Positions 1-64,000 of a DNA stretch of 64,000 nt are shown piece by piece. Both the position numbers and the translations under genes were made by a program. Numbering within the stretch: the stretch's first letter is position 1; the number at the start of each line of letters is the position of its first letter. The notes under the pieces were generated by a model. It was not told where the DNA came from, did no database searches, and worked only from the letters and a program-made list of their open reading frames with translations. The stretch covers positions 3,224,001 to 3,288,000 of the forward strand of contig CM030335.1 in assembly GCA_017654855.1 (NCBI GenBank), written 5' to 3'. The DNA comes from Podospora anserina (taxonomy: Eukaryota).

Positions 1-10886: not shown

Positions 10887-11749
10887 TTATTGGGACATGG
10901 CGTTGCGGCATTTACATGGCGTTTTTGGGAATCTAGACTGGCGTGTTGGAATCATTTGGTTGGGATGCTTTGGGCGTCTTGGACAAGCTGGAGGGGTGTA
11001 CAATTGTGTAGGATATGGAGGAGTGTACGATAGGGAAATGCTCGTGCTGCCACGACAGAGGTAGCCTTGCTTGGCAGATATCTGGACTGTACAGGACTGG
11101 GGGAGGCATTGGCAATTCCTGTCAATCAATTGGCGGATCACTTTGGGGAAGGGGATGTGTTGCGGGCATCTTTCCAACGGATGACGAAGGCAAAGGAGTC
11201 CTGTTCTAGCTGACGTCGTTGTCTCTCTCCAAACAATCCTCCATCCTCTTATGGTGGCCGGCTAGGATATGTCGCTGTTGCGTGGTACGTACACGCTGGG
11301 TTCCGCAATCAACGGATATCTCTTATCTGTGCCAGGATTCAAGACTCAAAGCCAAATCAGGCAGAGTTGGTTTCTCGGACCGGTGACAGCCCACGCCTGG
11401 AGATTGATGCTTTCTGGGTCGAAGACAGTTGGATTCATCGAAGCAAAAATGGAGCTCTACATCAAGTGGGATATTTATCTATAGTAAAGGCAGCATATTT
11501 GAGGCAGCTGTTGCTCGCGTATGAAACCGTTATATTTTGAACCATGTACAAATAAAGTTCTTGTCTTCTGTCAGCCATCCTCGTTATACTCGCTTCTTCC
11601 ATGTGCTTTTCTTTTGCAGAAGATCGTGTAAAAATCAGGGGGTATCAACATCATCCGTCTGCTCTTGTTCTTCCTCCCATCTCTCCCTCTTCCTCCCTCT
11701 TCCAAAATAATTATCCAAAGAACTCCAACCGATCGTCGTCTTCAGCCCC

Positions 11750-14700
11750 CTAAACACCACCGACCCCCCCCTCCTCAAAACTCTCATCCCACCCCCCCGT
11801 CTCCAACAACCAACCCCCCACCCGTTCCTTCACCCCGCCCACCGTCTCCCCCAGCGCACTATTCCACTGATCCTGCACAACCCTAACCTTATCCTTCAAA
11901 TCATCCGTCAACCTCCCCGCCTCCTCCCGTCTCATCTCCTCCACCCTCCCCCCATCCCTCCCCTCCGCCTCCATCACCTTCCCCTTGGCAACCACCACCG
12001 CCTCCTTAACCTCATGCAGCAAGCAAAGCAAGTTCGTCTGACTCTCGATAAACTGATACGTGCTCTTCTCCGCATGCAGCAACAAACTGAAGAGATACTG
12101 CAAAGGGTGCTCGGTGTAGCTCGGGTTCTCGGCCATCTCCAACGCTGGTATCTGGATGTGGAAACCTTCCATATCAGTCGGGATCTTGTCGAGGAGACGC
12201 TTGAGGTCGGGCGCAATGTCCCAAAAGGCGTTGAGTTGCACTTCCACACCCCTGACGACGGTTTCCTCGACTACATCACGGAACTCTTGCGTGCGGTGGA
12301 GGACTTCCTCTGCAAAGGCTAGCTGGCGTTTATTCGCGTCTTCGATGAAGAAGGCCTTGGCAGAGGCGACTTTATCGTCTTGCTGGGCGAGTTTGTAGGG
12401 GACGAGGACGAGGTCGCGGTAGTGGTCGTTGCGGGAGGAGAGGAGGTCGTACAACGCCCGATGTAACGTTTCGCGGGCTTCAAAGATCCATTTGAGGAGG
12501 GTTAGTTTCTCCAAGAGTTCAGGCTGCTCGTCGCCTTCTTCCTGGGGGAGGTTGGGGTTGGATTTGTGGGTTTCGTCGAAGAGGCGGGAGCGGAGGTTGT
12601 CAAAGAGTTCGGTGGCGGTGTTGATCCTGCTTTGAAGGATCTCGTTCACGGGCATTACGACGACGGTTTGGAATTCGTCAAAGTCCGACTTTTCGAGGTC
12701 TTTGAGTTTGGTGTGCTCGGCGGCTGTGGCGTCGGCTTCGATGCGGGCTGCGTCTGCGTAGGAGAGCGCGCCCGAGGAAATGTCTTGGTGGAGGTTTTGG
12801 CGCAGGGTGACGCGGTCTTTTTTTAGCTCTTCGTCGAGGGCGAGGCGTTTTTGGGAAGAGGATTGCTTGTAGGCTTCTTGGATGGCGGTTACCTCGGTGA
12901 GGTCGCTGACGGTGCGGATCGAGGTGCGGATTTCGGTCAATTCGGGGTGGTTGTTGTTGACTGCTGGGTGATGTCGCGGATAAGGAGGTGGGAGGGTCAC
13001 TAGACGGGATACGTCGAGGTGATCTGGGTTTGGTGTGTTGGGGGCTGTCGAAGATGAAGCAACCGAGTTGCGAGAAAGAGCCTGCGGTGTCATGGATTGG
13101 TCTGTATCGTGCCATCCTGTCTTTTCAGGGGGGTACCCGTGGGAGGCCCGCTTGCTTGAACCAGCAGGCGACAACTGCGGCTCATCGATCCATTGCAGTG
13201 CTTCTCGAGCCTCTTTAGGCACACCCATATACTTTGACTCCCGCTTTGACCTCTCCATCCTGGACGACGGAGCACCTGTAGAGTCGGCCTCCCACCACCT
13301 GCTAGCCGGCCGTCCCCTCGAGTCCTGTTCATCCACAGCATCACTGACGCTCATACTAAGAATCGGCGACAACGATGGCATGTAGTTGTTCGAAGGCCAG
13401 TTTTGATTCCCAGAGGGTGATGGTGACTGCTGCTGCTGCTGCTGCTGCTGATTCACAGACGTCGGTGTTTGAACCGCTGATGACGAAGCCCCATGGTTTC
13501 CTTCAAACGCAGATCCAATCGACCCACGATGCGATCTCGGTTCTGACGATTGTGGTGTCAACTCCACGGTCCCGCTGGTGGCCGAATTGATCGACTCTCT
13601 CCGGACTGGCATCGGCCTAAACAGATCACGGGTCAAGTCCAGCACCTCAGAACCCATCGCCCCAATGGCAGCGCCGTATCGTTCCCTCCGTATCCTCGAC
13701 TCGTTGACAAAGAACTCGGCAAACAATCGAACTCGCTCGGCATCGTTGGCGGCAGATGCTTCTCGGTCGGCGAAGGCTGCAAAGCGGTCAACAGTACCAC
13801 GAGCAAACTGCTCGCTGCTCTGCGTGATCACCATATGCTTGGACACGGGAAAATTGTGTGATGGCGAAAGAGGAGCCGACATCGGCATGTCCGGCCCCAT
13901 GCCCCGGTGTGTCGAGGACGACCTGCTGCCAGTGGGCGGGGTTGGCAACGCCCTTGGAACCGCATGTCTTTCAGGATGTTTTTGGGAACTGGGCGAGAGT
14001 CTTGTTGGTGTCACCTGGCCAGACACACCTTGAGAACCGGAAGCTCGGGGGGTCCTAGATTCTGGCGTGTCAATCGATTCACCGGTTTTTGGCGTCTCGC
14101 TCGTCCTTCCGGTCCTTGGCGTGCCTCTTCCGATTGTCAGGCGCCGTTGCAGCCCACCGGAGGACGAACCAGGAATCACAATATCAGACAGGCCATGAGG
14201 CGAGTTTGTTGTGTCCACAGACCCTCGTGTAGCTAGCCTGGTCCGGCTTTCGCTCCGCCGCTCCAGCAGCGTCTTGTCTCCCCTGACCACAGGACTCCTT
14301 CGGACAAGCCCACCTGCTGAACTGGGCGCCGAAGATGTAGCAGATTCGGTTTGCGCTCCAGCTCCTGAGCTTGCAACACTGGACGTCTCTGAAAGCTGAA
14401 CGCCGACCGTGGCTGGTGAGTCAGCATGTTGTTGTTGCTGCTGCTGATGTTGCCCTGGTGGCCCAGGGAGGTTGTCGCCCTCTCTCCAGTTGGCTGGCGT
14501 CAAGGGCACAGGACCCAGAGCAGCCACTCCGGTTGGTGGTGGTCGGCGGGTCGGCGGTGAGACAATAGGGTCACTTCCAGATTGTAGCCGCTGCATGCTC
14601 TGAGATCTGCTTGACGAGGGTGGTGGCCCAGGTGGTGGTGGGGGGACTGGCATCGATGGGTCCCATCGAATCTGAGACGAAGAGCGTGATCTAGCTGATG

Positions 14701-15471
14701 TGGGAGTAGCCACCGCGGGTGTCGAGACAGCTCGTCGAGCGCTCGGGGCCATGTTCTGGGAGGAGTCGGAATCTGTTCGTTGTGGCACTTGGTGGGGTAT
14801 CTGCAGCGTCAAAGGCCCTGGGTGACCACCGGCCGGACGAGACAACAGCCCGCTGAGCGAGCGGGATGATTGTTGCGGACTCGGATCAAGTGGTGCTATG
14901 GCTGGCTCGGGCTCACGACGTCTTGTCAGCGAGGGGAGGCCGAATCGCCTTTCTCGGGAAGGGCCCCTCGTTCCAGGCGGAGGCGGAAACGATGTGTTGG
15001 CCACTGGGGATTCGGTAGCCGCTCTCTGCAAAGGGGGATGTGGTGCTCGAGCAACTGAGATATTGGCAGCTGGACCCTGATCGAAGTTCATGCTCATCGG
15101 TCTGGCACTACGGGGGGGTGAATATGGCGGCGGTGGCAGCGGTGAACCTACCAGCTCATCAGTCTCGTATTCAGAATACCGTCCCAAAAACACTCACCTT
15201 GAGGCTCCTGGATGGCAGCCGTCTGCATCGGTTCCTGGCCAGGTCCCGCAGTCGGTGAAGTGATCCATTGCTGCGGATTGTATGGCTGGATGGCGCTCAA
15301 TGGAGTTTGGTTGGATGAAAAGGCGCCATGAGAGCTGACTGACAGCGCCGAATGAGGTGTGCCGTTGTTGTGCTGAGGGTGATATACACCCAACGATGCT
15401 GTGAGAAGCGGATTCAGTCCAGCACGAAGGCGCGCGGTCGGATCCCGTGAAGAGCTCATCATAGGTTGCAT
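11750..15471 (-). CDS. Large fungal hypothetical protein, Pro/Ser-rich N-half and helical C-terminal domain; intron 15197-15148
   Basis: A 1147-codon ORF is joined in frame to an upstream exon by a GTGAGT...CTGAT...TAG intron. Conserved-looking blocks include LDVSRLVTLPPPYPRHHPAVNNNHP and ELLEKLTLLKWIFE. Confidence 0.8.
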
Positions 15472-18400
15472 CTCGATGTCGTCCTGGAAGTCCCTCGGCT
15501 GTAGCTGATCTCTCGTGAGGACTGAACCTCAGACAGACCCCAATGTGAGCCACGAATAGTCCCTCGGGTCTCTTGAGGGCCCCTATCTCCAGCAGACACC
15601 CAGTGTGATCTTTCCTAGACACTCACAGCCCAACACCACGCAGCGGTTTTGTGGTGCTGGCCACCTCGCCATACACAAGTGGGTTGTTTGTCGATTCGCG
15701 GGGCTGTTGATTACACGATCATGGTCAGAGCTCAAATAGGTGTTGCTGAGAGTTATCCGTATCGTGATGCTTCACGCCCGCCCTCGAATTCCCACAGTCG
15801 CAGTTGAGGTTGTCGTGATCAGAAAATGCGCGGCTGAAAGAAGGGACGGTGCAACTGCGCTGAACAAGCAGCAAATGGAACGTGGTGTGGTTCCGCGGTG
15901 GGGGTTGGGAGCGTTGCAGGAGATAAAAGAGGGATTCCTCAAGACCAGACTATGCCCCAATATGCCCAACCTATCAAGACCCCTGCATGCTGCCCGCTGG
16001 TGGTGTTCCCACTTCTGCTGCTGTTGTTATGGACCATGGTGCTAGCCCCGGAGTGGTACTACGGTACGTATATTAACAGTCAAACCTCCTGCATGGAAGA
16101 AGAGCGGGAGCCGGCCACCCGCTTTAACTCTTCTCCCAGACGGGCCTTCTCCAGAGGGGCTTCACTCCGAGAATTGCAATATATTGCGTACAGCCAGCTG
16201 GTGACCCTGGAGCGTGCTAAACGTAAGCATCCAGGCAGGCACCCGCTGGGACAATATCGTGCCCCGTCTGTATTCTGCAGCAGTCCTTTGCAACTGGTCT
16301 CGATCTGCTTGTTTCCCAGGCAGGATGGCAGAGAGGGAGGGGGCTCCTCGACGGGGTTCAAACCCGGATTGCCCTGTGCCTGGACCTGCAAGACACAGAC
16401 CAGACATGCAGGAGGCACCTCCTGGATCCTCGCACGGCTTCACCTACAGGTGACTGCTCTGCTCCCTCTCCTCAGAACTGGTGATGGTTCCTGCGGTAGC
16501 GGGGGGGTTACAGAGAACCGTCGATTTGCTACTATCAGGAACGGGTCAAGTCACGGCCTGGCATTAACCTGTGCCATCTTTGGTCTCTTGGCTTCCGGAT
16601 TGACAGGCGTGAACTGGACCATGGTGGCGATGGGATGGCCGAGAGCGAGAAGGGCAAAAGGAGGGGTCTGTTGACTGCGAGGCAGGTGCGACGGTGATTG
16701 GGCACGTCTGTCGTAGTCTGCCGGTAATCTATTCTTGGTTGCCTTTGGTTGTGGGTAAAATTCAGATTCCCCGCGATGATTCGCTCGACGCTGTGAAATG
16801 GTCGGTGATGCGTGCTGCCGGCGCTTAACCCCCTTGCTGATTCTCCGCCATATGATTCGGCTGCTGTCGACGCATTAGCGGATGGCACATGCCTCCATCA
16901 ACAGTACGCGTTAGTCCATTCTTGGAATGGTGTCCGTCTCCCGGCTTGGGCTTCATGCGTTCTTGACAAAATATCGTCTTGAGGCTGTGTGACTTTTCTG
17001 TATGTTTTGATCTCGTTGTCTTTTCCACCGCTTTTTATCCGTACCGATGACCCAGACTCTTGGGGTTCGAGTGCTCGGGCCTCCTATACTCACACCTTGA
17101 TAATAATTGTTACAACACCATGAACAGTCCACATTGCAAGCATCAATCACCACACCACTCTGGACAATTCACCTTGTCTCTGCTGTCGTAAGGGATTTGT
17201 TCCGCCTCCAGGCACCCAACTCAAGCCCGGAAGACCCCAAAATGAGGTCTTGATCGCTTTCCTGGATGCAGTTGCGTTCTCTCCAGCTGGGACGGAAACG
17301 CAGCCTTCGTTGTTCCCCTTGGGATCGAGCAAAGCAGAGTGTTTAGAATTGGAATCTCAGATGTTTTGAATAGGATTGATAACCTCTCCATGGTGCCGTG
17401 GGCCAGTCCTGTTGACGTCCTCCCTCTCAGCAATCGTAGACAACTAGCTAAGAGGGAAGCTGTTGGTGAGATGAGGGTGGGCGGATCAGCTGTGTTGAAT
17501 GTGGGGTGACCGCTTCCACCCCCACACTGTCGTGAGGTGAGTTGAAGATTTGATGCCGAGCTTTCAAGATATAACCACATGATTTGACGATAGAACCGCA
17601 TGGCATCCAGCACAATAAGTGACAACCCCAAGCAGAAATTCTTGCCGTGACCTGTAAGTCAGTGGTGTTTGCCCCCCTTCCTGCGGCTCTGCATAGGCTC
17701 GGATTGTTGGTGATGTGATGGCCCAATGAGACCTGTGAGGTCAACACCAAACAAGCTGGGCAACCGTAGCTTCCCCACATCGGGCCCGATCGTTGGGAAC
17801 AGGATGTGATCGGGTCCCTATAAATAGCAGTGGTTTCTTACTGGTGAAATGTTTTCCATGTGGATTCGAGGTTGAAGGGCGTCATGAGAATGTTGATGAT
17901 GTTGGTATGCGGCACCCTAGCCCGGGAAGACAGAGATCCGGACTGTGTTCAAGTCCGAGTTTGGTGCGCCGGGTTCGCGCCGTCGCGGGGCATTCGGGTC
18001 AAGACTTCCCGTGTCTGCAAACCTGCCGGTACCTCAATGATACATACGGAATGCAATGGTGATGATAGCGGTGGTTACGGATGATCACTCGGTGTGTGTG
18101 CGGTCTCGGGAAGACCAGATATGTGCCTCAAGGTCACCTCCCCATCCGGTTAGTGCCGAAGACTCGCTGCCCTGTGTGTAATATCTAGTAACACACAAAC
18201 ATCTGATTCCCAACCACCATGAGTTGAGCATGTGTGCCGGTCGAAAGCTCCGGTCGGGTGTCAACAGCTGCTGTGTCATGAGGGTCGAAATGTTCTCTCT
18301 GGCAAACCAATTTGGCCATGGCTATCAACATCAAAACAGGGCAGGAAATCCGTGATACCGGGCGGAGGTTACGCGGACGCGTTGAGCTGCTGTGCTGTGT

Positions 18401-18903
18401 TTGTGAATCGCGTCCAGTATGATCATCAGCGCTAGCTGGAATATCGAGTTGCCAGGTGACACATATTGTGATGTCCAAGAAGGAAGGCTGCAAGGCTGTT
18501 CAGCAGGATTAATTGGTCATTGTAAATCTGATTCATCAATAGCAAAAAGATCAAGCTCCTGGTTGTCCCTGTCGATCTGATTTTGGTGGTGTTTGATGCG
18601 GCATGTCAGATCTCGATCAGGCGGCAGAAACCGAGCTCCAGCCCCATACTGAGAGCTACCCCACTAAAGGCGGTCAGTGTTCTGCCTCTGCTCCCCGCCC
18701 AGCTGGAGCCTGTTAAGTTTTCTAGAGCTTTCCAAATTGCTCTTTCTGACCCTTCTCCATTTTCTTCATTGGGCGCTCGCCCACTTCTTAAAGCCTTCCC
18801 CTTCTCTTCAAACATCAACAAACAACTTCTGAAGACCATCACGACCTTTCAAAGGTAGGACGCGCCCTTCTTCCCTCGACCAACCTCCCAATCGCTTGCT
18901 TGC

Positions 18904-18992
18904 ATGATGATTGTTCAGCTGGCACCAGTCATAGGGCGACTTGTACTCCCTCCCTTGATGACGAAGCTGCGGTCTACCAGGACCATCTCTGA
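18904..18992 (+). ncRNA. Candidate box C/D snoRNA inside the AHA1 5'-UTR intron (18855-19068)
   Basis: Box C ATGATGA 18904, C' TGATGA 18957, box D CTGA 18989, short flanking stem TGCT/AGCA. It lies within a GTAGGA...GCTGAC...CAG intron. Confidence 0.6.
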
Positions 18993-19153
18993 CCTAGCAC
19001 CACCTCTCTCTTCTTCCTTTGCGCGATTCTTCTCTCGTACCGAGCCAATTGCTGACTGGAGAACACAGATCTGATTTTTTTTTCATAGTTCCCGTTCCAT
19101 TCCATACTTCCATTCCATACCCCCCCTCTTTTTTTTTTTAATTTACCGCAAAA

Positions 19154-20307
19154 ATGGTCCTCCACAACCCCAACAACTGGCACTGGGTCAACAAGGACGT
19201 GTCGGGGTGGTCCAAGAAATGGTTTGATGACAACCTGACCAAGATCGAGGCCAAGGAGGGCGATGTATCGGCCAAGATTAGCAAGGTCGTCAGCATGGAC
19301 GGCGACTGCGATGTTGCGCAGCGCAAGGGCAAGGTTATCACCATTTTTGATGTCAAGTTAACGTTGGAGTTCACAGGTACGTATTTCCATAGAATAATAT
19401 CACTTTTTCCTGAAAACCCATTGCCAATCATTCCGTCCTGTGACTCCTGCCCATGTCGTGTTCGTAGGCTAAAACTCTGTCCTGCAGGCTCCACTGCCGA
19501 TGGCGACGAGGTTTCGGGGACCATCACGGTGCCCGAGGTGTCGCACGAGCTTGATGAGGATGAATTTGTGGTAGGTTGCACTCTTCCCGGCCACAACGTG
19601 TTGTAACAGTCGACTAAGTGTCGCCCTTGTAGTTTGACATCGACGTCCACTCCGAGTCCAAGGAGAAGCAGGCTGTCAGAGATCTGGTCAAGTCCAAGAT
19701 CGTCCCTCAGCTTCGCAGCGAATTCGTCAAGCTGGCTCCTGCCCTCATCGCTGAGCACGGCAAGGACTTGCAGCACCCTGCTGGGTCAAACCCATCCAGC
19801 GGCTTCACGACCCCCAAGTACCACCCCCCGACCGGCGCCCAGGCCACCAAGGCTACTACCACAACCACCCAGTCCAATGCCGGAAGCGTCGTAAACACCA
19901 CGACCGTGACCGATAACGAAGAGTTCCGTACCACAGCTGAGGAGCTTTACAAGACCTTCACCGATCCCCAGCGGATAGCTGCATTCACCCGCGCCCCTCC
20001 CAAGGTTTTTGAGGGCGCCAAGAAGGGCGGCAGGTTTGAGTTGTTTGGTGGCAACGTGTCTGGCGAGTACCTGGAGTTGGAGGAGCCCAAGAAGATTGTC
20101 CAGAGCTGGCGTCTGGACCAGTGGCCCGCTGGCCATTACTCTAAGCTCAGCATTGAGTTTGACCAGAACGATGTTGACCATGTCACGGTCATGCGCGTCG
20201 AGTGGACCGGCGTGCCCATCGGCCAAGAGGAGCCCACCAAGCAGAATTGGCTCGAGTACTACGTCCGCAGCATCAAGAGGACTTTTGGTTTTGGCACCAT
20301 TCTCTAA
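19154..20307 (+). CDS. AHA1: Hsp90 co-chaperone Aha1; introns 19377-19487 and 19571-19632
   Basis: MVLHNPNNWHWVNKD, QRKGKVITIFDVKL, and a C-terminal START-like domain ending YYVRSIKRTFGFG. Confidence 0.95.
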
Positions 20308-20628
20308 GGACTTGGACGGGACCAGAAGGGGGAAAACGGCGTTGGGCGGATGGGCATGATGATTCTGAACAGATCGCGGCGCACACAGTTAGAGCCAATG
20401 AGAAATGATGATGCATAATACTTATGATTTGGGCCAGTGGTAAGGCAGATTGTGAGGCGTCTTATGTCACGACAGTTTTGGTCTCCACAGACGCGGGGTG
20501 ATGATCACCGCAGAGCCTCATCGGCTTTCACACACACCTCGATTTGCAATGCTCCAAGAACTATTTCAACAACCCAGGACTCTCAACCTTTTCTACAGCA
20601 GCACGCAATTAGAAACCCATCGTTTAAA

Positions 20629-21691
20629 ATGGCACCTATTTACAAAATCGCCCTCATCCAGTTCCAGCCAAAGGTATGAATGAGCCTCTCTGAGCCGGTG
20701 ATGTCATCATTCCGATCTATTCGTCCCAAACCATTCAGCTCAGCTTTGTTGGCTAAACTAACCAACCCCCTGATAGGATGTGTCCCCCTCGGAGAACTTT
20801 TCCCTCTCGGCCTCGTACATCCGCAAGGCAGCCTCCCAAGGGGCCCAGCTGGCTGTTCTGCCCGAGTATCACCTCACCTCTTGGTGCCCCTCCCACCCAG
20901 ACTTTCTCTCCTCCTGCGTCGAGTCTTGCTCTTACCTCTCTCAGTACCAATCATTGGCGAAGGAACTCAAAATTGATATCGTTCCTGGAACCATCTGCGA
21001 GGTCCACCCTTCGCTTTCGGCTGAGGAAGTCACTGCTACTTCTAGCACCGGCAAAGATGAAGAACGGCGGGTGGAGGTGAGGAACATGGCTTACTTCATC
21101 TCGGGGTTGACAGGGGAGGTAGTGGGACGGTATCAAAAGCGGAATCTGTGGCACCCCGAACGGGAGCATTTGACTGCCTGGGGGAAGGAGGGGGGTCGAC
21201 ACAGGGGGTTTGATATCCCTGGGTTGACGTTCCCTGACGGAACCCCGGTGAGGGGAGGGATGTTGATTTGTTGGGATATGGTTTTCCCGGAGGGGTTTAG
21301 GGAGTTGATTGGGGATGGGGTGGAACTGGTTGTTATACCTAGTTTTTGGTTGGTGACGGAGGATTTTGGGGAGGGGGATGAAGGGGAAAGGGAGAGGGCG
21401 AGGAGGGGGGAGGAGGAGTTTTTACGGGGGGTGGTGGTTACGAGGGCGTTTGAGAATACGGCTGCGGTTGTGTTTGTTAATGCTGGGGGTTTGAGTCAGG
21501 TTGGGTTGCCGGGGGTTGGGAATCAGGGGGGCGTTATGGGGGTTGAGACGGAGGAGATGAGGGTTGTGGAGGTTGATCTTGGACGGGGGAGGGGGTTGGA
21601 GAGGAGGTATAAGATTAGGGAGGATATGAGGGGGGTGGAGTGGGGGTATGGGGTTTATCATGGGGAGGAGAGGAAGGGCGGCGGTCGTTAG
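20629..21691 (+). CDS. Nitrilase-superfamily carbon-nitrogen hydrolase; intron 20674-20776
   Basis: KIALIQFQP start; catalytic E (LPEY), K (YQKRNLWHPER) and C (ICWD); RAFEN. Confidence 0.9.
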
Positions 21692-22279
21692 GGGCGAGTG
21701 GGTGCCGGAGTCGGGGAAGAGGGGGAAGGTTTGGGGGGATACGGGGGTTGTGGAGTGGATATAGGGGGTTTGTCATGGGGTCAGAGGGGTTGTGGTGGTT
21801 GTTATGAGGGAGTAGGGGATACGGTGGTTGAAGGTGCGTGGAACCAAAAGGACATCCTACCCACAGGGTAAGCCGGGTGATATATATCTCTACAAGGTGG
21901 CCAGCTAGGAGGCTTATGGGAGCCCGTATTTGGAGGGCGGTAGGGGCTATCATCAAGGACAGGAAAGGGGGAGGTTGGACCTATGGTTGAGAGAAAGCAG
22001 GGCCGAGGCTATCTCCTCTCGGTTCTCGTTACCTTACTTTCTGCCGGTCATAGTTGCCTGAGGTGAATTCTAGGATGTTTTACCACCCGTAAGCCGAATC
22101 TGTGCACGCGTTTGGTCTGCTTACCTACCTACTTATTCAGTGTGCCAGGGTGTTGCATCCAGCCAATCGGAAGCGATATGCTGAGGCTGCCCAACCTGCC
22201 CTCTTGATCCTGTCGCTCATCACCAACTCTCCGTCCGTCCCATTTCGCTACACGGCTCTCGAGAGGGCATGGATATATC

Positions 22280-24767
22280 ATGACCGACAAAGTCAATGTC
22301 GACAGTGCAACTTGTCCCGAAGACGCAAACTCAACCGACTGCCTGTTGCGACTTGTCCTCGCTGCACTTGATAAACAGACAACCAACACAGCGGAAGAAT
22401 TCAACTGGGACCCTCTCACCTTCTTCTTCACTGCACCCATCGGTCTTTTCGCCGCGCTTTTCGCTGCCATTACTATCTATCAAGCAGTCCTGTCTTCTGG
22501 ACCGGGACGTCGAAAATCCAATCGTCGAGCGATTGGTCCCTGGGCTCTGAAGACCAAAACAGAATGGAGTTGGAGGGACTTGAACAGCTTGTCCATTGCT
22601 TCGACACCCGTCCTTCGCGCCGATGATTTTTTGCAAACAATGGGAGGGCGGCGGGAGTGGCATATCTTTCGGGAATCTCGCGAATCCCAAGACAAAGTGC
22701 TTTCCAGCACAGAAGGCGCCCGGGCCCTTAATGGAACGATGTGCTTGAGAAGACTTGAACGGGTTGGTGAGGAGTACAACAAATTCTTCGGTACCGAGAA
22801 ACCCGGTCAGTATAGCGCGACCTGGCTACGATTCCTGAGCCACGTCAAGCTCCATAGAATCACATTCGGAACGGCACTTGTCGAGACGACTATGGCGGAC
22901 TACCTTCCAGCCGATCTCGTAGCTGCGCCAGCATATGCCGAGATTGGCTTTCTCATTGCAGCAGCAGCAGCATCCGGAGCCCACTCAATGATATTCACTG
23001 GGTCCGAATCATCGCACTATCCGGTTATCATTGGAGACAGTTTTCAGCTCGACTTTCGCCAACACCCCGTCTTGGGGATCGTGGGCGTGTTTTCTCAGCA
23101 CGGGCAGCTTTCTCGCCTACCTTTGAAGGGGCACGATAAAAAGACGAATGAGCCTTTCGCAAGCCGTCCTATCTGGCATGATTATCGCCAAAGCACCAAA
23201 GCCATAGTAGCTATACTGCACGCCCGGGGCGAGGTGTATTGCTGGCCTCAGTGGAACCATCGTTCTCGAGGGTGTCAATTGCTAAATACCATAACACTGA
23301 GAAAATGGCTACCTATCGGTATCACCCAATCGATGCACGACATTTATTGGCAGGAGTCATGCCGCAGATTTGCTGATGGCTACGGAGAACTGCAATGGTT
23401 ACTGGGGGCTGATATCGAGTATGGCAATCCAACTTGTCCCCTAAACTAGGTACCTCATGATGAAATGGGTCTAGTTATACTTATAACGACTGTGCTAAAT
23501 CTTTAATAGGTTGAACGGTATTCCATCAATCTTCCCTGGGAAGCTGTCAAGACGCAACCCCAACCTCCTTTCGCTCCTTGCACTTCACCACAATTTCTGG
23601 TGTCATTCAGGCGGGATCAGAAAGGACAGTTCGGTCTCCCAGAGCTCCAGATCAACCCCTGTTGCCTTTCCAGAAGAGGTCACCGTCAGCATGCGGGGCT
23701 CTGAATCTTCAAGGTTGAGAATTCGTCTTGTTATGGACACCTCAGTTCTCCCTACGGATGTCACGGCAAAAATGATTGCTGGTATCTCCAGATTCATTGA
23801 CGGAGAAGATATTGATCAGCTCCGATGGAGCGACGAATTCGGCTTTCACTTCACCGAAATTCAAGCCATGAATCTCATGTCAGATGTTCGCTTACATTTA
23901 GGAAACAAATCAAAAGAACCCCAAGGCGACCGACCTGTCACTCACGTAGTGGTTAGAACTCCACTTCTTGATGTTTGCCAGGACCTTGTGTTTGGGTTGG
24001 ACAAGTTTCAGGCAAGGCTTGACGCCATGTCCGCGCTCGAGCGTCAGTACTTACGTGCTCTGATCTATCTGCAAATTAAGATGCTCGATTATTGGCTTCT
24101 TGCGGTTTGTGGCGAGTACCTCCCGATAGCACGAACTTTGCGGCTGCTTGTTGTTACTGCAATTTTACTGGACGGGGAAACCCAGGTTCAACATGGTGAA
24201 GAGGAGGGAGTGGTTGTTGGATCACACCCACACCGACAGTGGAATCATGACATTGTGGACTCGTCACCGTACCCGCCGCCTACTGCAAAGCACCTTAACA
24301 CTTTGGAAAATCTTGACAGTTTCCTCGAAGCGACAAGTGACCCCAACAGCCACCATCTGTTCCCAGGTGTAAATCGAACCATGGAAAAGATACGCCCGTG
24401 GGGCTGGGATAACTCGGTCGTCAAAGCCTTGAAAAACTTTCTGGATAAATGTCACCGCAACCATGGGCCTAGGAAGGGCATGGTCCCGGGAACCCGTCTT
24501 GGTCGTGGTGGTTCGACGACTGCTCAGGGTTCCCAGGCACAGCATGATGATGGGCCGGAAGTAGAGACTGATGGGGAAGGTCTCAACTACCAACCTCCAG
24601 ACAGAGACATCCAATTCGGTGAGAGCGAGACAAGAACGTTCGAGGAAGTATTGGATGATCTTCTTGTCTGGAGGGCTCTCTTGGTTGCGGCATTGTTTTG
24701 GTCGGCTCCTGACAATAGCCAGGTTTTGAAGTCGGGAATATGGGAACAGGTCATTCCCGTTCTTTAG
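22280..24767 (+). CDS. Fungal hypothetical protein, possibly modin (Mod-A)-like; intron 23419-23509
   Basis: An N-terminal TM segment is followed by YQAVLSSGPGRRKS..AIGPWA..T..WSW..TPVL, ATWLRFL and DYLPADLVAAP. A GTATGG..GCTAAAT..TAG intron joins the 389-aa and 418-aa ORFs in frame. The family call is from recalled motifs only. Confidence 0.6.
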
Positions 24768-24904
24768 CAAGACGCCCAAAATAGATGAGGTATTTCGGTT
24801 TCCAGATTCTCTTGGGGGAATTATCAACTACCTACATAGTACCTAGTGACTGCATGCCTAGGTGCCGACCTAGGTAGAGCTCAACTACAAAGGGTAAGGC
24901 AGCG

Positions 24905-27900
24905 TCATGCCGCTTTTATATCTGCCCCGTCCACAACCCATATTGCGAACCGTCCCTCATCACCATCTTCGCTACCAGGAAACTTTCCGTCTGGACACTT
25001 GAAACTGCCCGTGCCTAACCTGTACAGACTATCATGATTCGTGGCCTGTATCTTACTCTCATTCTGGTCGTCGGGTGATTCAGGGACTTTTTTCGACTCT
25101 AGTTCGGAAAGATGAAAGATATTGCCGTCCACGAGTAACGCGAGTACATTAGCGATACTTGTTGGCGGTCGAGGTAGGAATGCAGTGCGCGGCATCAATG
25201 CCCAGTTCACAAGCGAGAAGAAAAGTATTGCGCCAAGTAGCACCTGGATCACTCTGGTTGCCGTTTCGTTCTGGAAAACACGTCCTGATTCCTTCCAGGT
25301 GTCCAGCCGAGAGGAGGTGATCTTGACAGTTGCCTCATAAGTGGTAAAGTTCAGTTTTCCCAGACCCATAGCGTAGAAGATGCCTCGGTCATGCTGCGCT
25401 CGCTCTCCAGGCCCGTCCCGTGAGATACGAGCTTTGATGTTGATGGTTTGTGACATGAACATAATATGTTGGCGTCTGATAGCGCCTATGACCTCTGATG
25501 TTTGTGACGGATCAGAAAATACCGAGATGGGTAGTGTGGGTTGAGATAGACGTAGATAGTTAAAGAACTGATCAAAGCATAGTCCAGGCTGCGCTGCTGG
25601 CAAAGACATGTATTTAGGGTATACCTCTGGCGGGAATTTAGGGCTGGACGCTCGTAGTGGAGGTATCATCATTCTTCTGGACTCTTCTCTTATTCGCGGG
25701 GGAAGATCAGGATGAATGGCAAGTTCAGTGCCAAGAAAGGTGGTTTCAGCTTCGACAACATCTATCGAGTTATTGCAGCGTAGGGCTGAGACGCTCATTG
25801 AAGGGGAACCGCCAGTAGTGGGCCTGGTGTAGGTGCCCCAAACATAGAAGAAGTTGCTGCACGCGCGAACCTGTATATTCGATGTCTCAGCTGGCCCGGC
25901 GGCGCCAGCAAACACGTTGACGGATGTGTCTGCATCGCCTATGGCAAAGAGAGCTGTCGCTGCAAGCTCAGGCGGCGTGATGTTGTTATTCGAACAATAT
26001 TCCCCGGAGACATTGACTCTGATAGTGTCTGCAACCAGAACATCGATTGCGATTTCGTTTTGGCGATACAAATGGCATTCGAAAACAACCGCCAAAACAG
26101 GTATCACCGCCGCAATCTCCAACTCAGACTGGTTTAATTGCTTCTCGTCCGCGTTCAGCCCCTCCAAGGCCAGGGTTGGGTAGACTAGCTCATTGTATGA
26201 CAAGTGTGGTGATGATAGATTGCTTTGCAGCATCAAAGTCATAACAATGCCAAGCTCATCGTAACCGATCCATGACTTCTCAGAGTGCCAGTTGCCATAG
26301 TCTGTATCGCGATAGATGGCAGATGAAAAGGAACCGACCAATCGAAGTTGTTTTTTCAAAACCGTTGGTTTGTCAGCTTCGAAGAATAGCGTAGGTGATG
26401 CCAAGGCTAGCAGGCTCGCCAGCAACGCGGCTATGGTTGATGCGGCCGAAGCTGAGTTTCGTATTTTCAGTTCCTTTATCAAGGCGTGAATTCCTAGAAG
26501 CCCACGGAGATTTAAATTCGTAGATGACCGTTTCGACGCGGGTCTCTCGAGCATACCATAGTAAGGTGTGAGGGTGCGTATGTCCAAGTCCAACGAAGCG
26601 AAAAAGATATTCAATAGGCTTGTGGCGAAGACCGGTAACAGTGTCCAAAGGTAGTTGAGATATTCTTGAGCTTGAATTGCTGGACCGATGCCTTGATTGC
26701 GTGTTGAAATCTGAAGCAGCAACTCGAGGATCACTATGAAACTGAGAGCCACAAGATAAGCCGGGATACGCAAGTACCACTGTAAGGTAAAAGGCTGGTA
26801 TGTATGGCAAGGCTTTGAAGTAGAGCGTGCAGGTAGTTGTGCTAAAAGCTTCGACTCCAGTGATCCAGCTTTCGTCTCGTGAATTCTTTCCTCGGATGTT
26901 GAGGATACCGAGTCTTTGGGATCGTTTTGAAATCCATCGCCAAGACCAGTGCTCAGGTTCTTAACGCCCAAAATTGTTCTCGGATCGCCTCTCAGGCTGA
27001 ATTTATTCGGAATCGCGGATTTCGACAAAGCTAGAGTGATCGCCGAGGCAAAGCACAATCCAGCGATGATTTGGGACGATAGACGCCGAACGATGATGCG
27101 ATCAACTTTGACATAAGCTATGGCGGCGGAGGGGGTTTGAGTCGACTCTATAAGTGTACTGTGTATCAGAAATGTTGTATGCAAGCGGTAATAGTCTTGT
27201 AAAGAAGAGGCTAGTGTGGTGTAGTTAAAAATCCATGAAGACTTTGGAAATGCTTCTTGGCCGAGCCCTAGGTTGAACAGACTGACTCCGTCGACGTCCA
27301 GATCAATGTCATCAAACCCGGACAACCCAGAAACTCGTGTGATGGAGGGAGATTCAAATGGCGAGGTTTCGTCAGTTATTTGCGGGTGAACGTCGCGAAA
27401 AGCCCGACATATGTCCCAGGCATGAAGACGACCAAGCCTCCTCATCTGGGACTGCGTTGACAAAAAGGCGTTCTCTTGGCTGCCCGTACCACGGCCACGG
27501 TGCACCTGAAGATCGAATACAGCGTAACTGGGTCGACAGACAATTTGCTGGCTTTTTCGAAGAACAATAGTCGTGTCGTTGCTTTCAGGAGAGTAGCTGT
27601 AAATGATATCGATTTCCAAAACAACCCACACCAACCGTTGATAATCAGCGTATACCTGATGTGTAGCCTGGTCCGCTTTCTTATTATTATCGCTGGGATA
27701 AGACTCGCATCGGCCAGTCAATACCCGTGCGACAACCCTGACTCTAGAAAGGACATATGGCAAGATCTCTTGCGGCGAGGCTGCTTCCATAGGTACCCGG
27801 AATGAAAAGGCTTGACTTGGTATCTTTATGTAGCAATTTGAGGCCCTGAAACTCAAACCTAAGTTAAAGACGCCGCTCAAATTGGATTGGCGAATCATGC

Positions 27901-28831
27901 TATCTGGGTGGAATCCACTGAGATCTGCCGCCTGGCATTCTAAATTCGAAGTCATGCCTTCGATTTGCGCATGCATCTCCAAGACTGAGTCGGGATCGGG
28001 CTCAACTAACTGATATACAAAGTCTTGCGCGATCCCACGAGGATAGTTCATCCTGTATTCGCGTATGCCGATAGTGTTGAAGAGTGACAGAACCTTTGGG
28101 TTTGCCAGACGTGAGGGGTCATCGAGAAAGGACGTGCGTAGCTCGACAGCGGTGGTGACTTCCATGCTCTTGACTCTAATCATCGAAGACGAAAAGATGG
28201 TCATGATCTTGAGGAACAACGATACAACGGTGGTTCCGGCAACAAGGCGATCCCGATTCCGCATCGCTTGAAAGGGTGCCCGGATCCAGAGCGAGGAAAG
28301 ATAGTCTAATGTAAGACTCTCCTGGACATCCAGCCCAGCTTTCGTGGCGCGAAGTCTGATCCAAGGAGACGAAACTTTTGCGAGGAAGTCGATATAAGAC
28401 CAGACACCAGTGATAAGTATCAGGAGGGGTGTGGGACCATAGGTCCATATGTAGAGCAATGTACCGTTAGCAGACGCTGTTTTCAGGCCTTGATGCCTCT
28501 CAGAGATGACAAAAATTGTTTCCAGTCCGATACCCAATAGCAAAAATGTAGCAATAAAGGCGTGAAACGTTCGTCTCTGAAGCAGGTATGGGCGCCATTC
28601 CCCGTGATCACGCATCTCATCGTGATCGGCACATTCCATTGCGGGTTGGGTCACGTTGCCTGATACTGGGTTTGCAGCGTTTTGTGGCAGTGCACGAGAA
28701 AGTTCGAAAGCCGGTCTTCCTGGAGCCAAGTCCTCGATGTTGAAGCCTTGGACGCGATTCATCATGATCTCTCGATTTGTTGCTCTTGTTGTTGGGAGAA
28801 TATGATCCTTGTCTGGAGTTGCGTGGGTCAT
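24905..28831 (-). CDS. Large intronless multi-pass membrane protein with two DUF3433-like repeats
   Basis: Internal duplication: ..S.RHQGL..WTYGPT..PW..L..LDYL versus ..S.RNQGI..WTLLP..PY..M; C-terminal LPRPPTSIA. About 1308 aa. Confidence 0.75.
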   Translation of the reverse strand: MTHATPDKDHILPTTRATNREIMMNRVQGFNIEDLAPGRPAFELSRALPQNAANPVSGNVTQPAMECADHDEMRDHGEWRPYLLQRRTFHAFIATFLLLGIGLETIFVISERHQGLKTASANGTLLYIWTYGPTPLLILITGVWSYIDFLAKVSSPWIRLRATKAGLDVQESLTLDYLSSLWIRAPFQAMRNRDRLVAGTTVVSLFLKIMTIFSSSMIRVKSMEVTTAVELRTSFLDDPSRLANPKVLSLFNTIGIREYRMNYPRGIAQDFVYQLVEPDPDSVLEMHAQIEGMTSNLECQAADLSGFHPDSMIRQSNLSGVFNLGLSFRASNCYIKIPSQAFSFRVPMEAASPQEILPYVLSRVRVVARVLTGRCESYPSDNNKKADQATHQVYADYQRLVWVVLEIDIIYSYSPESNDTTIVLRKSQQIVCRPSYAVFDLQVHRGRGTGSQENAFLSTQSQMRRLGRLHAWDICRAFRDVHPQITDETSPFESPSITRVSGLSGFDDIDLDVDGVSLFNLGLGQEAFPKSSWIFNYTTLASSLQDYYRLHTTFLIHSTLIESTQTPSAAIAYVKVDRIIVRRLSSQIIAGLCFASAITLALSKSAIPNKFSLRGDPRTILGVKNLSTGLGDGFQNDPKDSVSSTSEERIHETKAGSLESKLLAQLPARSTSKPCHTYQPFTLQWYLRIPAYLVALSFIVILELLLQISTRNQGIGPAIQAQEYLNYLWTLLPVFATSLLNIFFASLDLDIRTLTPYYGMLERPASKRSSTNLNLRGLLGIHALIKELKIRNSASAASTIAALLASLLALASPTLFFEADKPTVLKKQLRLVGSFSSAIYRDTDYGNWHSEKSWIGYDELGIVMTLMLQSNLSSPHLSYNELVYPTLALEGLNADEKQLNQSELEIAAVIPVLAVVFECHLYRQNEIAIDVLVADTIRVNVSGEYCSNNNITPPELAATALFAIGDADTSVNVFAGAAGPAETSNIQVRACSNFFYVWGTYTRPTTGGSPSMSVSALRCNNSIDVVEAETTFLGTELAIHPDLPPRIREESRRMMIPPLRASSPKFPPEVYPKYMSLPAAQPGLCFDQFFNYLRLSQPTLPISVFSDPSQTSEVIGAIRRQHIMFMSQTINIKARISRDGPGERAQHDRGIFYAMGLGKLNFTTYEATVKITSSRLDTWKESGRVFQNETATRVIQVLLGAILFFSLVNWALMPRTAFLPRPPTSIANVLALLVDGNIFHLSELESKKVPESPDDQNESKIQATNHDSLYRLGTGSFKCPDGKFPGSEDGDEGRFAIWVVDGADIKAA

Positions 28832-29441
28832 GCTCACATTTGGGAATCTGCGTCTAAATACGTGCAGATGAACCGTGCTGTTCAGGAGGGACTGACCATC
28901 AGGTACCGCTATACTTAAATTGCACCTAAATTGCGATACGAGCAGTTCTCCCTTTGAGCGGCGTGGTACGGGTCATAGGCAAGGCAGATAACCTATACCA
29001 GGCCACCGAAAGCATCCGAACACGCATATCTATCTGCAGGGATGATAACATCCAGTCCCAGGCTGTCACTTTATATGATGCTCCGAATGTGGTGGCGTTA
29101 GTAAGCTATAAGTTAGTGAAAATCGAGGAGATGATTACAGCTATATACTTACCTTAGACCGGTCTAGCCCTTTCACCGGCACTGGACTTAGAGTTGTTAA
29201 TTCAGGAGGTCACAGCAGCAATCTAGCAAGGAATCACAATATAGGTGTCGATTCACTGAATAAATTAAAGGCGGCGCATAGGTATACAGCCATCGGGCTA
29301 CTAAAGCTTTCTAATTGTCCCTCACAGAGGCAGCAACGAAAAAGGAAAATCACTTGTGCAACTTGAAGTTAAAAAATTAAAAAGCAGTTTGATGATCACA
29401 CACAGTCTTGTGTGGCCAATTGGGAATTTGGCAAAAGCATA

Positions 29442-29523
29442 CGACGCGAGCCGGATTTGAACCGACGCCTCCGAAGAGATGAGATTTCGAGTCTCACGCA
29501 TTAGACCACTCTGCCATCGCGCC
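29442..29523 (-). tRNA. tRNA-Ser (CGA)
   Basis: Reverse complement GGCGCGA..TGGCAGAGTGGT..TGAGA-CTCGAAA-TCTCA, long variable arm CTCTTCGGAG, T-loop GTTCAAATCC, ..TCGCGTC-G. Confidence 0.95.
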
Positions 29524-29930
29524 TTAAACCAGGTTTGGATATTTAACCGAGTTAGATTTAGTGCTTACAAGAGCAGTATTTCTGTGATGTCCTCGGGCAA
29601 TCTCCTTCACAGGAAACTGCCTCCACTTTAGCTCTGACCCGCTAGCCTTTGAGCCCCTGAGCCCCTGAGCCCCTGAATTCAGCCAGAGATACCAATCAAT
29701 GCTTGTCAAGCTTCAGACAAAGGTCCCACTAGAGTTCTGATCACAGACGCAAGGTTGCTCATGCAAGCAAGCACCTGCTAGCTGCTGTGACCCCTCATCA
29801 TCATATGACTGGATTGTTGCCTTACGGGCTCGAAACACAGCCACAGAACCAGTGCCATTTCTGATTTCTGATACTCTCAACCCAACGTCTTGTGTTGTGA
29901 TGCTTGACACCAAACTACAACCTCATCGAC

Positions 29931-32781
29931 ATGGAGACCCTCGAGGGCCTCGGCCTCGCAGCCAATATCCTTCAGTTCTGCCAAGCGGTAGGATCATTCA
30001 TTAACCAGGCCCATGAGATTTACCGTTCAGGCCCGGCCGCACTGGGCAAGGTCAACGATCTTCGCGGTATCTCCAAGGAACTCCATAAGATGCTGTCGGA
30101 AATGCAGCGACAAGATACCCAGATGAAGGAGAAGCACCCGACAGAGACATCGCAGTTGCCACTTCACAATGAGTGCCTCACTCTTTTACAAGACCTCACA
30201 AATTCACTGGATCAGTTGGATTTGCCAGAGAATCCGGGGAAAAAGAGAGTCCATCATGATCGCATTTAGGGCGCGGTGGAATCGCTCCAAACTTGAGGAC
30301 TTGGAGAAACGAATCGAAAGTTTTCGTCAGCAGCTGTTCTTGGTCTTCTCGTCACCATCAGGTGTGTACCTACTTTGTCTCTCAGTGTCAGGTCCCTTTG
30401 GGCATGAGCTGACAGATCTAGAAACTTTGCGATGCAGTCACTTGATCATCAGGAGGCCATTCTTCAAAGACTTGACGGCGTAACTCAGGTGCCACGACCA
30501 GAACAAAGCACTCCAGCCCACGCGCTATTCCAGCATCTCGCCCACAGAGGAGGACTGGATAATTACGCGACAGACTCTATCCGATGGAAAACTCTGCATA
30601 GCTCTACCCTCAATCGTGTCGCCACAGGTCAAGGAGAGATGGTTATCCCCCCAGCAATAGAAAACAAGCTTCAACAGCAGTTCTTGTCTACGGTTCTTGG
30701 CACAGACGGCAAGAATCAACGACAGTCTCAAATCCATGAAGCTCACAAGCGCACATTTGAGTGGATTTTCGACGAAAACGTTGAAGCAGAGCATCCATGG
30801 GACAAATTTGTCGAATGGTGCGAGAAGGATTCCCTGCTGTACTGGATTACAGGCAAGGCTGGCTCTGGGAAGTCAACACTGATGAAATTCATCTCTCAAC
30901 ATCCTCAACTCATGAAGCACCTCCAGGTCTGGTCTAATGGTGCGCCAGTCACCATTGCTTCATTTTATTTTTGGGCGTCGGGAACCGCGATGCAAGCATC
31001 TTCCGAAGGACTGTTTCGGTCCCTGCTCTACCAATTGCTGGACCAGCACAAACACATCATTCCTAAACTCGCGCCTCAGACATGGGAGGGGACCTATCTA
31101 TTCGGAGCGCCAATGCCAATGGTTCAGGCCGATGACCTGCGAAGAATGCTGGGTTTTACGGTTCGTGAAGTGGGCAAAACCTCGAGGATCTGTCTTATCA
31201 TTGATGGCTTGGACGAGTTCGGGGGGAGTACAGATGATGTCCTTGACACCATTGAGGCTTTCACCTCGCATTCCATCAAGGTTTGCGCTGCCAGCCGTCC
31301 TTGGGTGGCTTTTGAGGAGTCATTCTATCAGAAGCCACAACTGCTACTTCAAAACTTGACTCGTCAAGACATGGAGGAGTACACTCAGTCCGCGCTACGA
31401 GGGAACCGTGGTTTTAGGCGCCTTCGAGCGCGCGAGCCCGACTTTGCGGAGCAACTCGCGAAGAATATTGTGGACAAAGCTGATGGTGTCTTCTTATGGG
31501 TGTGTCTTGTTGTGAAATCGCTTTTGACCGGACTGAACAATGACGACCGAATCAGCGATCTCCAAGGAAGGTTGGATGCCTTGCCTCCTGACTTGGAAGA
31601 TCTCTATGACGCAATCATCAAAACATGGGATACCTTCTACTTTGAACATGCCGCTCAATATTTTGAATTGAAAAAGGCACACACAGGCGTGTTAGAAGCG
31701 CGAATCCTGTTTCTCGCAGACGCAGAAAATATTTCTCAGGCCATCGAGATGGACAATCGACCAATCTCACAGGAGGAATATGATTCGCAGCTTTCTACAA
31801 TCAGGCGGCGCCTCAACAGCCGTTGTATGGGCCTGCTCGAGGTAACCAGTATTGGAGATGCTCTGCAGCCACATCCAGTTGAATACCTTCATCGAACTGT
31901 CAAGGACTATCTTAGGAGACACGATGTCCAAGCTCGGCTGCAGGCCGCCACGGAACTGTTCGATCCATATCTGCAACTGTGCGCAGCATACTTGCTATCT
32001 ATAAAATCAATGCCCTCCTACATCACCGGGCAAGATCGGAAGATTGATATCACGTTGCGGGCCTTCGGGGTTATGGTGTCCGCCCGGTGGGTTGCGACAG
32101 GAAATACTGAAATCATGGTAGAGATTCTCGACAAGGTGGCACTTCCTTTGGAGAAAGAGGGTGTTCTTCATAATCAGGAACGATCTCCTTGGTGGCAAAA
32201 CGCTACCTTCTCGAGCCACTAAGGTTTTCTATCTCATGTCACAAGGGAAAATGTGACAGAATACGTCAGAGTTCGCACCGGGAGATCTCTACAAGCCCCG
32301 TCCCTTCTTCTCATAGACGCAGCCTACAGCCGCCCAGACCCCAGCGTCAACATGTTTCAGTTTGCTGTTGAATTTAGGCGCGGACATTAGCTTCGAGCTA
32401 TTGTCGCAAGGCGCTAATACCGGATCGGGAACTAGGTGTACAGTGTGGTCTGAATATCTAGTAGCGTTTGTCTCGCGACAATTCTCAACCATGGAAACAA
32501 TGAATGTAGAGAAGATATGTAGGGTATGGATTCCTGTTCTCCGGCTTTTGTTAGAAATGGCGGCGCCTGTTGAGGGACAAGTTCGGGATTCCCTACAATC
32601 AAGGTGTGCTTCTCTGTTTTCACCACATTACAATATGGAACGACTGTTCATAGGACTGCGACTGCTTCAGGTAGGTAACGAGGAGGACGCATTCAAGTTG
32701 CTTTGCAGGGAGCTACAGAGCATGCAGGAAGCATTTCGTCAAATATCTCGTCAGAAGGAGAAGAAGGTGGATAATACTTAG
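29931..32781 (+). pseudogene. NACHT-type fungal NLR with HeLo-like/SesA-type N-terminus, disrupted by at least 4 lesions; intron 30362-30421
   Basis: METLEGLGLAANILQF; Walker A WITGKAGSGKSTLMK; Walker B CLIIDGLDE; ASRP; KADGVFLWV; LHRTVKDYL. Frameshifts at ~30240, ~30337 and ~32361; nonsense TAA 32220. Confidence 0.8.
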
Positions 32782-35700
32782 GTTGTCTTCACACTGGCAT
32801 CTTAACAACTGCGCTATCTAGTTACCAATGTATCGGCTTAATATCAGGTATCTCTAGTAACAGATCTACGTGTGTTCAATACTCGGAAGCTTATGATAAA
32901 TGTTATGAAAGCACGTTACCCAAGTTTTTAGCAATACCAGTTCTGTGCTGCAACCCACCTCACACATGTGTGACTTAGGTACCCCATGTAGAGATTATTC
33001 ATCTATCTGTAACTATAGATTGGGCAGCATAAATGAGGGAAATGGTAACTCTTGCCATGGCGAGTCACCAAAGACACTCGACCAAGAACAGTGCAGGATA
33101 AACCGACAGACACCTATGTTGGTTCATCTCGTTGACCACCCTGATCATAACAAAAACACCGACTCAGTTCTCAAATACCGTTGGAAATCTCTAACCTTGT
33201 TATCGACATCGATATGTTACCTCGGAACCTTGAGTAGGTACCCTAACCATTCCCTCGGGAAACCATCGCTCAATCCTTTAGTCTCTAAGTGCTGGCGAAT
33301 CTCATGCTCATACGATTTTGTATGACCCGAGTAGTCAGAAATTCTTCATTGTTGGACTTGGCCACACAAACAAGCCTCATAAGCAGCCCCCAATGTCTGC
33401 AAAAAGACCTCATGTGGCGTAGAGCACAATCGAACCAACTTGTCGGGACCGATGAGGCAAATTGGTTCCTCTTCCTCAACTACAGCGCGATGGAATGATG
33501 GCTGGCGGCACCAACCTTCCAGAAAAGACGCCGAACAAACAAACCCTCCGACCATATGTCGTTAGGCTGGGCCGCAGTCGTAGGATCGCAGTTGGGCAGT
33601 CTTCAAGCGCTTAACCGACCCCGAAGGACGTAGGATGGCGTGCATAACTCCAGCAAACATGTGAAAATAGTGTCTGTATGAACAAAATAAGAATCATGAG
33701 ATATTATCCATTCCTCAGGAGGAGCAACTGAAACAAATCTCGTCAGTTGTGTGACCTGTCCACTCATCATGAGCCATCTCATCTTCGTCGCATGATGTCG
33801 TCTGCTGTCGTTCGGAAGGATGACTCAGCCAGGCCTGCCAAGCTTTTAACCCCTCTGCACGAGCCACACAGTGCGCGCTGTTCCACAGTGACTTCCAGCA
33901 TCCAACTCTTGGCACCACTCCAGCACTCTGATGCCCCGAACATCACGAGAACACGAAACAGCCCACGCCCGCATCAAAAACGATATCGCCTCTATCCCCA
34001 ACAAAAAAAACCAGGCTCATATTGCTGCGGCATTGTTGACACATCAATTACGAAGTTATCGCCTCCACTTCGTCGTCGTTATCAAACCCAAGACCCAAGC
34101 GATACGAAATCGATATCTCCGTCCATTCCGTTCCGGCTGCAAATCCAGATCTGTGGCAGTGCTTCGCCTCCCACCTGCACACTTGCGCGTTTTCCTACCA
34201 GTTCGCCCTTGTGGCTCATATCGAATTTCTTCCCCTGATCGGATGAACAGGGTAGAAATGCAAGGCACATCAACTTGAGGCCACCAATCGCTGTTATTCC
34301 ATCCAGTCTCCCTCCCCCCAAAAAACTGCCTGTCATCCTTATCGGTATCGCTATCACCCATACCCCGCGTTGATAGGCCCCTCGGTGGGTAGGTAGGTTG
34401 ACAGAGTCATCGCCGTTAGCTATCAACTTGCGCAAGTGAGAAAGCCACCAAAAGCCACTTACCAACGCGATTGTTGGAGGTTATCATACCGAGATCCTGT
34501 TGTCATGTTTCCGCTAGTCTACGGCAAGGCGAAACGGCCGCACAGAGAGGAAAGTTGAAGAGAGAGAGAGAAGGGGGTTTCGGCGGTATGCATTCCCGAA
34601 ACGGAAGCCCCCCCTGGTGTAAGTGGCTTCAGGGGCTCAGGGGGTGGGTGCGCAACACCACAACAACGATGATGCCCATGGTATTGTATCCAAGCGCACT
34701 TGCGAGGGAGAGCACGCCGCATTTTCATCAGTCTTCTGATGAGTATGGGACATTCACCGGGGCAGGCATTTCTGACTCTACCCCAAAAGTGCAGATTGCC
34801 TGCCTGAAGCCCCAGGTCCAGTAGAAAATAAGATGCTGACCACCAGCAATACCACAATGTCATGCATCGCCTACATGCCCACTCGACAGTACGATGGGTG
34901 AGCAGAGCCCATCTGCCTCAGGGGCTTTTTTTTTGCAAAAGTGACTGATGCCAACTACCTTGTTCAGTACGATATGCCCAGTCAGTCACGACGACAACTA
35001 CTGAAGCCACTGCAGAGAACTTGAGCCTCAAATGTCCATTTCCATTGTTACTCCCCCATCCCGGAGGCTGACGTGAGGCTCTTTCTTTCTGCACATCCCT
35101 CAGACTGGAGTTTTGACACTTCACTGTAAGACAAGCACCCCCAGCCCCCCCGGGCCGGGCAACAAGGCTTCTTTCATCATAGGCCCAGTCTCGCAGCCCC
35201 GGACCGAAAAAGTGTAAATGCCGGAGTTTGTGTTGTCGTGGTCAGCATGTTGGTCTTGGGGGCCCAGGCAGACAGGCCGGCTCATCACACAATTGACTTT
35301 TTCGGATGCGCAAACGATCAATAACAAATGGTTCGGGCAAACGGGTCGTTACCCGCAACAATGACGACAAATGCATCTTTGGCATGGTAGGGATCTGAAC
35401 TTTGCGGTCGCGGTGTCGTGTCGTGTGGTGTGCGGGGTAACAACATTAACAACAACAACACCAGCGATATTCTGACGTGGCATCTCTAACTTACCTACTG
35501 ACCGGATAAGTAAACAACCCAATCAATCATCCACCCACCGCCATCCATCCCTGCATTCGTTAGCACAGCTCAAGGGCAGAAAGCTTCAAGATGAATGACC
35601 CCCAACCAACCCAACCACCTGATTTCCCGACTGTCTGGCCCGGCGGTCAGCATGATAGGTCTGGAGACCTCCAACCTGATGCCCAATAGACGAAGCGGAG

Positions 35701-36287
35701 TTGGAGTGTGGGAGTTTATGCACAATTGCGAGGGAGGGTGACCGCCCTTCCCCAAGTGATCCATCCATCCCCTCACTTTCACTCCTCCCAAACCCGAAAA
35801 CAAGCAAGTGTGTGTGAATTATCTCTTTGCCATTATTCTCTTCTTTGTATGTACCAATTCAGCAGACATGGACAAAAATTATCTTTTGTTGTGATGTAGT
35901 TCTCGGTATTAATCCCTCCCCCACCGCCCCTTAGTACCTATTTGCCCTCTTTATGCTGCAAATGCGAGAGAGAAAAAAAGGCCAGGCTGTATATGTAGTT
36001 TCCGATGAGACACAACAACAAAAAAACAAAGAAAACCCCCTCCTGTACCAATGCAAAGATATAATTCCCGCCCGCCCCGTTCCCAAGTTGTGAACGCCAA
36101 TGTGCTTGCTTGCTTTCCCATTCATGCCTGCCACCCAAAATAAACACCCTCGCGTTCTTTTCTCCCAAAGCGAAAAAAAAAGAAAAGGAAAAACTCCGCC
36201 TTTTAATGCTGATATTAAGTAGAGAAAAAAAAATGAAAAAGTCATCGCGGTCATGATTGTGTTGTGTTGGCGAGGGAAGTAAAGTGC

Positions 36288-37493
36288 TCATCGCACACTA
36301 ACCCCATTAAACATCCTCCCAAACATCTGCTTCATCCCCCCCTTCTTCACCCTCCCCTCCCCAACCACATGATGACCCGAGCTCGGAACCTCATACGGCA
36401 ACAGCTTCTTGGCAGCGACCTTGCGTGTATACTGCTGGTGCGAGTGAACAGTATACATCGCATCCTTCTCCGGCACGCAGGGCAAAACCTCCACCTCGGA
36501 ACCATACAACCCATCCTGCTGTCCCGAGTAAATATACGGCTCCCCTCCCCTCGGCACACCCAAATCATGCTCCTCCTCATCATCATCACCCTCGGGCGTA
36601 GTCGCCCTCGAAGAGCTCATACTACCAGCATACGACGAGCCCGACGAGTACAACCCCGGAGGCGACGGCTCCCTCGAATACCCCCTCGACCTCGAACTCC
36701 CCCTGCTCGAAGAAGGAGTAGCAGCATAAACCTGCTCGGCAGAAACGGCAATCGACGTCTCCCTCGCAACCCGGATCCACTCCTCTTCCTCTTCTTCAAT
36801 CTCCATCCTCCTCTGCCTCTCCATCTCCCTCTTCGCAGCGTGGCGCACCTCCCTCGCGTGGCGGGCCTCAATGTCATACTTGATCGGCGCAAGGAAGTGG
36901 TCTAATTCCCTGTACAAATCCTCCTCGGTGATCCTCAAATCCCAATCGAGCAAAAACAAGAGCTGCTTCTCCATCAGGTTGACCTCGGTTCTCGAAAAGC
37001 CAAAGTTGTACACCTGGGTGGTGATGTAGCTGTAGCTAGCCCAGTGCTTGTTCTTGGGGGAGCTGTCGTTGAGGTACTTGGCCGCGAGGATGAGAGCAGC
37101 AAGGAAGATGCGGTGAGTGGTGCAGCGGAGTCCCTTGGCCATGGGTTGGAGCCGGGACCGGAGCCGGTTGAGGTAGACGAGGGTGGACATGAGGGTCGGC
37201 ACCTGGACGTTGGAGGTGATGACGAGCTGGGTGATGAACTCCTCCAGGGTGGGCAAGGTGCTGTCTTCGCTGCGGACCGCTCTTGGCGGTGGTGTCCTGG
37301 GTGGGGAGGGGTATCTGGTTCTGGTTTCTTGGACGGGTGGTACCATCATGGTTGGGTCGCACGTGATGACGCCGGAAGCGGCGTTGGCGAGGTACCTGAT
37401 CATCTCCTTGTCGACTCTCTTGTAGATAAAGGTCTCGAGGGCGGCGGCGTTGAGCTCAGCAGTGCCGAGGTAGGTTGATGGTATCGACTCCAT
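36288..37493 (-). CDS. Pho85-type G1 cyclin (Pcl1/Pcl2 family)
   Basis: LPTLEEFI..SNVQVPTLMSTLVYLNRL..GLRCTTHRIFLAALILAAKYLNDSSPKNKHW..EVNLMEKQLL.LLDWDL. Confidence 0.9.
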   Translation of the reverse strand: MESIPSTYLGTAELNAAALETFIYKRVDKEMIRYLANAASGVITCDPTMMVPPVQETRTRYPSPPRTPPPRAVRSEDSTLPTLEEFITQLVITSNVQVPTLMSTLVYLNRLRSRLQPMAKGLRCTTHRIFLAALILAAKYLNDSSPKNKHWASYSYITTQVYNFGFSRTEVNLMEKQLLFLLDWDLRITEEDLYRELDHFLAPIKYDIEARHAREVRHAAKREMERQRRMEIEEEEEEWIRVARETSIAVSAEQVYAATPSSSRGSSRSRGYSREPSPPGLYSSGSSYAGSMSSSRATTPEGDDDEEEHDLGVPRGGEPYIYSGQQDGLYGSEVEVLPCVPEKDAMYTVHSHQQYTRKVAAKKLLPYEVPSSGHHVVGEGRVKKGGMKQMFGRMFNGVSVR

Positions 37494-37507
37494 GGCGGTG
37501 ATGTGAA

Positions 37508-37550
<43 letters not shown>
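37508..37550. repeat. Compound (GT)n(GA)n microsatellite in the cyclin 5' leader
   Basis: gtgtgtgtgtgtgtgagagagagagagagagagagagagagag. Confidence 0.9.
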
Positions 37551-37552
<2 letters not shown>

Positions 37553-40500
37553 GTGACGTCGATGTGGTGTGTGCTGGCGTGTGTTGGCGACAGTTGACGA
37601 AAGAGAAACAAAGTACCCGACTGTGTCTCTCTTTGACTGTCTTGTTGTTGACGGGAATAGTGAAATGCAATGAAAGAGATAGGATGACGAAATGGAGATG
37701 TCCCTGGAGTTAAGTATCAACTCAACAGAGGCGGACCCGGAGGGAAGACTCCACACAGGGGTCTGTTTAGGGAAAAATAACAAAGTACACAAATGTTGGG
37801 GTAGCGGCCGTGGTGTTCCAGTAAAGGCCGGCTTCTACAGGGGTGCCTGTAGCTAGGGTTTGCTGGGGTGTCTCAGTGGCTTTGTTGCCCAAGTGCTCAG
37901 TGACGAGGCTGAGCTCCAGGCGGACAAGGATGGCAGGGGTTGCAGCGGCACAGGGGGGTGCGTGGGCACTCTGGGATGTTGTGGTGGCCCGCTGTATCGG
38001 TCGGGACCGGGGATGGGCGCGCGATCAGCGGCTTCTGGGCTTCTGGGGCCTCTGGGCTCGTCTGGATTGCTCTGCGATCTGATTGCTGAGGCCAAGAAAA
38101 GCCGTCGACCAATCAGGACTGCAGTGGGGGAACCCCGTTGTTGACCAAGAGTCGAGGCAGGCGGACAAGTCCGTATCGCAAGCAAAAAAATAAAATCGAA
38201 ACGCCTCGGAGGCGAAAGGAAACCAGAAGAGACAAGTCTTCCTTCGGTTTTCTTAAACACGAACAAGCTGGAAATGACAAGTCGCAGCTTGACTGGCGCG
38301 GTGGCGATTCCGGAATAAGTGGGGAAAAGCTGCCGAGGTTTGGGGCGGACAGAGGACACGGGGCCGGGTCTCGGAGGCCGGCTTCTGCTGGTTTGCGTGG
38401 TAGCAGGTGCTGGAAATCCCAAGGGAATCAATCCACTAGAGAATTAGCAGAACAGGCGGTCGGGGTGCACGATCGGCAGCCGATTGAGTCAGCGGATGTT
38501 GACAGGGCCTATCCGTGCTCACGTCGTGGGGTTTTCGAGTCGAGCGTTTGCTGCGGTCTGATGTCGGGGTCGAGACTGGTCGATGATGCCGAGCAATGCC
38601 GGTGGAGTATTGATTATGTGTTAAATGAGAAATGCAAATGCAATAGATATGGATGCTCCGAGCCGGCGGATGCGTGAACAAATTGGGAAATGCACAAAAA
38701 TAAGAAAAGGGCACCGGGAGGAGAGCACTGCTGCACACGTCTGGCTGGATATTCTGAACTTCGTCCTCGTGGGCTCCGAACAGGTTTTAATATCTTGTCG
38801 ACGGAATTAAAGGATTGCGGGTCTGCGCGGTAAGGCGGTAGAGCGGTAAACTAGATGGCTGGCTGGACCAGGGGGTGTCAACAGTCGCGCGCCAAAAGGC
38901 TAGGTAGGTAGCTGTCCGTCTGTCTGTCTGTCTGCCTGTCTCTGCTGCCGCTTGTCGCTGCGTTCGAGCTGTCGCCCAGTACCACTTGTCAGTCGGCGCT
39001 CTGGGGGCCGTTGATTCGTGCTCGTCGCTCCTCTGCTCCTGTCGCAACAGTCGCAGCGGCAAGCGGGGGGCGAAGCCGGTGGGGTCTTGGCCAAACAAAT
39101 ACCACAGTACAGAATAAAAAAAGACAAGCGACTCACTCACCATCAATGTGCGATAGGTCCAATGGGACGGGCTGGACTGCCAAACAATCCAAGGGTTTGT
39201 TTGCAAAGGATGGGCACTCGACGGGCTTCCTAGTGAGAGGCAGAGGAGAAATAAGCTTCTTGTTTGATCGGTAGTATGATGACAAGATAAAATAGGTGGC
39301 CAAGCGGCAGCCGTGGCACTGGATTTCGGGTAGATGCACTGTTGGGGTCTGGTCGATGCAGTTTGGTGGCTGGTGGACCATATAAGATTATCGTGTTACG
39401 GCCTGGTGTTGATGATGATGCCCATGATGACGGGCGCTGTCATGGGAGTTTTGTAGGCTGCAAAGATGGCACCATGCACGCATCCAGGCTCCAGTGTCCT
39501 CGCTCACTCAGGGAGAGGGGAAATGATGGACTGGCACAACTTACAGAAGGGAGCGTGTGATAAGGGAGTGGTGTGGTAAAGAGTTCCAGTTTCCCCCTTC
39601 TTTGGTCAATGGAACCGGGTTGAAGCACGAAAGGGAGGGGAACAGCCGAGTAGGTCGTCAATATAACTCCCCAAAAGATGGACGGGACAAAAGATGGGAT
39701 TGTGGATTCCAGAGCCGAAGCAAAAGGGATGACAGGTGACACTTTATTAGGCACAAGGAACATTCAACGTGGCCGTCACCAGCATCCAAGCACCCGACCC
39801 AGGGAGATGCGTGGGACCGAGTCATAGGGATAGGAGATATCTGCAGCTCTGTTGGCGAGCATTTCCCCTGTGCCCTTCCACCCTTCCGACCTGAAAAAGG
39901 CTGGTGCCACCCAGCTTTGGCTGGCTGTAGGTGTGCATTTGATCCATGCCTATATCCACGCGATGCATAACTCCTGAGATGAATGGTTGGCCAGCTCTTG
40001 GATGCCAGATTTTCGAGTTGCCAGCGATCCGGGTTCTGGCTGCTGTGATTGGCCCGTTGCATCCTCAACGCCCGGACATGAAACAAGAGGGGTTGTGTTT
40101 CTTCTTCCACATGGGAGGCGATTTCAGGAGACGGAACTGTTCGAAGATGCTGATAGACATAGGATATTCCCTTGTAGCGATTGGGCTTGGGTTCCTGCAG
40201 TTGTGGTGATCTGCCTCTCAACTGCACTTTACATGGCGAACACTGTGTCGTGCGTTGAGGAGTCGCAGAGCATAGCTGTTCCAGCCCAATCAGACCGCAT
40301 TTGCGCCGTCAACCCGAGATATTGGACCAGACTACAGCCGCAGAATAGCCTCACCGGACTCTGCTGGCACTGGGCGTCCACGCAGGCACTCTGTGGCGAT
40401 TCTTGACATGCTGCCGCTCTTGCTTGATCCATGGCCAGTCTTGAACCTGTAAATTGCTCGTAACCATTCTTCCCGGCGATCGGCAGCAGGGCGGGCGGTG

Positions 40501-43500
40501 AGCCGATCCCGGAATGCTGTCAAGGACTACGCACGAGATGATGAGATGATCTGTAGCACCAGCACGCCAATATTTCATCGATTTTGCTTGCATGCTCGTG
40601 TGAGGCAATGGCAAGGGGAAAGAAGCTGTTAAGACCGGGTGACGTTGATCCGGAGAAACAGGCGGGGAAAATAAGGTTTGCTAACAGTGGGGCAGGGAAC
40701 AGGGGGGGATTGCAACGGGTGGTGTCTTCATCGAGTCCCTCGTTTCGGCGCAGGGAGCCCCTGAAAAAAAAAACCCTCAGACGGTGATGCCAAGCTGTCT
40801 CCCACTCCCCGCATCGCCGTGAAACGAAACGATGTAGGTGATGGGCAGCAAGTTAAAACACACATCCTTCGCATCGAAACGAAGTTGGTCATCGCGTCTT
40901 TTTGCCAGGGGTCGATCTTATCGCTATCACCGTGAGATTTTTGAGGGGTATCACCAGCACCGGACGGTCAACCCCGCTTGGATCATGTGGGAGGGACAAC
41001 AGTGCAGTACACGAGCACCCAAGGTCTCAGACGATGGAAACCGCGTGTCTATTTCGCCGGGGCCACATGAGCTTTGACTGGATAGTTACACGCAAAAAAG
41101 AAAAGAGATTGTGCAAGAGGGACAAACGGGTTGGTGAGGTGCAACGACGGGAAAAGCGGTGATGACAAAAGCGACAGCATCGACCGGATCAAGGCCCAAT
41201 ACCCCTGAGCCTCGCATCTGATATTCTGTTGTTTGCTCCCAATGTTTTGTTTCAGCCCTTTGAAGCCGTCATTACAAGGTCGCAATTGTAGCAAGCACTC
41301 AGGGGCAGCATCCCACCCTGTCCGCTTCCCCGGAGATGCTGTGCCTCGTTGTTGCCTGAGGTATGAGCCCTTCCAATCTGATGTGCATAGAAAGTTAATA
41401 GCTCCTTTGGGCTGCCGAGCCGAGCTTTTGATGGCACCGATTGGGCTGCCGCATCGCCGTTGCTGACACACCATCAGAAAAATAAAAAAACAGAGCACTG
41501 CCAGCTTTCACATGAACATGCTCATCGCGGCAGTCGGTAACGGCGATGTCGACGATGTAGTCATCAGTACACTTTTCGTCCGATATCGAGATGTAACAGC
41601 CTTCCAGAACACTGTTCGTTTTGGCTCACCAGTCACCAGCCCCCCAAGATGACCAAAATCCGGGGTAAGTGTCATCCATCCGAACAGTCACTAGCTCTAG
41701 TCCGAACTCTCGTTTCAAGTGACCTGCCACCCTCAGATCACGGAAGGCAGGTATCATTTGTATCAGAAGCCACATCAGATTGTCAGTGCGCTTCTCAGAT
41801 ATCACTACTCACCAAAAATAAACCTTGGCTATTGTTCGTATCGGCCATCGGTGAGAAAATAGCTGGTTGCATCTCATAGGTATTGTTCCATCCACCAAAA
41901 GGAAAGTGAAAAAAAGTATTCATGTGAAATTTGACCTCTGCGTCTCAGCAATAGGCTTTTCCCGTGGCCAACCACACATCGGGACAAACGGCCGACTGGG
42001 CGACGCCTCCCGAGGTCAACCTGCCAGCTTCTGACACCGAGCTCTCTCCAGGCCAGTGTGCCGCATACACCGCCTCCTTTCTGTTGTTTTTGACATGTTG
42101 AGGGTGTTGAGTATGGCTTCAACTCCCGAGGCGCATCTAGACCCCCAAATAACATCTTCCAAGTGCCGCATTTCCTTGGTGTCGGTGTCTCTTCCAAGCA
42201 AGTCAACAGCGCACGCCGTGATTGGACACCCGAAGGCAGATCCAAAAGGCAGGCCAGAGAAGCCGGGGTGAGCTCCTGTCCAACCAAATCGGTAGCTCCC
42301 AGCTTGCTTGACACCACCCACCACAAGCTGCCCCTCCAAGAGCTCTCGTAGCTGACAAGGAGTGGCTGTGACGGAGATGCCATCTCTTCTCGCGGCCAAC
42401 TCCTGTGGCTGTAGGACAGGCCAGTCAATGTCTTGGTCTAGACAGCTTACAACGCAAAGCTGTGTAATGCATGTCTCACGCAACGTTTTCTTGTGCTTCC
42501 CACTGGGACTGGCTACCGGGATGGTAGAGGGAAGGTGAGACTTTCAGCATGGAACTACACTACGGTACGCCGTGACAAATAGGAGGAGGGGGTCTGGGGC
42601 GATAGTTCAGCTGGTGGAAATTTTTGATGCTTCGTGATCATGGTCTGTGAGGGGCATCGACGGTCAGTTGGTGTTGACGGTCTTGATGCAACATGACCAC
42701 AGCATTACGAATGCCCGATGGTAGCCATGCTTTGTATCACCTACCTCAGTCAGAAACCGTTCTCCTGTGTAATTTAGATCGGCATCGAAATGCCATGTCG
42801 ATGTCGTTGAACAAGTTGAAGCTTGTGATAGCAACAACAAGGGTTAATCCTAGGGGTAGGGTTACGCCAGGGTTTCTCGGCTCTCCGCTGGGAGAGGTCC
42901 AGTTGACGCTAAAGCGTTAGCGGCAGGCTCCACCCCCACATTTCGCAAGCTGCCGTGGCTGCCTCACGATCGACAGTCCATCGTGAATTTCATCATCCGG
43001 CATCAGCCACACCTCCCTCGCTGAGCTCAGTTTCCCGATACCGGTCATGCTCGCAATGCTTTCGGCATGCAACCGCCAAGAACGCACATCTGAGCAGCTC
43101 ATTTCGTGGAGAAGACCATCTCGCAATGCTCTCCCCCACCCGATCGTTAGAGGCCTACGATAATACGATGCGGTGGAGCTCTTGCGCAATTCAATCCCAG
43201 ATGCTAGCGCCGGGCAATGACAGTTGACTCCCCTTCCCGCTCCTTGACATCTTGACATGTGCTCCACCAACAACGACAACTACAACAACTGTTGTACCAA
43301 CCTCCAACGATGACTGACTGAGTGACTGTCCGCTCATCGACGGCCTTGACACTAACCAGCCTGCAAACCCAAACACCACGTCCAATCCCCGCCCAAGCTT
43401 CTCAACATCGCTGATGCGTCGAGTTGCTTTTGGGGTCCAGACCTCCAAAAACCCAATTCCACCAGAGACATCTCCCATTTTCGAGGCCCATTTTCGGGTC

Positions 43501-46500
43501 GCCCACGGAAGCCCGAAACACCACCGGCGGCTTACCGAATAGAACTGCGGGGATGGCTTACACCCCCCTCGCTTCATCCCATTTGATTCTATGGGTGGTC
43601 TGTCCAGGTCTGGAGGTCGCGCCGCGTTGCACCAGTCTTGAGGGGCAGGTCATCAAATGCCGATGAATAGGCCTGGGGTGACGTTATACCAGAGCTGCTA
43701 GGGGCGTCCGTCTAACCTGCGCACAACACAGCTCGATGCTCACTTTTGGTCCGGTGATCCGATTTGATCAACCACCGACTCACCCCGTCTATCAATGGAA
43801 GTCGTATCTGATCTCCTCGGCGTTCAAACAAACACAAGCCCGCAAGGGATGAGGCTGGGGTCTCGAACGGCGTGTATCTCAAACTACGGAGTACTGCACA
43901 GCAACGTTGACTGCGCAAGCGAAGCAGTCAGCCGCGCGTCTGTTAATCAGCCTCGTCGCAGTTTGACTCTGACTTCTGCAACGTGCAAAGGCGAGGCGTC
44001 CCGTTTATTCCGTGTAGGTAGGTAGTTATTTACACAAGCGCTCAGAGCACCTCTGCAATGCCATGCCATGTCATGCCAGCGGCCGACCTGTCCTCTCGTT
44101 CTCTGTTGTAGTAGTCCCCAAGCGCAAGCGCCGCCGCGGGCGGCTATTCTCATTCCGCGGCGGGACACCACCCCAGATCTCGTTGAGATCTGGTCCAGCC
44201 AATGACAATTTTTAGCACCTCAATTTTCTCTCTCCCGTCTGTCGCGGTTAGGAGAGCCAATAAGAAGCATGCGCACGGATGGCTGCAGCGGTTGTTTGAG
44301 CTTCCGACCGCTGTGATACCACATGTGAGCACTCTTCCAAGCGATGGGCATAGCTGGCGGTGGCTTATTCGCGGGTAAAGAGCGGGACGGGGCGGGAAAG
44401 GCGTTTGTGTCGGCTGGGTTGGCCAATGAGACGGTTGGATTGTTTACTTTTGTGTTACACTGATTTGGGGAGTTCAAGTCGAAGGAGTTGTTTGATGTTC
44501 TTCAGCTGGGGTGCGGGATTGGCGGTGGGGATGGATCATGGGACGTGGCATGTTTGGTGTGGTTTTTGGGAGGGCCAGAATAGCTCATTGAAAGCGAGAT
44601 CTTGAGAGGTGGGTTTGAGATGGGATTAGGTGGCCAAGGAGCTGTACGCATGGCCGTTGAGAGAGAGCGGGTGAAGCGGGTTCGGGGCTGGCATAACCAC
44701 TTTTGCGCGGGTTGATGTTGGCGGTTACCTTACACAAGATCCACCTCATTTGTTCCATGGCCAGAGGGGAGGAGAGGAGCACGAGAGTTTGGCGCGGTGG
44801 TGTTGAGGCCCAGGAAAGCAAACAAGTGTGCAAACTCCTCGTACTGGGCTTGAGGTGTCGGCAGGCGATCAGAGAGATTGGTTGATACTGGACAACAAAG
44901 AATCTCTAACCATCCGGGCTCCAAGATCGGAAATAGCCCGTGGCTTTGCCTGCCTTTGCGCCTACATTTTCTGACGTGCATAGATGTCGTGAACCATACT
45001 CTCCGCATGCTGCGTCGCTGCCAGTCAGATACTGCCACATGCAGTACCACTTTTCAGTTCTGCAACTTTCACTAAGCCAGCGACACCTCTTCTTTGGCCA
45101 TGATGTTGGCTTTGGGCAAGGTGAACACCAACCTGGCTCACCAACCCCCGAAGTGCACCTGCAATGGGTGCAACTCCAGCGGCCGCTCGGTATACTCTGC
45201 ATCATCTCGACCTCCATCCACCACATCACAAAAAAACCCGCCGACCACCCCCGCGTTCAACCCGGTGTTTCAAGATGCTATCACATCACGACCAGATGAC
45301 CATTCCCAGCCTCCCTCCCCTCCAAAAGTGAGTAAACACCCACGCCGCCGCCGGAGCTATCCCTCCCGCATCCGCCCATCGGTGAAGACGACTCCACGCC
45401 GCCCGAACGCATGCCAGTAATATGCGGCCCGAAGCTCGACCTCCTCGGTCCACGAGGCCTTCCATGCTCACCGCTACTCATGACGCTCATGACTTTAACC
45501 TCGGACTTTCTTTGTCTGGTTGATGTGCTTTAACATACCCGCCGCAGAGGGGCATCCTGATGGGGAGATGGGTTGCGGGATAAGCGGGTTAGGCGCGTCG
45601 GCGCCACATCAAAGCTGAACTGTGGTGGTGACTGGGGGACAGCGTTGATGAGTCTGGAATGTTGAGTGCTTCGGGTAGATATCTTGGCGGATTTGCACGA
45701 TGGGGAAGGCCACTGGTGGTGGTGGGGAGGTGGGTTGCCTCAGCACGAGAGAAATGTGAATATCAAAATGACAAACAAGCCCCAACAAGGGACATTAGGC
45801 AGCTCTGTGCCACTTAGTTGCAGGTAAACAGCGCTGGCCTGGGTAATGAGGTCATCATGTTGGAGCTATCTCGAGGGCATGCAGCAACCGCCACGAGCAA
45901 AGCTCACAACGTGGAGCGTAGAAATGCTAGACGAGGGAAGCTCCGTCGTTTCCTATCCATCCAGAACAACAAGGCACAACTTCACCACCACCGACGACAG
46001 CACAACGTGTTTCGACAGAAGCAATGCTCTGCCTACTCAGGATTCATCGCCTACTCCATACACTAGCAGTGCTGCGACAAAGGGAAAAATGATCCCATCT
46101 GTACGTCCATCTCTGATGGAAACAACAATATGTCCAGGGATACTGCCTGCTTCTCCCCCCCTTGGTATCCTCTTCCATGGTGCTCTTATACTTTTTGATT
46201 CATACAAAAATCCATCACAGCCTCTCTAATCACTCCATGCCTCTCCACCAACTAGAAACCCGTGCTAATGCGCAACTCATATCATTCCGCAATCTCCTTG
46301 GGACCGCGATCTCCTCCAAACGCCGTCTAAAGCCAGACAATATGAATTCCTCAAGTATACTATCCGTATGATCGACAGGTATCCTGAAAGCAGACGTCAA
46401 AGTATGCCTCGCGATCAACAAGTTATGTTGTGCACAGAAACGGCCGGGGTGTGAGGCTGACTCCAACTAGTCCCTCCATCATGCTCTTTACATGTGATAA

Positions 46501-46610
46501 TGAGACCGCTGAACGCCACGAGCAGTGATGTTGTCGCCGGGGGCAGTGTGGGGACCAACACGGGGACAACGAAGGGTACTATTGCCCTGCAAGGTCATTG
46601 GATGGTGTTC

Positions 46611-47685
46611 CTAACGGTATCCAGCACTCTGGCGGGGAAAGTCCTCGAAATAGGGGTGGTTGCAGGCTTGCTTGGCAGAGATGCGACCAGCGGGATCGTA
46701 CACCAGCATCATTTCCAAAAGGTCAAGACCTGTGTCGTCGAGGTTGTCGCACAGGGGCTTGCTGTAATCGCGAACCCACTTGGGGAAAGAGGCCTTAAAG
46801 TCGGGATACGAGGTCACGCCGGGCCAAACATCTTCGGTGGGGGTACCGAGCAAGCTAGGATAGTCAGTCAGTCAAGTTCCTCTTCTGTTGCTCAGCAGCA
46901 TAACTTACCGGAAGATCTTGAAGATCTCGTCAATCTCCGAATCACCAGGGAACAAAGGCTTGCGCGTGCACATCTCGGCAAAGATGCAGCCTACCGACCA
47001 CATGTCGACACCAGTGGAATACTGGCGGCCACCAAGCAGAATTTCCGGAGCGCGGTACCAAAGAGTGACAACCTCGTGGGTGTAGGTGCGCAGAGGAACA
47101 CCAAAGGCGCGGGCCAGACCGAAATCAGCAAGCTTCAGGTTACCGTCGCGGTCAATCAACAAGTTCTGCGGCTTGAGATCGCGGTGCAAGATGCGGTGAC
47201 TGTGGCAGTAACGAACACCCTCGCACAACTGGCTCATGAACTTCTTGATAATCGAATCGCCCAATCCCAAACGGTGGAGCTCAGCACTTGTGCCCTCGGG
47301 CAGAGCCTTCCCCTTGCCTCCATCACTAGTGGGCAGCGACTCCATGTACTTCTTCAAGTCGAGATCGAGGAACTCAAAAACGAGGTAGAGCTTGTGGCCG
47401 TCGGCGTGCACAATGTTGAACAGGCGCACAATGTTGGGGTCGCGCATCTCCTTGAGCAGCGAGATCTCGCGGATGGCGGTCGACGGGACACCCTCATCTT
47501 CGGCTTCGAGACGGATCTTCTTCAGGGCCACTATGCGCCCGCCGTTGTTCAGGTCACGAGCCTTGTAGACGACACCGTATGTTCCTGTGTGTCAGATGGG
47601 TGTTAGTTGAAGAGACAACAATCAAGGGAGATGCCGACCACAACATACCCTCGCCAATCTTTTCCAGTTTCTGGTAGTTGTCCAT
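46611..47685 (-). CDS. CDC28: Cyclin-dependent kinase Cdc28/Cdk1; introns 47648-47585 and 46908-46855
   Basis: [63 protein letters not shown]. Confidence 0.97.
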
Positions 47686-48022
47686 GGTGGTTAGAAATCG
47701 TTCCTTTTTCCGGTGTTACGAGGTGTTCTCCTTTCTCTTGTTCAAAACTGGTCGGGTATCGGCGGCCAAGCGGAGGCTCAAATCGAATACAAAGTGGGGG
47801 AAGTGGTCGCTTTCGTGGTGGTGGTGGTGGTGGTGGTGGTGCAACGGCTGAGAACGAGGGGCAGAGACGATGCCGAGACAAAACAGATAGCGGCCCAAAC
47901 CGAGAACCGAAGACGATGTCGAAGTCAAAGTCAAAGTCGAAAGTCGAGAAAATGAAAGGGACCGTTGGAGGGGTGGGAGAAGGCGTCAGATGTCCTGAGC
48001 CATCGAAGGGCTAACTTACTTG

Positions 48023-48095
48023 GTCGTGGGTCGTGGGTCGTGGGTTGTCGATGTCGATGTCGATGTCGAGCGGAGGTGGTGGTGGTGGTGGTGGT
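48023..48095. repeat. Stacked short tandem repeats (GTCGTGG)3, (GTCGAT)3-4 and (GGT)7 in the CDC28/AlkB divergent promoter
   Basis: Read directly; another (GGT)n run lies at ~47816-47840. Confidence 0.8.
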
Positions 48096-48565
48096 GCTGG
48101 GCGTTGTTGGTTTTCTCCAAATTTCAAAGTTGATCAACAAGCTGGGAGTGGCAGCCGTGGAAACGGGAGCTCGGCGACGCGCCCAAACAAAAGATCGCGT
48201 CGAGGCTTGTCGCACAGCGAGTGGCCCGGCCCTGCGTGGCGCAAAGGGATCCACTTTTTAACCACTGCCAGTGAGCTTCTGCGCCCTGCAGGTCTGGCCA
48301 CCCGCTGGGAAGAGGGGCACAACGACCCCGCGCCGAATATTTTTGATAGGAGTCAGCTATCGATCGGGAAAAGAACAAGAGGTATTATATTTTTGTGCAG
48401 CATGCACGACCACGGGCAGCAGAAAACAGTCTGGAATATCTGAGTCTTGAGTCTTAGTCATCGACAGGCAGACCGTTGACTGCGACCATCTCCTGCGGCA
48501 AAAGCTTATCCTACACCAAGTTTAGGAGCTTGCATATAAGCTCCATTCCATTCACATCGTTGACA

Positions 48566-49691
48566 ATGACGGTGGACATCAAAGAGCTCGATGCTCATGA
48601 GCAGCCTTCAGATCAGCTAAGGGCAAAATGGAAGGCCTTTTCCAGAACAGAACAAAAGGATGTTCTAGAGGGAAATGATATCGACGATCTTCTATCGCCA
48701 GAAAAGGCTGCCGAGTTTGTCATTGCAAGCACCATCTCTGCAGAGACCTTGAATCAGTCCTTCAAGCACGTCTGCCCACCTGGCAGTCCCGAGATCACAG
48801 TGGATAAGGATGTGCCAGTATATTATCACCCCCTCTTGCCAGGTGCGTCGACAGTTCTGACATGTGCTGATGATACCTGACTAACCACCACCCGCAGGTC
48901 TTCTCATTCTGCCCTCTCTCGTCCCCCCAGAAGTCCAAAAGATCCTCCTGCGGAAAATGGTGCATCGAGACCTCAGCCACCCTACCCATCAGACCAACCT
49001 CCATCTCCATTATGAGCTTCCATACCCCGATCAAGGGTCAGAAGGCCCCGAGCACAAACATGCCTCGTTCTTCACTCTGCCCCAAGACTCTCCCACTACC
49101 TTTACGCCAAAAGATCCCTCAGTACACAAGCCCCTGACCATCAAACAAGTCCTCCAGCGAAGACTGTCTTGGGTGACCCTCGGCGGTCAGTATGACTGGA
49201 CCAACAGAATCTACCCCGGCGAGCTGCCTCCTCAGTTCCCACCTGATATTGCCGGATTTCTGGAGACACTGTTCCCGGAGACTCTTGCCCAGGCAGCCAT
49301 TGTCAACTTTTACACACCAGGAGACACAATGATGATGCACAGGGATGTATCAGAGGAGACTGACAAAGGGTTGATCTCTCTCAGCTTTGGGTGTGACTCC
49401 CTCTTTATGATCGCGCCCAACGATGTCGGGAAGATGAGCGACGAGGAGAAAAAGGCCGCAGGCTTTGGAGATGGACAAAAAGAGTATCTGCTGCTGAGAC
49501 TGAGATCGGGAGATGCCATCTACATGACCAAGGACTCGAGGTTTGCGTGGCATGGTGTACCCAAGGTTCTGAAGGGGACATGCCCGGACTATTTGGAGGA
49601 CTGGCCGGCAGAAGATGGAAAGTACGAAGAGTGGAGGGGGTGGATGAAGAACAAGCGGATCAACCTCAATGTGAGGCAGATGCGGGATTAA
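48566..49691 (+). CDS. AlkB-family 2OG-Fe(II) dioxygenase (ALKBH1/Abh1-like); intron 48843-48897
   Basis: WVTLGGQYDW, AAIVNFY, HRD (HxD), LRSGD, WHGVP, RINLNVRQ. Confidence 0.9.
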
Positions 49692-50440
49692 CTGTTGAGC
49701 TCATCAACAGGACATTTGGTTATACAATTTGAGGTGTTTGCCAACAGAACCCGATTAATTGATGACTACTCCTCGGCTTGATAACAAGATCACTTGAGTG
49801 TCTGAGTTGCTCCGATACCTTTGACTCCATCGAAACCAGCTGCACAATAGGTATTCGGGGAAATTGATGCACCGCGTTCGGCCACTTTTCCTGTGGCGCT
49901 GGTGTAGGACCGACCAACGCACGACGTTGACCACCAACACACACTTACCACCAGACCTTGGACGTACCTGCTTTGGCCAACGTTGCAGCCGGCCATCACA
50001 TGACAATGTCGAGGACAGTGGAGATGTCTCGGGTTTGCCTCTGGGTCTAAGACGGATAGAAAAGGTTAATTGTCCCGAGTGGTACCAACGTTGCGGTTTG
50101 CGGATCCTGCCTTCGGAGCGCGCCACGAGGCGAGAGGTATGATGGAATGTGAAGGCGCGCCGTTGGGTCGGAGGTTGGAAGCCGTGATATAAGGTTTCGG
50201 ACTCACTTCTGTTGACATTTTCCAGCCGATTGACCCTTCATCTCATACCGCACGGCAAGTCCATCCCCATTCCTCCGTCTTGTGGCAATCTCAGGAACAC
50301 GCAAGTCATACGCCGCATTGCGAACACAAAAGCCAGCACAACGGCGGAGACCTCAAACTTAAATCTCACCGCCGGCAACCGGCTCCCGGACATCTCTCAC
50401 TTTGATCCTCTTGCGACTGTCACCTTAACCCACCGCAACA

Positions 50441-51049
50441 ATGTGCCAACTCCAACACTACAAGCAGATCCGCTGCGGCCGCCCCCTCCCCGGGCTCCCC
50501 ACCCCACCTCTCTCCAAATCCCGCCGCACCAGCGCCGAGTTTCCTCTCTCACAACCTCCCCTTATTGACAGCTCAGAGCCCCCCAAGATCTGCCTTGCAA
50601 CCCTCACCCCCCCACCAACCCTCATCAAGTGCGACTGGGCCAACCTCCAGACAACGCCCCACTTCAACATCTGCTGGGAGCCCACCCCCGTCCCCGGCGG
50701 CGCAATCGAAGCACCCGATGAGATCAAGGAGCACGCTAGGGACAAGTGCCGGAGCTGTCACTACACCGCTGTGCCTACCAGGTTGAGCTTGGATGAGATG
50801 AAACGGGGGCTGTCGTGTAAGATTCCCAAGAGGGATGAGTTGAAAAGGTCAAAGAGTGGGATGGGGAGGTTGATGGAGCGGGTGAGGAGTCATAGTTATC
50901 ATCATCATGGGAAGGAGAAGGAGAAGGAGAAGGAGAAGGAGAAGGAGAAGGGGGGGGGGAAGGGTAAGGAGAATGATAAAGGGAAGGCGAACGGGGGGGG
51001 AGATGGGGAGTTGGAGGGGTTTTTGGAGGTTAATGCTGGGAGGTGGTGA
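50441..51049 (+). CDS. Small Cys-containing hypothetical protein with a C-terminal His/KE repeat
   Basis: ATG in CAACAATG context; MC..C..C..C..C..CxxC; (GAAGGA)n encoding KEKEKE; C-rich to G-rich skew as in core genes. Confidence 0.6.
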   Translation: MCQLQHYKQIRCGRPLPGLPTPPLSKSRRTSAEFPLSQPPLIDSSEPPKICLATLTPPPTLIKCDWANLQTTPHFNICWEPTPVPGGAIEAPDEIKEHARDKCRSCHYTAVPTRLSLDEMKRGLSCKIPKRDELKRSKSGMGRLMERVRSHSYHHHGKEKEKEKEKEKEKGGGKGKENDKGKANGGGDGELEGFLEVNAGRW

Positions 51050-52073
51050 GGGAGGTGGTGAAGGAACGAGCTGGAGGATCGTGGGGTTGTAATGGTAATG
51101 TACAGTTATGTGTATAAAGGTGACAGTACGCCAAATAGAAGGCCAGTTCGATCGTTATCAGGGTCTGTCTTTCACATACGAGTATTTTCGGCGACAGCTT
51201 AGGTCATCCAACCGTCAGCCCCCATGAATTTCAAGAGTCTCTCCAGACCATTTCATCGCTTAAATGGGCCTTAAAGAACCAAACCTTGCAGATTTATTTT
51301 ATCCATACCCACCTCTAAGAGAGCATCAGCCTTATGGAATCGCGGATACATGGAAACCAGCTCCCCAAGTACAGTACACTTGTTTTTATGTATGTTGGGT
51401 GGGGTACCACAATCCGACAACAGTTCGACAGGACAGGCCTGGTTGAGGAACATGTAATGTCAACTGGGGAGCTCACGCTCTTGCTCTCCAACGGCCCACT
51501 TGCAAATAGTGGTGAATGGCAACCTCGACCAAAAAGACGAGTCCAGATGCTATCACGGCCAAAAGTCACAAAACCGCAAACGAAATCTCAACCAAAAAGT
51601 TTAAAACACCAAAATTCGAGATCACGACCGAGTTTCAAGGTTCGACAGTTTTAAGCTTTGCAACACCCCCAAGCCCCGATCTCTCAAGGTTCAACACAGA
51701 GAATCATACTTTCAGCCACAGTTATCCTCATATGTCAAGAGCACATCATATTTTCTCTGACCAAATTCACTTGCACCAAATTCTTCACGAACTCACTACC
51801 TTACTTTAAAGGCATCACAGGTTTAAAGGTTCAACATTATTATACTCCTTTTCCAATCCAACACTCGCATCATCCGCTAACGCACCGCCTGAACCAGCTT
51901 GCTCACCACCTCCCCGCGCGAACCTCCACCACCTCACGATAACACCTGCCCGCGCGCGGCTATAACTAAATCCCATCTGCCCCCTCGCGTGAACTACCTT
52001 TTGCTTTCAGGCACTACCAACTCGGGTTCACAAGCGCAAACAAAAAGGAAGGAAAAAAAAAGGAAAAAAGAAA

Positions 52074-52444
52074 TGCCCTGTACCCGCCTCTTCCACCTCC
52101 CCTACCTCTGCCCAGCCTGCAACAAAAGACCAGGTCCAGATCCCGACCCGGACTACAACTGGGACACCGAGTCACCTTTCCAGCCTTATGTGGGATGTTG
52201 CCGGAGGATCATGACTGGGGATTGCGCGTGTGTATTTGATAAATGGGGGCCGGTGATCGTTACGAGTGTGGAGGTTGAGGAAAGAGATAGGAGGGTTTGT
52301 GGGGAGTGTGAGGAGGCGGGAAGGAAGAGGACGGAGGTTTTGAGGGGGAGTGATTGTCAGTTGGGGAAGGGGAGGGGGGCGTTGGCGGGGAGGGATCCTG
52401 TGGGTGGGAGGGCGTTTTGGGATGTGGTTGCTGATTACAGATGA
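52074..52444 (+). CDS. Small Cys-rich hypothetical protein (about 122 aa)
   Basis: MPC..CPAC..GCC..DCAC..CGEC, with an A-rich start context. Confidence 0.5.
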
Positions 52445-54041
52445 GGAGAGGACCGGGGAGGGGAAGGGATGGGGGGAATGGTAGGGGGGAAGGGAGAGGC
52501 GATGGGGTTGTCTAAGCAAGGCTGAGGAGGCGATTGCGAGGAGGCAGGGGTGGGGGGTTGGTGGGTGTTGGACATTGTGATGGCCACCTACCTAGAGAGC
52601 TGATTAAGAGCGGTTTGAGGATAAGGATGATGGCTTGGGTGCAGTCGATATGTCAGGTCATTTATTCACACACTAACGTCGGTTGAACTATTGCATCCAG
52701 GGTTCGTCGTTATCGGTTTTGAACTGGAATCTCGATATTAAATGCTAGGTTCCATACACCTCGAACTCTGGAAAAGTCCAGCTATCCTTTGCCTGTCGTG
52801 CCTATCCTTCTCCAGGATTCTCCCCTTTTTGATGGTACTGGGAAATAACCCCCTTACGACATTGGTGTTAGCCGTCCGTAGTAGGGGTCGCGGGCGGAGT
52901 CTCCGGTTCAGGAGGGGACGTGGGAGGACGGCTGCCAGTCATGCTGGTAGTGGTGACCAAGTTGGTTTGATAAATGGCGCACAAAAGCTTTTATCGTCTG
53001 AGCTGAGCTATACATAAGACCTGGGTCAGCTGTGTTTGACTTCATGACGACTTGTGAAATCACACACCCTTTGCTGTTTATGAATCGGTAGTTGAAGCTG
53101 TATCCGTTGCTGATGATGGGTAAAGGAAGGTGTCTCTCTTTGCAAGGTAGCGGTGCTCTTATACATGGATGGGACATCGTCGAGGCAGAGAATCCGAACC
53201 TGATATTGGCAGCCCCGTCAGTCGCACAAGGCGGACAAAAAGTATCCTGTCATGGCGTTGGTCAGGAGGGTTATAAGGTGATGTTTCATAAGGGGAGATG
53301 GAAATAGAGGAAGGCCAGAAGGGTAGGTGGGTGAGAGAACGGCGTTGTTTGGTAGGTTTGACGTGGTCGAGGCTCCGAGTCTGTAGTAGTTGATCCTCAT
53401 CTGAAAAGACTGACCACCTCACTCAAGCCACGGCAGTGACAGTCCTCCACGTCAGTTGCACACTGAGCGTTTGCTCAAGGCAAGCCAATAGATACATGAG
53501 GCCCGGGTTTCAGCTCTGGTTCTCAGACAAAACCTCATGCTCTCATCCATCTTCAAGCATTTTTCCACACCTACACTACGATATTTTGTTGGCTAAAGAT
53601 GTGCAGTTGGTATAAGCACAAGTCAAGAAACTGGGAGAGCAAAGCATAACCCAAATCACAACACCTGCCACTGGCAGAACCCACATTCGTGCCCCACCAT
53701 GTCCACTCATCTCTTAAGCCCATTGACGCCACACTGGAAATAACCTCACATCACATGAGAAACAGCCTGCTTGGCGCAGTGGTAACGCGTTCCACTTGTA
53801 TGGCTCTTGCAGCCTCAGTCAATGGAAAGATCATTGGTTCGATTCCAGTAGTAGGCATTGAGATGTTTTATCTTTTGGGCCATCATTGCTTTTTTACTTT
53901 GCATAAGTACTTTTTGGATTCGGTTCCTCTTTTGTCATTAATGATCTTCTACATCGCTCTTTCCATACTCCAGATCACGGACTGAACCCCGGCTTCGATT
54001 ACGCATGATTACTTACCTACCTCCAAGCTCCTGAAGCCAAG

Positions 54042-54956
54042 CTACTTTGAATGCAATTTCTGTGCAGCTCCAACCGTCGTCTTGTTCGTCTTGCCAGCCT
54101 GGCGCAGGAAATACAGACTCAACGTAGTCATGACCACCATCAACGCCCAACGCTCGCCCAGCTCCCCTGTGCGACCAGCCTGTTTCAACTCCAACGTGAA
54201 TGGATGTTTCCAGTTCAGCACGTTGCTAAAGACCACCTTGGCGACAATCTGAACTTTACTCTCAGCCGCGGGCAACCATGAGGCGGAGGCTGCTGAGCGT
54301 GACGATCCCGCCTCGGATAAAGGTCGGCTAGTGTGACCAGGTGCAAGACGGTACAACGTGTACACAGTTCCCGTTTCAGCGTGCTCCTCCGCTTGGCCAC
54401 TCATGTTCTGGTTGTCGTTGCTGCTACCTCTGCTAATCTTCCGCCACTCAAACGCCTCCCTCATCATCCTCTTCACGCCGACCTCAATCTCGAACCCAAA
54501 GGCCACGCCATGCTCCTTGCTAGTGGTGGAGTGCACCACCTCGGTGATCATGTCGCGGGGATTCTTCTCCTGATATAGCGGGGGAAGCTTTACCGCCGTC
54601 TTTGGCCTGAAAAGCTGGACGAGAAGCGGCAGCGGAAACTCATCCCCCGTGGCAGCGAGTATGGGGCTCTTGAGGCTGGTTCCGTTGCGGAGGTAGTAAC
54701 CGGGTCCGAAGTGAAGGGGGCCGCGGGGAGTGAAGCCGAAGTGTGCCTCGACGAGGTAGAGAAAGTCGTCTTCGGTGGCACCGCAGAGCTTGAATGTCTT
54801 TAGCGCGTTGACTACTCCTGAGAAATTGCTGTGGAGATTCATTATGGATGGAAAGGGGCGGTATCCGATGAAGGCGGCACTGGTAGGGAGAAACGTCGAT
54901 GCCTGGTCGGAGTCAGCGCTCTCAGATGAGCGTTTTCCATTATCTGTGTTGGCCAT
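54042..54956 (-). CDS. Intronless fungal hypothetical protein (304 aa)
   Basis: Clean ORF with conserved-looking blocks LRNG..ILAA, F..EVG...REAFEWRK and ELGERWALMVVMT.L. Confidence 0.75.
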   Translation of the reverse strand: MANTDNGKRSSESADSDQASTFLPTSAAFIGYRPFPSIMNLHSNFSGVVNALKTFKLCGATEDDFLYLVEAHFGFTPRGPLHFGPGYYLRNGTSLKSPILAATGDEFPLPLLVQLFRPKTAVKLPPLYQEKNPRDMITEVVHSTTSKEHGVAFGFEIEVGVKRMMREAFEWRKISRGSSNDNQNMSGQAEEHAETGTVYTLYRLAPGHTSRPLSEAGSSRSAASASWLPAAESKVQIVAKVVFSNVLNWKHPFTLELKQAGRTGELGERWALMVVMTTLSLYFLRQAGKTNKTTVGAAQKLHSK

Positions 54957-56343
54957 GATGCTTGTGGCCGCCGAAGTGACCGCGTAACAAGAAATATCAG
55001 ATGATTAGGTGTTTTGTCGAGTGACCGGAATGTTAGGGCACACGGTCTCGGGAAGAGAAACTTGAAGTGAGCGATATAGCAGAGAAACAGCTTACGACGC
55101 CACAGCGAGAAAAATTGTTAGGGAAGCCATTGAGCAAAAGAAGCTGCCTAGACAACGGGGGAAAGGATGACCGAAGTGAGATAAGCTAGCTTACCTAGGT
55201 AGGTAGGTATGTATTGTGCCCCTGCCTGGAATGGCCTGACCTAGGATTTAGACGAGTAATTTGCTGCAGCTGGGAAGCCAACTGCATTATAAAGTAACCA
55301 TTAGGTGTTCCAACCAGGTCTGAAGAATGCGGTGAAACGGCGGGAAAGGAACGGCCTTACCCGGACATACGCACTGTGTCGGAGGCATATTGTTATGGTA
55401 TAGTGTAGATTGACAAAGCGCTGCACAGGAATAAAACCACTACGGCCCTGCAGGCCAGAATACAACCACCAGGGAGCAACCAGAATGGTAGCCCCACATC
55501 TCCTCAGGCACAGTATATACTGTGACACATATTGCATATCAACTGGGCGATGTGACTAATCTCCAGGCAACTACCTGCCTATATTCACTCTGGGCTGGAT
55601 GGAAAAAAGGTTTAGGAAAGGTCCTGTCCCCTTGTATGACTAACCGAGCCAGGTTAGGTTTCCGAGCCCAATAGGTAGGTACCTATCCAGCTGGTACCTA
55701 GCTCTTCGATCGAGTCTTTGCTACGGTGCCGGACCATTGTCACGGTGCGCGCGAAATCCCAGAGCTTGCGAAATGCTACCTAGGTGACTAAGGTAGGCAT
55801 ATTGATCGGTAGGCCATCATGTCGACTTGACTTCAACGCTGACTGAAGTAACTAACCGAAACAGAGAGGGGTGTCTAATACCAATTCATGGGTGATTTGA
55901 ACTTGGCATGTAACTGGATATTGTCGTCTGGACAGAAGAGAGATACCCAAAAGAGCTTACCAGTGAGATATCACGAAGAACACATAATCCATCTGCGCCA
56001 CTCACAAAAGCTTTGCCCCGGACAACCCCAACGCCACATACACCACCCACCAGCTGCCAACCCAAGCCAATCAACCATACACTCAGCCCAGCCCAACCCC
56101 ACTATACGATTCCAAGTCCCAAGTTAGCATTCCGTGGGCGCGGTAGTACAGCTGTTAGTGCATTCCCGAGTTCGAGCGAAGACCCAGGTTGACTCCTGGC
56201 CCGGCCACATAACGTCTGCTTGTTCTTCCAGCGTTGCTTTTTTGTATTTTCTTTTGCCCTGACACCACCTTGTCTGACTGTAACCATCTAATCTTATCCT
56301 ATTCATTTGCTCTGTTCAGCCCTGCTTCAAGAAAAAGCTCCGC

Positions 56344-57353
56344 TTAGTCTTTGACAGCGAAGATCTTATAAGATCCTGTAAATCATGTCAGCTACCGTGC
56401 TCTGGTCTCCTCTATACGCAAAAATGCTAACTTACCAACGAACTCATTGAGATCTGTCCTCCCCACATCACTGCTATCGGTAGTGGCAGAAGAACAAGAT
56501 GGCGTCGCTTTCTTGGCCTCATCCCCACCATCGCAAGCAGAAACAGCGGCAACAGGTCCACAACAATCCCCAGACTTTTTGGTCCCATCCTCTTTGGTGT
56601 CCAAATAGACATTCAGATCGGCCTGTGTATCCGTGATGACCGAGTCTTTGAACCCCGCCTCCCTGAACCAGTTCTGATAGTCGGCAACCTCGGCGGCACC
56701 GGCAATACATCCAACGTACATGGCAATATCCTTTCTCAGCTGATCCGGCAGGGGCTTCTTGGCAAGAATGTCCGACACGGCAACCCTTCCACCGGGCTTC
56801 AGAAGACGGTACATCTCCTTGAAGACATGATTCTTCTCTTCGTATGGGACCAGGTTGATCACGCAGTTTGAGATTATGAGGTCGGCAGTAACGTCTGGGA
56901 GAGGGACAGAGGTGATATTGCCTTTGATGAAGGTGACGTTGGAAACCGAGCTGCCGCGGGAGGCCTTGATCTTTTCGGCGCGGGCGAGCATTTCCTAGCA
57001 ACCTTGTCAGCGGTGTGTTGAGAGAACGCGGAAGTTGCCGGATAAGAACGGACATCATTGATGTCTACGCCAATGGCTCTTCCACTGGAACCAATCTTTG
57101 TCGAGGCGAGGAAGATGTCGAAGCCCGCACCGCTGCCTAGGTCGATGACCGTCTCACCCTCTTTGAGGCTGGTAATGGCAAGTGGATTGCCGCAACTGAG
57201 ACCCAGGTTGGCGTCTTCGGGGATGTTGGATAACTCGTCCTCGCTGTATCCGAATGACTTGGCCACACTCTCTCCGTACTTTGGGGCCGCCGTTCGAGAG
57301 GCACTGCTGTAGTGCTCCCGGACTTGGGCGTAGATCTGCTCGGTTGAATCCAT
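56344..57353 (-). CDS. arsM: Arsenite S-adenosylmethionine methyltransferase (ArsM/AS3MT); introns 57053-56995 and 56435-56376
   Basis: V.EHY, FGYSE..L..IP..ANLGLSCGNP, IDLGSGAGFD, DLIISNCVINL, YRLLKPGGR..SD, YVGCIAGA; ends GSYKIFAVKD*. Confidence 0.9.
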
Positions 57354-57532
57354 GCTTGGATGTTCAATAGAAGTTCATAAAAGGCAGGTCGTGTAGGACA
57401 ATCCGACAATATAGAGGCCGCTGTGAAGGCCAGACTACCTGGTGGTTCTGAGAAGTTGTTGTGCGAAACCTAAAGCTAGGATCAAAACCGGAGTCCTAGA
57501 AAAGGGTATTTATCTTTGTTGATCTACACTCT

Positions 57533-57539
57533 TTACTAA
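57533..57539. promoter_or_regulatory. Yap1-type response element TTACTAA in the arsM/bZIP divergent promoter
   Basis: Exact TTACTAA heptamer. A single 7-mer can occur by chance. Confidence 0.4.
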
Positions 57540-57793
57540 GCCTGATTCTCGTGAGGTGCATTTGATGTGCTGCGTGTTGTCGAGGTTTGAGTGGTATGTC
57601 ATTGAAAGTGGACCAGATATGGTTAGCGCGAGGTCCACTAGATGACGCGCCAGCCCAATGTGGAAAAGATTTGGTTTGTCACCAGAATCTTGCCCAGTGC
57701 TCTCCCGTCCTCACCAATTCCCTTCATCTGCCTCGTCTAGATCTGTACCAACCTGGCTTCGCTCCCGATATTTGACCCTGATTGCCTGCAAAC

Positions 57794-58414
57794 ATGCCAC
57801 GCCAGCCTACATTTCAAAGCAGTATCACCAAATTTTCAGCCAAACCTCCAGGCCACGACGCGGCGCGCCAGCGAGAGAACCAGCGACGTCATCGTGCCAG
57901 AGTCAAAGGGCGTATATGTGATTTGGAGGCCACATTGGCCAGTACCCAAAGCAAACTAGACGATGCGCTGAAGCAGATCGAGGAGCTCCATGCCGAAATC
58001 TCCCGACTACGTGCTCTCCAGCCTCCCACCCTCCAAGCCAACGAAACGTCAAGCTTGATCACCTGTCACGCTGGCGTCGATTCATCAGACATCCAAGAGA
58101 GCCTTAATGATATCGACGATGTCCCAGAGCCGATGCCGGACAGTCCTATGCCGGCGTCACCCCAATCTACCGCCGCCATTGAAGACTCGAATAACGATGG
58201 CCCTCTTCTTCCCCCAACACATCCTGATGAATCAACCATTACCTGTCGTGACGCCTATGCTATAATAATGGACCGGAACACATCAGACTTAGACTCGGAG
58301 ACGATGAACCAATGGCTTAAACCCGGATTTCGGCGAGCTGCAGTCCCTGGATCTGGCTGTCGGATCGAAACACATGTCTTGTTTGCCTTTATTGACCACA
58401 TCACATCAACCTGA
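57794..58414 (+). CDS. bZIP-like transcription factor with a C-terminal two-Cys domain
   Basis: Basic region ARQRENQRRHRARVK, heptad Leu zipper (LEATLAS..L..I..L..I..L), C-terminal TITCRDAY..WL.PGF..GCRIE..LF..ID. Confidence 0.8.
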   Translation: MPRQPTFQSSITKFSAKPPGHDAARQRENQRRHRARVKGRICDLEATLASTQSKLDDALKQIEELHAEISRLRALQPPTLQANETSSLITCHAGVDSSDIQESLNDIDDVPEPMPDSPMPASPQSTAAIEDSNNDGPLLPPTHPDESTITCRDAYAIIMDRNTSDLDSETMNQWLKPGFRRAAVPGSGCRIETHVLFAFIDHITST

Positions 58415-58587
58415 GACACGACTACAAAAGAATGGTGTCGGTTCAAATCTCATAATTATGCACGACAATCACATGCCAGCCTGCAATTGGCCAACGAGCA
58501 GAAGCACCTGGGGTGGGGCTCAACATCAACCTTCAGAATTTACCTCGCGTGATCTTCCCGGTTGCACCGCATACAACAACTACCAGA

Positions 58588-59040
58588 ATGACACACTTCA
58601 ACCATCTAGGTCACATCTCTATCGGGGTGCGTGACTACGTTGTCTCCCGGGCCTTTTACACGGCGGTTCTGGCGCCTCTCGGCCTCCGACTCGTGTACGA
58701 CAGCGGACCTGTTTCCGACCCATCCACCGGCAAAGTCCGAACACTTGGGTACGGCCCGGACGAAGAGCATGAGCTTCTTAACATCTTCGAGCACCAGGAC
58801 GCCGCCACCCCGGGACCGGGGTTCCACATCGCCTTCAATGCGCCGACCAGACAAGCTGTCGTCGATTTTCATGCGAAAGCAATCGAGTTTGGGGGCACTG
58901 ACAATGGGACACCTGGAGTGAGGGAGCACTATGGGAGGAATTATTTCGCTGCCTTTGTCGTTGATCCAGATGGTTGGAGGCTGGAAGCCGTTTGCAAGGT
59001 TCCCCTTGAGCAAGAAGAGCCTTCTGAGACAAGACGTTAG
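58588..59040 (+). CDS. VOC-superfamily (glyoxalase/bleomycin-resistance/dioxygenase) protein, intronless
   Basis: GHISIGVRD..S.AFY..L.PLG, FHIAF.A, GG.DNG.PG.R..Y..NYFAAFVVDPDGWRLEAV; His/His/Glu are the likely metal ligands. Confidence 0.9.
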   Translation: MTHFNHLGHISIGVRDYVVSRAFYTAVLAPLGLRLVYDSGPVSDPSTGKVRTLGYGPDEEHELLNIFEHQDAATPGPGFHIAFNAPTRQAVVDFHAKAIEFGGTDNGTPGVREHYGRNYFAAFVVDPDGWRLEAVCKVPLEQEEPSETRR

Positions 59041-59929
59041 ATGGCGTGGAAACACACCAGTCGTGCGATGCAGGACGGCGGATTACTAGTTGAAATGACC
59101 ATAATTGGGGCGAACACTGCTACTTGTTGTGTGTTCTACAGGTCACGTTTCTCCCACCTACCAGTCAGCCATCACGTCACCATCTGAACATTTGGTCCGG
59201 CTCTTCACTTTCGGGCTTAATGGTATCATTCAGGGGTTCCTATAAGCGACCGTTTAACCCGGACCGCCGGTATATGATCACTCGGTAGGCTGTTCCGAGT
59301 TTGCGGGAATCTGGGGTGAAGCGGATGGATTTCATTGGGGCGGATATCTGCCATGATTGCCAAACTGAGAAACCCACGATGCTACCACCCAAGACCCTGA
59401 CGACGGTCCGATTAAGCATTTTACAATCAGCCACCAAAAGTACAATTGTTACCTTTTCCCGGTCGTTGACTTGTCATAATTGGACTCGGCAAATGGAAGC
59501 GGCTCTTGGAGCTATCACATTGGGAATGTGCGGATGGTAGCAAGCGTACAAAAACGTGCTGACAAGGATCAATTGGTGGAAATTCAGTTAACATCGTACT
59601 ATTAAATCATATAGGACGCTGGAGCACACGTTACCCGCGCTAATAGCATCATATGTGTCATATCTTGGATCTCGTAGGGCCGACTGGAATGTATCGAGCC
59701 GCAACACCAGCATCCACAACGGCCCGGAACCATTCCGTGGCTAAGTAGATCGGGGCCGTGGTCCGAGAAAATCAACATCACGCCTCTCTCGAGGCGGGAT
59801 GTTCAAAACCATCGTCGTGATGGCCCTTGTCAAGGTTATAAAACCAACGGCTTGTCTCCCAGCCCCAACACCTGTCCAGCAGGCAAGATCATCATCGCCA
59901 CCGGCCCAAACCCCTCCCCAACCGCAACC

Positions 59930-60807
59930 ATGAAGGTCTCCACCCTCCTCTTCGCCGCGGCCAGCATGGCCCAAGCCTCCAGCCTCATCCCCCGCCAGCG
60001 AGCCTCCCTCTGCGAGCTCTACGCCTACTGGTCCGGCAACGGCTACGAGCTCCTCAACAACCTCTGGGGCAAAGACACGGCCACCTCTGGCTCCCAGTGC
60101 ACCTACCTCAACGGCGCCTCCAACAACGGCATCTCGTGGTCCACAACCTGGACTTGGCAGGGCGCTCCCGACAACGTCAAGAGCTACCCTTACTCGGGCA
60201 GGCAGGTTGCCAAGGGGAGGAAGATCAGCTCCATCAACAAGATGCCGACGAGCGTCACGTGGAGGTACGACAATGAGAATGTGAGGGCGAATGTGGCATA
60301 TGATGTCTTCACGGCGGCGGATCCGGATCATCCTAATTACGGGGGGGATTATGAGTTGATGATTTGGTGAGTGCTTTTTCCCTGGACAGCTAATTGTTGG
60401 TGGGATCATGCTGACAAGAGGCGGGGGGCGACTGCGTAGGTTGGCAAGATATGGGAATGTTTATCCCATTGGTACCAAGGAGCGGACCGTCACCCTTGCT
60501 GGGAGGTCTTGGGACTTGTGGGTGGGGTGGAACGGGGCTATGAGGGTGTACAGCTTTGTTGTTCCCTCGGGGACGGTCAAGAGCTTTAGCGCTGATGTGA
60601 AGGAATTCTTCCGGTATTTGGAGAGCAATTACCAGTACCCGTCCAGTCAGCAGAACTTGATTGGTGAGTCCTGCACTATCTCCACGGCGAGGGGTGATGA
60701 TTGGTTTACTGACTTTTGCTTGTGTAGTGTACCAAGTCGGCACTGAGGCCTTTACTGGTGGTCCGGCGACTTTTACTGTCGATAACTTCTCTGCTGACTT
60801 GCAGTAG
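59930..60807 (+). CDS. Secreted GH12 endoglucanase/xyloglucanase; introns 60367-60439 and 60664-60727
   Basis: Signal peptide, NNLWG, VKSYP, ANVAYDVFT, YELMIWL, QVGTEAFTG. Confidence 0.95.
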
Positions 60808-61998
60808 CGTGACAGAGATATGTTCGGGGATTGATTGATTGCCGTACTGTCTCTTGTGGTGGTCATGTTTCTGGTTGGACAATGAAGGAATTATCATGAT
60901 GCAAGGACATGTAGATATTGTATCTAGAATAACATCTTGTTTTATACGCACATATGGCGGGTTTATCTTGCAAATCAGAGTAGCCTATGTCAACCCAAAC
61001 ATACTCATAATCGTGGCCCCGGCGGTGGACCAGCGATTCTTCCCATGACAGCAAGCAGGAGAATGCCCAACAGGACCCAGATCCACCAAGGCCTTGACTT
61101 CTTTTCCTCTTGCTCAGGTGCCTCACTGGCTTCCGGTCAATGTTTAGTGCTTGTTGTTGACAATGATGGATGATGGACTCTAACCTTTCGGACTCTTTGG
61201 CAGTTGCCTGGCCTGCCTTGTGTAGCTCGTGGCTTGAGTTCTCGCACTCGCTGTTCGAGTGTTTGCCAGTGAAGTCGTCGGCTGCTGCGGTCATGGCCTG
61301 CACTGCTGGGGTGCGCGCTGCTTCTGGGGTGCGCGCTATTGAAGGGCTCGCGGCTGGTCTGCTCGCTATTGTCGTCTTTTTTCGGCTGCATCTCCCCCAT
61401 CACATACTCCATTTTATCCATCCCAAACATGATGTCCCCTTTCTCTGGCACCACAACGTTGATGGACGATGCGCCGAACATGATCGCAGTCGTAGCGTCT
61501 GGCTTCTCGATAAACACGGCGACGCTTGCTGCTGCGGTTGCTGTACCAGTAGCTGTCACCGTTGCTGTACGGTGCGTGTTGGTGCCATCAGGTTGGCGCG
61601 CAGCGCTCCTCAATCGTGCATAATATCGACAGAACCTTGCAGTACGGGCACACTTGATTCGCCTGGGGTAAGCACGTGAACGTCGCCGAGGCAAGACCTG
61701 CCAAGGCGAGAAGGTGATGGAGCCGCATCGTTTGCTTGTGAGTTGCGTTGTGCTGGAAGACGAGGGTCAGATGAAGTGGTTTGGGGAGCCGGAGTTGTTT
61801 GGTGGTGGTTGAAGACGGAGATCCGGATTTCCATTGCTTAGGTGGGCCACATCCTGCTGTTGAGGACGCTTTACCTTCGCAACAGCCTCATGTGGCTTGA
61901 GGCTGTAACAGACAGCACGTTTGCTCCGCATTCTGCGAGATTGAAGTTCTGTGGCTATCTTTCAAGGTACACGTGGCTGGCGGCTCGTGGACCGCCAT

Positions 61999-63045
61999 TC
62001 AGACCTCTACAACCCTCTCAGGGTCGAAGCCTGGCGACATGCCTTTACCGGCAACGAAACCGTACCCCTTTTGGTTCGTACACACTCTCTTCCCATCTAC
62101 CGAAAAATCACAGTTAAAATGCGTATGCCCAAACGCCCAGACCTTCACCCTGTCACTCCTCCAACACTTCTCACGGCTCAGGTCCGTCCTAAACGCACTC
62201 GCCACTGCCTCCCATCCCTTCACACGCTCATGCTGAGCATCATTAGCCCTCCGATCCGTCGTTGGGCTGTGATGAGTGAAAATAACCACCTTCCTTTTCT
62301 TCCCCTCCTTCGCGTCCTCCTTCTCAATTTTCTTCACCTCTTTATTAAGCCAGTCTTTATCTGCCTCGTGCGCTTTATTATGGTCCTTCACGGTCCACCC
62401 TTTGATCCTATAAAAGTCATTCAACTTTCTCGTCACCTCGTCCTTGTACTTGGATGCCACATAAGAGTGGAGGGTACACCCCAGCACAGTCACAACCCCC
62501 CCTTCCTCACCCTTGATATCATATCTCGTCCTATCAAGCGGGACAAAGTCTCCCAGCTTCTCCCCTTCTTTCCTCCTCTGCTCCACCAAAACCGACATCT
62601 CCTCCAAAAACAAACTAACCTCCTCCCAAGAGGAGGAATATGGCTCGTGATTTCCCGCAACAAAAAACACAACTTTGAACTTGCCAAGTTGGATAAGAAG
62701 GAATTTCCTCAAAGCATCGCGTTGGGTTATGAGGCCGATGTCGCCGAGTAGGGCGAGGTAAGGCGCGCGGGGTTCAACGTGGAAGGCAGAGTAGCCATGC
62801 TCTGCGAATTGCTCGGCGGGTGAGACCTCCAGGTGCAAGTCGGACAGGATTTGGAATTTGGCCATGTTGATGTTGATGGGGGGTTGTTGGGCACTGGAGG
62901 AGGATGATGAGAGCTGCAGTGGTTGGAAGACCTCTCTTGGCTGAAGCAGACTGCCCCACCCCACGTGGACGGGACGCCAAGAGCTGTGCTTGCACGGTAT
63001 GGCCTGTCTCCACAGCGACCTTGTCGCCGTGGAAAAGGAGGTCAT
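61999..63045 (-). CDS. Calcineurin-like metallophosphoesterase (second possible start at 62865)
   Basis: ILSDLHLE, LLGDIG, GNHEPY, GCTL.S, THHSP, WAFGHTH, TNQKGY. Confidence 0.9.
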   Translation of the reverse strand: MTSFSTATRSLWRQAIPCKHSSWRPVHVGWGSLLQPREVFQPLQLSSSSSSAQQPPININMAKFQILSDLHLEVSPAEQFAEHGYSAFHVEPRAPYLALLGDIGLITQRDALRKFLLIQLGKFKVVFFVAGNHEPYSSSWEEVSLFLEEMSVLVEQRRKEGEKLGDFVPLDRTRYDIKGEEGGVVTVLGCTLHSYVASKYKDEVTRKLNDFYRIKGWTVKDHNKAHEADKDWLNKEVKKIEKEDAKEGKKRKVVIFTHHSPTTDRRANDAQHERVKGWEAVASAFRTDLSREKCWRSDRVKVWAFGHTHFNCDFSVDGKRVCTNQKGYGFVAGKGMSPGFDPERVVEV

Positions 63046-63461
63046 GATGTTGGGTTGGTTTATGGGTTATTGCGACGTTAGTGGGGGTTGTTTTCGGCGG
63101 TGTATGAATGAGAGAGGAAAGAAAACAGAAACTCTTATGGTGGGTTCAAATTCTTTTGGGTTGCGAACAAATCGATCGATCCAATGTTGGTACCTACCTG
63201 ACAAGAGAGACTGTTGGCTCAACCATTACCCACTTCTCCATCAAACCGTGAAGTGCGTTACATGAAAGAGGAAAGAAGCATCTTCCATAAAACCCTGGAA
63301 TCTGAATTTTCATATCAAAATCGTTATACTTGCGCCACAGAAGCCCACGGTTAAGTTCCCCACCGTAACTTCCACAATACCTTACTTCTCGTTCGGTCCC
63401 AAACGCTCACTCATCAAACCCTTCTCATTATTTAGGCGAGTAAACACCTCGGACCCTCACA

Positions 63462-63764
63462 ATGGCTCGGCACTCCTGCCTCTGCACTTTTGCATCCAGG
63501 GCTCTCAATGTGATCCTAATTTACATGCTTTTCTACCACCCAGAAGAAGCATGCCCGCCCTGCGAGCCAGAACCATGCCCAACCTACAGGTGTGAAGGAT
63601 CTACATGTCTTGTTGCAACAGCTGTGTATGTATCGTACCTGACTCAAGATTCATATCCCGGAGTCGGATTGAACCGACCACCTATTCGTCCGTGTGTCCT
63701 ATCGGAATGCCCACTAGCAGTTACCCACCTTTCTTCAGTACGCCCCTGTCACAATTGTTGTTGA
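63462..63764 (+). CDS. Possible small Cys-rich protein; exon structure uncertain
   Basis: CACAATG context; CxC..CPPC..C...C...C. A GTATGT at ~63626 may be a splice donor. Confidence 0.3.
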   Translation: MARHSCLCTFASRALNVILIYMLFYHPEEACPPCEPEPCPTYRCEGSTCLVATAVYVSYLTQDSYPGVGLNRPPIRPCVLSECPLAVTHLSSVRPCHNCC

Positions 63765-64000
63765 AAATCGATCTAAACCTTGTATTGACTCTGGTAGGGC
63801 TTTATGGAACAAGCATGGTACTCTTTAATGGTAATCGCATCTTCCTTCGTGTTGGAGCGGGTGGTGAAAGTCTGTCGACAGTACGGGGCATGGAAGGCGA
63901 AGATGCAAAGGAGGACGTGAGACATTAATCAAGGCACATGAATGTCATGCAAGCAGACCATTTCTAGGGTATTTACCTTATCAAATGACTTAAGGTACCA

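Follow-up and report, generated by a model that had tools for sequence, protein, structure and literature searches.

Arsenic in soils is methylated and made volatile by filamentous fungi, for which the literature that we searched describes no arsenic-specific regulator or site. A described system resembling the locus analysed here is that of Yap8/Arr1 with ACR2-ACR3 in Saccharomyces cerevisiae, with which it shares a bZIP gene beside arsenic genes, a divergent promoter and a putative Cys-based sensor, as well as a narrow, non-standard site and the loss of an invariant Asn (Yap8 has Leu26, our family Gln, Val, Leu or Ile) (PMC6545440). The same source describes Yap8 as restricted to a few yeasts and as binding arsenic via C132/C137/C274. 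The Yap8/Arr1 site is TGATTAATAATCA (PMC6545440), whereas RTGACAWAY is conserved in the present family, which also differs in its basic region (RxRxNQRRHR), in its tie to arsM rather than ACR3, in predicted targets that are mostly unlinked in the P. anserina genome, and in a fixed spacing to CCAAT or Mcm1-type boxes. Two of its Cys are invariant, and a third is partly conserved. The Yap1/Pap1 c-CRD (PF08601, PDB 1SSE) shares the topology predicted for the Cys domain of this bZIP, whose ESM features are nearest PAP1 clusters, but identity is 17% and here only two Cys are invariant, the second lying where the last strand begins. For HapX (and Yap5/Yap7), which work with the CCAAT-binding complex, there is likewise a bZIP half-site at a set distance from CCAAT, with 12 nt to the sub-motif; in contrast, our family has no recognisable Hap4L, has predicted arsenic rather than iron targets and shows, at other promoters, a second, Mcm1-type partner geometry. 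Finally, bZIP ENOG503PUQW of the Penicillium/Aspergillus Starship arsH-arsC-arsB(-arsM) clusters has been proposed to be Yap8-like (PMC12256816); compared by its description in that source alone, it may be this family, a paralogue or neither.

Our analysis makes it likely that the bZIP encoded at this locus is a dedicated arsenic-response transcription factor of Podospora anserina and its relatives. Within the window, that is, the whole 64,000-nucleotide stretch of DNA that was analysed, the locus comprises the following features:

56344..57353, minus strand: arsM, exons 57353-57054, 56994-56436 and 56375-56344, start at 57353, 296 aa
57053-56995 and 56435-56376, minus strand: the two arsM introns (gene model)
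57354..57793, no strand: shared divergent promoter of arsM and the bZIP gene, 440 bp (gene model)
57533-57539, plus strand: the word TTACTAA, highlighted in the first-pass annotation, probably a chance occurrence
57594..57602, minus strand: conserved site B, ATGACATAC (RTGACAWAY), arsM-proximal (promoter motif analysis)
57610..57625, no strand: putative Mcm1/CArG-type box B, CC-N6-GG core at 57613-57622, 10 nt from site B
57651..57666, no strand: putative Mcm1/CArG-type box A, CC-N6-GG core at 57654-57663, 10 nt from site A; includes CCAAT
57674..57682, minus strand: conserved site A, GTGACAAAC (RTGACAWAY), bZIP-proximal (promoter motif analysis)
57794-58414, plus strand: bZIP ORF, intronless, 206 aa
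58588-59040, plus strand: VOC/glyoxalase-superfamily ORF, intronless, 150 aa, PF00903

The arsM, bZIP and VOC genes

Our gene models agree with the layout given in the first-pass annotation, in which arsM is divergent from the bZIP gene across 440 bp and the VOC gene follows the latter after 173 bp. The absence of Acr3 and ArsH from the window, also claimed there, was borne out by a tblastn-type family search, in which acr3 mapped to contig C1 and arsH to C6. In RNA-like contigs of four runs that carry no RNA record, arsM intron 2 was spliced in all four and intron 1 in two. Eight database gene models, including PODANS_4_6030, fuse the bZIP and VOC genes. A genuine fusion protein was rejected because the linkers vary among the eight models and because the join would delete the conserved last bZIP helix, including Asp201; moreover, no splice joint between the two genes was seen in the contigs of the four runs. 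These observations suggest that PODANS_4_6030 and the seven similar public models are wrong fusions of two genes. One unspliced contig, from one of the four runs, covers both genes, so read-through is possible, and since contigs lose rare forms, a minor spliced bZIP-VOC form may exist.

The product of arsM is a predicted As(III) SAM methyltransferase. Its closest PDB matches are ArsM structures, and among NCBIfam families PRK11873 ranks first for both exons, which were scanned separately and scored 101 and 149 bits against a cut-off (263) that refers to the whole protein. In alignments to the PDB ArsM structures, C54/C144/C196 line up with C72/C174/C224, a Cys feature of CmArsM (PMC5552862); C44, which CmArsM requires for the first methylation (PMC6138428), has no equivalent, there being no Cys before residue 54. 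The tail of the protein is Cys-rich (C244-C245, C254 and C267). A three-Cys ArsM of Aspergillus reportedly prefers MAs(III) as substrate.

The 9-bp site and its neighbours

Among 29 homologue groups, 20 have arsM within 3.4 kb of the bZIP gene (16 divergent, 4 tandem), and this linkage occurs in both main clades of the bZIP tree, which takes in only members of this bZIP family. Other genes near the bZIP gene in the 29 groups were acr3 (three groups), arsH (two) and Acr2-like genes (three). No arsM was found in one group despite more than 7 kb on both sides (L058), nor within 3.7-6 kb upstream in three others (L019, L037 and L040). Neighbourhood conservation, listed as a check in the first-pass annotation, holds for arsM and the bZIP gene and fails for the VOC gene, which follows the bZIP gene in 2 of 22 testable groups. 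With this linkage, and with the site described next before the bZIP gene in 27 of the 29 groups, arsM and the bZIP gene form a conserved and, as had been supposed, probably self-regulated unit.

The site, RTGACAWAY, is present in 23 of 23 arsM promoters, a set that over-represents related Chaetomiaceae; its commonest form is TGACATA, flanked by a conserved YC and found in 18 of the 23 against 2.2 expected. Before the bZIP gene it lies within 400 nt of the ATG in the 27 groups mentioned, as compared with 15 of 255 background tiles, and 12 of the 14 groups left out of motif discovery carry it there. TTACTAA does occur between arsM and the bZIP gene (57533-57539) as annotated; as an operator it is not sustained, being present in only 2 of 23 promoters and arising in 6% of shuffled versions of the 440-bp sequence, 30% of which contain a YRE-like word of some kind. 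The Yap8-type TGATT..AATCA is absent from the divergent promoter and from 9.9 kb around acr3 and arsH.

The 9-mer is asymmetric, and 37 of its 38 copies share one orientation. Such asymmetry would be explained by an obligate heterodimer of this bZIP with a paralogous RIRDNQRRSRAR-type bZIP, and in 4 of 29 groups a second bZIP does lie 1.3-3.8 kb away, its full-length copies in L014 and L016 carrying a comparable C-terminal Cys pair. However, 25 of the 29 groups, many of whose contigs are short, showed no paralogue, and the sole similar gene found in the P. anserina genome is unlinked, with no site upstream and no clear C-terminal Cys domain; a single-protein search of this genome returned no bZIP or VOC paralogue. 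We consider an obligate heterodimer unlikely, and it would be compatible with most of our preferred explanation, a dedicated arsenic-response bZIP.

The same 9-mer stands before an unlinked acr3, arsH and Acr2-like gene, which the first-pass annotation had missed. Genome-wide, CCAAT-N12-RTGACAWWY has seven matches in 36 Mb (control, two), four of them at arsenic-type genes: two before acr3, one before arsH and one before a Cdc25/rhodanese gene (locus L073). Because the pattern was built on acr3 and arsH, three of these four are not blind; the L073 gene is the blind match, and its relatives sit in arsenic clusters elsewhere, Acr2-like relatives sharing clusters with the bZIP gene and acr3 in three groups. 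With a matrix trained on arsM promoters alone, a site of top score came up ahead of arsH and two sites ahead of acr3. Upstream of acr3 in L048 and of arsH in L015, no site exceeded the threshold. The L073-type protein aligns with Cdc25A, including the C-X5-R motif CGSSTGR (E 0.019), and its full-length relative P0249 is assigned to PF00581; single-exon searches aimed at the Acr2-like gene gave either nothing or weak matches. From motif and neighbourhood we infer that the L073 rhodanese is a putative arsenate reductase. What is new here is that the 9-mer marks a predicted unlinked regulon of arsM, bZIP, acr3, arsH and Acr2-like genes.

In Sordariomycete arsM/bZIP promoters, the 9-mer is accompanied by a CC-N6-GG box at a distance of exactly 10 nt, on either side: over 47 sites the strict form was counted 12 times at one and 12 times at the other of two symmetric offsets, against a mean of 0.12 elsewhere. 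The 16-bp Mcm1 consensus is given as TTnCCnnnTnnGGnAA (PMC5880240), and 25 boxes, picked by their CC..GG core, fit it (T 20, T 21, central T 18, final A 22); by this agreement they are putative Mcm1 sites of the Mcm1/SRF CArG type. Genome scans for two Mcm1-type composites returned 14 matches (control, 4) and 7 (control, 2), and a stricter pattern one match and one in the control; reading of ORF translations recognised no arsenic gene near the 19 composite matches outside this promoter. The strict box was found in 15 of 17 cases in the clade with the K-F/W motif and 0 of 11 in the other, a single phylogenetic contrast. A narrow literature search found no MADS-bZIP composite element in fungi.

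Alternatively, a general factor, the Yap1/NapA orthologue or, where CCAAT composites occur, HapX, could read the 9-mer, the bZIP being one more target or a modulator. Yap1 elements include T(T/G)ACAAA (PMC6545440), and site A, as TGACAAA, is a listed variant that Yap1 could therefore read; HapX recognises a TGAn half-site beside CCAAT, with RWT 12 bp downstream (bioRxiv 10.1101/2021.07.15.452465), and is the best PDB sequence match of the bZIP family profile (7AW7, E 3.6e-4), over basic region and zipper only. Yet TGACATA with its conserved YC flank is not among the listed Yap1 elements, RTGACAWAYCR shows no genome-wide enrichment (223 against 336 for the reversed control), and the CCAAT composite, besides being rare, has RTG rather than the RWT of HapX at +12. 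Furthermore, the 9-mer remains at the bZIP gene where arsM has moved off. A general reader of the site is, in our view, quite unlikely.

The Cys domain and the VOC gene

The bZIP protein consists of a K-F motif (13-14), the atypical basic region RxRxNQRRHR (25-34), a zipper to about residue 75, a disordered linker and a C-terminal domain (148-205) of beta-alpha-alpha-beta-beta-alpha topology containing C151 and C189. Pfam makes no bZIP call on the window protein; among 124 family members, weak matches are to bZIP_1 in 12 and bZIP_2 in 11, and PAP1 is not among the 25 Pfam families listed for them. In the HapX alignment Q30 is a Gln at the Gcn4 Ala239 position, which is a Yap trait; of the others described for that family (Phe/Tyr 242, Gln 234, Ala 241 and Asn 235; PMC6545440) none is matched, the residues here being His33, Arg25, Arg32 and Gln26, the last replaced by Val, Leu or Ile in most distant homologues. 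No Hap4L motif was recognised by eye, the N-terminus showing only K-F/W-x-x-K-P.

The C-terminal Cys pair noticed in the first-pass annotation is conserved, C151 in 204 of 204 homologues and C189 in 203 of 204. A third, C136, is partly conserved (60 of 75 near and 77 of 129 far homologues; Gly in the window protein), and the linkers are rich in Cys, 56 of the 204 homologues having CC pairs. The label "non-Yap-type", which that annotation gave to the domain, does not fit its best matches: the Yap1 redox domain is Foldseek rank 1 for both models, at weak E values (0.15 and 0.32); VIA places model residues 24-86 on Yap1 589-650 (Z 4.7, rmsd 3.4, 60 aligned), with which unrelated folds tie; and the nearest ESM clusters are PAP1 (0.92 with 183/256 features; cluster 60% PAP1). 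The fold scores are all under the confident range of the tools, and the modelled domain resembles the Yap1/Pap1 c-CRD by agreeing but individually weak scores.

As the Yap1 c-CRD fold is that of a redox sensor and only two Cys of the bZIP are invariant, the protein might sense oxidants, electrophiles, Sb(III) or thiol depletion, with arsenic control indirect, or might be a releasable repressor. We judge this very unlikely: every recognised target handles arsenic, and Cys-rich linkers with CC pairs follow the pattern of As(III) sites described for ArsR and ArsI (PMC12607644).

The VOC protein is closest to uncharacterised structures of the glyoxalase superfamily (best PDB match 4z04, E 3.6e-22), and no ArsI chain is among its 11 PDB matches (E<=1) or six NCBIfam matches (E<=0.1). 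It has fold and similar length in common with ArsI, but not the vicinal Cys pair, which ArsI needs for substrate binding (PMC12607644): the window protein has a single Cys136, and all eight homologous VOC domains examined likewise have one Cys and lack the pair. On the missing pair and the PDB matches, we regard ArsI identity as improbable. The two groups with a VOC gene after the bZIP gene, among the 22 with at least 1 kb downstream, are metagenome groups; eight named Sordariales genomes, judged from the fused database models, also have the adjacency, which was seen only in Sordariales. At loci with acr3 or arsH no VOC gene was found, save a 24-residue remnant in L025, and no 9-mer lies upstream of VOC. 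The gene looks like a lineage-limited bystander with its own function. A three-gene module, in which the bZIP would act through TTACTAA and an ArsI-like VOC protein would handle methylarsenicals, has the adjacencies and the unspliced contig across both genes in its favour and is highly improbable given the missing Cys pair, upstream site and ArsI match, the 20 of 22 groups without VOC and the unconserved TTACTAA.

A candidate arsenic switch

Given the one conserved signal that precedes arsM, the bZIP gene and the scattered pump, reductase and oxidase genes, the bZIP probably serves filamentous fungi as a main arsenic switch. It is probably a Yap8-like yet separate As(III)-sensing factor, assisted by CCAAT-complex or MADS partners. 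A bZIP dimer, alone or with the paralogous bZIP of the same clusters, would bind the 9-mer in AP-1 geometry; the symmetric 10-nt spacing would put the dyad at the central C of the 9-mer. A DNA-bending neighbour would stabilise binding, namely the CCAAT-binding complex in the case of acr3/arsH/acr2 and Mcm1 in that of arsM/bZIP. As(III) or MAs(III) would be bound by C151/C189 and a third thiol, from a Cys-rich linker or a partner subunit, and metalloid binding would turn transcription on, with positive autoregulation of the bZIP gene. As a result, the Acr2-like protein would reduce As(V), Acr3 would export As(III), ArsM would methylate and ArsH would oxidise MAs(III). More tentatively, the K-F/W N-terminal motif is found only in the clade having Mcm1-type boxes, and it is conceivable, if rather doubtful, that the family is a Pezizomycotina-wide sensor separate from Yap8, a Yap1-type redox domain rewired to a two-Cys metalloid site, in which a weak binder docks beside one of two general DNA-bending factors, at 12 nt for the CCAAT complex and at 10 nt, on either side, for Mcm1, and K-F/W is the MADS-docking strand.

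These results provide a named candidate regulator in a laboratory fungus, together with a 9-bp site and four predicted target genes. The 9-mer could help in the search for more arsenic genes and form the basis of a fungal biosensor, and the composite spacing would give the Mcm1 and CCAAT-complex systems a new partner.

Linkage of the bZIP gene to arsM

The three open reading frames of the first-pass annotation were confirmed at their positions, and the region is laid out as follows:

54045-54956, minus strand: 304-aa open reading frame, no Pfam match
56344-57353, minus strand: arsM, exons 57353-57054, 56994-56436 and 56375-56344 (296-aa gene model)
57594-57602, minus strand: 9-mer site, RTGACANAY pattern
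57674-57682, minus strand: 9-mer site, RTGACANAY pattern
57794-58414, plus strand: intronless bZIP gene, 440 bp from arsM
58588-59040, plus strand: intronless VOC gene, 173 bp after the bZIP gene
59931-60788, plus strand: GH12 glucanase (Pfam)
62002-63066, minus strand: metallophosphoesterase (Pfam)

The N-terminal part of the Podospora anserina record PODANS_4_6030 is a 100% match to the bZIP. Searching with a profile made from 32 homologues recovered 526 representatives at E ≤ 0.001, and a scan of metagenome contigs gave 295 pattern matches, resolved into 57 loci and 29 groups at 80% bZIP identity. The pairing with arsM is real, and stronger than could be seen from the window: arsM lies within 3.4 kb of the bZIP gene in 20 of the 29 groups, divergently in 16 and in tandem in 4. 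In eight of the nine groups without arsM, one flank of the bZIP gene is shorter than 1 kb; arsM is absent from locus L058 despite more than 7 kb on both sides, and from the bZIP upstream regions of L019, L037 and L040, yet L027 of the same group has it. L019 and L040, with neither arsM nor a strong 9-mer site upstream, carry, some 2.6 kb ahead of the intact gene, a duplicated 5' bZIP fragment with an early stop (L019:3350-3500, L040:1072-1200). Other neighbours by group (n = 29) are acr3 (3), arsH (2), an Acr2-like gene (3) and a second bZIP (4); in this genome, acr3 and arsH lie on contigs other than the window's. The flanking 304-aa frame, glucanase and metallophosphoesterase were found in none of the 57 homologous loci. 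A quick tree of the family (59 rows) separates a clade holding named Sordariomycetes from one holding named Dothideomycetes and an Onygenales species, and arsM linkage is present in both clades.

In alignment with the reference CmArsM, C54, C144 and C196 of the window's ArsM correspond to C72, C174 and C224, and C44 has no counterpart. The C-terminal tail (56460-56630, minus strand) holds a CC pair and two further cysteines, and might replace the missing C44 or pass on As(III). Intron 2 is skipped in contigs from four of four runs and intron 1 in two of four, these contigs being RNA-like and the runs not recorded as RNA. The long arsM 3' UTR contains, on the opposite strand, a tRNA-like stretch (56138-56215) not called by ARAGORN, probably a tRNA relic; contigs from elsewhere match 56140-56182 and then continue with similar letters.

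The RTGACAWAY site and its composites

TTACTAA, earlier proposed as the operator, occurs in only 2 of 23 arsM promoters (the window and 22 loci, several from related Chaetomiaceae). TGACATA is found in 18 of them against 2.2 expected, and RTGACANAY gives 38 sites distributed over all 23, of which 37 share the same orientation. In 27 of the 29 groups the 400 nt upstream of the bZIP start contain the 9-mer; the other two groups offer just 190 and 4 nt of sequence there. Of the 14 groups whose bZIP-upstream DNA was outside motif discovery, 12 have it (background, 15 of 255 tiles). Since the 9-mer stays with the bZIP gene where arsM is downstream or away, it suggests autoregulation.

When the surroundings of 37 sites were compared, CC-N6-GG boxes clustered at two mirror-image offsets, with 13 and 12 occurrences, and no other offset had more than one. 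The count was repeated on a set reduced to a single locus from each of 27 groups, together with the window; two groups had too little upstream DNA for inclusion. Among the 47 sites of this set the strict box appeared 12 times at each of the two offsets, where the mean for other offsets was 0.12. The spacing is 10 nt on either side of the 9-mer, a symmetry that would place an AP-1-like dyad at its central C. The flanks fit the Mcm1 consensus TTnCCnnnTnnGGnAA as quoted from PMC5880240, and an Mcm1-like gene is present in this genome. In the Sordariomycete clade 15 of 17 promoters have a strict box, versus 0 of 11 in the other clade, and the Sordariomycete-clade bZIPs of this set carry an aromatic residue ahead of the basic region, an association that is a lead only because it is a single phylogenetic contrast.

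Unlinked arsenic genes and CCAAT spacing

A matrix built from arsM promoters alone picked out sites at two unlinked genes: a top-scoring one some 160-230 bp ahead of arsH, and two ahead of acr3. At both genes CCAAT is 12 nt from the 9-mer. The pattern CCAAT-N12-RTGACAWWY, designed on these sites, matches seven times in the 36 Mb genome, against 2 for the control. Two of the matches are at acr3 and one is at arsH; three fall within or at the end of other open reading frames, and the last is directly upstream of a rhodanese/Cdc25-type (Acr2-like) gene with a C-X5-R motif, a gene that played no part in the pattern's design. Nine of the 57 loci have a relative of this gene next to the bZIP, and a Botrytis arsenic Starship is described with a rhodanese-domain gene beside Acr3 (10.64898/2026.05.30.728154). 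The 12-nt spacing recurs in L014, L016, L017 and L024. Counting against a regulon, acr3 of L048 and arsH of L015 had no above-threshold site ahead of them in the matrix scan.

In-frame upstream ATGs in the Acr2-like gene (L073:1608-1709) and arsH (L011:4399-4465) would add Arg/Ser-rich leaders that, by eye, look like mitochondrial presequences. The divergent neighbour of acr3 in this genome is a P450-reductase fusion-like gene (L010:1-3400), and in three other groups (L015, L016, L038) the bZIP has P450 genes beside it. Paired 9-mer and CC-N6-GG composites at L022:5605-5750, L023:5211-5343, L024:4046-4176 and L025:3785-3927 lie close to the Acr2-like gene and to a gene resembling a flavin monooxygenase, and could mark additional regulon members.

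Less probably, the 9-mer is read by a general factor: TGACAAA is a Yap1 variant, and HapX is described with similar CCAAT spacing (bioRxiv 10.1101/2021.07.15.452465). Across the genome, the 11-mer RTGACAWAYCR was not enriched (223 matches, 336 for its reversed control).

The bZIP protein and a proposed arsenic response

In the AlphaFold2 prediction, residues 21-75 form a long helix and residues 148-205 a compact domain, with a disordered linker between them. Of the 204 homologues tallied, all have C151 and 203 have C189; a third cysteine common across the family is Gly in the window's protein. C151 is modelled at a strand end and C189 at a strand start, and the two may face one another. The earlier label of this domain as non-Yap-type is probably wrong, because weak scores agree: the Yap1 redox domain ranks first in Foldseek (E 0.15 and 0.32) and is tied for first in VIA (Z 4.7, rmsd 3.4, 60 aligned), and PAP1 clusters are the nearest by ESM features (0.92). 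The best PDB sequence match of the bZIP is HapX (E 3.6e-4), and in that alignment the Yap Gln and final Arg are still present in the basic region but not the invariant Asn or the other Yap signature residues; Yap8 is likewise reported without this Asn (PMC6545440). The protein would work like Yap8, but it fails Yap8 and Yap-family signature tests.

A paralogous bZIP of RxRxNQRRSRAR type lies beside the Acr2-like gene in four arsenic clusters:

L014:2179-2919: paralogous bZIP, with C-terminal Cys pair and linker CC
L016:6025-6771: paralogous bZIP, with C-terminal Cys pair and linker CC
L024:5060-5947: paralogous bZIP
L025:5372-5620: paralogous bZIP

This paralogue is a candidate partner, and the bZIP could work as a heterodimer with it; the closest match in this genome (L103:4541-4880, G000:C4) is unlinked, lacks an upstream 9-mer and shows no clear Cys domain at its C-terminus. 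Alternatively, the bZIP might respond to a signal other than arsenic. Two unnamed bZIPs are reported as arsenic-induced in Cladosporium (PMC12112881), and for Starship arsenic clusters an accessory bZIP, possibly a member of this family, has been proposed as Yap8-like, with no site or test given there (PMC12256816, Table S3.3). In the searchable literature we found neither a match to the 9-mer words nor a characterised fungal arsenic regulator.

The three-gene module first proposed, with an ArsI-like VOC, is improbable: the VOC is a generic glyoxalase-superfamily protein with one cysteine, a count shared by 8 of 8 related domains, where ArsI is described as requiring a Cys pair (PMC12607644, PMC6138428), no 9-mer precedes its gene, and of the 22 groups in which 1 kb or more is available downstream it follows the bZIP in just 2, both of them Sordariales-like. 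Eight Sordariales database models, PODANS_4_6030 and seven others, join bZIP and VOC (window 57794-59040); they are probably annotation errors, because they remove the conserved last bZIP helix and no splice joint was seen in four runs.

The bZIP is probably a dedicated As(III)/MAs(III) sensor. Through DNA binding, arsenic sensing, activation and partner contacts that we infer, it would switch on its own gene, arsM, acr3, arsH and the Acr2-like reductase from RTGACAWAY, where the CCAAT complex or Mcm1 may assist it.
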